A stretch of DNA of 63,027 nucleotides, counting the filler, from Globobulimina sp. (lineage: Eukaryota): assembly GCA_003354225.1 (NCBI GenBank). It is 46 parts of 46 records of this genome, joined end to end, with 100 filler letters (N's around TTAATTAATTAA, not from the genome) between each part and the next. Parts side by side here need not be neighbours in the genome. Positions count along the whole stretch, not along the records: positions 30,201 to 31,472 come from PIVH01019681.1; positions 31,573 to 32,844 come from PIVH01019682.1; 44 more parts are not named here. One strand, 5' to 3'. How positions within the stretch are numbered: the stretch's first letter is position 1; every line of letters starts with the position of its first letter. Position numbers and translations under genes: made by a program. This document shows, piece by piece, positions 1-63,027 of this stretch. Below the pieces are notes generated by a model. The model saw nothing but the letters and a program-made list of their open reading frames with translations, was not told the DNA's origin and ran no database searches.

Positions 1-179
1 ATTCAATTATAAATTTGTTCTGACTTTGTTCTCGATTTGCAAACCCAAGACAAACATATAGCAAACCCGTTTCTGGATTTGCAAAGCGTTTGTCAGATAA
101 TTGAATTAAATGTATACAACTTATCGACGAGGGGGGGGTTATATATCGTTCAAGTAAAAGAAAAAGGTCAGAGGTATCA

Positions 180-1091
180 TATCAGATTGTTTCAGCAATA
201 ACGGTGTCCATTTCAGTTGCTTCTATTTTCAGTTAATTATATATTGCTGTATCTTGGAGGAAACTTAGAGAAACAAAGAGAAATGATTTACTGCATGATT
301 ATGTTATGTATATGTCAATATCTGATATGTTATTAGTATTAATCAGAGGAATTAGTTTGACAAATCCTGCATTTGACTGGACTTTCATGTCAAAAACACC
401 AATATCTGTCTGCCAGATTTTGGGTGCTTGTCTTCAATTATTTGCAATTTGCAGTGCAACGTTCAATTTCGTGATAGCATCATGTATATTATTACCACTA
501 TTGCGCGGAGCTAATGTCGTCCAATTACTTATCTTAAAAGAAAATCAAAAAATTGATTGCAGCATTGTAGCATTTATCACGTTTGTTGTTGTTTTAATTC
601 CTGCCGTAGGCAATGCATTTGGTTTCACAGATAACAGCGCGACACATTATGGATTAGCCAGATATGAATGTTGGATTGAAAAAAAAGCGTATTTCGTAAC
701 CGTGATTGCTCCAATTACATTTTATGCGGCATTTTCAATTATTTTATTGGTGTATAGCGCTTTGAAAAATCATGAATGTCCACCAAAACTGCGATCCCGA
801 TTGAGGTGGTATACGATGGCATTTGTGTGTGTTTGGTTACCTACGATTATTGATAGATTTTACAATCATATATTCAATTCATCTTCGCATATTTTAACTT
901 ATATTCAAATGATTTCATTACATTCCATTGGATGCGCAAATGGAGCTATTTGGTATCATTATATGAAACCAGATTTGGGTTCTTATAACAGTGAGGAAAG
1001 TGGTACACACTTTGTTGACAGCACAAGGAGTCAATCTAATAAACCTTACGACTCAGGGCCTTTTAAACAAATTATTGTGGTACAAAATTGA
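180..1091 (+). CDS. 7TM GPCR-like protein (cAMP-receptor/Git3-like); in-frame TAA at 234-236 inside predicted TM1
   Basis: ORF 306-1091 has six hydrophobic helices, a 'YECWI' loop and 'FVCVWLP'. The upstream frame reads YQIVSAITVSISVASIFS*LYIAVSW, which would supply TM1. Confidence 0.7.
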
Positions 1092-1273
1092 ATGGAACGT
1101 AGTCATAAAAGCAATACAGTCAAATTCGTAGAAACTTGTATAAAATACTATAAATTCATTAGGGTTTTTGCTTTTAGTTCATTTCTTCAATCAACATTTA
1201 AATTTTCTATTTTTACTAACATTTGAGTGCTTCACTTTGTAACTAAGTATGCTGACCATGGGCAATAACTCTT

Positions 1274-1373
1274 NNNNNNNNNNNNNNNNNNNNNNNNNNN
1301 NNNNNNNNNNNNNNNNNTTAATTAATTAANNNNNNNNNNNNNNNNNNNNNNNNNNNNNNNNNNNNNNNNNNNN
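1274..1373. other. Artificial contig linker (N44-TTAATTAATTAA-N44); first of 45, recurring every 1372-1373 bp
   Basis: Identical 100-bp spacer with stops in all six frames; the contigs between linkers are length-sorted (1273 bp, then 1272 bp). Confidence 0.99.
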
Positions 1374-1456
1374 TGGAAGCACTTGCAGAGTTGCATTATA
1401 TTTAATAAAAGCTGTTTTTTAGGAAATGCGTTTTCTAAACTAAGTACTTACTTAAA

Positions 1457-2623
1457 ATGGGCAATAAATCTCAGATTCTAAAACCTGAGATTCTGAAACC
1501 TCAGATTGTGCCAGCAACAAACAAGTCGATTATTATTATCACAACCCATCCATTAATATATTTTAAACCTGAAGAACAGTTTAGTGAATGTCGTGGTATT
1601 TTTAAACTTCAATTGAGAGATGTTTTAAATGCAATCAATGAGAATAAATTTGAACTTTATTACAAAATAAAGGAGGACGATGATTGGAAAAATAGCATGA
1701 TAGATATTGATGGATCGGATATTCATACATCATTGAGACTAATTTTTATTAAGCTTCCTTTATATATCCATTCATATTCAGTCAAACTGAGAATAAAATG
1801 CCAGCATAAACCAACAAAAACATACTCCCAATATTCAAATATAATTAAAATATCAGTTCCATCAATATTTACAATTAAATTACACGTAGGTTTTGAAAGG
1901 AATAATGAGTTGCGACCAATATATGATTTATCATCATATGAGCTTAAAATCAATGAGTATCAAAATTTATTACTACCAAGAACACCCAATAAAGATTATA
2001 ATGAAGAAATATTAAATATGTTTACTACAATCAGTGAATTAATTGAATTGGATTCAATCAAAAATTTAAAATTAAATAAAATTGATTCATATTATTATTC
2101 AAAAACTATTGCCAAATATATCATTGATTTTTTATACAAATCAAAAACAAATTATAATCCACCGAAAATCTATGCATTTTATGGTAATCTATATTATTTT
2201 GATGAAAAATGTTACGGAGTTATTCGGATTTTACCGTCTAGAAAATTTAGAGAGAACTGTAAATGGAGATATATCAACCGCATCGGCTCTGGATTCACGC
2301 GCTTGCATTGTGCGTGCACTTTATGTGGAAGCACATTGAATTCATATAATTGGTTTTGCCAAACGGATCATACACACTGTGAATCAAAACAATGCATCAT
2401 TAATTATTCTAAGCCTAGATTTTCGTGTTTAAGTTGTGTTAATCAATTCCTTCAAAAATATATGCTATTATATGGATATTTAAATGATATTTTACAAAAG
2501 AGATATTCGATGGACCCTAATTCTGTTCAAGTTATTGTAACATATGCTGTCGGCAATATTATTTTGCAGGAAAAGGGTGTTTGGTCTCATGTAAATGATA
2601 TATTTTTCGACTTTTTCTTTTGA
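1457..2623 (+). CDS. Hypothetical protein with FN3-like N-terminus and C-terminal Cys/His cluster
   Basis: 388-aa ORF; CTLC..WFC..H..C..CLSC motif near the C-terminus. Confidence 0.6.
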   Translation: MGNKSQILKPEILKPQIVPATNKSIIIITTHPLIYFKPEEQFSECRGIFKLQLRDVLNAINENKFELYYKIKEDDDWKNSMIDIDGSDIHTSLRLIFIKLPLYIHSYSVKLRIKCQHKPTKTYSQYSNIIKISVPSIFTIKLHVGFERNNELRPIYDLSSYELKINEYQNLLLPRTPNKDYNEEILNMFTTISELIELDSIKNLKLNKIDSYYYSKTIAKYIIDFLYKSKTNYNPPKIYAFYGNLYYFDEKCYGVIRILPSRKFRENCKWRYINRIGSGFTRLHCACTLCGSTLNSYNWFCQTDHTHCESKQCIINYSKPRFSCLSCVNQFLQKYMLLYGYLNDILQKRYSMDPNSVQVIVTYAVGNIILQEKGVWSHVNDIFFDFFF

Positions 2624-3040
2624 TATTACAAGGGCGCCTGTAATACNNNNNNNNNNNNNNNNNNNNNNNNNNNNNNNNNNNNNNNNNNNNTTAATTAATT
2701 AANNNNNNNNNNNNNNNNNNNNNNNNNNNNNNNNNNNNNNNNNNNNCCTTTCCATGAACATCATACACATAAAATTAGCCAAATCATTGTTGATATTGTC
2801 CAACGTGTGCAACGGCAGCATAATCCCATCAAATTCAATGCAACCAAAATTGGACGCAAATCTTTTATTGGAAAGGATCTCTATCATAACAACAACAATT
2901 TTAACTATTATGATGGTAATATTTTAGATTATGATCAACAAAATATTACAACAAATGGCCTCTATGTATCTATCAGTATCACCAATAATCGATGCAAATA
3001 TATGTCAAATAACAACAGTTTGTGTTCCATTTATGTCGAA

Positions 3041-4019
3041 ATGAGAGATAAAAACATTTTCAGTGAAGAGAGTTTCCTCCATTTATTGGACTATACCCAC
3101 TTTGAAAACGAATTTATGCATAAACCAGAATGTAAAGACGGTGAAGAGTGTGAGTCATATAATCGTTTATTAGACGGCGGGAATGAATTAAAAGATCGGT
3201 GTCATGTTAAAATATACAGACATCATTATTTTGCGCCGTTACATACTACGAATTCATCAGAGGGGGTTATACAGAAAGACATCTTGAAAAACGCAGAGAT
3301 TTTATCTCAAATAAATGGCAAATTGCAAGCGATTGATATCAAAAAATGGAGAAATGGCAGAGATTACGCAGTGTTGCAAATTATGACATTGGCGCAGTCG
3401 TTGGAGAAAAGCATCAGAGATGTCGCCATTGCTAAGAGTTCGGGAGGCGGTGCTTCCATTATTGGCGGTGGCTTATGCCTAAGCGGTGCTATTTTGGTCC
3501 CCTTTTCAGCGGGAACATCATTGGGGTTATCAGTGGCTGGTGTATCTGTCATGGTGGCTGGTGGTGTGACGACGTTAGGCAGTGGTTTGGCAAAGTTTTT
3601 TATAGAAAATGACAAAGTGAAGAGATGCGTTAAAGCATATGAGAGCATACAAGCCGATGGAAGGCGGATAGCGTTTCTATTGGATGATTATCAAACTACT
3701 TTCAGTGCCACACAACAGAATATATCGGTGTGGTCGGCGCTTTGTTTGGGAGCGGGTTCTATTTCTCAATGTAATGGAGTACGAAGTTTGGTTGGAATGG
3801 GAAAGGCAATGCGAGCATTTAAGGTGCTTCTAAGCCGATTAGCAGCAAGTGTTGCTACGGAAGGAGCAGAAGATGCTGTATTAGTTGCGAGAAGTGCTGT
3901 GTTTGGAGGAGGTAGTTTTGTGGGGAAAGCAATGGGTTGGATTGGTGGTCCGTTGGGTGTAGCATCTGGAATCTATGATATTTTTGATGGTGTTAAAACG
4001 TTTAAAGACGCTGAGAATG
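3041..4019 (+). CDS. Apolipoprotein-L-like protein (3' partial), preceded by an unrelated Cys/His segment; probably mosaic
   Basis: IAKSSGGGASIIGGGLCLSGAILVPFSAGTSLGLSVAG resembles the ApoL Gly-rich hydrophobic hairpin. Confidence 0.55.
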
Positions 4020-4196
4020 NNNNNNNNNNNNNNNNNNNNNNNNNNNNNNNNNNNNNNNNNNNNTTAATTAATTAANNNNNNNNNNNNNNNNNNNNNNNNN
4101 NNNNNNNNNNNNNNNNNNNCAGTCTTTTTTAAAAAAAGTCACACTGTGCGAATGGACGCAAAACATGGTGTCCCTGTTTTAGTTTTGATATGACTG

Positions 4197-4949
4197 TTGA
4201 TGCATAATCCATCATTCATCACTTTCAGTGGATTGCTACCCGCAATATTTGGTACTCTCACAATTGTATCTTGCTATCATTTGAGTGTTAACATATATCA
4301 TCATTTCCCGCCATGGTTATGGATGCCCGTGATTTCGTTGTTAGGCTGCTTAGAACCGGAACACTCAATGTATCAAATCGGATTCACTCTCACTGCACTC
4401 TCAACATTTTTGTTTTATTTTACATTTCAAAATGGATTATTGAAAGTTTTGCCATACAATGGATCTAAAATATCAATCGATGCATTAAAATATACCATTT
4501 TATTATGTGCAATCGGTGTATTTGGACAAGGTGTAATTACATTAAATGAGGATCTGGTAAATATATTGCTGAATGAGAATGAAATCGAAAATTATAACCC
4601 ATCAAAAAAAGACATATTGCATCAATTCTGTGCATTGTTATTCTTTTTTTCAGGATTAATTCATGGAATGGTGAGTGTCTCCATCTATTTTAAATTAAAT
4701 GATGCGGAGATCTTCAAACTATTAAAGTTTTCAAGATGGTTTAAATTATTTCTATTATTTCTAAGTTTATTGCCAATCACAGCCTCGATTGTAAACCATC
4801 CCACCAATTTCAATAACAGCGGGAAAACCCATGCTATGCTAAATAAAGCCGGTGGGGCGCAGTGGAGTGTTGTTTTTACATATTTGGCATTCTTCTCCTC
4901 ATATTCATTGGATTATTATTTGATATTAAAACAAAGGAGAAAAACCTAA
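4197..4949 (+). CDS. Frag1/DRAM/Sfk1 (TMEM150-like) 6TM membrane protein
   Basis: MPVISLLGCLEPE matches the family motif PxIS..G..xPE; LHQFCALLFF; six TM segments. Confidence 0.7.
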   Translation: MMHNPSFITFSGLLPAIFGTLTIVSCYHLSVNIYHHFPPWLWMPVISLLGCLEPEHSMYQIGFTLTALSTFLFYFTFQNGLLKVLPYNGSKISIDALKYTILLCAIGVFGQGVITLNEDLVNILLNENEIENYNPSKKDILHQFCALLFFFSGLIHGMVSVSIYFKLNDAEIFKLLKFSRWFKLFLLFLSLLPITASIVNHPTNFNNSGKTHAMLNKAGGAQWSVVFTYLAFFSSYSLDYYLILKQRRKT

Positions 4950-5039
4950 GTAAGTTTTCAAACCACTTGAGAGTGTGCAAGGATTAGCAATATAATATTT
5001 TTGAAATTAAATGACAAAGTAATATTTAATTTTTACAAG

Positions 5040-5391
5040 TTATAACTTTGAGGGTCCGATCATATTTTCCACCGCCAGCAGGTTCTGTTTGAAATCCGGC
5101 AAACTGAGGTGGATGCTGGCTTCATCGTGAATCAAGTGGTTGCCCAATTCGTGCCCAGCATTCTTCATTCTATCGATGAGCATTTCATGGCCGACGGCAT
5201 GATCCCCGATTACAAAAAAAGTGGCCCTAATATTGTGTTCAGCAAGGATGGTCAGGATTGCCGGAGTGAGGCTGTGACTGGGAGAGTCATCGATAGTCAG
5301 GGCCAGGATTTTCTGTTCCGTTTCAACATAGAACAGGGCATCCGGATATTGGTTTGCCAGTTGCCTAACTAAAAGGCGAGGTTTGAAAAAA
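5040..5391 (-). CDS. Polysaccharide/chitin deacetylase (NodB, CE4) fragment, truncated; absent from the ORF track
   Basis: Manual translation gives ILALTIDDSP..ATFFVIG..GHELGNH, then a stop before the expected RxPY motif. Visibly more GC-rich than the adjacent gene. Confidence 0.85.
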
Positions 5392-5492
5392 ANNNNNNNN
5401 NNNNNNNNNNNNNNNNNNNNNNNNNNNNNNNNNNNNTTAATTAATTAANNNNNNNNNNNNNNNNNNNNNNNNNNNNNNNNNNNNNNNNNNNN

Positions 5493-6749
5493 TGCTCTTG
5501 CGTTATCCCATATGAATTTGACCACTTTTCTTGCTTCGTCTGATGTAATTTCGTTCAAATCTTTTTCAGAGTTGATGACAAGAGTTGATATTGCATCTTG
5601 TTCCACCGAGAAATTTTCTTGTTGTCGTGTACCTCCTCCAACCAGATGTTGTACATACATGTCCTGTCTGACTGGTTCATCTTCAATGATTGCATGGATA
5701 CCCACGGGACGTCTGGCTACCTGGCCTTGTGCAGGCTCTGGATTTGCTTGAGCCGTATTTACGATACGTCTTGCCATACGACTCCAGATTGGTCGGTCCA
5801 TTCCAGCCAAATAGCTTTGTACTATCTGTAGATCTTCTCTGTTCACTTTGCGTTGGAATTCACGGCACATTCGTTCATTTCTATTGAACATAAATTCTTC
5901 TGGTGGATGAGCTCTGTCAAAATAAACACGAAAAGTATTGAGAAATTCAAAAAGTGACATACTACCCTGTTGTAATCTATCGTAAGCGTCAGCCAAAGCG
6001 CCTCGATCGCAGGTTGCATTACCGTATCTTTCACGCAGTTCCAGTAAAACCATATAAGGTCGAAATTTATCGCCTTGTTGAGCATGTATTTGTCTGTACA
6101 AATTACTGGGCGCACCTCCCAAAAAATAAAATACATATTCTTCGAAATAAGCACGGTCGCCCTGCAAAGCACAAACAATGCGAGCTTCTTCGATCCACGA
6201 TTCTAAATTTTGACTTTGTAAACCTTGGAACACCAGTTCAGGTTTGACGCATGTAGCATTAAACTTGGTATTTTTCTTTGCCACAATTGGACGATCGGCT
6301 TGGGCCCCCTCTGGGTATGGTGTTTGTTTGCGGGGTACTTTCGCGTTAAAATCAGAATGATCACCTCGGCTATTATTTCCGATTTGTGATCGATCGCATG
6401 GATCGGGTCGATTTCGGGACCGATCACGGCTTTCATCGTGACCCCCACGAAGTGTGATATTTCTACTCGAATCGTTACCTTGATGATATGAATTATATTT
6501 AACCATTTCAGCTGTATTGTTACCTTTCGCCTTCTTTGGTGATTCATGTGCACTGCGCGAATGACACTTACTTGGTTGCGCACGATAATGTCGATTTGAT
6601 GCTTTTGATCGATTTCCCTGTGTATCATCACACGATTGCCTTGCAGTAGCAGGCAGTAGTTTTTTATAGACCCCCAAATCGATAGACTTTTGATGACTAC
6701 ACTGGCCGTCACTTTTTACTGTACGATGTGACGTATATAATTTATTCAA
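5493..6749 (-). mobile_element. Ty3/gypsy-type LTR retrotransposon Gag-like ORF (partial)
   Basis: FQG..LESWIEE..LGGAP..LRERYG..LQQGSMSLFEFLNTF follows the retrotransposon capsid/major-homology-region pattern. Confidence 0.7.
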
Positions 6750-6867
6750 AGGGGGGATGTTCTGANNNNNNNNNNNNNNNNNNNNNNNNNNNNNNNNNNN
6801 NNNNNNNNNTTAATTAATTAANNNNNNNNNNNNNNNNNNNNNNNNNNNNNNNNNNNNNNNNNNNNCG

Positions 6868-7788
6868 ATTAGCGGAGATACAACGTCTGATGCACAGTTT
6901 GCAAACTATTTGTTTACAGTGGCTGAAGCTGGCAATAATGGACTGTCTGTTACATTTTTTTCGTGTGGTTCTGACTATGATACTACTTTATGGCTATTTG
7001 ATAATGATAGTAATTATTTAGCTACTAATGATGGCAGTGATTTATGTGGTGTTGCTTCGATATTAACTATGGATATATTGTATAATAGTGACTATCAACT
7101 AAGTATTGGAGGCTATGAGGGAGCATTTGGTCATTTTTTATTGAATGCAACGTGTGATAATGTTACCAGTACTGCTCAACCTGTATATTGTGGTGATTCC
7201 GTTGGCGGAAATACAACATCGGCTGAGAAAATTGCAAATTATTCATTTATAATTGATGAGGTTGGAAATAATGGATTATATGTAACATTTTCGTTATGTG
7301 GTTCTGACTATGACACTTATTTACGGCTATTTGATAATGATAGTAATCAGTTGTATGCTAACGATGATAGTAATGCATGTGGAACTGCTTCGGTATTAAC
7401 TACGGATATATTATATAATGGGGATTATAAATTAAGTATTAGTGGATATAACGGTGCATTTGGCAATTTCGTAATGAATATTGTATGTCATAATGATTCA
7501 ATTACAACCACAATGGATGCATCTACAACAGGACTGCCAACGACAGGAACTCCAACGACTGCAACACCAACGACAGGAATGCCAACGACTACAACATCAA
7601 CGGATACATTTAGCAGTACAATGAGTTCATCTGCAAATCCAACGGATGTTGTTGTTACAAGTATTGATACGACCTTGGGGTCAGAAGGAAATGTAGGCAC
7701 CGCAGCCACTGCTGTTCAGATAATTAATCGGCATCATCATAATATTATTTTTATAGTGATGATTATGTGGGCGATTAATGTCAGTTAA
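6868..7788 (+). CDS. Cell-surface protein with two tandem PPC-like repeats, Thr-rich stalk and hydrophobic C-terminus (possible GPI signal); 5' partial
   Basis: Duplicated CGSDYDT.L.LFDNDSN..A.ND.S..CG motif; TTGxP repeats. Confidence 0.7.
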   Translation: MSGDTTSDAQFANYLFTVAEAGNNGLSVTFFSCGSDYDTTLWLFDNDSNYLATNDGSDLCGVASILTMDILYNSDYQLSIGGYEGAFGHFLLNATCDNVTSTAQPVYCGDSVGGNTTSAEKIANYSFIIDEVGNNGLYVTFSLCGSDYDTYLRLFDNDSNQLYANDDSNACGTASVLTTDILYNGDYKLSISGYNGAFGNFVMNIVCHNDSITTTMDASTTGLPTTGTPTTATPTTGMPTTTTSTDTFSSTMSSSANPTDVVVTSIDTTLGSEGNVGTAATAVQIINRHHHNIIFIVMIMWAINVS

Positions 7789-8238
7789 CATACAAAGTAT
7801 TAAAACACATAAAAAAGCTTAATTGCTATTAGTATTATAGTATTATTAATTATTAAGTGTGCTTTTGTTTTTTTGTTCATTATAGATTTCATTGTTTGCA
7901 CTCTTCCATCTCGACACATGCACTGTTTTACGGTACGGATTTTCAAATGAAGTACAGATTTAAAAACGAAGCTAGTAATGTTTTTAAATGCAAAATCTTT
8001 TCGCTTGTAATTCATTTCATCGTTGCGCTTGATTTTGTTTCGAGCATTTTCTACAAATTGCAATTAATTCAGAATGTCAGTATTGGGTAAAAAGCGAAAG
8101 TTGGCGATAACAGAAGATGAAGATGAAGATGCAGAACANNNNNNNNNNNNNNNNNNNNNNNNNNNNNNNNNNNNNNNNNNNNTTAATTAATTAANNNNNN
8201 NNNNNNNNNNNNNNNNNNNNNNNNNNNNNNNNNNNNNN

Positions 8239-8372
8239 CCACCGGCGCTCTTTCCGAAATTCTCAATAATATACTTTGCGATGGCTGCTCTTGAGGCGCC
8301 TTTGTTGCCTGATTTGGTGCCACCGATTGCTTTACAAATCATAAAAATAAATTTTGGTTTTGGGGCTGACAT
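8239..8372 (-). CDS. H1: Linker histone H1, winged-helix (H15) domain, 5' part
   Basis: PKFIFMICKAI..KGASRAAIAKYIIENF matches the H15 helices; lies downstream of an H4 gene; CCAAT- and TATA-like motifs upstream. Confidence 0.8.
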
Positions 8373-9422
8373 AATTAATTAAATTAAAAATTGAGATTGA
8401 GATTGAGATTGAGATTAATTGTTAATTGATTTAATTTTTGATTGGTTTTATTGTTTTTTGTGTTGTGATGCTTTATTTTTTATAATTTCGGACTTTTTAA
8501 CCCAAATCTATTGGCAGCACCATGTTTTATTACAAAAAATGAATGTCATTCTCTCTGTTCCTCATTGCAAACAATAAAAAATAATTTAATGCGTAAATAT
8601 GAAAAATCAATTAAAAAATTCGCTTGCCAGAATCATATATCTCAATCATCATAAAATCACCATTTATCTATCCATGCTTTATAATATTATCTATCCTTTA
8701 TCTCATCTATAATCCTTTGTAACTGCTCCTTTATATCGATATCGATATCGATATCGATATCATATCATTGATTGACTCAATAAGTCACAGCTTTTGCTTT
8801 GATTGGAAATGGTCTCTGTGGAAGCTAAGATGTGCATAGTTGGATAATACGATGGGATGCGATCGATATCAACAATAATCTCAATGTGTCGCTTTTTAAT
8901 TTCTTTGCAAATGTCAGAATATAATTAAATATTATATTTCCATCGTTAATAAATTATATATTACGTCTCTCTGTCTCACTCCAGACCGGCAGATCAGATC
9001 AGATCAGATCAGATGCATGGCTTTGTATCATGACAATACAATATAAGATTTACAATCTTCTCAAACACTTGACACCAAAAAACGACATTTAAGATGCTTA
9101 ATTCTAGCTAGCGAGCTAGCTCTGCTCTGAAAACATTCATGTTTGACTCAAAGGATGTTTATCATTCCGAAACTGAACCTGTCAATTAATTGCAAAATCC
9201 AAATATATGCTCCAAGCAGTTCAATGGAATCAATGGTTGATATATAATATCACATAGTTATTTTAATTAAATTAATTACAATCTGTTCCGCTAAATTCCA
9301 AATGATCTGAATATTATATATTATATATTAACACGTATACATTTTTCATTCAAAGTGATAGCTAACCAAAAAAGAACGTACGCAGTATTTATATGTTTAA
9401 TTTCTAATTGTTTGCAATTGGT

Positions 9423-9438
9423 GGTGTTGAAAAACACC
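9423..9438 (-). promoter_or_regulatory. Histone mRNA 3' stem-loop (GGUGUU-UUUC-AACACC)
   Basis: 6-bp stem with 4-nt UUUC loop, followed by ACCAA, 45 nt after the H4 stop. Confidence 0.9.
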
Positions 9439-9483
9439 TGGTAAAAAATAAAAGATTAATGTATGAAATATATAAATGTAGTT

Positions 9484-9511
9484 TTAGTTGAATCCATAGA
9501 TGGTTCTTCCT
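9484..9511 (-). CDS. H4: Histone H4, C-terminal fragment (GRTIYGFN*)
   Basis: Same peptide and near-identical 3'UTR as the full H4 at 31755-32063. Confidence 0.9.
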
Positions 9512-9611
9512 NNNNNNNNNNNNNNNNNNNNNNNNNNNNNNNNNNNNNNNNNNNNTTAATTAATTAANNNNNNNNNNNNNNNNNNNNNNNNNNNNNNNNN
9601 NNNNNNNNNNN

Positions 9612-9707
9612 TTGGGATGTATTTTTGGTTTAATATAATAATGAAACGGTTTGCTTTCAACAATTTTATTTGTGACTGTATCAATTATCATCGCTGGCCA
9701 TTCAATA
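9612..9707 (-). CDS. ERI1/ERI3-family DEDDh exoribonuclease fragment
   Basis: IEWPAMIIDTVTNKIVESKPFHYYIKPKIHP resembles the ERI pattern IEFPAV..D....I...FH.YV.P..HP. Confidence 0.6.
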
Positions 9708-10198
9708 GCTATGATTTGAGAGGTTTCAAACATGGTTAACAAAGCCATTATTACTACTGTTTTCTGACGATAAAACTCGAGTAGACTCAGTTGATCATCC
9801 TTTCGTTTGAAGAATTGAATATGCAACAAATATGGACGGTTTATGCAGTCGTTGTAACTGGTATTTGAATCCATACATTAACTCCGAACGTTTCCTTACA
9901 CATTCAAACGTCTATACTCTATACAGCTCTCTTTCTTCAGTCAAAAGGGAAAGAATACAGCACTTGCACACACGCAATATATTCAGAGGGAACAGACCAA
10001 GCATTCTGTGATTTTTGGTACATCACACAATCCAACAATACTAATGATCTCAAACTCTGTGATTGCAAAGAAAACAATGGTAAATATTGCACGTCATGGA
10101 TTTGTGCTCGTGTATCAGACTATCCTTTCTTTAATACAACCCAAAGCAACCTACTTTTAAGTAAATTATTATTACCAAATAACATTGACATTGTTGGT

Positions 10199-10884
10199 GT
10201 GGTACAATGTGGATATTTCTCAGATCAGAATAATCATGAAATCCCTCGATATTGCTATAAATATGATGACTTTGAGTCATGTTTCTGCCTTCCACATGAT
10301 GATCATGACAGGTATTGTCAACAATGGATGTGTGAACAATATATACACGACGAACAAAGTGATTTGTCATTAGATAAGGATCGGTTAAATACCTCTGTCG
10401 CAGATGGGACTTTGGCGAACCAAATTAGTGACACAGAATATGAATGCATTGAGGTGGATTTTGATTCAGAAACATGCGTGGAATGGAAAGGAACGTCGGT
10501 GAAATATGACAATGGGTTCGGTTCTGTAGTGTGCAACGTTGAAGAATGGAACAGTAATAATTCTGATATATTTATAGAGGTTACAAATGGTGACAGTAAT
10601 ATTAATATGACAATGGGTGATCATGATTTGGTGGACACAGTGGCTGTGAAATGGGAATGTGAGGAATCTGTGATGAGTGTGAATGGTTTCTGTTTGTTGT
10701 GTGGGAATGAAACGAAAACGGAAATTATTTGTGATTCTATATCGGATGTTTGTGGTGATTGGGCTGTGGATAGTGATACCAAAAATTTGATGATGGTTAT
10801 TGTGGCAGTGGCTAGTGTATGTGGGTGTGTGGTGTGTGTTTTATGCGTTGTTTGTTTGGTGTTTTTGAGGAGAAAATGTGTTCG
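10199..10884 (+). CDS. Cys-rich type I membrane protein (partial)
   Basis: Repeated C.C...C..W.C units, then a TM helix and RRK. Confidence 0.6.
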
Positions 10885-11137
10885 NNNNNNNNNNNNNNNN
10901 NNNNNNNNNNNNNNNNNNNNNNNNNNNNTTAATTAATTAANNNNNNNNNNNNNNNNNNNNNNNNNNNNNNNNNNNNNNNNNNNNTTCACTAAAACACCGT
11001 CTAAATTCTATCAAATATTCACAAATAAAAACGTTATCAAAAATAACAAAAAACTGCGGTTATTACAATATAAAATCAGTAATAAAATAAGTAATAATGC
11101 ATTATATCAGTCGTATTTAAACAAATTATCACAAATA

Positions 11138-12257
11138 ATGCCGAAATTATTGCAGTATTTATCAACAAATGTATCGATAGCATTAAGTTCAGATAATTTA
11201 TATAAACTATCGGTGAATTGTTTAAATATGATATTTATAAATGGATTTGGTATTCGTTATAGTTTAGTTCATGATGATAATATGTTGGGTTTAGCATTAT
11301 TTTATAATTCATCCTTTTTTAATCATTCATGTTCAGCAAATGCATTTTATTATTTTTTAAATGGGAATCAAATTATAATTCGAACATTACGCGAAATAAA
11401 AAAGAATGAAGCCATCACCATCTCAATTGTTAATGATTTAGAATCTCATTCGAAACAACAACGACAAAGTATGTTATTGCAAAATTTTGGTTTTAATTGT
11501 TTATGTTTGAGATGTACGAATGAAGAATATATAAATAATAATCAATTATTAGCGCAAAGAATGAATGAAACAGATTGTGTCTTTAACCATAAACAACATA
11601 TAAACTTATTAAATTACGCCAGAACAAATTGGAGGAAATCAACAAATCAAAGTATAGCATGGAAATTTTATGCCAAATTATTTTCGCAATATGAATATTA
11701 TTATCATCCATTTGATCCAGATATGTTGTCTTTGTTACAAGAGATTGCACAAAAAGCATTTATGAGCGCCGATTATAACATTGGTTATGATGCAAGTGAG
11801 TTAGGCAGACAATTTTGTACAAGATTAACATCGTCAAATATTGTCGAACAATGCCATTTGACTGAATTTAAATTCATTTTCTTATCTTTTTTGAATTATT
11901 TACATTTGGTAAGAGATAAATATCCAAATCAGCAAATTGAAGAAATTATCAATCCCAAAACGGATATAATTCATATAAATGATATGAAACAAGCGCATAA
12001 TGATAAGGTGGCTGATAATGATGTTATAGTGATGAATGATGATGTTTTGCTCAAAATGTTTGAGGATGAATGCAAGGTTGAAACAGTGGGGAATGTAAAA
12101 AAGAAGGATCGGAATAAAAACAATAGGAAACATAATAAAAACAAAAAAAATAAAAAGGGAAATAAAAATAAACGGAAACACAGTAAAGGCAATAAAAATA
12201 AAAAGAAAGGCAATGAAAAAATTTCAAAAGATAAGAATGTGAAAGTGTACAGATTTG
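11138..12257 (+). CDS. SMYD-type SET domain protein (partial)
   Basis: ALFYNSSFFNHSCSAN, IRTLREIKKNEAITIS and post-SET FGFNCLCLRC. Confidence 0.85.
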
Positions 12258-12357
12258 NNNNNNNNNNNNNNNNNNNNNNNNNNNNNNNNNNNNNNNNNNN
12301 NTTAATTAATTAANNNNNNNNNNNNNNNNNNNNNNNNNNNNNNNNNNNNNNNNNNNN

Positions 12358-13630
12358 ACCTCCACCATCATATCCATCATGTCCATCATGCCCATCATGC
12401 CCATCATAACCAGAGCCATAATACATCGCACCACAAGTTGAAGCACCACAATCTGTATTTCTCCCTCTATTACGTCCTTGATTTCGTCTTCGCCGTCTTT
12501 GCGCTGCAACATCTCCATATTTTTGTTGATTACAAACACATATTACAATACATCCAACAATGCCAACAAACACAGCGAATCCAATTTGATCCATCGCAAT
12601 TAAAACACCGCAAATAACCACAGTGACGGCACTCACAGCAATCATCGTTTTTTTCCATGCTGGCCATTTATTATAAATTTTCATCTCATCATATTGTTTA
12701 TTCCCTGACGGTTCCGCAAAGGCTCTCGCATTCAAATAATTGTCTGCGCCATAACGCGAATCCCAAAATTGCTGCGTACTCACTCCATGACTGCTTATTA
12801 CCTCATCTCCTAAATTATCATCATGAGATATTAATTTTTTGTACGGTGATCTGGTGCTACAAAACGAGTGATATCCGACTATATAGTTTAAATATAACAT
12901 GTCAGATAGAAATAAATGATATCGATCGATGCCATTATAAACACATACTTGCATTCAATTGATGCGAATGCCAAATTAGATCAACATCCACAGTGGGAAC
13001 CATAATTAGTCCCTGCGGTTTATTCGGTGCCCAAATAGTTTGCAAAAATTGGTCATATCTTAGGATTGCTGCGTTTACCTTATTCACTGTGATCGGATCA
13101 TATAAATTTATTTTAATAATTTTTCTTATAAACTTGCATTGCCGTTTTATGGCATCGGTCATAATTAATGGTGCGCCGATAAAGCCGGTATTGCCAACAT
13201 TTGCGTTTTTTAAGATATCGTTTCTGAAATTATTACTATTATGCCGTATATATTGTGCATTGACGACAGAAGAATTATGCGGTATCATTTTACCAAATTT
13301 GCGCATACAATCAGTGACATAACATTGCGGATTTAATAAATGTATTCGCCAAACCAACTCCATCTCGATGCTCATTGGAATCTGCAGCGACGGACTTTGT
13401 GCGATCTTATCCATATATTGTTCATAATCAATTATTATATTTTCCCAAAATAATTGCGAGTTTTCTTGTTTCTGTGTATACCGATCGTTTGTTAACAAGT
13501 CTGAATACCACTGATTTATGGCACGAAAAAAGTTCAATTGGTTCTGCGATGTGTTTGATAATTCGCTGGTTAACGTAGCATAGATGAATGATTGTGTTAC
13601 GGTTTGCTGTTGTTGTACGTACACTATTTG
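12358..13630 (-). CDS. Glycine-rich domain protein (GRDP/DUF1399) with two TM helices; intron 12879-12948; partial at both ends
   Basis: VWRIHLLNP and VPTVDVDLIWHSHQL motifs. A GT-AG intron joins the two ORFs as HQLNA-I-GYHSFC..HDD. Gly/His-rich tail. Confidence 0.8.
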
Positions 13631-13806
13631 NNNNNNNNNNNNNNNNNNNNNNNNNNNNNNNNNNNNNNNNNNNNTTAATTAATTAANNNNNNNNNNNNNN
13701 NNNNNNNNNNNNNNNNNNNNNNNNNNNNNNTCGGCAATTGTAGTAACAAAAAAAACTTTAATATAAAATCAAAAACAGTAAACATATTGTTTGCAATTAA
13801 TATTTG

Positions 13807-14592
13807 TCAATGATTATCAGAGTCTGGTTCAAAACTTGTCGATTCATAACTGATTATCTTCAATTCGGCATCATCATATTTTATCTCATAATCTATGCAG
13901 TTTCCTTCTGATTGTATTTCTCGTGCACGACCATTCAAATTGTTCATAAATGTCAGATGAAAATCACTAAAATCCACATATTTTGAGTTGTCACTATCCT
14001 TAAATGCCAACTTAATCGCTTTTGATGGATAATTTCGTTTAATAAAATAAGACTGACATTCTTTAATATCAATTTTTCCGTTATTGTCTGCATCAATGTC
14101 TTTAAATAATTGCCAATCAGTTGCTAATTGATATGCATTTTGTATCTCTTTTAAAGATATTTTATTATCACTACTTTGGTCAAGAAACTGCACAAAATAT
14201 GTTACTACGCCATCATCCAATATGTCCTCATCTTTTTGCAACGCCTGTTTAACTTTTTCAACACTTATTTGTTTATTTTGTATTTCATTGCTTGTTGTTT
14301 GCATTGTTTGTTGTTGTTTTACCAAATTATTGTACAGCCGGACCAATCTCCAATAACCAAAGCAATCATTGAATTCTTGTTTTGTGATTGAGCCATCGTT
14401 ATTTGCATCCAAAAGTTGTATAAAATGATCAATTAATTGTTTATCGAATTTAGATTTCTCCATTTTTTCTCGCATCTGAACTACAGAAATGTCCTCATTA
14501 TTATTTGAGTGTTGGTTAATATCATTGAATTCTTTGAGTACTTTTTTGCTGACTTCTGGGGTTTCAAATGTTGTTGGGATACAGCAGCCCAT
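13807..14592 (-). CDS. Multi-EF-hand calcium-binding protein, putative N-myristoylation/palmitoylation (MGCC)
   Basis: EF loops DANNDGSITKQE, DQSSDNKISLKE, DADNNGKIDIKE. Confidence 0.85.
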   Translation of the reverse strand: MGCCIPTTFETPEVSKKVLKEFNDINQHSNNNEDISVVQMREKMEKSKFDKQLIDHFIQLLDANNDGSITKQEFNDCFGYWRLVRLYNNLVKQQQTMQTTSNEIQNKQISVEKVKQALQKDEDILDDGVVTYFVQFLDQSSDNKISLKEIQNAYQLATDWQLFKDIDADNNGKIDIKECQSYFIKRNYPSKAIKLAFKDSDNSKYVDFSDFHLTFMNNLNGRAREIQSEGNCIDYEIKYDDAELKIISYESTSFEPDSDNH

Positions 14593-16476
14593 TGTACGTT
14601 AATGTATTAGCAATTGTTTTGTGTTCATAATTGCTATAAATAACAGGAAACTGAGCGATCCGTAAAAATAGAACTGAGCGATTTCAATGAAAGCAAAACA
14701 AAACAAATTAATTCGTTGAATTAAGGCCTAGTCTCAATTTATATATTGTGTAAGAAAAAATAAATAAAATAAAATGTATAATATTAATTCAACTAAAGGC
14801 TTTCAGAAATATGAATGGCTAAAAACAATCATAAAAAAAAAAAACTCTACCACCCAACTTTTCACAATACCCAATTTCTGTGTCCTCACTAACAATATAA
14901 ATACTACACATATTGCTGTATTTCATCGTGTTGCAGCCGACAAATTCAAACCTATTATACAAAGAAACACAAAAGTAAACCTCCACATTTGTCATTCACA
15001 AATNNNNNNNNNNNNNNNNNNNNNNNNNNNNNNNNNNNNNNNNNNNNTTAATTAATTAANNNNNNNNNNNNNNNNNNNNNNNNNNNNNNNNNNNNNNNNN
15101 NNNCAGCGAAAAAAATTTTTGGAATTGAAGTTTTATAGCAATTGATGTTGAGTATGAAATAGGCTTTTCATGTCAATACAGCAATGTTAAAGGGAACAAT
15201 TTATATATCTGCATATATATTCCAAAGGGTCATACTCTAATTACAGAAAATTGTGCTTGAAATGGTTGCTAAACTGCTTATTTGACTATTTAGTGATTGT
15301 GAATTGTTTATTTTGTATTGTTTGACACCCTGGAATGTATCTGTTGAACAAATATGAGCAATACAATGCAATTTTTGAATAAATAATACCTGGAAGACCA
15401 TGTCGCTAACACAGATCCAGTACCAACCAGCACAGACCGACAAAAATAAATAAACAAGTAAAAGTACAGGGTGGTCCACAAATAACGCCCCTATTTCAAA
15501 TTACTCGTTCCAGCAGTGGATTTCTTTAAATTGATGAAGTTTGGGCAAAAGATAGAGGAAAATATGCGAATACAATTTTTGTGATGTGTTGAATATACCA
15601 GAAAGTAAAAAGTGTTTTTGGTATGAAGAAACCATGGAACACATCACAAAAGAGAAAATTACCGAAATATCAAGTTGTGTAGTATAAGAACAATGAAACA
15701 AAAAGAACGAAAGATTATAAGACAAAATTTCTTATCAACCGTTGGCAATTTATATGAAATCGTCGTGCGCGAACAAAGATGTCACTAAAATGCGCATCTT
15801 CTCTATCTTTTGGCTAAACTTCATCTAATTTAACCAACCTACTGCTGAAAACGAGTGATATGCATGTCTTCTATTTGTATGTAGTTTAACATCAGTTATG
15901 TACATCAGTGCCCAACAAGAACTATTACAATCAAGATAGACTATCATTGTACTATCGGGTGAGAAAATTCTCTTTACAGTCCATTGACCCGTGTAATCTG
16001 TTGTATTAATATGGCTGGCCACCTATTGAAGTATAAACTTTTGACTGTGCACCTATCTACTATCAGTCAGTACAGTAGGTATGCATTTTTTATTTCTGTT
16101 TCCGCCGACATGTTGTTGTTCTTCCTTTAAATTAATAAGAAAAATGTGACAAAAAGGACAAACAATTTCGAGAACTTTGATAGCAGAATTTTAAAAAGGA
16201 GATTTTCATATTGATTGTCGGTAAGGAGTCAAAATAATGTAGGGTCCGAGCAGGATGGAGCGTTAGTAATATGTTTATACACAACCGCGTGTGAGCTACA
16301 CATGGGAAACAATGAATATAAAACTAATATCACATAATATCACAACCCTTCATGTCTTGCATTCCGATCATTCTGGNNNNNNNNNNNNNNNNNNNNNNNN
16401 NNNNNNNNNNNNNNNNNNNNTTAATTAATTAANNNNNNNNNNNNNNNNNNNNNNNNNNNNNNNNNNNNNNNNNNNN

Positions 16477-16953
16477 TCGCCAAATATTTCTGGTCACCCG
16501 AAAAATTTTAGCGATTTTTTACAGAGACTTACGTAAACAAATTTCGCTGAAATTTCGCGCTATTATACCTATTCTACGAACGTACCAACATGCGAAATTT
16601 GAGCCAAATCGGTTCACTCAAGTCTGAGTAAAAAATTCCTACATATTTCTGGTCACCCGAAAATTACTAGCGATTTTTTAGTCAGATTTGCTAGAACCGA
16701 TTTGGCTGAACTTTTTCTTTGCTATACTTGTTGTACGAGCGTACCAACATACGAAATTTCACCCAAATCGGTTCACGCAAATTTGACTGAAAAATCGCCA
16801 AATATTACTGCTCACCCGAAAAATGTTAGCCATTTTTACTCAGACTTGCGCGAACCGATTTTCCAGAAATTTTCCTCTACTACACCTGTTGTACGAGAGT
16901 ACCAACAAGCGAAATTTCAGCCAAATCGGTTCACGCAAATCTAAGTAAAAAAT
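16477..16953. repeat. Three tandem 159-bp units, each with an internal inverted repeat
   Basis: ATATT(T/A)CTG(G/C)TCACCCGAAAA at 16484, 16643 and 16802. Arms GAACCGATTT / AAATCGGTTC are clearest in units 2-3. Confidence 0.9.
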
Positions 16954-18157
16954 GCCATGCTAAAGCAGGTCACATCACGGGATAGTTTCGGAAATCATAT
17001 ATAAAGTATCAAGAACCATCGAATCCATTACATTATCCTCCGAAATAATTTACGGTCCGACCGACAATTAATTAATTTACAGTCCAAATGAACATTTACG
17101 ACATTCAATAATTATATTGGTTCAGTTTAAATGAACGTTTATTTTTTGATTTCTATATTATCCCATAAAAATCAGATAATAAAAAAACAATTTTTGACAC
17201 AAGTACACTACGTAGAGTTCAACAGCATTTCATTTAACTTTTAACAAACAGTTATATATAGTAACTCCAATAAGATATTTAAATTAAAAAAACTTAATAT
17301 TCACCTGCACCGACAGTGGTGATAAGAGCTACAACTGTATGTAGCTCTAAAGGCCAGTAGAAGATTCCAAAAAAGGAATCATTTTTTCTACCGGCCATTC
17401 ACCACTCTACTGCATGAAGTAGCAAAAATTGCAAAATTAAACCTTAAACGATCGTATAACATATTATCTTTAATCACCAATATAACATTTTAAAAGCGAC
17501 AAAATTATTGCTCTTTCAATTTAGTCCACACAGATACAAGAACGTATGTAGGGTTTCTACCGGCTTTTAAAATATTTCCCTTATAAATAACATTTTTAAA
17601 TGATGTTCATGATATTATCAAAACAATGATGTTATTTGCTTTTTTTCACTTTGATTTCAAAATTGTTTTTCACTTCCATTTCAAAACCAATGAAGAAACC
17701 AAACGATGAACACCATCAAATTTGGCTTTTTCGACAAAATTCTTAAAATNNNNNNNNNNNNNNNNNNNNNNNNNNNNNNNNNNNNNNNNNNNNTTAATTA
17801 ATTAANNNNNNNNNNNNNNNNNNNNNNNNNNNNNNNNNNNNNNNNNNNNAACAAATTGTATGTTAAATAATACCCAACATATTTACATATTTTTCAGGTT
17901 AAGTTGCGGCACAGTGAAAAACTGTATCAAGAAAAACAATAAAATGTATTATTACATATAAATCTTCAATCTCTGATATGGGGCTAGTGTTGATTCTTCT
18001 TCTTCTTGTTTTATATTATAGAATAAAAGTCTTTCCTTTTAGAATCTATCTGATGGATACAATACACACAAAATACAACAACACAAAAGAGTTAGTGTGG
18101 TCAAGCCTATTTTTAGCTTAAGGTTTTACTGACATTTTCTACTTTAAGTCTCAGACC

Positions 18158-18844
18158 ATGTCATCATTTTTGTTTTTATTGTTGGTTTCTGCTGTATATG
18201 CACAGGATCCAGCTCCAACATGGTTAGGATATGCGCGAGCTGACGCAAGCTCAAATGCGACATACATTTCACGGATTGAGGCATATTGGACTGTGCCAAA
18301 TGCCGCAACGTTTGCAAGTCAAAAATGTAATTATAATATTTTTTTTGGAATAGAATCAACGGATAATAATAACTTAATTAAGACGGTGAGTTCATTTAAT
18401 TTGGACACTAGTGATTCATGGTCCATTTATACAGAATATCATCAATGGAAACCACAAAAAGATGTGAAATCTGATTCACATATTGTTAAACCTGGAGATA
18501 TTATTTATGGAACGATATTTCATAATGGAGTGGATATACCGCCTTCATATACGCAAGAAATATCTGATTTAAATGATAATTGGTCGGCTTCCAACATCGT
18601 ACCACTAAGTGGTACACAATACAATGTTGCTTATTTTGCATTTGATGTGAATTCCTGTTCAGTTTGTAATGAGTATCCAAGTGATGATCAAGTTATTTTT
18701 TATAATATTTCAATTTGGTGGAATGATGTTGTTGTGGAGCAACCGAAATGGAGCACTTCTTATGTTCAAAATATTTGTCAGAATCGAGCAAATATTATCG
18801 ATGCAAATTCAATAAAACTTACTTGGAAAAGCAATGCAAATTAA
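18158..18844 (+). CDS. Secreted protein with glutamic peptidase (G1/A4)-like fold
   Basis: Signal peptide; AYWTVP, FFGIE, VKPGDII motifs. Confidence 0.55.
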   Translation: MSSFLFLLLVSAVYAQDPAPTWLGYARADASSNATYISRIEAYWTVPNAATFASQKCNYNIFFGIESTDNNNLIKTVSSFNLDTSDSWSIYTEYHQWKPQKDVKSDSHIVKPGDIIYGTIFHNGVDIPPSYTQEISDLNDNWSASNIVPLSGTQYNVAYFAFDVNSCSVCNEYPSDDQVIFYNISIWWNDVVVEQPKWSTSYVQNICQNRANIIDANSIKLTWKSNAN

Positions 18845-19224
18845 TTAAAATATTTTTTTTGTAGACACGGTCCACATACAATCGTATCATTCGTATGCTG
18901 TACATATATCAATTGAAAAAATATCACTTCCTTGTAGTTAATGGTTGTGTCATTTGTGCTTTTGAATCAGTATTTTGTTTATTTTTTGAGAATGGGAACC
19001 ATGTGAAGACTTGCATTTTAAAACCAAACCTTACTAGTTTTTTTGAAGTCACTAAGTCCAAAGCATCCTTTCGTCACCTTCCCGCCTTCTGCGTTTGATA
19101 CAGAGCACATTTTATGCTCTATNNNNNNNNNNNNNNNNNNNNNNNNNNNNNNNNNNNNNNNNNNNNTTAATTAATTAANNNNNNNNNNNNNNNNNNNNNN
19201 NNNNNNNNNNNNNNNNNNNNNNAA

Positions 19225-20495
19225 TGGATCAGTATCTTCAGCAAATTAGTACAAGGCAAGCCAATCTATTCCGGTTATCTCGCTCTGAAACACGCGAAAA
19301 AGCAGCGTTTATGGCATAAAAAGTTCTTTATATTGTTCGAGAACAAAGTGCTGAATTATTATAAACATCACATCGATGTCAACAATGGCAATGCGTGCGA
19401 GTTTGATATCGATTTACGACATGTGATGTGGCTGCGTTATTGCAGCAAGAATGAGTTCACTGACATTGATTTAAAGCAACATTTCTGTGCCGATGAGATC
19501 ATTCCTTGCGGCTCCGGCGACAATAATTCGTATTATCTGCCTGCACAAACGGCGTATTTCAACACACCGAGCGGCAATTCAGTGATAAATCCGTTAAGTT
19601 TGTCCATAGCACCAAAGAAGAAACGCAAAAGTAACAGCATATATTCGCTGGAGATTGCCATTCCAAACCGGATATTCATACTAACCGCAGAGACGCAGCG
19701 TATTCGTAATGAGTGGTACAATAAAATCCGCAGTGTGTTCAGCGAGACGTTGATATTGAAGCGGTACTTTGATTCGGCTGTGAAGAGCATCTATTTCGTG
19801 CACAATCAGTCTACGTTTAAGAATCGATACGTCGCGCTGTTTAAGGATATGTTGGTTGTGTTTAATAACAAGAAGAAGTTGGATACGATTAAACGAATGA
19901 CGTTCTTCGATGAGACGCGTTTCCGGGATTATATACGAAAGGAGCATTGTACCATAATCCCCATCAATTTGAGTGTGGTCATACGGAAAGCGAGCAACAC
20001 AAAACATGGCCGCTTTGCCTTTGTGGTGCATAACAATTATGATGATCGCAAGTGGTATTTCAATTGCGGCAGAAAAGAGGACTTGGAACAATGGGTTTAT
20101 TTGCTGGTCGATAAACGACGGCATGTACAGAAGAATCATGATAAACGCGTACGTGTACGGAACAGCAATAATTTAGCACCGCCTGCACCGCAACCAAAGG
20201 CAAAGAAACATAAAACACATAAACATAAACATAAACATAAAAATAAGCATAAATGCAGAGATGTTGAGGTAGAATCGACGTTGAATGAGGAGGAAATACA
20301 CGAAACGCGCACAAATATAATCAGCAAAGGAGTTGAAGTGCGGGATAACACATCGATTGCTTCGACTGCCACGGAACTGGGCGAGAATATACCGGAGAAT
20401 TATGATTTGTCGCTGGTGTCCAGTAAGGAATCGCCAGTTCCCGACCGGAGTGTGAATACCAGTGCGGCTTCGACGGTGAGGAATATATTGCCGCA
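19225..20495 (+). CDS. Tandem PH-domain protein (partial)
   Basis: YSGYL..WHKKFFILFENKVLNYY..RIFILTAET..RNEWY, then a second PH ending KEDLEQWV. Confidence 0.8.
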
Positions 20496-20648
20496 NNNNN
20501 NNNNNNNNNNNNNNNNNNNNNNNNNNNNNNNNNNNNNNNTTAATTAATTAANNNNNNNNNNNNNNNNNNNNNNNNNNNNNNNNNNNNNNNNNNNNCATTA
20601 AAATTAAGACACGCAAAGTTTTACTTTATTGCTAAATATTTAACAGAG

Positions 20649-21575
20649 TTAGTTGACTGTTTTACAACTGCTAATATTACAAATGAAGTGGAGTATTATT
20701 ATCATATTATTAATTCTGTCAAAACCACGTAGTTTGACAAAGTTATTTTTTATCTTTTTATATTTATTTTGTATGCCAAGTAATTCTTTGTTAATATAAA
20801 TATATTCATCAATCTCATCATCGTCATCTTCCGTATGTTGATGACTATTTATCAGCGCATTCATTTCTTCTTTTTCTTCCTTTTCCTCCTCTTTTTTTTC
20901 ATTCTCATTATTATAATTAATGCTATTATTAAATAAAAAACAATATATTTTATCACAAAGTTGTTGTGTATGTATTTCGTGAATTTGTTGGGTGTCAAAA
21001 TACATTTTAATGCATTGTTCAAATTGTGATGGATCTCTGTTATTCCTCGTGACAATAAAATGGTTCGTTTCTGAATCAAACAATTTATTTATATTTATGT
21101 GGTCATTATTATGTTTAAATAGAATATGATTAAAGTCATTTATTAATGACACATTCGAATAGTTATATTCATGGTATGTTTGACCAAATGTTTGGTGAAT
21201 ATAGCAATACATTGTTTTTTTATAATTATTCTTATCACTGTCTTTAATGCGGTGAATGATTGAAATGTTATTTGTTTTGGACGGATTATTACGTTGAGAT
21301 ATCCACGAAATATAATATTTCATTATTTGTTCAATATTTAATATGCATTGGCAATTTTTAATAGAATCACAAATAAATTCATTATTTGAGTCTTGTTTAA
21401 TATCATCATCATTCAATTTAGATTGTAATTGCCCAGCAACTGGCTGTTTATCTGGATATTCAAGCTCTGGTTCAGCATTTGCTTTGCTATCGTCATCAAC
21501 CGCAGTTAATCCTTCTTGTTCTTCATCTGTTGATGCGATAGGTTCTCTGTTGTGAGCACAGCATAAAGCGCCCAT
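20649..21575 (-). CDS. Hypothetical protein with MGALCC lipidation motif
   Basis: Long ORF; likely true start is MGALCCA at 21575. Confidence 0.55.
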   Translation of the reverse strand: MGALCCAHNREPIASTDEEQEGLTAVDDDSKANAEPELEYPDKQPVAGQLQSKLNDDDIKQDSNNEFICDSIKNCQCILNIEQIMKYYISWISQRNNPSKTNNISIIHRIKDSDKNNYKKTMYCYIHQTFGQTYHEYNYSNVSLINDFNHILFKHNNDHININKLFDSETNHFIVTRNNRDPSQFEQCIKMYFDTQQIHEIHTQQLCDKIYCFLFNNSINYNNENEKKEEEKEEKEEMNALINSHQHTEDDDDEIDEYIYINKELLGIQNKYKKIKNNFVKLRGFDRINNMIIILHFICNISSCKTVN

Positions 21576-21653
21576 CTTGTTATATATACTTACTTTAAAA
21601 GTATTATAAATAAAAAACCTTTGACTCTGACTGAGCAAAGCTGACTCAAAAGC

Positions 21654-21868
21654 ATGTTACTACCGTTTGCAATCCTATTATCCCTCACAACAACCAAAGC
21701 TCAAACAGGATTCGGTCCATATTTTCTACCAAATGGCGTAGACACAGACCCAATGTTTGTGACCTTCGGGGAATTCAACACCACCCATTTTTTCATTAAC
21801 ATTTACACGCGCGGCGACCATTGGTTTGCTTTTGGCTTCGCCTCCGGTTCCGGCTGAACCACAGAATC
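21654..21868 (+). CDS. Secreted DOMON-like protein, 5' part (TGA at 21855)
   Basis: Signal peptide and HWFAFGF motif. Confidence 0.5.
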
Positions 21869-22175
21869 NNNNNNNNNNNNNNNNNNNNNNNNNNNNNNNN
21901 NNNNNNNNNNNNTTAATTAATTAANNNNNNNNNNNNNNNNNNNNNNNNNNNNNNNNNNNNNNNNNNNNGGTATAAATTGAAGGATGAAATTAACTCTGAA
22001 TTGGATGAATTAGAGTGGCTGGATGCAACTGCGTCAGAGTGGTTGAATACAATTCAGGATCATATTGTTGACTTGAATGAGTTTGATTGAGTCAAAAAAA
22101 CTTCTCACTTAACAATAATTCTTCATTGTCTGTCTGCAACCAAACTAGCTAGTAGTCGATCAAATTAATTATAAA

Positions 22176-23240
22176 ATGCATTTAACCTCTCAATCGATCA
22201 TCATACTGACGACAATCAAAATTATATGCAGCAATATTGTATGCGAATTTGGTAAAGACTGTACCATTGACAAATACAATCAAAATAATAAAATAATTAA
22301 TGCCCAAAATGCGACATCGTTAACATTAAATTGCTACAATAAAAGTTTTGGATTATCAATTTATTGCCCAGCTGGCGAATGTAATATTATCTGCCATGAC
22401 GAACAATCCTGCGAATATGCAGTTATTACCACCTACAACAATACCAAATTAAATGTTCAATCTTTATCCAAAAACGCGGCACATAGTCTTCTAATATATG
22501 GAGATAACGCATACAAAATCAGTTTAATCTGCCAAGCAGACAAGTCGTGTGATTATGCTTCTGTCCATGCCCCAAACGCTATAAACATAAATATCTTTTG
22601 TGCGACAAGACCATCTTACAGTGAGTCATGCTCTCATTTAAAACTTTATGCTGGAAATGCAGACCATGTCAACTTAACCTGTGGCGATGGCTCCTTTGCT
22701 GACGATATCTCAGCGGGTTCCTGTCGTGATACTAAACTATACGCAGACAATGCAAGTAGTGTGAATATAATTGCTTATGATATTGCATACGCTCTTATTA
22801 AAGCACAGCATGCAAATCATCTGAGTTTAACATGCATATCAAGGTGGAGGTACGATGGGTGTTACAACACAGACATATTATTCCCAAACTCAACAGAAAG
22901 TGGTGTGACTACTTTTAATTGTTATGGGTCCTGTCATATTTTAAATATTTATGGCATAAAATGTGATGTGTTGTTTGCAATGGATATTAGCCTCAATGGA
23001 TGCAGTTTGTCACAGCGGTATCGTGTGTATGACTTTATTACCATGTGGTCCTTTCATTTGTTACTCACTGAAAATGAACTTGGACGAGATTCATTTATTT
23101 GTTGGACGAGATTCATTTATTTGTTGGCCATGGCAAGATGACCGATTTATAGCAGACTGCAATTGTTCAGATATTGTCGATTTTGTAACTGATTTATTTG
23201 TGAATGATGCTTCAATGCAAGGATGCGAGTTAATCATTGA
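22176..23240 (+). CDS. Secreted Cys-repeat protein, frameshifted by a 22-bp tandem duplication at 23080-23123
   Basis: Repeated C....SC..A.I motifs. Removing one TTGGACGAGATTCATTTATTTG copy restores GRDSFICWPWQDD. Confidence 0.65.
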
Positions 23241-23557
23241 NNNNNNNNNNNNNNNNNNNNNNNNNNNNNNNNNNNNNNNNNNNNTTAATTAATTAANNNN
23301 NNNNNNNNNNNNNNNNNNNNNNNNNNNNNNNNNNNNNNNNATAACGCATTGGTGATCTAGCAACTGTAATAAGTTAATGGTGATAACTGAGTGTTTATAT
23401 CGTGTCGTGATCACTATCCGTTATAACCTACGGTGACAACAGTGTATACAAAATAATTAAAAACACCCGTTGTCACGACAGCGTGATAACTGCAGCGTGT
23501 TTCTAATTTGGTTGTAACACAAACGTGTCAAATGGGTGTTTTCACCACCTATCAACA

Positions 23558-24376
23558 CTACGAAGCAACGATATATTTCCAGCCTTTACTTAATTTATTC
23601 CACCACCAATCTGTTTCCACTGCGTTTTGAAAAGGTGGGAATCCGGCATAGGTTGTAAATAATATGATGCCCAACGCGAATATGTCGCATTTATGAGTGT
23701 ACTTCTTTCCTTTCAACAATTCCGGAGCCAAATAGCCTTTGGTACCGGCCGCCGTCTTCATTTTCTGCGGCTGCTTATTCTCCGCAATGAAGGAAGTGGC
23801 GAAGCCGAAGTCTGCGATCTTCAAAATATAGTCGTGATTCAAGAGCAAATTCTCCGGCTTGAGGTCGCGATGCGCGATCCCTAATTTATGCATTGCCTCC
23901 AAACCATTAATCATTTGATGGAAATAAGAGCGCGACGCACATTCATCAAAGCAACCGGTAAACATTAAAAAATCAAACAATTCGCCACCAGACGCAAACT
24001 CTAATACAGTTACAATACATTTTGTTTTTCGACCATCAGACTCCGGATATTGCGCATTTTCATCAAATTCAATTAATTGGATCACATTTTCATGCTTCAC
24101 CTTTTTCATTACATTTAATTCGCGAACCAATTGTTTCTTTTTTGAGTCTGATATTGTCCCACTTTCGTCAGCTAACATTATTTTCAATGCAGCCTTTTCC
24201 CCCGTTTTGCGATGAATTCCTAATTTCACCTTTGAATATCCGCCCATTCCCAAGGTGTCGCCCAAGATCCAATCATTTATCATTCGAACCTGACCGCCGC
24301 CTTTATTTAATTTGCGCATTTTTAATTTAGAGAAATATCCCTTCTTTGAACGGGACTGTTGCATTGTTTGCATCAC
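23558..24376 (-). CDS. Ser/Thr protein kinase, CAMK group (C-terminally truncated)
   Basis: LGMGGYSKV, AALK, GGELFD, HRDLKPEN, DFG, GTKGYLAPE. Confidence 0.95.
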   Translation of the reverse strand: MMQTMQQSRSKKGYFSKLKMRKLNKGGGQVRMINDWILGDTLGMGGYSKVKLGIHRKTGEKAALKIMLADESGTISDSKKKQLVRELNVMKKVKHENVIQLIEFDENAQYPESDGRKTKCIVTVLEFASGGELFDFLMFTGCFDECASRSYFHQMINGLEAMHKLGIAHRDLKPENLLLNHDYILKIADFGFATSFIAENKQPQKMKTAAGTKGYLAPELLKGKKYTHKCDIFALGIILFTTYAGFPPFQNAVETDWWWNKLSKGWKYIVAS

Positions 24377-24732
24377 GACCAGTCACGCCTTTATTTGCTA
24401 AAATCACTTTACTAAACAACTGAAAGAGGTTTTTTCTATGTATTTCTATGTATTTATTTGAAACAGAAAAAGCTTAAAATTACATGTTGAATTTGAAACA
24501 CGTTTAATTTAAAAACACTTTTATTTTGAACATGCAGCTTTTAAACAGAGATCTTTTCTTTGTTTCAAAATAAAAGAGCATCTGATCCGGTTTTCAGCGT
24601 CAGATTTTTATTNNNNNNNNNNNNNNNNNNNNNNNNNNNNNNNNNNNNNNNNNNNNTTAATTAATTAANNNNNNNNNNNNNNNNNNNNNNNNNNNNNNNN
24701 NNNNNNNNNNNNTTTGCCGCGGCTGTAATCCA

Positions 24733-25984
24733 TTGAGTTCCTACATACGACATCATATTCACTGTAGAGTTGAAGTTAACAACTGGAAAACTGAAAAAGT
24801 ACATTCATCACAAAATAAAAACTTTTCAAAGAGAATGCCACATTCAACTTTAAAATACACAATCGACGAACTCATACCCTGGGATCACCACAACAGCGCC
24901 CACATAATCTTCCAATCACATCGATTGCTACAAAAGAACCATATATCGCTTCAACAGAACGAATGCAAGATAGAGAATGCAATCTATTCAACAGAGCGGA
25001 TCAGAAACTACAAGAGAATATGCTGTAGATTTACAATGCCAAACAATAAAAACATCACATTCACTGCCAAAGGAAACACTCAATTCTCAGAGACATCGAC
25101 TCGTATCGCTACGTTTAGAGTCATTAAACAGATATTCACGCATTTATATAATGTGCAATGGGACGCTATGGAATTTGAATTTATATACAAGCGAAATGAA
25201 CATTGTTGCCAATCGAATATAATTACATTCATTCACAACCGCCACACGATTTCATTTGATGTGGTAAGAAGGAGACCAATCTCTCACTGGGATGGAGAAT
25301 ATGTAAAAAGCGGAATGTACTGTCGGGTCGGCGCAGGAATCGAAGTAATGAACAAATTATGCCAACGTGTGATGGAGCTGCCTCCTGCGAGTTATCCGCC
25401 AATGAGAAAAAAAAGGAGATTCAGCGACCATAATGATAGCAACGAGAACGTTTCCGGAATATATAAATCAGTGAATAGTGATAGGCGTAAACGTTCTCAG
25501 TCGCACAAATCCAAAAACAATGCAAAGGATGCTGCTAAGCTTAGACACGAAAACAAGAGAAAGAGTGTGCAAGAATGGAATTATTATGCTTTGGTGCATT
25601 GGTTGAACAGAGTGGATGACGGTGTCTTTGCACATATGAAATATTCAAATTTAAGGAAACATTTTATAATCGGAAGGGTGCGCGGCAGTGAATTGCACAA
25701 AATAAATGATGTTATTTTGAAAATGATTGGGTTGAAAGACAAAAAGGAGCATCAATTGATTCTGAGCGCAATGTCGCATTTGTGTGATAGCGATGATTAT
25801 GACAACATTGTAGCAAATACGATGTTTGGCGCAGATATTCTAATTCCATATAAGTTCTTTGATCCCATCAGTTATGAAATAATGAGAGATCCGGTGTTTT
25901 CCAGAGTGTCTGGCATTATTTATGAAAGAGGTATAATTGAACAATTTATTAATGCATTTCGCAAAGATCCAATCACAGAGAAAA
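24733..25984 (+). CDS. SAM plus U-box protein (putative E3 ligase), partial
   Basis: SAM-like VQEWNYYALVHWL; U-box FFDPISYEIMRDPV..YERGIIEQFI..DPIT. Confidence 0.8.
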
Positions 25985-26084
25985 NNNNNNNNNNNNNNNN
26001 NNNNNNNNNNNNNNNNNNNNNNNNNNNNTTAATTAATTAANNNNNNNNNNNNNNNNNNNNNNNNNNNNNNNNNNNNNNNNNNNN

Positions 26085-26451
26085 TTTTGCAAATATTTTC
26101 TTTGTCCACTGATATGGATTTAATTACGGGGGCTGTAAATAATTCAACTGGGTCACATGACAGCCATTGACGATGTGTGTCTGCAAATTCTAAACCCATT
26201 ATGTGTCCTGTTACCGATGTTACTGTCATCTGACTACGTACGCCACTGACATCGCATTGGAAATCAAAACATCGATTGTATTTAGAATAGCCTGTCCTCT
26301 TTTTTTTTATTATTATTTTTTGTGCAATTTTTTGGAGTTTATTCTGGGAACAAAATTAATAACAAACTGATGAAGATGAACCACTTGATAAAATCTGTGT
26401 TATTCGTTTTGCAACAGATGGTTTTTCTGCGACATTTAGTATTTTGATCAT
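26085..26451 (-). CDS. TOP3A: DNA topoisomerase III alpha, N-terminal TOPRIM region; intron 26299-26367
   Basis: MIKILNVAEKPSVAK..|RTGYSKYN..MTVTSVTGHIMGLEF..WLSCDP. Confidence 0.9.
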
Positions 26452-26743
26452 GTGTAAGGTTTATGAACAAAATAAATATTTTTACTTCAAAATGAATATT
26501 TCATTCGACTATTTCTTCAAAACTTTAAGAAATCAATTGAAGTGTTCATTCGACTATTTTCTTCATAGTGAGCTGTGAGACAACAAGATTTTGTTCATAA
26601 TATATGCACAAATATGATACAAACACAAAATGCATTCTGTCATCCATCACCAAAACAACAAAAAAAAACTCATAACTGATTAAAGGATGTTTTATATAAT
26701 AAAAATATTTTACATTGTTTTATGAGGAGAAAGATAAATTTTA

Positions 26744-27356
26744 TTATAATCCAGTTTTATTCATTCCAGATTTTCCAGTTTTCGAGGCTGTTTTAGCAAT
26801 GTTAGCCATTTTTTTATCACGTGCTTTAATGGAGGCATCAGTCACTCTCATTCCATTCACGATTTCTTTTGTTTTTTGAAAATAAATGCCTTCAATAGTT
26901 CCTCTTAAATCTAATTCTAAATCCTCTAACATCGGACCCATAATCTCTAAATGCGACTGCTTTTCATCAGCGTATGATTGTAAAGTGGCTGTTTTTTGAG
27001 CTTGTTTGGTTACACTTCCACTTAAATCAATATCCCCCAAACCCTTCACTTTCATAGGCATCGCCACTAAAACTGTTGAGGTTAATTTATAATTAAATGC
27101 GTCTTTGTCGTTTCCAGCGCTGTTCACTTCGAACACATGCACTGACGACCAAGAACCTAAAATTATATAATTATTTATTCATTTATTTATTGCGATTTTG
27201 CGTAAAAAAAACAATGCGAAAATGCATATTACCTTTAAATCCTTGTATGTCTTTTTGAATATTATCTTTTTGAACACAGAAACAGGCAGCAAAAGATCCA
27301 ACATTTTCATCTAAATCCCACATATAAACGGAAGAAACACCACCTTCAAAATATTG
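26744..27356 (-). CDS. CAPZB: F-actin capping protein beta subunit, 3' part; intron 27157-27232
   Basis: YFEGGVSSVYMWD..G|SWSSVHVFEV..YKLTSTV..LSGSVTKQ..IYFQKTKEIV. Confidence 0.93.
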
Positions 27357-27472
27357 NNNNNNNNNNNNNNNNNNNNNNNNNNNNNNNNNNNNNNNNNNNN
27401 TTAATTAATTAANNNNNNNNNNNNNNNNNNNNNNNNNNNNNNNNNNNNNNNNNNNNTAAACTTTGAAGTATC

Positions 27473-28546
27473 ATGGCTCAGCCAGCAAACGTGTGTAATC
27501 ACAGTGGTTGTTATTGTAAAGGATATATTATTCCAACATCCAAATGGTCAAAGGGAAAATGTAAAAATTGCAATCACTCGCAAAAAGAACATGATGCTCT
27601 TGCAGCGGATGTTACGTATGAGAGTGAAGAGGCATGTTTTATTTGTTATGTGTTGCAATTTTAATATGTTGTTGTTTCCAGGGAGCACAAGCTCCAACAT
27701 CGAGCAGTCAATATGATGCACAAATCGATAACAAAATGGGTATTGTGCCAAGCGGGAAAACAAACTATAAAGATGTTGGTGGATATGGTAACACTAAAAA
27801 GAACGCACCATCAATATATAGTGTATGTATCATGGCACTCGAAACGATCACTTATTTCATTATATAATATATAGATAGATTTAGATGAATCAGATTGGAT
27901 TAATTGGAGTACAGATGATTTATTAGTTTGGTTTCAACAAAAAAAGAAATTGCCAGAAGCATCAAAATTAAAATCAATTGAACATGAAATGAGAAACGGT
28001 GGCATTGCTGGAAATAAAATGACTCAATTCACACATTCAGCAATGCTTAGTTATGGTTTTACAGAATTCGATTATAGATCAAGATTATTAGCAGAAGTAA
28101 AGAAATTGTTGGAAAAACATCCACCATCATCACAAACACCAAAATATAATGTGGAGCAAAAGCAAGAGTCACCAAAGCAACAGCAACAGCGACAGCAAGT
28201 AAACCAAGACCAAGATGCAGCAAAGTCAGAGGTAGATCTATTAAAAGAGAACAATTTAAATGAATCGCAATGGAAAACATGGAGTACCGATCAAGTGTGG
28301 GAATGGATAAAAATAAAACAAGGTTGGATAAATACTGAAGAAATGGAATATATATTTCTTCATAAATTAAATGGATATGAAGAAAAATTAAAATCAAACG
28401 ATATCAATTTAACTGGAGCTAAATTTGTTGATGTTAAAAATGATATGAAAACACAAAAATTATTGAAAGGGATCGGATTTCCATTTTCCGCAAGGAAAGC
28501 TGTGTATAAGCATATCGATGTTCTTCTTAGACATAATTCCAATTAA
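27473..28546 (+). CDS. Protein with N-terminal Cys/His motif and two SAM-like domains; introns 27632-27681 (GC-AG) and 27823-27874
   Basis: Two phase-0 introns join three ORFs in frame. CKNCNHSQKEH motif; WINWSTDDLLVW and WKTWSTDQVWEW repeats. Confidence 0.7.
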
Positions 28547-28848
28547 AACATAACATTTTATCACTTTGTATTTGTGTTTTTGTATAATATATCAAAAAAC
28601 TCACTAAACGATGTATTCCAACACATTTGACTTTTTAGGCTTAAACTTCTAAACACTTCTTTTGTGATTGGCAAGGTTTTTGGGTTAGCTAGAGTGGTTT
28701 TCAACCTTGAATACTACGATTCAAAACCNNNNNNNNNNNNNNNNNNNNNNNNNNNNNNNNNNNNNNNNNNNNTTAATTAATTAANNNNNNNNNNNNNNNN
28801 NNNNNNNNNNNNNNNNNNNNNNNNNNNNATGTAAATACTGCAAACGAA

Positions 28849-30100
28849 ATGGAAGATAATTATAATCGCGCAATCAATGGAACATTCCCTTCCGATATAA
28901 ATAACCAACAAAAAAAATTTATTCAAGAATATCGAAAGATAAATGGTCATCAAATACATACTAAAATATTTCACATAATATCTAATATATTTAAAAGCCA
29001 TCATCGTATTCAATTATTACTGAGTGATATTAAAAGCAACTTAACTCAGAAAGGGTGGAGTGATATGGATATTAATAGGACATTTAATTTGTTTCAAGAT
29101 TTCTGGTTTGTAGATGGCGAATATCACTTAAAATTACGGCGTAATAATCCGACATATCAAATGATAAAAAGAAATATCTCCATTGTCTGTTCCAAGCAGT
29201 CAGACACATCAAGCCGCTCTTCTTCTAATTCCATTTCAATCCCATCCAGAGAAACAATGAAAAATAGATATACAAATATTTTGAATAATATATCCAATAA
29301 TAATAATGGTTCAAATCATATGGAGCAAAGTGTTGATCCCAATAATGATGAAATAAAATCAAATGATCCAATTGAATGGAATTCCAATCCATATAAATCT
29401 ATTAATCAAACGGAACAATTCTGCCATGCTTCAGAAAGTTTTCAACACTCAAATGAGAGTACCTTTGTTTTAGTGACTCAGTCGGATTTAGAATCAAGTT
29501 CAAACGACTCACAATCATCTCAATGTTGTGAAAATCCATCATTATATCATACATTTGTTATGTCACCACAAGAACGAGAAGAAATTATAAATTATAAATC
29601 AAACAATCTGATTCCAGAAACACATAATAAATCATATCAAAAGCAGCAATCATTTAAAAAATACGCAAACAAATATAATATAATAACATCATCAATAAAT
29701 AATATTCCAACAATAACAATAACACAAACACACACAAAATATTATTTAAAAGCAAATAATAAAGTGATTGATAAAAGAAAAATTAAAAATATGGATCCGG
29801 ACTTATATAACACCGACGAAACGTCAGTGTTAATACCTGTTTGTAATGAAATAATGGATATATTCACCAATAATCATTCAAAAGGACATCCAAAGACACA
29901 TAAAATGAAAGAAATATTAAAAAAAAAATATGGATTAAAAAGTGTAACTAAATTTGTTAAATATGGATTAAGTCAATGCAAAAATTGTTTACATAACAGT
30001 AATTATACAAATTCCAATTACAAGGTATGGTTATATGCATATAAAAGTGACTGATAATGGTGGCGAGTTTGTGAATAAATGGAATGATGCGATGGTTAAA
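28849..30100 (+). mobile_element. Integrase-like gene (HHCC zinc finger plus DDE-core fragment), internally deleted or frameshifted
   Basis: H-x3-H-x29-C-x2-C at 29875-29988. The +1 frame then reads TRYGYMHIKVTDNGGEFVN up to the contig end. Confidence 0.75.
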
Positions 30101-30200
30101 NNNNNNNNNNNNNNNNNNNNNNNNNNNNNNNNNNNNNNNNNNNNTTAATTAATTAANNNNNNNNNNNNNNNNNNNNNNNNNNNNNNNNNNNNNNNNNNNN

Positions 30201-31234
30201 ACCGGTATAAAGGATATATAATTCATAAAGAAAAGCATGGTTTAATGGGATATATATTGGGATTTGAGGAGATGGAAAATGAATTAATATCCATTCACAT
30301 CGATGATTGTCATATTAGAGGAAATAGAAAGTTGCGCAGGTTCGAACAAGTTGAGTTTTGTATGGAATTAAATGATAAAATGGATAATTTACGTTGTAAA
30401 TACAAAGCAATTCAAGTGACGCACTCAAATTTACGCATTATGTGTTATAATGAAGATAATTATTTGTTAAATGTGAGGAAAGATAAAGAGTTTGAGTTTG
30501 AGAATGAAATGGAAAGATTTGAAGGAATTATTAGCGATATAAAATATAATAATTTATATGAGATAACCCCAAATATGTATGGCTATAAACCTGTCATTGG
30601 CTATGAGTCAGAATTTCGAGTTGTTGGCAATAAAGCATTGCAAATTGGGGATGCTGTTGAATTTCATATTGATTATAAGACACAAAAACCATTTCATATC
30701 ACTGCACGAGGCGGATATCCATTCATTTGTGAATACTCCAATAGTGAATATAGCAAATATTTGCGAAGTAAATACGAGTTATCCACATTTAGAAGAGATT
30801 TTGCATTATTTCCGGATACACCGACAAGTGATTATGTTTTGGGATTTGTGAGCTTTTTTAATCAAGAAAATGAATGTGGAACAATCGAAATTATTACACA
30901 TAATCATCAAATTCGATATAAACAAATATTATTCCATTTAAACGATATTAAAGAATCAGTGAATATATTGAAGAATCAGAAAATAATATTTCAACTGTCA
31001 GAGATGGATACAATTAATGCAAGCAATAATGTTGAATTTATGTCATTTGTTCGGAGATATGATTTGGATTCGAGTAAAAGAGCAATAAATATAAAATTCT
31101 TTCAAAATAAAAATATAACATCTCAATACAACGATTTTGAGAGTGTAAGACATGTAGATTTAAACGAGCGAGATGCAAAATTAACCAAAATAAACAATAT
31201 ATTGCAACAAAAGACGGCATATTTGAGATACTAA
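30201..31234 (+). CDS. Protein with three cold-shock/OB-fold-like repeats (5' partial)
   Basis: Three G.I....G.I....H..D.....L..G..VEF-type repeats. Confidence 0.55.
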
Positions 31235-31697
31235 ATTCTCGATTAATTGAATATAGTCAGTTTAAAACCACTGTAGCTAACCCAAAAATCTTGCAAACAT
31301 TCAAGCTGCTAATTTTCGACTGAACCAGCAAATATGCTGAAGTGTCTCCATTAGCGAATAACGGCGGTAATATTTTCTTCCTTGTAGTTAGGAATTAGGA
31401 TACATGGCCTTTTGTGTATACCAAAATTTGCAATAACATACAAAGAGATCATGCAAAATATGGATCATTATTNNNNNNNNNNNNNNNNNNNNNNNNNNNN
31501 NNNNNNNNNNNNNNNNTTAATTAATTAANNNNNNNNNNNNNNNNNNNNNNNNNNNNNNNNNNNNNNNNNNNNCTCTGTTAAATATTGATTGTAGACTGAA
31601 CAAATCAACTGAAATTTATACAAAACGTACAGGTTAATTTAATTCAGATTTAATTTCAGATTTAATTTTATGTTATAATGGTCGTGTCGCAATTGGT

Positions 31698-31713
31698 GGT
31701 GTTGAAAAACACC
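31698..31713 (-). promoter_or_regulatory. Histone mRNA 3' stem-loop after H4
   Basis: GGTGTT-TTTC-AACACC-ACCAA, 41 nt after the stop. Confidence 0.9.
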
Positions 31714-31754
31714 TGGTAAAAAATAAAAGATTAATGTATGAAACAAATAAAAGA

Positions 31755-32063
31755 TTAGTTAAATCCATAGATGGTTCTTCCTTGTCTTTTTAAAGCGTAT
31801 ACAACATCCAAAGCAGTGACAGTTTTCCTTTTCGAATATTCCGTATAAGTGACTGCATCCTTAACAACATTTTCTAAGAATGTCTTAATTACAGATCGCG
31901 ATTCATCATAAATCTGCCCAGAGATTCTTTTTACTCCACCTCTTCTGGCTAAACGTCTAATGGCCGGTTTTGTAATTCCAGCAATATTTCCTTTTCCTCC
32001 TTTTCTGAAACGTTTGGCACCGCCTTTTCCTAAACCTTTACCTCCTTTTCCACGACCGGACAT
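31755..32063 (-). CDS. H4: Histone H4 (divergent), intronless
   Basis: [51 protein letters not shown]. Confidence 0.99.
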
Positions 32064-32542
32064 TCTGAATAATAAATTAGTTAATAAAAGAAAAATGGAA
32101 TATATTAATATTAATAATAAATTAAAGAGAATGAGATTGATGTTGTTTTGGTGAAGAAATCAAATGGATGGTTTTGGTGAATATTATATCATAATTGCCA
32201 ACATGCTGGCCATCAACAATTAGAAACAGAATTTTATCTTATTGGTCGCCGCTCTCTCTGTAACATATATCCTATATGGCATTGCATAAAACTGCCATTA
32301 GCAATTCGTATTGATATTGATATTGTGAGTTATGTTGTGTTGTGTTGTGATTCTTGAAACTGTGAAATTTGTTAAATCCAGCCATGCTGCATCATGCTTC
32401 ATTTATAAATGTTAAGATTTAGGAATCACGAAAACTGTGAGCTTTTTGCATCAACTAACTCGGAACATCATTCGCTTCGGACAACTAGTTTAATATTAAT
32501 ATATTGTGTACATAGCGATTGCAACAGATCAGTAAAATTGGT

Positions 32543-32558
32543 GGTGTTGAAAAACACC
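32543..32558 (-). promoter_or_regulatory. Histone mRNA 3' stem-loop after H2A
   Basis: Identical to the H4 elements; 46 nt after the H2A stop. Confidence 0.9.
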
Positions 32559-32604
32559 TGGTAAAAAATAAAATAATTATATACAAAAAAATGCTGATTT
32601 TAGT

Positions 32605-32844
32605 TTAGTTTTTCTTTTTTCCTTTTTTTTGTGGCAATAATGCGGCATTGATATTTGGTAAGACGCCGCCTGAGGCAATAATGGCATTTCCAAAGAATTG
32701 ATTTAATTCATCGTCATTACGCACCGCCAACTGGATATGTCTCGGGATGATCCGCAATTTCTTATTATCTTTGGCAGCGTTGCCGGCCAACTCCAATACT
32801 TCGGCCACAATATATTCTAAAACAGCTGCCATATAAACTGGTGC
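32605..32844 (-). CDS. H2A: Histone H2A, 3' part
   Basis: [49 protein letters not shown]. Confidence 0.98.
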
Positions 32845-33258
32845 NNNNNNNNNNNNNNNNNNNNNNNNNNNNNNNNNNNNNNNNNNNNTTAATTAATTAA
32901 NNNNNNNNNNNNNNNNNNNNNNNNNNNNNNNNNNNNNNNNNNNNTTTGTATGATGAATACGGTGTTAATAATGAAGTGATTGTGTGTGGGACGAAAGGAA
33001 TGACAGTTACAACATTAAGTGATGCGGAGAGAATTATATTAATTGTAATATGGTTAATTGTGTTGGTATTTGTATGTTTTTGTGTTGTAAACAGAACACG
33101 AATAAAAAAATGGTATACTAAAGGAAAGATTGGTTATACTGAATTTAGCAACGAGCAACGTCCACACAATAAAACTGATAATTCAGCTAGACTCTAATTA
33201 GCAAAAATATATTATTAAAGGTCTAGTAAATAAATAAAAGGTTTTTTGCTTCTGACAA

Positions 33259-34216
33259 ATGTCTGCTTTCCGACAAACATCATCTGGCACGGAAGGTGCT
33301 GAAGATAGCAGTCAATTAACAGAATTTTTCGCTCAAAATAACAAGTTGAAATTGGAATGGTACAACAAATTGGTTGAGGTAGGTTTCGATTATGATGATT
33401 TAATGGACAGTGCAGAGAAGGATTTAAGGAATACATTAACTGAGGATTGCAAATTACCGTCGTTTGGTATTAACAGAATCATGAATGCTGTCAGAAAGAC
33501 ACCAGAATCTGTAATGTATACATTGTTACATGGCACCAAAGTATCCATTGTATCGACAGAAGAACATGAGGCAACAGAACAAATTCAAAAAGAAAGTGCC
33601 AGGATAAGCCAAGCAATTACAAATATCACTCATATAATGGCTAAATTGACTGAGAATTCGCAAAGTTGTGAAGAAAGTATAAATAATGTATTTGATGATA
33701 TTATTACCAATGCGAATGACCGACGAGATATATTATTGGCGCAATTGAAAGATATTACAAATGATAAATATAATCAACTATTGAATCAACAAAATGTTTT
33801 TAAAAAGAAAGTGCAGCAATTAAGTTATGCCTATGATGAAACACAAAATATGATGAAAGATACCACGATGGATAGCAGCAAAAGAAAAAATAAAATATTA
33901 TCAGACACCAAACAATTATTAAAAGTAAATATTAATTTAAGCCCAAAAACCAACGAAAAAATTAAGGTTGATTTAAATGTACAAGATTTTTATAATAGTT
34001 TAGCACAAATTGGTTTTGTTTGTGACGGTTTTGGTGCTCTATCACCTTTTATTCAAGTCACAGAAGTGAAATATGACAGAGCTACAATATTAATAAACAC
34101 GAATGTTGAGGAAAAGGAATGTATTGGACATAGATTAGAATATATTGAAAATAAGGATGATAATAAAGAGGATGAAAAATTGGATTGGACATCAATAAAT
34201 ATGCAAAATAATAATG
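33259..34216 (+). CDS. Protein with SAM-like, coiled-coil (BBC-like) and FN3-like regions (partial)
   Basis: Domain-like patterns in a long ORF. Confidence 0.5.
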
Positions 34217-34316
34217 NNNNNNNNNNNNNNNNNNNNNNNNNNNNNNNNNNNNNNNNNNNNTTAATTAATTAANNNNNNNNNNNNNNNNNNNNNNNNNNNN
34301 NNNNNNNNNNNNNNNN

Positions 34317-34630
34317 CTCTGATCTGTGACTTAAAACCAGACTGCAAGGATTTTTCTGATGAAAATATATGCTCAGAAGTAGTTCTTAACACCACAATTA
34401 CATGTGGCAATGGGCAGGTGATTGAAGAAAGTTTGAAGTGTGATGGATGGTTGGATTGTCACAATGGTGCTGATGAGAAACACTGTATGGCTGGATACAA
34501 ATGTCAGGGAAATAATAGCATCTATATAACATTTGACCTTGTAAATGACCTTTTCCCTGATTGCCCTTTACAAGACGATGAGCCAATTCTTCTGGACACT
34601 GTTAACCAATATAATATCAATGTTAAATGA
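34317..34630 (+). CDS. LDL-receptor class A repeat fragment
   Basis: CDLKPDCKDFSDE, CDGWLDCHNGADE, NDLFPDCP..DDE. Confidence 0.75.
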
Positions 34631-35748
34631 CCAGAAATGGTGGCATAGCGGAATGAGTATAAAAGATTTATTAATTAAAATAAAGAGAATGTTGCATGAC
34701 GATGATCTGAATACAATTATTGATATCCCTCGAATATCAAAAAAGCGATACAACATGTTATTAAATGGCGGATTGCCTTTACTCGAACATATCATTAAAG
34801 CATGTTTGTACAATAATAAATATTGCAATGGTTCGCGTGTTCCGTTGTGGTTACTATGTAATAATAAGAATATCCTCAATGTGACAAGGAAAAGTCATGA
34901 AAATGATATACAAAAAATACAAGAAATATTTTATGCACATACTACATTTTGTGTTAGCATTATTGATGTAGTCGTATCCTATTATGGCAATCAGTGGCAT
35001 TGCGGGAGAATTTGGTTAGAATTTGAAAATTATTATCCAGTGATTAATTATATTAAAGCTCAATGTAACAAATTAAAAATATAACTGTTTTGTGTTGTGA
35101 TTGTTAAAAAATATTATAAGTTTTTTATATTATAAGTTGTGATTTTTTTTTCTTTATAAGTTTTTTATATTTATATTTTGTATTTATACTATTTTATGTA
35201 TTAACCTACTGTCATTATTTGATATTTATTAATTATTTATATACCTCATTTTTTAATTATTAACACGGTTACCACGGAGCGTAATGATAAGAATCGGATT
35301 GAAATCATATTCAATTTAACTGGAAACACAAGATAAAAAAAAACGTTTTTCGCACATTTTACAGGTTTTTTAAGCTGACTTAATTAAGCATGTCTGAATC
35401 AGAAGTTATTCCTTTGAGTGACATTGATACCATATTCTATAACCAACGAGAAACCAGTACTGTATATTTACGTGACGATGCAGTAAATACATCAGAAGAA
35501 ATTACACAACGAATTTGGAGAACAGTAATATCAGTGGCATTGCGGGAGAATTTGGTTAGAATTTGAAAATTATTATCCAGTGATTAATNNNNNNNNNNNN
35601 NNNNNNNNNNNNNNNNNNNNNNNNNNNNNNNNTTAATTAATTAANNNNNNNNNNNNNNNNNNNNNNNNNNNNNNNNNNNNNNNNNNNNCGTTATGGCCAA
35701 CTCCAAGCCGAAGAATTAACTTATTTATTAAAATTAGATTCCTCGCGA

Positions 35749-36410
35749 TTGACCTGTCTATACATGCAAGCCGCCAATATCTCCAAAACCTGTAACCCGT
35801 ATCCTCATCCTGCATATTATGGACATTACTTAGGTCATTATCTATCGTCCTCTGCCATGATGTATTCCAATACGAAAGACCGCAGCCTCCAGACCAAAAT
35901 GAACGGCATTATCCAGTCCTTACAACAATGTGAAACCGCGTGGACCAATGTGGGCCATGCTGGCTATTTATTCCCTTATTCGCCCACTGCTTTCCAAGTA
36001 TTAGAAGGCGATATCTCTGGTCGTTTACCGGTGGCTGTCCCCTTTTACGTAATGCATAAAATCTTCGCTGGTTTAATCGACCAATACATCCATGCCAACT
36101 CCACGGCGGCTCTTTCCTTGGTGACTCGTATGGGGAATTGGGTGTATTCCAACGTACAAAGCACCATTCAAAAGCATGGCGCCAATGGCTGGCAATCCGT
36201 ATTAAACACGGAATGGGGCGGCATGAACGAGGCCATGTATAATTTATAGGCAATCACCAAGACCCAGAATTATTTACCGCGGCAATTGGTTTGTGGACCG
36301 TGCCGTTGGCGCAAAACCGCGATGATTTAGCCAACCAACACGCCAATACACATATTCCTGAGATCTCGGGCAGTGCGCGAGGCTACGAAGTGAATGGCAA
36401 CACCACGCGA
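35749..36410 (+). pseudogene. GH127/GH146 beta-L-arabinofuranosidase-like, disrupted
   Basis: GHYLGHYLS, PFYVMHKIFAGLIDQY, EWGGMNE; TAG at 36247; HANTHIPE follows in a shifted frame. Confidence 0.8.
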
Positions 36411-37364
36411 TGCTATGAAGTAAGGGGATGTGTATGATGAGGATGTAAATGAAGTTGTTTATCAACTTGTATCACTGAGAAGTTTAATGTGGTGTTGGTT
36501 ATAATAATATGTGTTGTCTGTGTTATATTGATGAGTGTTGGGATTTATTGTGGTTATCTACATTGTAAAGTGGGTGTTAATGGTGATGCTAATGTTGGGC
36601 AAGAGACTCAGTGTTTGTTGTCTGATAAATAATAGAGTACACGTATTCCTCTCGATAACAGTACAGTGCATACGAGTGCATTCTTGTAAGCATGATTCGT
36701 TTCAGAGCATATGATAATATACCAAACCTAAAATCATAAATGCTATCTGTTCACTCAACTCAACTCTCAAAAATGACATGGCATAATGGCAAACAAAATG
36801 ACTGTAGTCCATCACCTCATTTCTCTGTATATCATCCGATATAAGTCATGTAACACCATCAGACAATGACAAGACATAGACTTACAAATGGAATTAAATC
36901 CGATGCATTTAATAGCAGTCAATTGAAAATAGGCAAACATATATTAGCAACTGCGGATAGNNNNNNNNNNNNNNNNNNNNNNNNNNNNNNNNNNNNNNNN
37001 NNNNTTAATTAATTAANNNNNNNNNNNNNNNNNNNNNNNNNNNNNNNNNNNNNNNNNNNNCATGACATATATTTTTTGTCATAACTTTTTTCTTTGTCAT
37101 GACTTTTTTTTCCTTATCATGACTTTTTTTTTCTTTGTCATGACAAACCAACATTTGAAAACTCTGTTAATTTGACGTAAAAAACTACCTATAATAAAAC
37201 AACAATGCCTCATTAACTTCATTAATATTGGAATCTCAATTAAATTTGCAACAAACACAAACAAAAAGTTATCCAATTGCATTTACAATAAATGCGACAA
37301 CGTTTCTTGTGTTCATACAGTCTTTTAATGTCTTATTACCACAAAACATGTCATTACAATGAAT

Positions 37365-38332
37365 TTATTGTTTCTTTTTCGTTCTCTTTTTATCCCCTTT
37401 ACCTTTCTTGGCAGACTCTTTCTTCTTCGATCCCTTCGATTTCCTTTGTTGATTTTTAGACAAATATTTCGTAGATTCATCTTTACCTTTTTTCTTCGCT
37501 TTTTTTTTATCTCTGGCCCTTTCCTTTTGCTTTTGCTTCGCCTCCAAAATCTTATCTTTCTTCGTCTTTCCATACCAACTCTTCTTCTCCGCGCTGGTCT
37601 GAAATCGGCCATGTCCATATTTTGATGATGTATCAATAAATCTCAATTTGATCTCTTCTTTCGACGCAGTGTTGGAAGGCTGCACTATGGCTTTACGTAA
37701 AGTTATCGGTCTCTTTCGAACTCCCGGACAGGTCCCTAAACACAAAAAAAAACAAAACATTCACATCCATCGAGTGCAAGGATGCTAAAAAACGTACCTT
37801 TAATCATAATAAAATCCTGTTTCACCACACCGTACCCAACAAAGCCGCCCATTGGCGTAATATTCTTATGCGTCAAATCATAGTTGGTCGACGCTTCGAA
37901 ATTCACCGGTTTGCCATCCTCGTCATAGCTAATCTGCTTACCAATTTTGTAGATTTTCTTATGTATTTCGGTGCGATGATGGTACCCTTTCTGTCCTTCT
38001 CTGGCGATGCTAAACGAGACTCGCGCCGGATGCCAGGAGCCGATGCAGGCCACTTTGCGCAATCCGCGATGCGTCTTCCTCGGCAATCGGGTCACGCCCC
38101 ACCGGTTCACCACGCCTTTCCAGCCATGCCCGCGGGTCACGGCGATGGTGTCCACGCTCTCATTGTCCGCGAACACCGACGACACTGTGATCTGTTTCTC
38201 GAACAAATTGTAGCCGAACGCCACCTTCTCCGCCACGTCGGCGCCGCCATTCACTTGAATCTCCATAATGTGCGCCTTCTTCATGCCCAAATTGGGCAAC
38301 TTCTTCACCTGCGAATGCGCGATGATGCGCAC
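37365..38332 (-). CDS. RPL3: 60S ribosomal protein L3 (uL3), 3' part; intron 37736-37797; Lys-rich C-terminal extension
   Basis: [47 protein letters not shown]. Confidence 0.98.
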
Positions 38333-39520
38333 NNNNNNNNNNNNNNNNNNNNNNNNNNNNNNNNNNNNNNNNNNNNTTAATTAATTAANNNNNNNNNNNN
38401 NNNNNNNNNNNNNNNNNNNNNNNNNNNNNNNNTACAGATACACCTTTGCAACCAATTGACTGGGGTCAACTAAGTTCGGAGGTTAAACATTCGAAAGCAT
38501 GTCACATTTTCAGTCACTTCTAGCCGAGATTGGATTTTTAAACTACGATAGCGGTTTACATACGAAACATCTATGAAACATAAGCATATGCTATCTTAGT
38601 TTAAAAGCAATCTCAAAAACAACAGGCGATTTTGCCACAAAAAATATAGACATTAGACGTCGTGTGGAGGATATATTTATATCTCATATTATGTGAATCG
38701 AATGGTGTTTTTATTTTGGCGGTAAATATATCACAAACATCCAACACTTCCAACAAAACTGCGCCAATTCCAATGCACAACGCACTGCCATACAATCAAC
38801 ACAATAATCTGAGTCATAATGCATTAAACACAACAAATAAATCCAAACCACGCGAAATGCACACATTTAACCCTTCGAACTCTATGACAAATAAACCAGT
38901 CCACCAACGCAGTTCATGTAATTCTTATATATATATGCATTATTTTTTTTGTGTGACACAAACAAATAAACAAATACTTACTATTCATACTCCTCATCAT
39001 CTTACAACAACTCATATCATTCCAATGCATATATGAGTAATATGAGCAAAACCAGTAACAATTCATCATCATATCACAGCAATAATGAATTTTCAGCCTC
39101 CTGCACTGCACAGTCCATTCCCGCATAAATCCACACAAAAACAGCAACAATTCCTCGCCAAACAAAGTGTCGCCATTAAACACAAAGAATGATGGCTTTG
39201 CTTTGCCCAAAAAATCACTCAAATCGCAACATAATACGGACATAAAAAGCGATGCTGAAAGGAAGGTGATATCGGATTTGATTGCATGCAAACGAGAAAT
39301 GGCTCGGTTACGCATGAAATACAACAAACAATTTCAGAGTTTGCATAATAAGTACAATGAAGCAGTCAAACAAAGGAATGCCAAAGAAAGAGAATAGAAG
39401 ACTCGCCATCAAACTCATCGTTATCACCGACGTGATTATGTGTTTGATGATAGCGATTTAAGTGGTATTTATGTGAATGAAAACGAAGAGAATGTGATAA
39501 TGTACGGCGTCTAATTTTTT

Positions 39521-39584
39521 GTGATGATAGCTTAAGGAAAGCATCTATTTAAAGAAGATTTGGGTTCAAATCCCAATCATCACA
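39521..39584 (+). ncRNA. tRNA-like element (64 nt) with truncated anticodon arm
   Basis: Acceptor stem GTGATGA/TCATCAC plus A; D-stem GCTT/AAGC; T-arm TTGGG-TTCAAAT-CCCAA; followed by TTTT. Confidence 0.75.
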
Positions 39585-39804
39585 TTTTATTATTTTTGTT
39601 ATTTAATTTCTGTTTTTTGTTTGTGTTTCTGTTGTATATGTTTGTATACTTTTGCAATTTTATATAAAAAAAACATATATATTTTTCATAAAATATCAAA
39701 CAAANNNNNNNNNNNNNNNNNNNNNNNNNNNNNNNNNNNNNNNNNNNNTTAATTAATTAANNNNNNNNNNNNNNNNNNNNNNNNNNNNNNNNNNNNNNNN
39801 NNNN

Positions 39805-40970
39805 TTTTATGCATCATTGCTTTCACCATCTACCTTCCATCAAAACTATCCAACACTAAATTTGATATTTATATGGAACCAGAATCAAAATATGTAACAA
39901 TTTGTGTCGGATTAATAACAGCCAACATCTGGCTGTTTGTGTTTAGTGCATTAATCTATTTCGTATTTACGGCATTTAGCAGCAACAAGAAAAGATTTAT
40001 CGATTTTTGGTGCATCTTAACAGAATACAAAATATATGCAATGCTCTCATTTTGTCTCTTAATATCAGCATTAACCATATTCATATTTGGATTCTCTTTA
40101 CGTTGCACGATGATAATATCAAACATCGCAACAAATTTGAATTTAATAATATTTTTTATGATGTCGACAATTTTTCCAGTAAAGGTATACAATCAAAGAC
40201 GTAATATCGCTCAAAACGGAGTAAATCCAAATCAAGGTCGCGGCGGCAGTCATCTTATAAAAACGATTAAAAGTGAAAAAGGCTATGAATTGTTTATGAG
40301 TCATGTCATCGCTGAAATGTCCATTGAGAACTTGCTATTTTTGACAGTAATGCTGCAATTTGAAAATTTCTTATTAGATAATAACATCATTGATGCGGAA
40401 ACAGATAAACATATATTCCCACAAAGAATCAGTTTGCCGTCAATAGTGCCGCTATCAGCAATATTTTGTATTGAAATTGAGGATCTTCCATCGTTTGGCA
40501 CTGCACTCAAAGGCAGAGTGTACAGCGTCGACTCGCACTCAGCCAGACATCTTTCGGGCATACAACCAGTGCCATCACCGACATTCTCGGACGATCCTAA
40601 ATTGATTATGACGATTCCAAGCAGTGAGTCTGCTGTTTCAGCCAATCAAGAATCACAAGAACAAGATACAGTGATCCAATTAATCGAGATAGCGAATGGC
40701 GTGAATGGCTTGAATGTGAAATTGATTTTGATATTTTGTTGCTTATTTAAGAAGTATATTGCCAGAGAGGAAGCGGAGTTAGAAATTAATATTTCAAGTG
40801 CTGTCCATCAGAGATTAACATATCATATGAATTATATTAAACAACATGGCAAAATTGAAGATTTCCAGGATTGCTATTTTTGGTTAAAAGAGGCAGTGAA
40901 ACATGTTATCGCTAATTTAAGTGACTCTTTCTCGCGGTTTAGCTATTACAAAAGAGAAATGTCCATTTAA
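39805..40970 (+). CDS. 7TM-RGS protein, C-terminal part
   Basis: TM helices, then RGS motifs GYELFMSHVIAEMSIENLLFL, LEINIS, DSFSRF. Confidence 0.85.
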
Positions 40971-41286
40971 TTGTTCTATTTATATATATTTATATTTACA
41001 TTTACTACCTCGTTTTATATTATTCTCATATTTTACTATTACTTTGTTATCTCAATTACAATTGAACTCGATTGTANNNNNNNNNNNNNNNNNNNNNNNN
41101 NNNNNNNNNNNNNNNNNNNNTTAATTAATTAANNNNNNNNNNNNNNNNNNNNNNNNNNNNNNNNNNNNNNNNNNNNGTCTCAGAAGCAACCAACAGGAAC
41201 ACCTAACACATGGCGCAAAACGACTCGTATGAATCCAATGCAGCGCTTCAAAATGTACAATCCATTACAAATGGAATTCTCAAGCG

Positions 41287-42448
41287 TTGCTATGCCAAGA
41301 CACAATGTTATGTTTTTTATTTAAAAAAATTATATTCAATTTGATTACCAACAAAAGTCGATACCAACATGCACATAAAAATAATCAGATATCATTTGGT
41401 TTCCACAAAAAGCACCAACATCAATTGCAAAGAATAGAAGTGAACCGCATCAAAGCAAGCAAGCGAAAACTCGTAAACAGCATAGCAAGAACAATGAACG
41501 TCGCAACAGGTTCAATCAGAACCTTTGGCGCTGAGAAAACTTTCGAACTCAGTCAGGATAACATCGCAGACTCTGTAGACCTAAATACATCGAAGAAAAT
41601 CTTCGATTTGAGCCTCCCCGAACACGCACCATACAAAATCGACTATACCTCCAATGGGCAATACTTGGCATTATGCGGACAGAGAGGACATTTATCAATC
41701 ATTCGTTGGGCGGATTTCAGGCTAATTTCTGAGGAATATTTCGATGTACAATCTGATTACATCCACGATGTGAAATTCGCAATGAATGAGTCCATGCTAT
41801 GTGTGGCACAGAGGGAAGGTGTATACATTTACAATACAAAGTGCGTAGAAACACACGTTTGCCGCAGGTCCATGTTTTTGCCCTTGGCATTGGACTATTT
41901 GCCATATCATTTCTTGCTATGTTGCGTTGGGCAGCAAGGCAATTTGGTATATTTTGATGTGAGTTTGGGCAAAAAAGTCCGGACCCAACATACGGAATTG
42001 GGCGCATGCGATTTAATACGGCAAAATCCAAGCAACGCGGTCATCCATTTGGGCCATGATAATGGTACGGTTACGATGTGGACGCCGACCAACAGGGATC
42101 CTGTGGCGAGGATGATGTGCCATCCAGGCCGTCGCGTCCGTGGATTAGCTGTAAACCACGCAGGTATGCTTTGATTGTGTGCACTGAGTTGGAAGACATG
42201 AGCTTCATTTTTAAGCTTACTCTTACTCAAAAATGTTTACTTTAAACTTTTTCAAAATGGCACTACTTACACACTCACAGGTTCTCAAATGGCCACCAGC
42301 GACGACAACGGACATTTAAGGATCTGGGATTTACGAACATTTAAGGAATTGCACCATTATAGAACCCCTGGCACTGACAGAATGATTTCACATTTGGATT
42401 ATTCTCAGAAAGGGTTATTAGCGTTTTCAATTGGTGGAACTGTCAGAA
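41287..42448 (+). CDS. WDR46: WD repeat protein 46 / Utp7; intron 42164-42280; 5' end uncertain
   Basis: KIFDLSL....PYKIDYTSNGQYL..G.RGH, LDYLPYHFLL, QNPSNAVIHLGHDNGTVTMWTP, |GSQMATS..LRIWDLR. Confidence 0.92.
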
Positions 42449-42548
42449 NNNNNNNNNNNNNNNNNNNNNNNNNNNNNNNNNNNNNNNNNNNNTTAATTAA
42501 TTAANNNNNNNNNNNNNNNNNNNNNNNNNNNNNNNNNNNNNNNNNNNN

Positions 42549-43453
42549 AAAAAAAAAAAAAAAAATATATTTGCAACAATCAACAAGAAACTCATCAATA
42601 AGAAAATGGTAACCACTCTACCAAAAGATTTAAACATCCAATAAGTAGACATTCCAACTATAACAATAGAAGCCACAAAACTCAGTGGATCCCGTCCAGT
42701 ATATTCCACTGCATAATCAATCATAATATTTGCCAATTCATTGGCTTCCGTGTCATCATCACTATTTTCATTAAAACTGGATCGCAATCGATGTTCATAC
42801 ATTTTAATTGCATTGTGGTTCCGCAATCTGTCAATGTTTTCTATGTAGCTATACTCTGTGGCTCCGAAACAATAAAAGTATCTATATTTCAATGTCCGTA
42901 TCGTTTTTATCAACGCATTGTTTATTTTTCGAATATTAGCTGTATATTCTGATTTATCCACTGAATGATTTTCAATATAACTCCTTATCAAATGTCTTGG
43001 ATTACTGTCCCCGAAATATGTTTGCCATATTTTTAATTCTCGTTCGGATTCAGAATCACTATCACTTGAATGAATTGTATTTATCAAACTGTTGATTAGG
43101 AATTGATTTCGGAGTAAATATGTTTGCGTTGGGTCTGATGAACTGTCGCCTGCAAACATCCCCATTCTATCAACTACGCCTTGACCCTTATTTATATTAT
43201 CTGTAAATTTAATTACTAAGATTTTACCACAGGTCATATATCTCAGTGTTAAATCTATTAACTTATCTGTCTTAAATGCAAAAGACGTTGAATAATGCTC
43301 TTTAATCAACTGTTTTGTTGCTTTGATTTCAATAAATTGTAAAGGAATAAATCCTTCCTGCAACAATTTGCGTAAAATATGTGATGCTACATTGCCTCGT
43401 ATTGTTGCATCTGGTTTTAATATAACTAAAGTTTCGTTAAAACGATTTCCCAT
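42549..43453 (-). CDS. Nucleoside diphosphate kinase domain with C-terminal TM helices
   Basis: TLVILKPDA, EHY, NTIHSSDS..ERE, then two hydrophobic helices. Confidence 0.8.
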
Positions 43454-43920
43454 TGTTCAGTTGTGAAGTTTTCCATATAGTGCAAAGTTCGAGTTTTAAA
43501 ACGGACGAATTTTTTTTAAAAAAGCTACACAAATTACAAACAACGGAAGATCCATTATATAAATGACCGTTTTTATTGCGTATTTGATGGAATTCGTGTG
43601 TTTGTAAATGCGGCCAAAATACTTTCTTCTGTTTCTTCTTTTTCTTCTGTTACATGTGTCATTTGTGTAGAACCTATATCATTGCTTGTGGCATTTGTGG
43701 TGATTGACTTTGATGTTTGTTCCGCATGCTCCATATGACTTAATTTTAATCGTTTATAAATTCTATAACATCCACAGCAACATTTATTATAAAATTGATG
43801 CGAATATCCGTATGAAAATTNNNNNNNNNNNNNNNNNNNNNNNNNNNNNNNNNNNNNNNNNNNNTTAATTAATTAANNNNNNNNNNNNNNNNNNNNNNNN
43901 NNNNNNNNNNNNNNNNNNNN

Positions 43921-45010
43921 CTGAACACGCTCTGTTTTGCAGTTGTGAATAGGTCATCAGTTGTTGCTGACTGTTCCGCTCCATCTTCCTTTTTTTAATC
44001 AAATAGACGGGATACAATGTGCTTAAAATGGAACATGGAAATGCCACCATATCCATAATGAATATGTTAATCAGCGATGACGTCCTGTGCCAGACTGAAC
44101 TTTGCAGTTTTGATTCGTCCAAATAATGCATTGAAAATACCACCATATATACCATAAAGGAGCAGCTCATCATCAACATTGTTATGAAGACTTCATTTCG
44201 AATCTCATAGATATCATTTACTAATCTTAATTTATACAATATAACAAAGCCAGATATGACAGGAACTAATACCTCCAACGAATGGATCACCTCAATCTAA
44301 CAAATCAAAGAAAAGACACAAAAACATAACGGGAAAATGAGTAAGATACAGTATAACACAAAAAAGCTAAAATATGTAACTACATATAGCAATTAACAAA
44401 CCTCCCAGGAATCGCCATAAATATCAGGCGTATTATCGACCATTGGCGCAATGATGGCATCTACAAATCCCATGAAAATGTAAGGAAATATTATCATCTT
44501 TGTCAAATATGTCATGTTACCGAACGTATCATTATGGTCAATGTACCAGGCGTACGAGGCAGGAATCTCAGAATCAATATTTTGTTTCCATGCCATGTCA
44601 GCTATTGCTAAATTATATTGTTGCCGGAAATAAATATAATAAATGTTGGCGATTTTGAGATACATTAAGCCGTCCCAGGTCAAAGCGAATAGGAAATGCA
44701 AAGACCAGGCGGGAACTACAACAATTCCAAAGATGTTGGTTAATAAAATATACATTCTTTCAAACATCAAACCAAAAATAACAATCACGCTCATCAGTGT
44801 CACTGCCAATGGATTGCGATAAGTGATTATCTCATTCTCTTTGTGTTGGTGAAACAGGAGTAATCCGTATATGATTAAGGGGATAAATACGACATAATTA
44901 AACACTGTTATTACTAATCCAGACACATTGATGGCATCCCATTCAAATGCACCTGAATATTGTAGAGGAGTAAATGTACAGCACAGATACAGATAATGTA
45001 CAGCACTCAC
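43921..45010 (-). CDS. 7TM protein, probably the N-terminal half of a 7TM-RGS; intron 44297-44401
   Basis: Seven hydrophobic segments; IITYRNP and NDIYEIRNE motifs; GT-AG intron joins the ORFs in phase 0. Confidence 0.7.
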
Positions 45011-45292
45011 TTTCAGTCATACAGATAATACACAGCGGTTTAACGCAGAAATAATAAGATGGGTTGTTTTGTTGAGATCGCCACTCGATTAACAATGGTC
45101 TCACAGTCTGTAGTTGGTTGTTTAATGTTCAGTATGTATGAAAAATATTAATGATATATATATGAATAGAGTTTCAATATAGGACAGAGTTTNNNNNNNN
45201 NNNNNNNNNNNNNNNNNNNNNNNNNNNNNNNNNNNNTTAATTAATTAANNNNNNNNNNNNNNNNNNNNNNNNNNNNNNNNNNNNNNNNNNNN

Positions 45293-46292
45293 CTGTTATG
45301 TTATTAAAAATATTTACATTTCTGAATGCTTTATAAAATATTTCATAGGTTCCACACTTTTTAGCCGGAGACCTCCGTCTTAGAAATGCATGAAAATGAA
45401 TAAAATATGGATTTCCATCATAAAACTTCTCTGGCTTTTGACAATTAGAAATCTGAGTGTCATCAATCTCATATATCATATCTTTATATTTCTGAACAAT
45501 ATAAACCTGATTGTTAAACACTGCCTGATCTGTTGGGGCATTCACATGATTTGCATCATCATAATCTTTTTTTTCATGTCCAATTCGCTGATACCAATAT
45601 TGTAGCATTTCCTTCGCCGTTTCAAATTGCGACGTGGCCATAATAATAAAACAAGTACAGACAGCTTTATATGGTTTCTGTGATACAAATATCATCGCAT
45701 AATCATTGATTGATTTATTATGTGTTTCTGTTTCAAAATGTTTGCTTATCCATTGCCGAAAAGTCCTATTCAATGTCCGTATATAAGCATCGCTATCCAT
45801 ATAAACAATGAAATCATATTCATCCCAATACGTCAGCAGCACATCATATAACACTAATATTTTGCAGTAATTTGCTTGCAGTCTAAACTTATATGTTCCA
45901 TTTTTGTAGCGCCAATTCACACATTCAATAATAGCATGGCGAGGCGTATATTCTTTATTTAATGTGTAATATAAGTAATGGTAACCATCATGAATTGAGG
46001 TGTAATAATATTGTAATGATGCACTCATTGTAGGCCATGATGATAGCGAGGCATTTCGGGAATTGCTTACCAATCCGGCTGTGTCTAGCGATACAAATAA
46101 AATGTTGTAATTAGTTGTCTCACTCGAGCTCTTGTTCACATCTTCCGGAGTAAATGAATATGGTTTCATAGAATGGACTTCTTCAACTATATCAATATGT
46201 ACTTCATAATAAACAAATAGCGCCACCAACCCAATCAACCAAAATAGCAATAGTTTAATGGCAGTTCTGATGCCAATCTTGCTGAATCCCAT
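45293..46292 (-). CDS. Type II membrane glycosyltransferase (GT-A fold, DxD)
   Basis: N-terminal TM; YCKILVL, VYMDSDAYI, TDQAVFN. Confidence 0.75.
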
Positions 46293-46901
46293 CCTTGTAA
46301 AATATTATCTGATATTTAAAGATAGTTTTTTCTCTGAAACAAACCAAATCCCAAAACTTCATTCCCCTCAACAAACCATCGTTAATTTCCCACACAATTA
46401 TTTTAAAACTAAATTAAACCTTGCAACTCACATGTCGTTCAAATTGGCTTTTTTAGCGTTATTGTTGGTTGTAAACTGCAATTACATCTCGGCAGCACTC
46501 TGAAGGAGATTCTTACAAGAATTCGACACTACCGATGGTGGAATAGGTTTGCCACAATTCGTATNNNNNNNNNNNNNNNNNNNNNNNNNNNNNNNNNNNN
46601 NNNNNNNNTTAATTAATTAANNNNNNNNNNNNNNNNNNNNNNNNNNNNNNNNNNNNNNNNNNNNTTTTTTTAATTGGGAAATTAGTTCTTTTTTATATAA
46701 TATTTTTAGCAATATCTTCAAGACATGTATGAATTTTAAAGATGTTTCCGTCAAACTGCGAAACAAAAAGTTACGTTTTCGGCGGTGTTTATTGTTTTCA
46801 TAATACTATCAATTAAAAACATGTGCAAAACAAAGAAAGAAAGCAAAAACGAAAAAAAAAGAAAATGAAAGAGCAAAAAACTTATAATATTAAAAAATCA
46901 G

Positions 46902-47918
46902 TTATAAGTCAACACTTTGTGTTTGCGTAACTTTGTATTTCCTTTTTAATGATATTTTAGTTAAACCAAGTGATTGCACAAATAAATCAATGGAAGAACA
47001 TAATTTCTGAGGATGCGATTCTGTCAATAAAAAGCCAGTGTCATTCATCAAAACAAAGGTCGTATACTGTCGGGGCATTATTTTCTGAAAAGTAATTGTC
47101 TCATTTTTAACTCTTGAATTTTCACCGCAAATAATTAATGTTTTCGTTTTAATTTTACTTAATTGTTTCTCAGTAAATGCTATCCTCCGTGAAAATCCAC
47201 GGACATATTTAATAACTGACTGTGTGTCTAATCTCTCAAAAGAATCTAAAAAATAATCATACGTTTCCTGGGGGACAACGCGTGGAAAATATCGCACCAA
47301 TAACGAAGAACGAAGTGAATCGATTAAAAACTGTGATTGCGTGCCAATGCCTGATAATAATGTGTCAAATATCCATTCCCGCCATGACGCTCCGCCTGAA
47401 ATACCATTTAATAATATTAAACCACGTAATTTTTGCGAATAATTCATGGCATAATAAGTCCATATATTGCACGCTGCGCCGACACCAAACCCAATAAATC
47501 GATCAATACTTAATTTGCTGCGAATTTCCTCGATTTGAGTGCATAATTCTAATAAATCAAATGAATCGATATTAGAATCATTAAAAAATGATGGCGGACC
47601 ATGTTTATTTGCATTTTTCTGAGTGTCAACATCGTCGTAATGGTGTTGTGGCGCATCAATATGAACAATGGTAAAATATTTAAATTTTTCATCATATTCA
47701 CGTATCATATTAACAAAGGTTCGAAAACATGCATCATGATTGATGCCAATGTCATGATAGGTCATTATTATCGGTTTACCCGATGCTATATCACCATCGA
47801 TGGAGACTCGTTGTGTGCCATAATCGGTATAAAAATCCATTATACGATAACCAAATGAATCAAACATGGCTTTTGTATTTACTTTATTCTCGTTTTCCAT
47901 GTATTGCTTCAATGGCAT
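46902..47918 (-). CDS. NDRG/Ndr family alpha/beta-hydrolase-like protein
   Basis: MTYHDIGINHDACF, HIDAP.H, IGFGVGAA, GLIL, ESHPQK. Confidence 0.9.
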   Translation of the reverse strand: MPLKQYMENENKVNTKAMFDSFGYRIMDFYTDYGTQRVSIDGDIASGKPIIMTYHDIGINHDACFRTFVNMIREYDEKFKYFTIVHIDAPQHHYDDVDTQKNANKHGPPSFFNDSNIDSFDLLELCTQIEEIRSKLSIDRFIGFGVGAACNIWTYYAMNYSQKLRGLILLNGISGGASWREWIFDTLLSGIGTQSQFLIDSLRSSLLVRYFPRVVPQETYDYFLDSFERLDTQSVIKYVRGFSRRIAFTEKQLSKIKTKTLIICGENSRVKNETITFQKIMPRQYTTFVLMNDTGFLLTESHPQKLCSSIDLFVQSLGLTKISLKRKYKVTQTQSVDL

Positions 47919-48036
47919 TATCTCTTCTTTTGCTTCNNNNNNNNNNNNNNNNNNNNNNNNNNNNNNNNNNNNNNNNNNNNTTAATTAATTAANNNNNNNN
48001 NNNNNNNNNNNNNNNNNNNNNNNNNNNNNNNNNNNN

Positions 48037-49308
48037 TCGACATATAACGATTATTATAGACGCGATTGGAAAGATGAAACATTGAAATATTTATCAGATA
48101 AAATAAAACCAAATGCAAAGATCACAAGCTACAAATGGTACAAATATGAAAGCACAAAAATAAACGACATTCCATCATTGCGAGGACACTCTTTATCGGA
48201 TATTGGCGCAGACTCAATGATAACAATTGGTGATAGGCGAAAACGAGAAAAAATTGACATTTATAGAATCAGTAAATATTTTAATAAATTTGAACAATTA
48301 CACAGCAACGGACCATCGCCATGTTGCAGATTCCATCATTCTGCACAATATATTCCCACACTACATGCAATTTTATTCTTTGGTGGTTTTGATGCTCAAT
48401 GCAATTATAACGATGCTCGATTATTATCATTAGACACTATGATTTGGTATGACTTGGAATATGATCAACATATCGATCATCGTGCACATCATTCGTGTGC
48501 CTCTCGATTAGTTAAAGCAGATTATGAAAATAGCAAATCACAAAGATTTGAATGCTATATATTTGGTGGGATGTTTTGTAATGGCGGGCCTTATGTGTAC
48601 CATAATGATGTCTTCAAATTTACATTTTATGATTGTGAAAGTAAACAGAATGACAGTGATAAATCAGGCAACTTTGAATGTGATAAGTTGGTGATAAAAG
48701 GCGGTAAAACGCCTTCACAGAGATCACAGTCTCATTCGTGGATTAAAGATAATATGTTTTATGTGTTTGGAGGCACTCAAGCTACGATAACATTGAATGA
48801 TTTGTGGGCTTTGGATTTGAGTACGAATGTTTGGACCGAGATAGAATATGAAGGCATATTAAGGGCGCCGCAAACATATAGTATTAAACCCAAAAATTGT
48901 CGCGTGAATGCAGCGAGAAAGCCGTGCTATTTTGATGCAGAAATGAATGAATTGATAGTGATTCATTATGGTAAATTGAGTGCTGTTCAGAGAGAGTTTA
49001 TTCAATATGGTGCGACTTTGACAGATTTTAAAAAGTATCTACTTGAGAAAAAACAACAGGAAAAAGACACCGAAAAGGAAGAGAACACAACGCGGAGAAA
49101 AGGTGCTATTGGATTGTTGCGAGAGGTTATGAAATGTACCATATTTGTATTTGATATGAATGAGAGAGTATGGTATATCAAAAGAGATAAAAATTTTAAT
49201 GACAAAGATAGACAGAATGTGCCATCAAAGTTGATTGGGACAACACGTGTGCTCCGCATTGGTGAATATTTAATTCAAATTGGTGGCGGATATGGAAGAT
49301 CAAATGTA
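48037..49308 (+). CDS. Kelch-repeat protein (partial)
   Basis: Repeated R..HS..FGG..ND.W motifs. Confidence 0.85.
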
Positions 49309-49448
49309 NNNNNNNNNNNNNNNNNNNNNNNNNNNNNNNNNNNNNNNNNNNNTTAATTAATTAANNNNNNNNNNNNNNNNNNNNNNNNNNNNNNNNNNNN
49401 NNNNNNNNTGTTATGTTATGTTATGTTATGTTTATAACATAACATAAA

Positions 49449-50000
49449 TAGGGACGTTCACTTGCGGAAATGGACTTTCGCCAAATTCGGAAATCCGGAA
49501 ATTGCCATTTCGGAAATTTCGGAAATCGGAAAATGCAATTTTCGGAAAATTCGGAAATGTCTATTTTGCTAATTAAACATGCATAACATCACTATTTTAT
49601 CACTTTATCATCATTAAAGCACTTCCTAACTATTTTAAAGCCATTTACAATATCTTTGAAACGCTTTCTGGTTGTTTTAACTATGTTAAAATGGTGAGAA
49701 TGCAATTGCCAAATAATTTTGGGTAAATTTGGAGTCCAAAAATAGATTTGACAAAGAAAAAACCATCAAAAATAAATTTCAGAATGACAATATGCAGTAT
49801 TTCTTAGTGCTGACATGAAAATTGAGCCATCTTGCTGTGAAAAAATCTAAAATTGCTCACTTTTCCTTGAAAAATGATCATTTTTTCACGAAATTTGGCA
49901 AATTCGGAAAATTCGGAAGAAAATCGATAAATTCGGAAATCGCCCTATTTTCGGAAATTTCCGCGGAAAATTCGGAAATTTCCGCAAGTGAACGTCCCTA
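49449..50000. mobile_element. 552-bp non-autonomous DNA transposon (MITE) with 23-bp perfect TIRs
   Basis: TAGGGACGTTCACTTGCGGAAAT at 49449-49471 and its reverse complement at 49978-50000; subterminal TTCGGAAA repeats. Confidence 0.88.
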
Positions 50001-50850
50001 ATCGGAACGTTTGATAGTGCGTTCGAAAGGTATTTCCAAGGGCTATCGAATGGCCGCTCGTTTTGTTTCCCCCGACCATTTGTTGGAGAGTTATGGTCGT
50101 TTGAAGTTACCAAGTTATGGTGAAATATGTTGATTGGGTATAAAACGAAGTATCGTTCTTTGTCTGAAGTCACGCAAACGGGGCTTTTTAATATAGCAAT
50201 CGATAGAGCGAAGTGTGAGGATCATTTTGGTTTTTTAAACAACGAAATTGGACCACTGGACGAAGAGTTATGTCGAATTTAGTGAAAATTTGATGTTGGC
50301 CAAAAATGTCGATTTTGAGCCACGCGTAACGCCAAGTGTAACATTGGCAAAAAAAGTCGTTAGGGGGTAATTTTTTTTTTAAACGAAAGTTTGGGTCGAG
50401 AGGAAGTCAATGGTGGTATTCCCGTGTCTCTATCTTGTTATCACGAGAAATGGCACACGTTCGAAAAAGGTACCCAAAATGGACCCAAGGATTTTTTTTG
50501 TTGTTCGATCGTCCCTCACCCCCAGGCCGTAGCTGTGAAACCTAGTTGGTGGCCGTGTGTGACCAATAGTTACCCCTACCCACCCACCAAGTTTCATTCG
50601 TCTTGCTTGTTCCGTTGGATAATGGTACAAGATGAGCCTAGGTGAGACATATCATATTTCAGTATATTGGCTCGTGGGGCNNNNNNNNNNNNNNNNNNNN
50701 NNNNNNNNNNNNNNNNNNNNNNNNTTAATTAATTAANNNNNNNNNNNNNNNNNNNNNNNNNNNNNNNNNNNNNNNNNNNNCTCTTTTTTTTTATTTGAAA
50801 ATGTTTATTTTTTTTCCAATAAAATATTACCTAAAACATATATATTTAAC

Positions 50851-52052
50851 TTACAACATTGCTAAAACAGCAGTTAAATCTCCTGCATTTTCTGGAATTG
50901 GCGGCGTTTCTGATAACTGTGTATCATTATTATTATTTTCTAAATCCTCCAAAATATCTAAAAATTCATCATCATTCTGACTTAAAATGGACATATTATT
51001 CCTTTGCGACACTGAATATCTTCGAGATATATTAACTTGACTCATATTTGAATTCTATGTATTTTCAAAAAGTGAATACAGCGCAATAATATCTATGATA
51101 TGATTGATATCTAACTAAACTCTAATTGGTTGTGACAGCATATCATCTGAATATTTTTTATATTTATACTGCGATGATTCTATTTTATGCGACTGAGCCA
51201 TAAATGGATGCTGCTGCTTATATTTTTGAATCAGTCCCTTTAAAATGTTCATATTTCTCTTCTCGATCCGATTGGATGGAATATCATCCATTATTCGTTT
51301 AGCCGGTGGTGAGAATAAAGCGGTTAAGTTAGCGCTGATCGTTAAATCCAACTCTTTCCTGCGATTCTTTTCCCAGTTCCAAATATCATTGACAGAGGGC
51401 ACCAATTTCTGTTGCAAGTGGTCAATATCAGCATGGTTAATATCTATTTTATTTATTGATTTTATGTTTAAAATGTTATATGAAATGATATCAATTTCTA
51501 ATTTACAAATAGATTTTCTTTTAATTTGTGTGGAGGATAAGAGATGGATTGGAATATTATATGCATTGCTATTGCAATTGGAGGGGATCGGGTGTCTGAA
51601 TAATGGGTTACTAAAATAGATAAAATTGATTCCATATAAATTGTAATCAATAAAGAAGTGCAATAGGTATGAAATGTGGGATTCGTAGGGCTGGAATTTC
51701 TGTTCGTTTATCACGCCACTTAATAGTATCATGGTTAGTCGTTTTATGTCAGCTGGGTCGATTAATGATATTTTTATGAAGGCTTCGTCGTTTTGATGAT
51801 AGCCATAAAAATCTTTAGCATAAACTATGCATAAATTATAAAATAACTCTTTCTTTCTTTTTCTCCATTTATTATTGTTGTTGTTGCCGTTGAGTGAATT
51901 AATAATATTTTCAATTTGTTTTGCAAAGGATGTCAAATATAAATTAATTTCTTGTTCATTCATGGTATTTATTAAATTTTTATTTTTTGGATTGAATGGA
52001 ACCAATAAGTATGGGAATACTCTGTGAATATGAATACAACATTTGTCATTAT
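50851..52052 (-). CDS. REV3: DNA polymerase zeta catalytic subunit, N-terminal part; intron 51055-51120
   Basis: CIHIHRVFPY, FYGYH..FIKI, FQPYESHISYLLHFFIDYNLYG, C.LEID, LVPSV..IW..E..RR. Confidence 0.93.
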
Positions 52053-52560
52053 NNNNNNNNNNNNNNNNNNNNNNNNNNNNNNNNNNNNNNNNNNNNTTAA
52101 TTAATTAANNNNNNNNNNNNNNNNNNNNNNNNNNNNNNNNNNNNNNNNNNNNCCATGGTCTCTTAGTGTCATTATCTGTGTACTTCAGTTATGTTGACTT
52201 AAAACAGCTTTTTTGGTGTTTTCTAATTTTTTGTTTGTTTTGCAACTTGTTTTATGTTGTTTTTCATTTGTTTTATTATGTTTTTTAATGTGTTTTGCTG
52301 TGTTTTGTCAAATGTTTTTCTATGTTTCAGAAATTGTTTTATTGTGTTTTATAAATTATTTTGGGTGTTTTACAATATGTTTTATGTTGTTTTATAATAT
52401 GTTTTTTATTGTTTCATCATGTTTTATAATATGTTTTGTTATGTTTTATAATATGTTTTGTCATGTTTTATCTTGTTTTATAATGTGTTTTGTTTTGACC
52501 GGTATACTTACTAAATATATATAATAACAATTAAAATGTTGGACATTTTAGGAGAAAACG

Positions 52561-53079
52561 GTGGATGTGGACGATGTTATTAATAAACATAAAACGTCTG
52601 CACAAGTCGGAGAAATGGCGGATGCTCAAGGATCAACCGCGGTGATTGCTGCTTTGATATTTGGATTTGCGGTGTCGTTTATAGGGGATATAGCGGACGA
52701 TGGTTCTTGGGTTTTTTCGTTTTTTGCATTTTTTTTGATGGGGACTGTAGGTCTTTCATGTTGGGGCTTAATTGTATGTATTATTTGGTATGGTGCTGCC
52801 CGTATGATCAATGGATGGGGCGTTGTCGAAACGTTTACAGCCTTTGAAAAAAAAACAAATAGATCGAGAAGTATGGCAAATGCAGCTGTTTATGCCTCGA
52901 TGGTTACATTCATGGTGGCTTTGTTGTTAAATTCCTTCATTTCGTACAAGGCAACTACTTCAATTGTAATAGCTTCTGTTACCGGATTGTTTATTATTTT
53001 ATCAATGCATCAAGCATTTTTTGTTGCCAATGCCTATTTTAAATCTTACGGAATGGATGTAAAAGATCAATTTAAATGA
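52561..53079 (+). CDS. 4TM membrane protein, Orai-like
   Basis: Four TM helices; TM1 AALIFGFAVSFIGD resembles Orai SALLSGFAMVAMVE. Confidence 0.5.
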   Translation: MDVDDVINKHKTSAQVGEMADAQGSTAVIAALIFGFAVSFIGDIADDGSWVFSFFAFFLMGTVGLSCWGLIVCIIWYGAARMINGWGVVETFTAFEKKTNRSRSMANAAVYASMVTFMVALLLNSFISYKATTSIVIASVTGLFIILSMHQAFFVANAYFKSYGMDVKDQFK

Positions 53080-53201
53080 CACTAATTATTTGTTTTTATG
53101 CCAGAATTTGTTTTTTGTTTGCTTTTGTTTATTATATATATATAGTATATATATAATATTGCACACATTCTGTGCAAGGATTTCTTAGTATTTTGAAGAA
53201 T

Positions 53202-53343
53202 TACTTTAGAATAGGACCGGTTCAGAACACTTTTCTTTTGAAATTGTATACATTATCCTTATTCCTAGCACTGCATCTAAATCTCCATAGGATTTTAAAT
53301 TGTTTAAACACGCGGCGTTTCAAACAGGTCCTATTCTAAAGTA
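53202..53343. mobile_element. About 140-bp MITE-like element: 17-bp inverted repeats including terminal TA
   Basis: TACTTTAGAATAGGACC at 53202-53218 and GGTCCTATTCTAAAGTA at 53327-53343. Confidence 0.75.
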
Positions 53344-53721
53344 TTGATTTCTTAAAGTTTTTGAAGAAAGTATTGATAATTTTGGACACCGAGTCTCTGT
53401 TCACCGAGTCATTAGACTCCTGAANNNNNNNNNNNNNNNNNNNNNNNNNNNNNNNNNNNNNNNNNNNNTTAATTAATTAANNNNNNNNNNNNNNNNNNNN
53501 NNNNNNNNNNNNNNNNNNNNNNNNCAAAACTTTTTTTGCTTTTTCTGTTAGTAACCCTTTGTCAAATGTAGTCGTAAAATGATGAATTTACTCTAGAATA
53601 ACTTATGTCATTTATTTCTGTCTTTAAAAAAAAATTAAAATCAATATGCTTGGTTTAGGCAAAAGTTTGTGAAAAGGAAATCTGATTATAAATTATTAAA
53701 ATAGTGCTATAAATGCATCAT

Positions 53722-54795
53722 TTAAGACGTCTCGCATTTGTGTTTTATATACAAAGCGCTGCCAAGTTGGGGTTCTCTCTCCGGTTTAACAAATTTAATG
53801 TAAGTTTGTCTTCCATCACCACCCAACTTCCACGTCAATTGCTTCCTAAATAAATCTAAGAACAATTTACTTTTTAATAATATCGAGCCACCACAAACAA
53901 TATTAATATCCTCATATTTGTCGTAATCAAATGATTCCTTTGGATACATTTTATTCAATATCAACAACAACCGTATCAGCAATGCACTCACTGCATTATC
54001 AATGATTTGTTTTGCAACCAGGCATTCGTTATAACTTTCAATTGCAAGCAATGCACATTCCGCAACCTGTTTATATTTATCCTTTGCATTATAAGTCCAA
54101 TCGACCAATGATCCAAACTCTTTCACTCCCGATTTATTCATCAATTTGCTATATAATATCATTGATCCTCCATATTCTGACACTAATTGCATATCAAATT
54201 TACTCTTTCCAGCCACATCCGTTCCTACATCGGACTTTTCCTCATCATCAACATACCGCTTCTCCGCATCACCGCAGATGTCATAATACAAAGCCGCAGC
54301 TTTTAATACCTTTTCGCCAATAAAATATCCGCTCGCATCGTCTCCGAACATCGGACCCCATCCACCCGCTCGATACTCGACATTTGGGTCACCTCTGTAG
54401 CCACACACAATAAATCCGGTGCCCACAATGCATACAATACCACTCATTTCCTTCGGGCATACACTGGCGATATCACCTACGGAATCATTATGCACTTCGA
54501 TACGCACGCTTTTTTTGTGCTTATTGTCTAATATTTTAGCGATGGCGGCTTGCCATTCAACTTTGTCTGCAATCATAGTGCATCCTGCTGTGGTCATACA
54601 AATGCCGGCAACGTCGGACTTGCTTCGCTTTGCTAAGGTCAGTAAACCATGGATTCCATCCGAGACATTCTTGGCTGCATTGTCAAAACCAATGTTATTT
54701 TTGTTGCATGAACCGGATACGAATTTGGATAATACTTTCTCGTTTTCGTCAATTAATACTAATTTTGATGATGATGCACCGCCATCAATACCAAT
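53722..54795 (-). CDS. N-acetylglucosamine kinase / BadF-BadG family sugar kinase (5' partial)
   Basis: IGIDGGASSS, VHNDS, IVGTG, RAGGWGPMFGDDASG. Confidence 0.9.
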   Translation of the reverse strand: MGIDGGASSSKLVLIDENEKVLSKFVSGSCNKNNIGFDNAAKNVSDGIHGLLTLAKRSKSDVAGICMTTAGCTMIADKVEWQAAIAKILDNKHKKSVRIEVHNDSVGDIASVCPKEMSGIVCIVGTGFIVCGYRGDPNVEYRAGGWGPMFGDDASGYFIGEKVLKAAALYYDICGDAEKRYVDDEEKSDVGTDVAGKSKFDMQLVSEYGGSMILYSKLMNKSGVKEFGSLVDWTYNAKDKYKQVAECALLAIESYNECLVAKQIIDNAVSALLIRLLLILNKMYPKESFDYDKYEDINIVCGGSILLKSKLFLDLFRKQLTWKLGGDGRQTYIKFVKPEREPQLGSALYIKHKCETS

Positions 54796-54975
54796 GNNNN
54801 NNNNNNNNNNNNNNNNNNNNNNNNNNNNNNNNNNNNNNNNTTAATTAATTAANNNNNNNNNNNNNNNNNNNNNNNNNNNNNNNNNNNNNNNNNNNNTCGT
54901 TTCGTAGCTCGGGAAGACTTTGGATGGAATGAAATCAAAGAAGACTTAGATGAAGGACCCGAACAGTCCATTATT

Positions 54976-56168
54976 ATGGAACAACTGCCCAAAACCCAAA
55001 CGAATAAAAGCAAATGGAATAAAACAAAAATGAAAGAAGTCCATCAACGGCTTCAAGAATATGTACAGACCGCATCAGAGCAAAATACATCTTTGTATAT
55101 TGCCTCAAACTCTCTTCGACAATCCGATTTACATAAATTGTCACAAATTATTCAAATTGCACCATTAACCCCCACCAATAACGACAATTTAACCCATATC
55201 GCAGAGGAGGAACAACCGCCAATCACATATGTCCATAACTATAACGATATTCTTTTCAGAGATTATCATTACCGGCATTTAGCACAATTTATCCACGATG
55301 ACACACAGCAACAATTCCACATTGATAAACTGACCGATTTTGATTTAAAACGCATTGTCTTCGATAACAGTATAAATGGTGACATATTAAAGCAAAATAT
55401 GAGCGAAATATACATAAAAAATACATTTAATAACAATATAAAAGATGGAAAACATAAATTTAAGAATGCGACTATAAAATATTTATGTCAGAGTATGGAT
55501 GATATCAAAGAGGGATGGAATGAAGAGGACGTGCTTCGATTTTTATATTTTGCAGAATCTCAAATCATACGCAATGCCATAATCAATCTTAAAATTGATG
55601 GAAAAACGTTTATAATGATTGAAAAAACTGAATGGGTCAAACGATTGAAACAATTTGATATAAAAGTTGGAGCCGCTCAGGCTTTCTATGATAAAATAGT
55701 TGAGTGCAAGGATAAAATATCTATGAATTGCAGTATATTTACCCTAAATTATATAGGACAAGCATAAGATGGACAGCGCATTGAGTTTACAGCGATCAAT
55801 GTCGCATTCGGTGAGTATCAAATATGAGGATAATGACAATCCGAATATAGCCAATCTGAGTAACATTGAAGTGCCTGATCTGTTGGAGGAACCTAAACAT
55901 GTCGAATTTAGTGACGATGAGTTCCATATCACACCAGACACTGATTCATTTGCTCAAAATATTGTGGAGGAAATGCATCGAATCAACGATGATAATGAGA
56001 GTGAAGAAGAAAAATACGATGAATTTGACAATAATTTTGCGACCATTAATGAAGAGGAGGAAGAGGACTATGAATCGCGAGACGATGAGTATGATAACAG
56101 TGAGCGTGGTGTGTCTACGAAGCCAGCCTCGATATTGAATGATGAGAAACATAGTAAATACCCCATTT
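54976..56168 (+). CDS. Hypothetical protein with SAM-like repeats and acidic tail; probable intron 55699-55756
   Basis: A phase-0 GT-AG intron would join FYDKI to DKHKMDS. Confidence 0.5.
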
Positions 56169-56268
56169 NNNNNNNNNNNNNNNNNNNNNNNNNNNNNNNN
56201 NNNNNNNNNNNNTTAATTAATTAANNNNNNNNNNNNNNNNNNNNNNNNNNNNNNNNNNNNNNNNNNNN

Positions 56269-56523
56269 GTGACCAGGCCACGGAAACATCCACCAATCAA
56301 AGTGCATAGTTTTAAATTTTATATATTCTTTGTTGTTAACAAATGTTTCAAAATCTGCATCGCCCGGAAACCCATGACCTGGAGGATTCATTCTTGTATC
56401 TAACACATTTAAAGCACCTTCACTCAATTTAGCATCTTTTGCAGGCAATAAAGACGCGATAAATTCCTGTATATTCTTTTCATCATCAATCGTATATTGG
56501 TCATCCTGCTTTGCCTCTGTCAT
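56269..56523 (-). CDS. Hypothetical protein with HFDWWMFP motif (OGFr/DUF1810-like), 5' part
   Basis: Motif similarity only. Confidence 0.35.
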
Positions 56524-56569
56524 TGTTAATTCGTGGTTTTTGAGTGCACTGAACATTATTTGAAACAAG

Positions 56570-57540
56570 ATGGAAGCTTTAGAATTCCCAGGATATCTAA
56601 GTCTAATATTAACCTTCATTTGTGCGTCAATTCAATTACTAATATTATGTGATTTGGTGAAAAATACACGTTCGAATCTACCAAACAAAACAATTGCAAT
56701 TGCATATGCATCCATTGTCTCGTTTGCTTTATATCCATTTGGTATATTTATCCAATCTATCTATGAAGTATCAATCTCATCTTCTAACCAACCATTTGAT
56801 CATCGAATATGTCCATATCGCACTTTCACACAATTTTCGTTTTCTGTTGGAAAAATATTAATGTATTTATTTTACACCGCCCGTTTGTATGAAATATTTA
56901 ATGGCTCCACTTACAAATACAAAAAATATCCACTTCAAATATTTGCTTTCTTCATAACCATCGGGTTTCTGTCTGTGTCGTTCTTATTTGGTATGGGTGT
57001 AATCGATGGATATCTAAAAACTGCAAATTCAGAGATACATTCAGTCAGAGCTTGCGATGAGAAAATTATGAAAAACTCTTCTTTGAGCTACAATTATCGG
57101 ATCGCTGCAATTGCAATAAATATGATAACAGACCTTGTTACATCTATAATTATGCTACGGTACGTAACGAAAACTTAAAAGCCCGAATCTGTCCACAAAT
57201 TAATAATGAAATACCACACAAAACAGGTTATATTTGAAGAAACTCATTTTATTATCAGTAGCTTTTGATAATTTTGAATTTAAATCGAAATCACATCGAC
57301 ATAATAATGAGGTATTTATGGAGTTGATATTAAAAACTACGAATCTGTTGATACTGTGTGTGATTTCGGAATATATTATCTTATTAGTTCCAGCCTTATC
57401 GATTGGTGTATATTGGATGAGTATCAATCATACAATTAATGTTTTATGTATTTATTTCAGTTTTGGTGGTACATTTAATGATAAACTGTATGCGAAATTA
57501 TGTTGTTGTGTTAGTAATAAATATTGTCATCAATGTTGTG
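56570..57540 (+). CDS. 7TM membrane protein; intron 57160-57226
   Basis: Seven hydrophobic segments; GT-AG intron joins MLR to LYLKKL. Confidence 0.7.
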
Positions 57541-58055
57541 NNNNNNNNNNNNNNNNNNNNNNNNNNNNNNNNNNNNNNNNNNNNTTAATTAATTAANNNN
57601 NNNNNNNNNNNNNNNNNNNNNNNNNNNNNNNNNNNNNNNNGAAACGGGCATCAGAGGAATCGATATGGGCGCCACCATGCCGTTGACCGTATTGTTTGAT
57701 TTGGAAACGAATGGAACGATCGATACGATCGATGTGGTCTAAACATAAGCGTTCACACTCGGTGTATTGGGTGGAATGGACATAGGATTTCCATTTACGT
57801 AAAAAGGAGAGGTACTGCTGATGGTATTTAGAGGCTCGCGACGGTCTACGAGCTGAACGGGAAGACCGTTGTTGACTCGACATGAGAGAGAGAGATAACT
57901 ACTGTCAAAAAGAGATTTTCAGTAAGAGTCAGGACATTAAAATCAAATATACTTAGTAGTTAGTACTACTGTAGAACTCAAAACCACGGACCAAAACAAA
58001 CATATTAATTTTCAAGAAAATACCTATCACTAATTGACATTTTTGCGGATCGATA

Positions 58056-58912
58056 ATGCATCGTCCACACCAATTTGATAGATTGCCAGTCAGTGATTAT
58101 GATGATGAATCTGATGATGATGGTACGGACTTCTTGCATCCCATTGACAAATCAAATTCCATATTTCGAGATTTGATGAATTCGTGGTTTTATTTGTGGG
58201 TGTTTCAAATATTTAGAATTCAAAGGTTGGACCGTCACAGTATTCCAAAATTACCATCCTATTTAAACACAAAAAATTCATATTATAAATGGCAAAATGT
58301 ATATAACAGACGACGCCAAAATGAGCAGTCCGTATCAACATTGTCAATGATATATTTAATACGCAGAGAGAAAGCATATAATTACAATACTATTCACAAT
58401 TTCCACTGGCTCTTTAATAGTATTTTTGTGTTTGTTCATATTCAAACAATATTTATGGCCATTAATGGATACAATAAATGATAACGCCATGTCCAGCCAT
58501 GCTCAGTTCGCAAAGATTATAATTGTAGCAATATTATTGTTTATCCTCTCTAACACTAAAACGTTATTGATGGTGTACTCAAATAACAAGACGAACGATG
58601 TAGAATCGCGTGTTTCTTCCAATTTATATATGTTCATTTATGAGAAAAGTCTAAGTTTAGATTTGAATGAATGTGATAAAAAACAAGTTGTCAGCATTGT
58701 TGGCACTGACATTGAAGCAATACAGGTCGGTCTATGGTATTTTTTCTCGACCATCTCTGCAGTTATTGTAATTTTTTTTGTTTCGATGGTTGTGATGTAT
58801 TTAATGGTTGGTGTGAGTGGTATATTTGGCATAATGTTTTTGATATTTATTGCCATTCCATGCCAATTATTGGTCGGTTATAAATTAGCACATTATGGTA
58901 ATTTAGGAAAAC
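58056..58912 (+). CDS. ABC transporter C family, N-terminal/TMD1 part, frameshift near 58370-58390
   Basis: FRDLMNSWFYLWVF lasso-like motif, IYEKSL.L, VSIVGTDIE.I. Confidence 0.75.
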
Positions 58913-60186
58913 NNNNNNNNNNNNNNNNNNNNNNNNNNNNNNNNNNNNNNNNNNNNTTAATTAATTAANNNNNNNNNNNNNNNNNNNNNNNNNNNNNNNN
59001 NNNNNNNNNNNNGAAAACTTGAGGGCAGCTGGCACACTGATGATTTCTAATTGTCAATTTCGATTTCTGAAAAACAGCATAGGATCAATTGGATTTAAGT
59101 AAACACAAGTCTTCTTACTTCTGGGTTATCCATAGCAATAGAGAAAATTGGCTTATTTATAGTCAAACATATATCTCAAACATCATGATGATACATCCTT
59201 ATGGTACGCAAATGGTATGATGAGTAAAGTTAACCTATATATATAGTACAGATTAATTATGCTGCCTAACTAAAATAGCCTTCATATGCCTTGTTGGTGG
59301 GTGGTTAAATTATGCTTTCCCAAATAAACTCTTGGTTAAATTATGGTGGCATATTTAACTGGGTGGTTAAATTGCGCTTTCCAAAATAACCTCATGGTTA
59401 AATCAGGGGTTTGGTCGATACAAAAAGCAGGTCTTCTTACTTCTGGGTTTTCGATAACAATAGAGAAAATGGGGCTATTTATAGTAAAACACACAGCTCA
59501 AACCCTTATAGTACACAAGTGGTATGATGCAATAAAGTGAGCCTATATATAGTCTGTTTGTGTATCAGGTAAAATTTCTCCGATATGCTATAGGGCAGAT
59601 TGTTGTACCACTCTTTGAAGTGCTCTATATCATGTGGATGTCTAGCTGATACCAGCAGTAAATAGTTTTTATGATATGGTAGTACAGTGTTCTATATCAC
59701 GTAAATGTCTAGCTGATACAATCAATTTTGTTTGTATATAAGGGGCTAATTGGTTGGTTTTTGCAACATATATAAGCAGCTTAGTGTTGTTCACATTGTC
59801 CTTCGTCATATCAATGTCTGAACCCCTCTTATGAGCAAGTGCTAGGTTTAAAACGCATGAATAAGCATATGATGTGTACTCGATGTTAGTGTTTTTAACC
59901 CTAAGAACCTTTGTACATAACAATAGTGTTGTTTTAGGAAGAAATAATAACACTTTTGGTCCAATTGTACGCCAAAAATGAGTTTGCATATAACTCGTTA
60001 TCTTGTTCTTGTGAAATCGTGTCACAATTTGAAAATGACGTCATTTTCCCGCCAAAAACGACTTTGCGCTATATGTATGCATCATATGCATCATACGTCT
60101 CATGTGCTGTTTGAGAATATGTGCTCTCGCGCAAAATAGTGTTTGAATATGTTGCGCGGAATAGTGTTTTCCTCAGTTGCGCAGAG

Positions 60187-60284
60187 TTTTCCCGCCAAAA
60201 ACTGTTCTGAAAGCATTTTCCCGCCAAAAAACTGTTTCGAAATCATTTTCCCGCCAAAAACTGTTTCGAAATCGTTTTCCCGCC
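60187..60284. repeat. About 30-bp minisatellite with core TTTTCCCGCCAAAA
   Basis: Cores at about 60187, 60216, 60246 and 60276, plus an isolated copy near 60044. Confidence 0.85.
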
Positions 60285-60916
60285 NNNNNNNNNNNNNNNN
60301 NNNNNNNNNNNNNNNNNNNNNNNNNNNNTTAATTAATTAANNNNNNNNNNNNNNNNNNNNNNNNNNNNNNNNNNNNNNNNNNNNTCAATAACAGATGGTA
60401 AAGCGGATATGGATGGACTGTTTTATTGCAATGCATGTTGGCTGGAATTTGTTGACACAAATGATGGCGAAGAAGCAGATAATGAGTTATATCGTTTTAA
60501 TAATAATGAGAGTAATGATGTGTTGCAAGCTCAACAAACGAATGGAAATGGGAATGAAACACCAATCTGAAATGATTTTAGTTATAAAGTAACTTTTTTG
60601 TGTGATTGTGACCTTTACTTTTTAGGTATTATTACGTTTTTCATTTTTGCTGCTGGGGAGACGGATCTTTGGTTTTGATCATATTTGTTTGATCTCACTT
60701 TGCACTGAAAAACCTCTGGAATATTGTTTATTCGGTATCAGTGTCCATCGTACAAAATCCATTGGACTCTGTGTAATTAGAGCAGCTTCAGGTTGACATT
60801 CATAATTGGTCTAAAATTGAATAATTTCACGCAATTTCGAATTTATTTTGTCATCAAAAACACCGATTATTAATTAACTGAAATTGCCGCAAATCGATCA
60901 GTAAACACTTGCTTAT

Positions 60917-61656
60917 TTGTTTAAAACAATGTCATTATCAATACATGAGTCACATTATTATCTTCGATCACAATCAGATAAACATACACAGCGAACACAA
61001 ACATCCCTATCACCAACAACGCCACCAATGGACATAATACATAACACAAATACCCACGACTCGCAAACATCAAACTCATCCACAAAAAACACAACAAACA
61101 CAACAAATACTACAAAACCACCATCTAAAAAGAGACGCAAGCGACGATTCTCCCAACTTAACAACAACAGCCTTGAAATTGACGAAAACGAAGATATCGA
61201 TTTGAGTATAAACACAAACAAAAAAGCAAAACTGTCACGAACCATCAAATTCACTCTAGTTTAGTATACAACTATTAATTTTACACCAATCTCATAACAT
61301 TTTTATTTATTTTTAGCAAAAACGGAAAATTAAACGTATTCGCTTAACTTTTAATAACAAAAATAATAATAAACAGAACCTATACCCGATCATATCGCGT
61401 GAAGTGTCATTAAGTGCGACTTCAGAAATCATAAAAAATGCAAAAAAACGGCGTGACCGTGCTCATAAGCCTCGCATTGAAGAATATGAACTGATCGGAC
61501 CAAGAACCCATCGCAGGAACCCATACTTATGTCGTTACTCATTTTTTGCAGGCTACGAATGCGGAATAAAGGCGACATTGGGCGCTCGGGACGAGTTACG
61601 TGCTGCGATGAAGATATTATCACAGGACTTAGTGTCTGGACGCGCCAAAGCCTCCG
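60917..61656 (+). CDS. Hypothetical basic/nuclear protein; probable intron 61259-61316
   Basis: NLS-like KKRRKRR; phase-0 GT-AG intron joins two ORFs. Confidence 0.5.
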
Positions 61657-61756
61657 NNNNNNNNNNNNNNNNNNNNNNNNNNNNNNNNNNNNNNNNNNNN
61701 TTAATTAATTAANNNNNNNNNNNNNNNNNNNNNNNNNNNNNNNNNNNNNNNNNNNN

Positions 61757-63027
61757 ACAATGAATATAATGTCCAACGAGGAGGGATAATCATCGATGTC
61801 GCAGGCCACCGTAGTCGGTGCCTGTGTGGGTGGCGAGGTGGGAGCCGACGTAGGCGCAGTGGTGGGGTTATACGTCGGTGCCGGCGTCGGCGTAGTAGTC
61901 GGAGCGTCCGTAGGTGCAGCGGTAGGGTCCGTAGTCGGTGCGTGCGTCGGCGGTACGATCCATTCATGGATACAGAAGGTGACAAAGGGCCAGATTTCAT
62001 CCACATTGTTGGGTATACTGCCTTCGCCTACATGTGGTATAATAGTTGGATACCAAGGGTCCGTTTTAGTATTCATGTCATTAAACATAAAGAATACATC
62101 ATCGAAGTATTGCGTTTTGTATACAACGCCATTGGTTAACGTCGGTGCTTGTACTTTGATGTTCAAATCTTTTGGTCGACAGCCAACGCCATATTTATCG
62201 ATGGTGATATCCAATGTATAGGTATCGCCGCGACCTAACCTCGAATCTGAATGTGTAGGAAAGGAGAAATTGTACCAATTGTATGTATCGCCGTCTTTAT
62301 CCAATGCAAAATGCACGACATTGGCCTTGTTTTTGGCGAACAATGCATTTGGATCACGGTGCGTATTGTTGTTCCAGTGCCATAATTTCGCAGTTAATGT
62401 AATATTATCCGTTGTACACAATGACTCTGCTAATATGGAGACTTGGTGCGGCCAAATATGCACAGATCTATCCTTGGTGATATATTCCTCGCGTACCCGA
62501 AAAGTGTATAAAAAGCCAATATTCTGTGCATCCATAGTTAAATTACCAACGCTTTCATTATATAACGGCTGCACTGAGTCTTTCTTGTGTGGATAGATAG
62601 GAATGTTACATCCATACGTCAATACGCGGCAAAATTGATTGAAAAACTCATTATTGACTGCGGTCTGAGTCTCTGGTAAGTCGACGAGGTCTCCCACTTC
62701 GATGAAATCCACAGTTTCAAAGCACAAAAATGCATTTAAATTGAGCAGCACTTCAGTGCCAATGGTGACTATTTTCAACGAGATGTCGTATTCGCGGAAA
62801 CCTTTTGCAGGGTCAAAGGACGAACCTACCCCACCGCTGGGACATGGCTCTTGATACTCGTCGTCGACAGATTGAGGCAAACCGTCGGTTAATAACAACA
62901 CCATACTTGGCTCATCATCTCTCCGTTGCTGCCGCACGATTTCCAATGCCTCGTTCAACGCGTCCTTGGTATGTGTGCCGTGAATGGTATCCAACATATC
63001 ATGCGGGCGGCTAATATTTAATATGAA
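61757..63027 (-). CDS. vWA-domain surface protein with Thr/Pro (TxAPT) repeats (partial)
   Basis: THTKDAL..VLLLTDGLP..IVTIG (vWA); PTxAPT repeats; LDIIFI starts a second vWA domain. Confidence 0.85.

Follow-up and report, generated by a model that had tools for sequence, protein, structure and literature searches.

A histone-type 3' stem-loop behind the H2A and H4 genes of a foraminifer-like protist and occurrence of the same hairpin in viruses and a transposon

Metazoan histone stem-loops (Rfam RF00032, Histone3), which function together with SLBP, the U7 snRNP/HDE system and CPSF73, have a 6-bp stem with GG...CC outer pairs, a 4-nt loop with U at loop positions 1-3 and an ACC(A)A 3' flank, and lie a few tens of nucleotides past the stop codons of core histone genes. 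All of these features of sequence and position are found in the element described here. Among metazoans, C. elegans is not known to use U7/HDE at its histone 3' ends. Histone stem-loops of protists were reportedly described by Lopez and Samuelsson in 2008, as cited in a preprint taken up below. C. elegans (where SLBP is CDL-1) also has the hairpin, and its histone genes carry a conserved poly(A) signal beside it. The C. elegans ends were mapped experimentally, and according to PMC1924863 most histone mRNAs end 3-6 nt past the hairpin without poly(A), whereas the element described here is known from its sequence alone.

The element belongs to a class already reported, that of the Rhizaria histone stem-loops located near stop codons, and is ordinary for a rhizarian. 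The report is an October 2026 preprint that surveys 310 protozoan species (10.64898/2026.10.14.759114), and the available part of its text states that in Rhizaria all core histones have stem-loops near their stops and that SLBP is present. The G-C second stem pair and the U at loop position 3 are given there as conserved SLBP-recognition features, the distance from stop codon to conserved element is put at 25-60 nt (legend to its Fig. 1) and models trained on animals are said to have limited sensitivity outside animals. Like the rhizarian stem-loops of that text, the present element is close to core histone stops and keeps the diagnostic positions. The word foraminifera is absent from the main text of the preprint, and a literature search on foraminiferal histone stem-loops gave, among the matches listed, none that mentions foraminifera.

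The DNA analysed, here called the window, is a stretch of 63,027 nucleotides with a GC content of about 31%, in which stop codons are standard and open frames are long. It is a pseudomolecule built from short contigs with N...TTAATTAATTAA...N linkers between them, and thus gene order across the joints is no proof of linkage. Among the block-bearing genes, adjacency is established only for those encoding H4a and H2A (one contig, 31574-32845). The histone genes, the 38-nt blocks behind them and examples of the linker joints are as follows.

31755-32063, minus strand: histone H4 gene (H4a), complete, 102 aa; stop codon at 31755-31757
31691-31728, minus strand: 38-nt block behind H4a; hairpin core at 31698-31713; Histone3 score 27.1 bits
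32605-32845, minus strand: 3' part of a histone H2A gene; stop codon at 32605-32607; cut by an N gap at 32846
32536-32573, minus strand: 38-nt block behind H2A; hairpin core at 32543-32558; Histone3 score 27.7 bits
9484-9512, minus strand: last 8 codons (GRTIYGFN) and stop of a second H4 gene (H4b); stop codon at 9484-9486; cut by an N gap at 9513
9416-9453, minus strand: 38-nt block behind H4b; hairpin core at 9423-9438; Histone3 score 29.7 bits
8239-8372, minus strand: 5' part of a linker histone H1 gene; 3' end lost in a contig gap
8140-8238, 9513-9631, 31474-31573 and 32846-32945: linker joints (examples)

Comparison of the H4a protein with named H4 proteins gave identities of 79-84%. The best matches among named H4 proteins come from foraminifera, with 98% identity to that of Nonionella stella, 88% to that of Bolivina argentea and 88% (over 75% of the query) to that of Reticulomyxa filosa, and the Nonionella match makes the window foraminifer-like (Rhizaria). 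The H2A fragment matches Histone_H2A_C with 61.4 bits. The H1 fragment shares 66% identity over 38 aa with the H1 encoded by a metagenome contig described below (L080), and because its 3' end is lost in a gap, the window H1 gene is uninformative on the stem-loop. Elsewhere in the window a 64-nt tRNA-like sequence (39521-39584, plus strand) scores 53.5 bits with the Rfam tRNA model, but ARAGORN calls no tRNA anywhere in the window. At 16600-16860 both strands give overlapping matches, below threshold, to precursor families of plant miRNAs, and these most likely reflect a long AT-rich inverted repeat.

Read in the minus-strand sense, the block is UUUUAUUUUUUACCA-GGUGUU-UUUC-AACACC-ACCAAUU, which consists of a U-rich flank, ACCA, a 6-bp stem with a UUUC loop, and ACCAAUU. 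Window search and alignment confirmed that the three copies are identical, as the sequence-only reading had claimed. That reading had also placed the hairpin 41-46 nt past the stops of H2A and two H4 genes, and the spacers counted from the stop to the first stem base are 46 nt for H2A, 41 nt for H4a and 45 nt for H4b. These values fall inside the 25-60 nt range given in the figure legend of the preprint. The 16-nt hairpin core has three matches in the window when up to two mismatches are allowed, and all three are exact. The number expected is 0.09 (mean), and three matches were reached in none of 100 shuffles. Within the window the block is present at all three of the histone 3' ends that remain, and none of its three copies lies away from a histone gene. 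When the H2A and H4 3' UTRs are compared, identity begins and ends exactly at the edges of the 38-nt block, which speaks for selection on the block itself rather than for simple gene conversion of a longer tract. The H4a and H4b UTRs are alike for about 15 nt further upstream of the block.

The GGUGUU-UUUC-AACACC core forms six Watson-Crick pairs and a 4-nt loop, and the hairpin is found within the minimum free energy fold in all three sequence contexts, with an energy of -6.7 kcal/mol. Relative to shuffled sequences the folding z-scores are -0.68, -1.13 and -2.90, and equally good folds were obtained in 45, 26 and 2 of 200 shuffles, respectively. The folding energy is thus unremarkable in two of the three contexts and thermodynamics alone would not single the hairpin out. 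The G-C second stem pair and the U at loop position 3 are present in all three copies and in all 12 rows of alignment A1, of which nine metagenome rows have both positions fixed by the search pattern.

An Rfam scan of the window in gathering mode did not report Histone3 and gave only a tRNA-like match. In E-value mode, Histone3 matches all three sites over the full 46 positions of the model with scores of 29.7, 27.7 and 27.1 bits (whole-window E-values of 2e-4 to 2e-3) and is the sole cis-regulatory Rfam family that matches all three. In this check, which had been proposed with the sequence-only reading, each site is recognized at 27-30 bits but all three copies score under the Histone3 gathering cut-off of 34 bits. 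The Histone3 model was built mostly on animal sequences. The window element differs from the metazoan consensus in the middle of the stem, which is UGUU rather than CUCU, and in the 5' flank, which is UACCA rather than cCAAA and has A only at positions -1 and -4. The 3' flank, ACCAA, fits the Rfam consensus ACcaA. The G noted earlier at stem position 4 is correct; the Rfam consensus has U at this position, whereas G is found in 12 of 12 aligned sequences. A further difference from the metazoan stem-loop is an extra U-rich 5' extension of 10 nt that is identical between the gene classes of the window.

Relatives of the block were sought in metagenome contigs using a pattern that prescribed both flanks, the loop and the two outer stem pairs but left the four inner pairs free. 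At least 119 loci were found, and all four free pairs were formed in 13 of the 119 listed, compared with a chance expectation of about 2.4, that is (6/16)^4 x 119. Six of the 13 fully paired loci sit 24-64 nt behind histone genes: three behind H1 genes (L037, L060 and L080), one behind an H2B gene (L044) and two behind H2A genes (L086 and L091). Note that the rows of alignment A1 were picked for paired stems, and hence their complete pairing is a result of selection and the independent evidence consists only of the enrichment and the histone context. Two other fully paired loci, L081 and L082, were set aside as chance occurrences since they are GC-rich and have no nearby histone gene.

The histone-linked relatives carry the core behind H1, H2A and H2B genes in contigs that range from 24 to 58% GC. 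The entire 38-nt block is unchanged in L080. Compensatory double changes have occurred at two different pairs, giving GGUGUC/GACACC in L037 and GGCGUU/AACGCC in L091, and the lineage consensus is ACCA-GGYGUY-UUUC-RACRCC-ACCAA. The metagenome relatives match Histone3 at 24.6-31.9 bits, and a copy behind a non-histone gene (L111, below) scores above the cut-off. These data agree with the original assignment of the block as an SLBP-type histone 3' stem-loop, which is supported by the restriction of the block to sites behind histone genes in the window, its architecture, the specific though sub-threshold Histone3 matches and the conservation, with compensatory changes, behind H1, H2A and H2B genes. 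The claim that the U-rich 5' flank is conserved was upheld in part. It holds between H2A and H4 in the window, and the flank is present in the AT-rich relatives L002, L044, L080, L086 and L111, but it is absent from the GC-richer relatives L037, L060 and L091 that have the same core. The flank is therefore no general requirement of the stem-loop type and, judged from these sequences, is a feature of the AT-rich members of the lineage.

Contigs of two other organisms (coded) also cover the block. In the covering contig of organism X7 the differences among those listed fall at 31690-31692 and 31732, outside 31693-31731, and the X7 contig that covers H4 coding sequence differs at 34 of 286 positions. 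Taken from the differences listed (there are at most three more in the covering contig), this gives only a hint that the block may be conserved in X7. Regions lacking cover in X5-X7 and the high summed depths at the block in X1 were left out of the evidence. In L091 a second, degenerate stem-loop lies 37 nt after the first. The H2A gene of this contig is located between two 5S rRNA genes on the minus strand (1-96 and 1846-1965; 70.7 and 81.1 bits), an arrangement suggestive of a repeat unit that combines histone and 5S genes.

Non-histone genes of CRESS-DNA viruses, of larger DNA viruses and of a mariner transposon also end with this hairpin. In IMG/VR the bare 16-mer is found in 59 contigs, most of which were discarded as chance matches having unrelated flanks and high GC. 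The contigs in which the hairpin has the ACC 3' flank do not look like chance. The stem-loops for which positions are needed here are as follows.

L170, 472-514 and 2156-2200, plus strand: stem-loops behind Rep and Cap, which are same-direction genes
L126, 650-695, minus strand: stem-loop 31 nt past the Rep gene
L121, 6842, 7975, 9024, 10171 and 11167, plus strand: five copies of the stem-loop
L111, 3496-3520, plus strand: stem-loop 22 nt past a non-histone ORF; Histone3 score 34.8 bits
L056, 6356-6380, plus strand: stem-loop 67 nt past a non-histone ORF; same sequence as L002
L066, 1183-1260, plus strand: mariner (Mos1-type) transposase ORF, 30 nt, then three tandem stem-loop-like units

L170 is a CRESS-DNA virus with a Viral_Rep domain (2.6e-22), a helicase domain and an origin hairpin having CAGTATTAC in its loop, and since the contig is terminally redundant it is circular. 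Its Rep stop codon is followed after 9 nt by GGUGUU-UUUA-AACACC-ACCA (Histone3 25.5 bits) and its Cap stop codon after 13 nt by GGUGUU-UUUC-AACACC-ACCAA (31.0 bits). The stem-loop is also found 22 nt past the Rep gene of L145 and, in L180, 13 nt past an ORF that is putatively capsid-like as judged from its sequence. L111 and the pair L056/L002 are virus-like contigs that carry genes with Bro-N domains. The stem of the mariner locus L066 contains a G-U wobble.

The larger virus L121 is a 33,105-nt record, scored as complete by CheckV, that encodes a YqaJ domain and gives a weak VLTF3-like match. A Capsid_NCLDV search of this record was uninformative, since the control genomes likewise gave no match. 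All five stem-loops are on the plus strand and no copy is present on the minus strand of the whole record. Four of the five follow ORFs of at least 50 aa, and the copy at 6842 follows a short reading frame (read by eye). One or two other hairpins precede four of the five copies; the copy at 11167 has none. L144 also has five copies, all on the minus strand, four of them behind listed ORFs and one more at oriented position 4322. Between L121 and L144, orthologous proteins have identities of just 47% and 32%, yet the hairpin core is unchanged, which is hard to explain without selection. In both of these viruses (about 30 kb each) a five-gene module ends in hairpin arrays in which the histone-type stem-loop comes last. 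By our own reading, a CCAAT/TATA-like sequence is common to the upstream regions of three L121 genes and is a candidate promoter. The same hairpin is also seen shortly past ORFs in contigs of giant-virus metagenome-assembled genomes (L120, L172, L179/L183 and L181/L182), some of which have a terminator-like U-rich run on the 3' side instead, and these copies are no more than possible relatives of the histone signal.

According to the available part of the preprint (10.64898/2026.10.14.759114), no SLBP or other processing factors were found in giant viruses, and viral stem-loops go unmentioned in that part. A literature search for viruses with histone stem-loops gave nothing on point among the matches listed. 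We suggest tentatively, and with somewhat more doubt than conviction, that in this protist lineage the stem-loop serves as a portable 3'-end cassette and has been captured by viruses and transposons. The viral and transposon copies might work through SLBP, a putative role that we regard as a real possibility rather than as the expected outcome.

The presence of the hairpin in a mariner element and in viral contigs is what would be seen if the block were no SLBP signal at all but either a generic terminator hairpin or a repeat that a mobile element, gene conversion or assembly collapse had spread. One X1 contig joins two copies across 818 bases, which is repeat-like behaviour in assembly graphs. 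Such an origin is nevertheless very improbable given that the block is always in the sense orientation at its fixed range of distances past a histone stop and that H2A/H4 identity stops at the block edges, where the other parts of the UTRs differ. A repeat or terminator also sits badly with a core that stands behind H1, H2A and H2B genes in contigs of such different GC content and has undergone compensatory changes, and with the specific match of every copy to the Histone3 model.

Two other explanations accept the hairpin as an SLBP site and differ in how the mRNA end is made. In the first, cleavage would still depend on a U7-like snRNP, whose pairing site would be so short or divergent that three sequences do not reveal it. 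LSM10/LSM11 homologues are reported in the preprint to be widespread outside animals, and only three downstream regions are available here. U7 snRNA gave no match at E <= 1 within the 63-kb window, a result that is uninformative on the whole genome. However, the lineages named for these homologues in the available text of the preprint (10.64898/2026.10.14.759114) are algae, plants, stramenopiles, holozoans and amoebozoans, and Rhizaria are outside them. The sequence-only reading saw no shared purine-rich downstream element, which would set the window apart from the metazoan U7/HDE system, and this was confirmed: the 80-nt regions downstream of the three copies have no 7- or 8-mer in common, and the best 10-nt purine windows hold only 7, 6 and 8 purines and differ in both sequence and position. 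This absence is compatible with the possibly U7-independent 3' end formation put forward in the sequence-only reading. Nor was any common downstream element seen across the six histone-linked relatives. We therefore consider U7-like guidance unlikely. In the second explanation, which parallels a proposal made for early-diverging fungi, the hairpin would serve SLBP-dependent translation or stability and most mRNA molecules would have their ends at a poly(A) site further downstream. The three downstream regions have a single hexamer in common, AUUAAA (+26, +43 and +16 after ACCAA), and it invites comparison with the C. elegans genes in which a poly(A) signal accompanies the hairpin (PMC1924863) and with the intermediates having both stem-loop and poly(A) that are considered in the discussion of the preprint, as far as that text is available. 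The C. elegans signal is conserved, whereas AUUAAA in the window lacks statistical support, and as a back-up poly(A) signal it was rejected because at least one hexamer is shared in 1038 of 5000 shuffles and because A[AU]UAAA occurs within 90 nt in just one of the six histone-linked relatives. The eight other window ORFs with clean 3' flanks are too few to define the poly(A) signal of the organism. Moreover, most C. elegans histone mRNAs themselves end close to the hairpin without poly(A), and a mixed mode of this kind seems to us distinctly unlikely.

We conclude that the block is probably a 3' processing and regulatory signal of replication-type histone mRNAs in a foraminifer-like protist. 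Transcription would pass through the block and the RNA would fold into the 6-bp/4-nt hairpin, which an SLBP orthologue is expected to recognize via the second stem pair (G-C), the uridines of the loop and the flanking sequences. By analogy with the described systems, cleavage of the pre-mRNA would then fall a few nucleotides beyond the 3' side of the stem, inside ACCAA or directly after it, such that the mRNA would end in the hairpin instead of a poly(A) tail, and this end would govern translation and S-phase-coupled decay. As the three genes share no downstream element, the cleavage factor more likely acts without guidance of the metazoan U7/HDE type.

For the window itself little changes, in that it adds a clean foraminifer-type example to the surveyed rhizarian class and documents a lineage consensus with two compensatory changes. 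As the three genes of the window lack a common U7-type element, foraminifera are a reasonable place to study histone pre-mRNA cleavage without U7. The viral and transposon copies are the part most worth following. If these are functional SLBP sites, the parasites would couple their expression to the S-phase histone pathway of the host and dispense with poly(A). If a host histone 3' end has indeed been copied by viruses and a transposon, this would be a new form of molecular mimicry and the hairpin would be of practical use as a marker by which uncultured viruses could be assigned to rhizarian hosts.

Follow-up and report, generated by a model that had tools for sequence, protein, structure and literature searches.

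A compact tRNA-like element in Globobulimina-associated DNA is one copy of a dispersed, high-copy repeat, probably of the Pol III type

The tRNA-like element at positions 39521-39584 (plus strand) of the DNA analysed here belongs to a family that is dispersed and has at least hundreds of copies. We consider it probable that this family is a tRNA-derived, non-decoding repeat of the Pol III type, i.e. either a simple SINE-like element or a tRNA-mimic gene family. In the repeat unit a short leader precedes a 64-nt cloverleaf whose anticodon arm is a stub; a T-run follows immediately, and then a T-rich tail of variable length. The element is homologous to tRNA, its compact architecture is conserved, many copies are found in different flanks, and its stems are better conserved than its loops.

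The window, that is, the whole stretch of 63,027 bases that was analysed, comprises 46 separate pieces of 1271-1273 nt each. The pieces are separated by spacers of 44 N, TTAATTAATTAA and another 44 N, across which features are unreadable. Their G+C content is about 26-46%, many of them hold long ORFs, and one ORF belongs to Pfam family Ribosomal_L3 (E 9e-75). Over the 46 contigs the longest ORF ends with TAA in 19 cases, with TGA in 9 and with TAG in 5, and is open in 13, showing that the standard stop codons operate in the window. Since all three stop codons are used as ORF ends, read-through of TAG and an alternative genetic code were ruled out. At 5493-6749 (minus strand) a 419-codon open frame fills a contig of 42% G+C; no Pfam family was found for the 419-aa product.

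The contig that carries the element extends over 38433-39704 (1,272 nt) and has repeats at its ends. The left end is occupied by a second high-copy repeat (38476-38647) with a depth in the public run X1 of approximately 3,100-6,000, compared to about 25 for unique sequence; in other copies of this repeat an A-rich stretch follows after 38646, like the poly-A end of a retroposon. The upstream ORF (39167..39397, plus strand, 76 codons as listed) ends with the stop codon TAG at 39395-39397. It is a unique neighbouring gene outside the element and matches no Pfam family. Contigs from X2, X3 and X5 are approximately 95% like the window over 38723-39395, and all diverge at 39395. These contigs lack the 71 nt found at 38913-38983 in the window, a segment that does not have GT..AG ends, and at 39314 they have 140 other letters, which adds 138 nt net (46 codons) and preserves the frame. 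The X2/X3/X5 version of the upstream gene looks like a diverged allele, a paralogue or a copy from a sister species. Between the TAG and the leader of the repeat lies a spacer (39398..39509, plus strand) of low-copy repeat sequence, with an X1 depth of 53-218. It stays open for 38 codons in the frame of the ORF, and no Pfam family was found for these codons. Two pieces of 39-40 nt from this part of the contig (39394-39432 and 39436-39475) are also present elsewhere among the contigs of X2, X3 and X5.

The tRNA-like core of 64 nt was identified by a match to the Rfam tRNA family, by its fold, by a covariance model of our own (R1) and by 15 further copies. The match to the Rfam tRNA model (RF00005) covers 39521-39584 from end to end with 53.5 bits (E 6.7e-11; gathering score 29), and no other Rfam match in the 63-kb window reaches the gathering score. 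With R1 the element scores 91.1 bits and is likewise the only copy in the window. Minimum free energy folding gives this cloverleaf too (-17.3 kcal/mol, z -3.19), with an energy equalled by none of 200 shuffles. All parts named in the initial annotation were recovered by reading the sequence. The acceptor stem is formed by GTGATGA (39521-39527) and TCATCAC (39577-39583) with 7/7 pairs, and is followed by U8 and A9 (TA, 39528-39529, from sequence reading). The D arm (39530-39542) has a stem of four pairs, GCTT/AAGC, and a 5-nt loop, AAGGA. The T arm, TTGGG-TTCAAAT-CCCAA (39560-39576), is canonical, the discriminator is A (39584), and a terminator-like TTTT (39585-39588) stands directly 3' of it. 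The tail (39585..39695, plus strand) comprises the TTTT, a T/G-rich degenerate simple repeat and a downstream stretch in common with L002. We take TAGCTTAAGGAA at 39528..39539 (plus strand) to be box A-like, and GGTTCAAATCC at 39563..39573 (plus strand) to be box B-like, as in type 2 promoters of Pol III. The latter stretch becomes GGTCCAAATCC or GGTCTAAATCC in 5/15 copies.

The central arm can be read in two ways. In the Rfam alignment the anticodon arm has 3 pairs (UCU/AGA) and a 6-nt loop. This truncated-arm reading places nucleotide 26 (A) at 39543, the stub UCU-AUUUAA-AGA at 39544-55, and AGAU at 39556-59 between the stub and the T arm. It corresponds to the shortened arm of the initial annotation, but 39543-39559 can also be read as a stem of 5 pairs, one of them an A.A mismatch, closing a 7-nt loop (UUUAAAG) that presents the anticodon UAA. 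This second reading demands the absence of both nucleotide 26 and the variable loop. ARAGORN, run as had been proposed, found no tRNA in the window with default settings; its metazoan-mitochondrial mode called the element according to this second reading, as a mitochondrial-type tRNA-Leu(taa).

Several searches located further copies of the element. An exact 27-mer search of prokaryote genome contigs gave a single contig, PIVX01000327.1 (L001), of 939 nt; it is the same contig as L002 and was counted once. This contig is titled as part of a gammaproteobacterial MAG, yet it carries a protein-kinase ORF. The assembly that holds it (G001) was searched with 225 nt of the window and with R1, and it contains 8 copies, located on short AT-rich contigs. 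A scan of metagenome contigs with an exact 22-mer from the 3' part of the element gave 7 copies on PJEL01 contigs together with L032. According to the parts of PMC6783311 used here, these accession series derive from a metagenome assembly associated with the foraminifer Globobulimina. L032 shares only the T arm and the 3' part of the acceptor stem and is a different, GC-richer tRNA-like sequence; it was rejected and excluded from every copy count. In viral contigs the 3' pattern had 0 matches. The one viral sequence found with a degenerate 5' pattern (L049) is coding-looking, lacks a T arm and scores 24.5 bits with R1, and was taken as a chance match. The search for copies suggested by the initial annotation gave 15 besides that of the window; the dispersed, high-copy nature of the element had not been foreseen.

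The length is 64 nt in 13/16 copies, and 63, 67 and 74 nt in the others. The 67-nt copy has a 4-nt insertion in the central loop, and the 74-nt relative (L009) has the same acceptor stem and T arm as the window element. Since the 64-nt form is kept in 13/16 copies, the loss is not an assembly deletion, and its confinement to the decoding arm is real, as had been claimed. Five further compact copies score 46.5-51.4 bits with the Rfam tRNA model. In an Rfam run over 20 sources with fast filters, 7 of the 14 other compact copies were not among the matches listed; one of these seven, L039, scores 49.5 bits in a smaller run. The contigs that carry copies are approximately 0.6-5 kb, with one copy per contig, and beyond about -40/+120 the flanks are unlike between loci. 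Neighbouring genes are ordinary eukaryotic ones, among them Pkinase (L002), Myosin_head (L033) and dsrm.

The read depth in X1 gives a rough view of the copy number. This run contains 0.47 of the sampled words of the element's contig. We take it to be DNA of one organism because the unique part (38691-39378) is evenly covered, at a depth of 22-47. The depth is 5,831-5,971 at 39547/8, reaches 38,165 at 39573 (the mean of the bin 39551-39593 being 29,008), and falls to about 2,400-2,500 over the downstream tail (39594-39679). The ratios suggest roughly 200 to 1,500 copies, rough numbers because the depth is summed over all contigs placed at 85% likeness. The lower element depth in X2, X3 and X5, together with the uncovered parts, was excluded from the evidence. 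In X1, 367 contigs aligned to the element's contig, with many different loose ends, and 28-33 of them carry the variant at 39547/8. This variant (39547 A>T and 39548 T>A) accounts for about half of the X1 depth and is present in 12/15 aligned copies.

Conservation was assessed in an alignment of 15 copies (A1) with 42 paired and 22 unpaired columns. Standard pairs fill 97.8% of the pair cells, compared to 33-52% when the partners are slid. At D-stem pair 13-22, 11 copies have C-G and the other 4 have U-A, a compensatory change of the kind that the initial annotation had proposed to look for. Columns vary in 6/42 paired as against 13/22 unpaired positions (Fisher 0.0004), and in the 8 rows of the window and G001 in 4/42 as against 10/22 (Fisher 0.0028); the copies are related, so that column counts overstate their independence, and 7 copies were found by the exact 22-nt pattern of the 3' part, so that part of the contrast between stems and loops is ascertainment. 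There is a single change in the acceptor stem over the 15 copies, and the D loop differs in most of them. In X1 the positions that vary at 10% or more are all in loops. The overall pattern is one of kept stems and varying loops, in line with what had been suggested from the intact stems of the window copy. The nucleotides that matter for decoding and for the tRNA elbow are less constant. Read as a 5-pair arm, 6 of the 15 copies have the anticodon TAA, 4 have TGA, and TAT, CGA and TCA occur once each; the loops of the remaining 2 copies are irregular. G18G19 is found in the D loop of 2/15 copies, the T loop is altered (TCCAAAT, TCTAAAT) in 5/15, and the discriminator is A in 11/15. With a varying anticodon and elbow, and with a junction that departs from that of a normal 5-pair arm, the element is most readily seen as something other than a decoding tRNA.

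Pair counts favour neither form of the central arm, each of which is broken in 2-3 copies where the other holds. A second tRNA-like family was observed in the same material: L039:1061-1127 (minus strand, 37.7 bits), L040:418-486 (31.1 bits), L041:564-630 and L043:715-776, the last two being detected with R1. Its D arm and AAGAU stretch are as in the first family, and it has UCAGG/CCUGA as T stem instead of UUGGG/CCCAA, so that the T stems of the two families differ by two pairs with both sides changed. Its acceptor stem has 5 pairs, the length of its central hairpin varies, and no T-run follows immediately. The Rfam alignment of the second family puts AAGAU as variable loop, and the ungapped BLAST alignment of L002 with L009, as read from its coordinates, appears to set AGAU against the variable region of L009. 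Both favour the truncated-arm reading, and judged by these alignments we lean somewhat towards a truncated anticodon arm over a 5-pair arm without linkers.

The initial annotation had drawn attention to a stop codon just upstream of the element. The TAA (39512-39514) followed by T6 is indeed present, and it closes the frame of 39167 only if the TAG at 39395-39397 is read through. However, the TAA lies within the 11-nt leader TCTAATTTTTT (39510..39520, plus strand), which is part of the repeat unit. The same leader precedes L009, and also L002 with a small insertion; BLAST similarity to the window begins at 39504 for L002 and at 39510 for L009, and in X1 the sequence ahead of 39513 and of 39519 gives way to the flanks of other copies. 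The stop codon therefore belongs to the repeat and not to the neighbouring gene, whose own stop codon, TAG, is 123 nt upstream of the element. A stop codon is found within 10 nt upstream in 10/16 copies, which is what AT-rich DNA gives. Among the frames that close within 10 nt of the element in the 16 copies, none is open for at least 60 codons, the longest being 59 (L036) and 38 (window).

Eight loci have an ORF of at least 330 nt beside the element. The element is downstream of the ORF on the same strand in 4 (window, L002, L033 and L038), upstream on the same strand in 2, and on the opposite strand in 2. The enrichment directly after stop codons that the initial annotation had proposed to look for was not observed, as no other copy adjoins the end of a long ORF. 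Similarity outside the core extends differently in different subsets of copies. L002 (735-939) and the window contig (1072-1263) match at 85%, L033, L037 and L039 have 38 nt upstream in common at 98%, and a minisatellite of approximately 40-nt units with a GC hairpin abuts the 5' end of the element in L003, L004, L005, L007 and L008. The hairpin of the minisatellite unit is GGCGGC-GAA-GCCGCC, and the minisatellite occupies L003:128-587 (12 units) and L005:744-1092. It may be part of a larger mobile unit or a preferred target. Both the shared 38 nt and the abutting minisatellite argue against simple retroposition of a tRNA-sized transcript. On the 3' side a run of at least four T starts at +1 or +2 in 11/16 copies and at +7 or +8 in 2/16, and is absent in 3/16.

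Ordinary tRNAs are present in the assembly G001, which also holds 8 copies of the element. One contig (L042, G001:C217) carries seven canonical eukaryote-type tRNAs at 55-1339 within 1.3 kb, some of them just 11 nt apart. Six are complete and score 59.5-71.7 bits (Thr, Leu, Ile, Gln, one of 84-86 nt called Ile, and Phe); the seventh is truncated by the end of the contig and scores 50.5 bits. A normal tRNA-Leu(TAA) of 82-84 nt is included. The element is identical to the six canonical tRNAs at 39-47/64 nt (61-73%). In a search for the parent, alignments of the core with five canonical tRNAs gave 31-37/49 matches with Phe as the best in 2/3 rows, whereas full-length identity is 73% for Thr and Leu and 64% for Phe. 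No single parent can be named. Together with the kinase contig, the tRNAs on L042 suggest that eukaryotic contigs have been binned into a bacterial genome.

What the element might be, other than a repeat of the Pol III type, can be judged from these data. The design of a cloverleaf with a stub arm is that of mascRNA (PMC11693755 and PMC8457004, in the parts covered), and in 4/8 loci the element lies downstream of an ORF on the same strand. The element could accordingly be a 3'-end module, co-transcribed with a Pol II gene, where cleavage by RNase P at 39520/39521 would form the 3' end of the mRNA, which is the stop-codon-linked processing put forward in the initial annotation. We regard this as improbable. 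The TAA is a letter group of the repeat leader common to L002 and L009, the ORF ends at the TAG 123 nt away, and none of the elements has a frame of at least 60 codons closing within 10 nt. The other four loci have the element upstream of the ORF or on the opposite strand, 5 copies follow the minisatellite rather than a gene, and the T-run and the box A/B-like sequences point to an independent Pol III unit. Moreover, mascRNA-menRNA does not figure in the 7 matches that Rfam gave for 39300-39700 at E up to 10. Even less probable is a decoding role as a very compact tRNA-Leu(UAA), which would have 5 pairs in the anticodon stem, lack both nucleotide 26 and a variable loop, and perhaps be made in the nucleus for mitochondria without tRNA genes. 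The variant at 39547/8 does give a perfect ATCTT/AAGAT stem and keeps U33, UAA and A37, the discriminator is A in most copies, ARAGORN calls the element tRNA-Leu(taa) in its mitochondrial mode, and mitochondrial genomes of foraminifera and radiolaria are reported to be without tRNA genes (10.1101/2023.02.03.527036), which is relevant only if the host is of that group. On the other hand, the anticodon differs in 7/13 copies with regular loops, and the pair counts favour a 5-pair stem no more than a 3-pair one. To our knowledge no cytosolic tRNA combines a linker-free junction with a 5-nt D loop that has no GG. The placement of AGAU/AAGAU as variable loop, seen in the BLAST coordinates for L009 and in the Rfam alignment of the second family, also speaks against it, as does the normal tRNA-Leu(TAA) in G001, and hundreds of copies of a single isoacceptor would be out of proportion. 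The rejection of the element by ARAGORN in default mode and the size of the contig, just 1,272 nt with repeats at its ends, would fit an artefact of the assembly, an insert of mitochondrial DNA or a lone, decayed tRNA pseudogene. This explanation, which the initial annotation had named as a refutation of its own reading, has a negligible probability and is already refuted: the same 64-nt form recurs in many contigs of X1 and, in two collections, at 12 further loci, the stems are intact, and the flanks hold nuclear-type eukaryotic genes.

A closer competitor, though still unlikely, is a selected family of tRNA-mimic genes for small RNAs, producing a Pol III RNA of about 64 nt that would be cut by RNase P and RNase Z and used by the cell. 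In such a family the RNA would be a scaffold with free loops, e.g. a regulator, a decoy for tRNA enzymes or a chromatin boundary at Pol III sites. The distribution of varying columns between paired and unpaired positions, the nearly invariant acceptor stem, the compensatory D-stem pair, the two compensated T-stem pairs between the related families, the T-run right after the discriminator in most copies, and the restriction of variation in X1 to loop positions all agree with such a family; the constancy of the acceptor stem, beside a D loop that differs in most copies, exceeds what decaying copies should show and speaks against the repeat reading. In contrast, the T loop and with it box B are changed in 5 of the 15 copies, the GG of the D loop is lost in 13/15, 3 copies have no T-run, the low diversity in X1 is equally well explained by recent amplification, and related copies inflate the independence of the column counts. 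The broader proposal that minimal tRNA mimics are kept under selection in hundreds of copies, with fixed helices that show compensatory changes within and between the two related families and with a freely varying D loop and former anticodon region, and are made by Pol III and cut by RNase P/Z as small RNAs, decoys or processing or boundary signals, we hold to be a shade less likely again. The element as a candidate for an RNA used by the cell is nonetheless a real possibility, albeit an unproven one.

We therefore return to the tRNA-derived repeat of the Pol III type as the best explanation. In this model RNA polymerase III would be recruited by the internal box A- and box B-like sequences, and the T-run would stop transcription to give a tRNA-sized RNA. 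The RNA would be tRNA-like in its fold and could be trimmed by RNase P and RNase Z, but would be unable to decode. Copies may have spread through the genome by retroposition as a simple SINE, consisting of a head and a tail, or by duplication of a tRNA-mimic gene at the DNA level, and the window copy would have been inserted 123 nt downstream of an ordinary gene. Transcription, processing and mode of spread are here predicted from sequence. The non-decoding Pol III-type RNA of the initial annotation fits the T-run in 11/16 copies and the anticodon that is not kept, and the element is a candidate substrate of RNase P/Z. Target-site duplications were sought in the 10 copies where this could be tested; 0/10 were better than 5% of shuffles, the best being L038 with 11/200. 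The tail is T-rich, and the upstream leaders of 11-38 nt that copies have in common sit badly with spread by reverse transcription.

The passages of the SINEBase paper used here (PMC3531059) define a SINE as a short (<1 kb), interspersed, non-tandem genomic repeat, take an identity to a tRNA of at least 60% over at least 60 nt as a further criterion, and regard promoter boxes as an indication, not as a proof. The shortest SINE listed there is 75 nt, and rodent ID, camel vic-1 and armadillo DAS-I are given as simple SINEs of head and tail (PMC3531059, same passages). With 16 copies of 63-74 nt in unlike flanks the element is short and interspersed, and its identity to tRNA is 61-73% over 64 nt. 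The depth ratio in X1 is about 5,900/25 over the 5' half of the element and 38,000/25 over its 3' half, which points indirectly to at least the required 100 copies, provided that X1 is DNA as we infer. Like the simple tRNA SINEs, the element is dispersed and high-copy, has box A/B-like sequences and a variable tail of simple repeats, and forms subfamilies defined by shared substitutions. It differs from them in its length of 64 nt, in keeping cloverleaf pairing with compensatory changes, in having the T-run directly after the tRNA-like part, and in a tail that is T-rich instead of A-rich. It also differs in that target-site duplications do not exceed shuffles in the 10 testable copies, that no partner LINE is known, and that some subfamilies share 38 nt or a minisatellite upstream.

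Other known systems resemble the element in part. mascRNA and menRNA, from the 3' ends of vertebrate MALAT1 and NEAT1, are cloverleaves of approximately 60 nt in which the anticodon arm is reduced and the acceptor and T arms are intact, and like them the element is a plausible substrate of RNase P/Z. They occur in single copy at the ends of Pol II lncRNAs and do not have a Pol III unit of their own, whereas the element is present in many copies, comes with a leader and a T-run of its own, and is inconsistent in its position relative to gene ends. In some animals the truncated 'armless' mitochondrial tRNAs are no longer than about 60 nt; they come from single organellar genes and lack the D or T arm, with the anticodon arm retained. 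The element is likewise short and is accepted by ARAGORN in the metazoan-mitochondrial mode, but its D and T arms are retained, what is missing is the anticodon arm or the linkers, and it is a nuclear-type sequence that is repeated. In Entamoeba, normal decoding tRNAs are encoded in tandem arrays with short tandem repeats between the genes. A very high copy number of tRNA-type genes is common to both cases, and a minisatellite abuts 5 copies of the element; unlike in the arrays, its anticodon arm is stunted and its copies lie beside different ordinary genes, on contigs of 0.6-5 kb. The Entamoeba tRNA gene arrays are mentioned in PMC3079666. Finally, the Arabidopsis GUT15 RNA is, like the element, tRNA-like and not a decoder; in the part of PMC6152437 used here it is described as a stable RNA from the intron of a Pol II transcript, encoded at a single locus.

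In the literature on foraminifera and Rhizaria, searched without supplements, no described SINE or tRNA-like element of this kind was found, and the main text of PMC6783311 has no occurrence of tRNA, repeat, SINE or transpos. The most suitable place for the element is among the tRNA-derived short repeats, where it resembles a simple SINE or an amplified family of tRNA-mimic genes. If it is a simple SINE, it would be shorter than any in SINEBase and would come from a group of protists in which the literature searched held no such element. For annotation, the elements pass the Rfam threshold for tRNA and would inflate counts of tRNA genes, and eukaryotic contigs that contain them sit in a bin labelled as a bacterial genome. 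For the organism itself, the contrast between fixed helices and free loops leaves room for a cellular use of the RNA.
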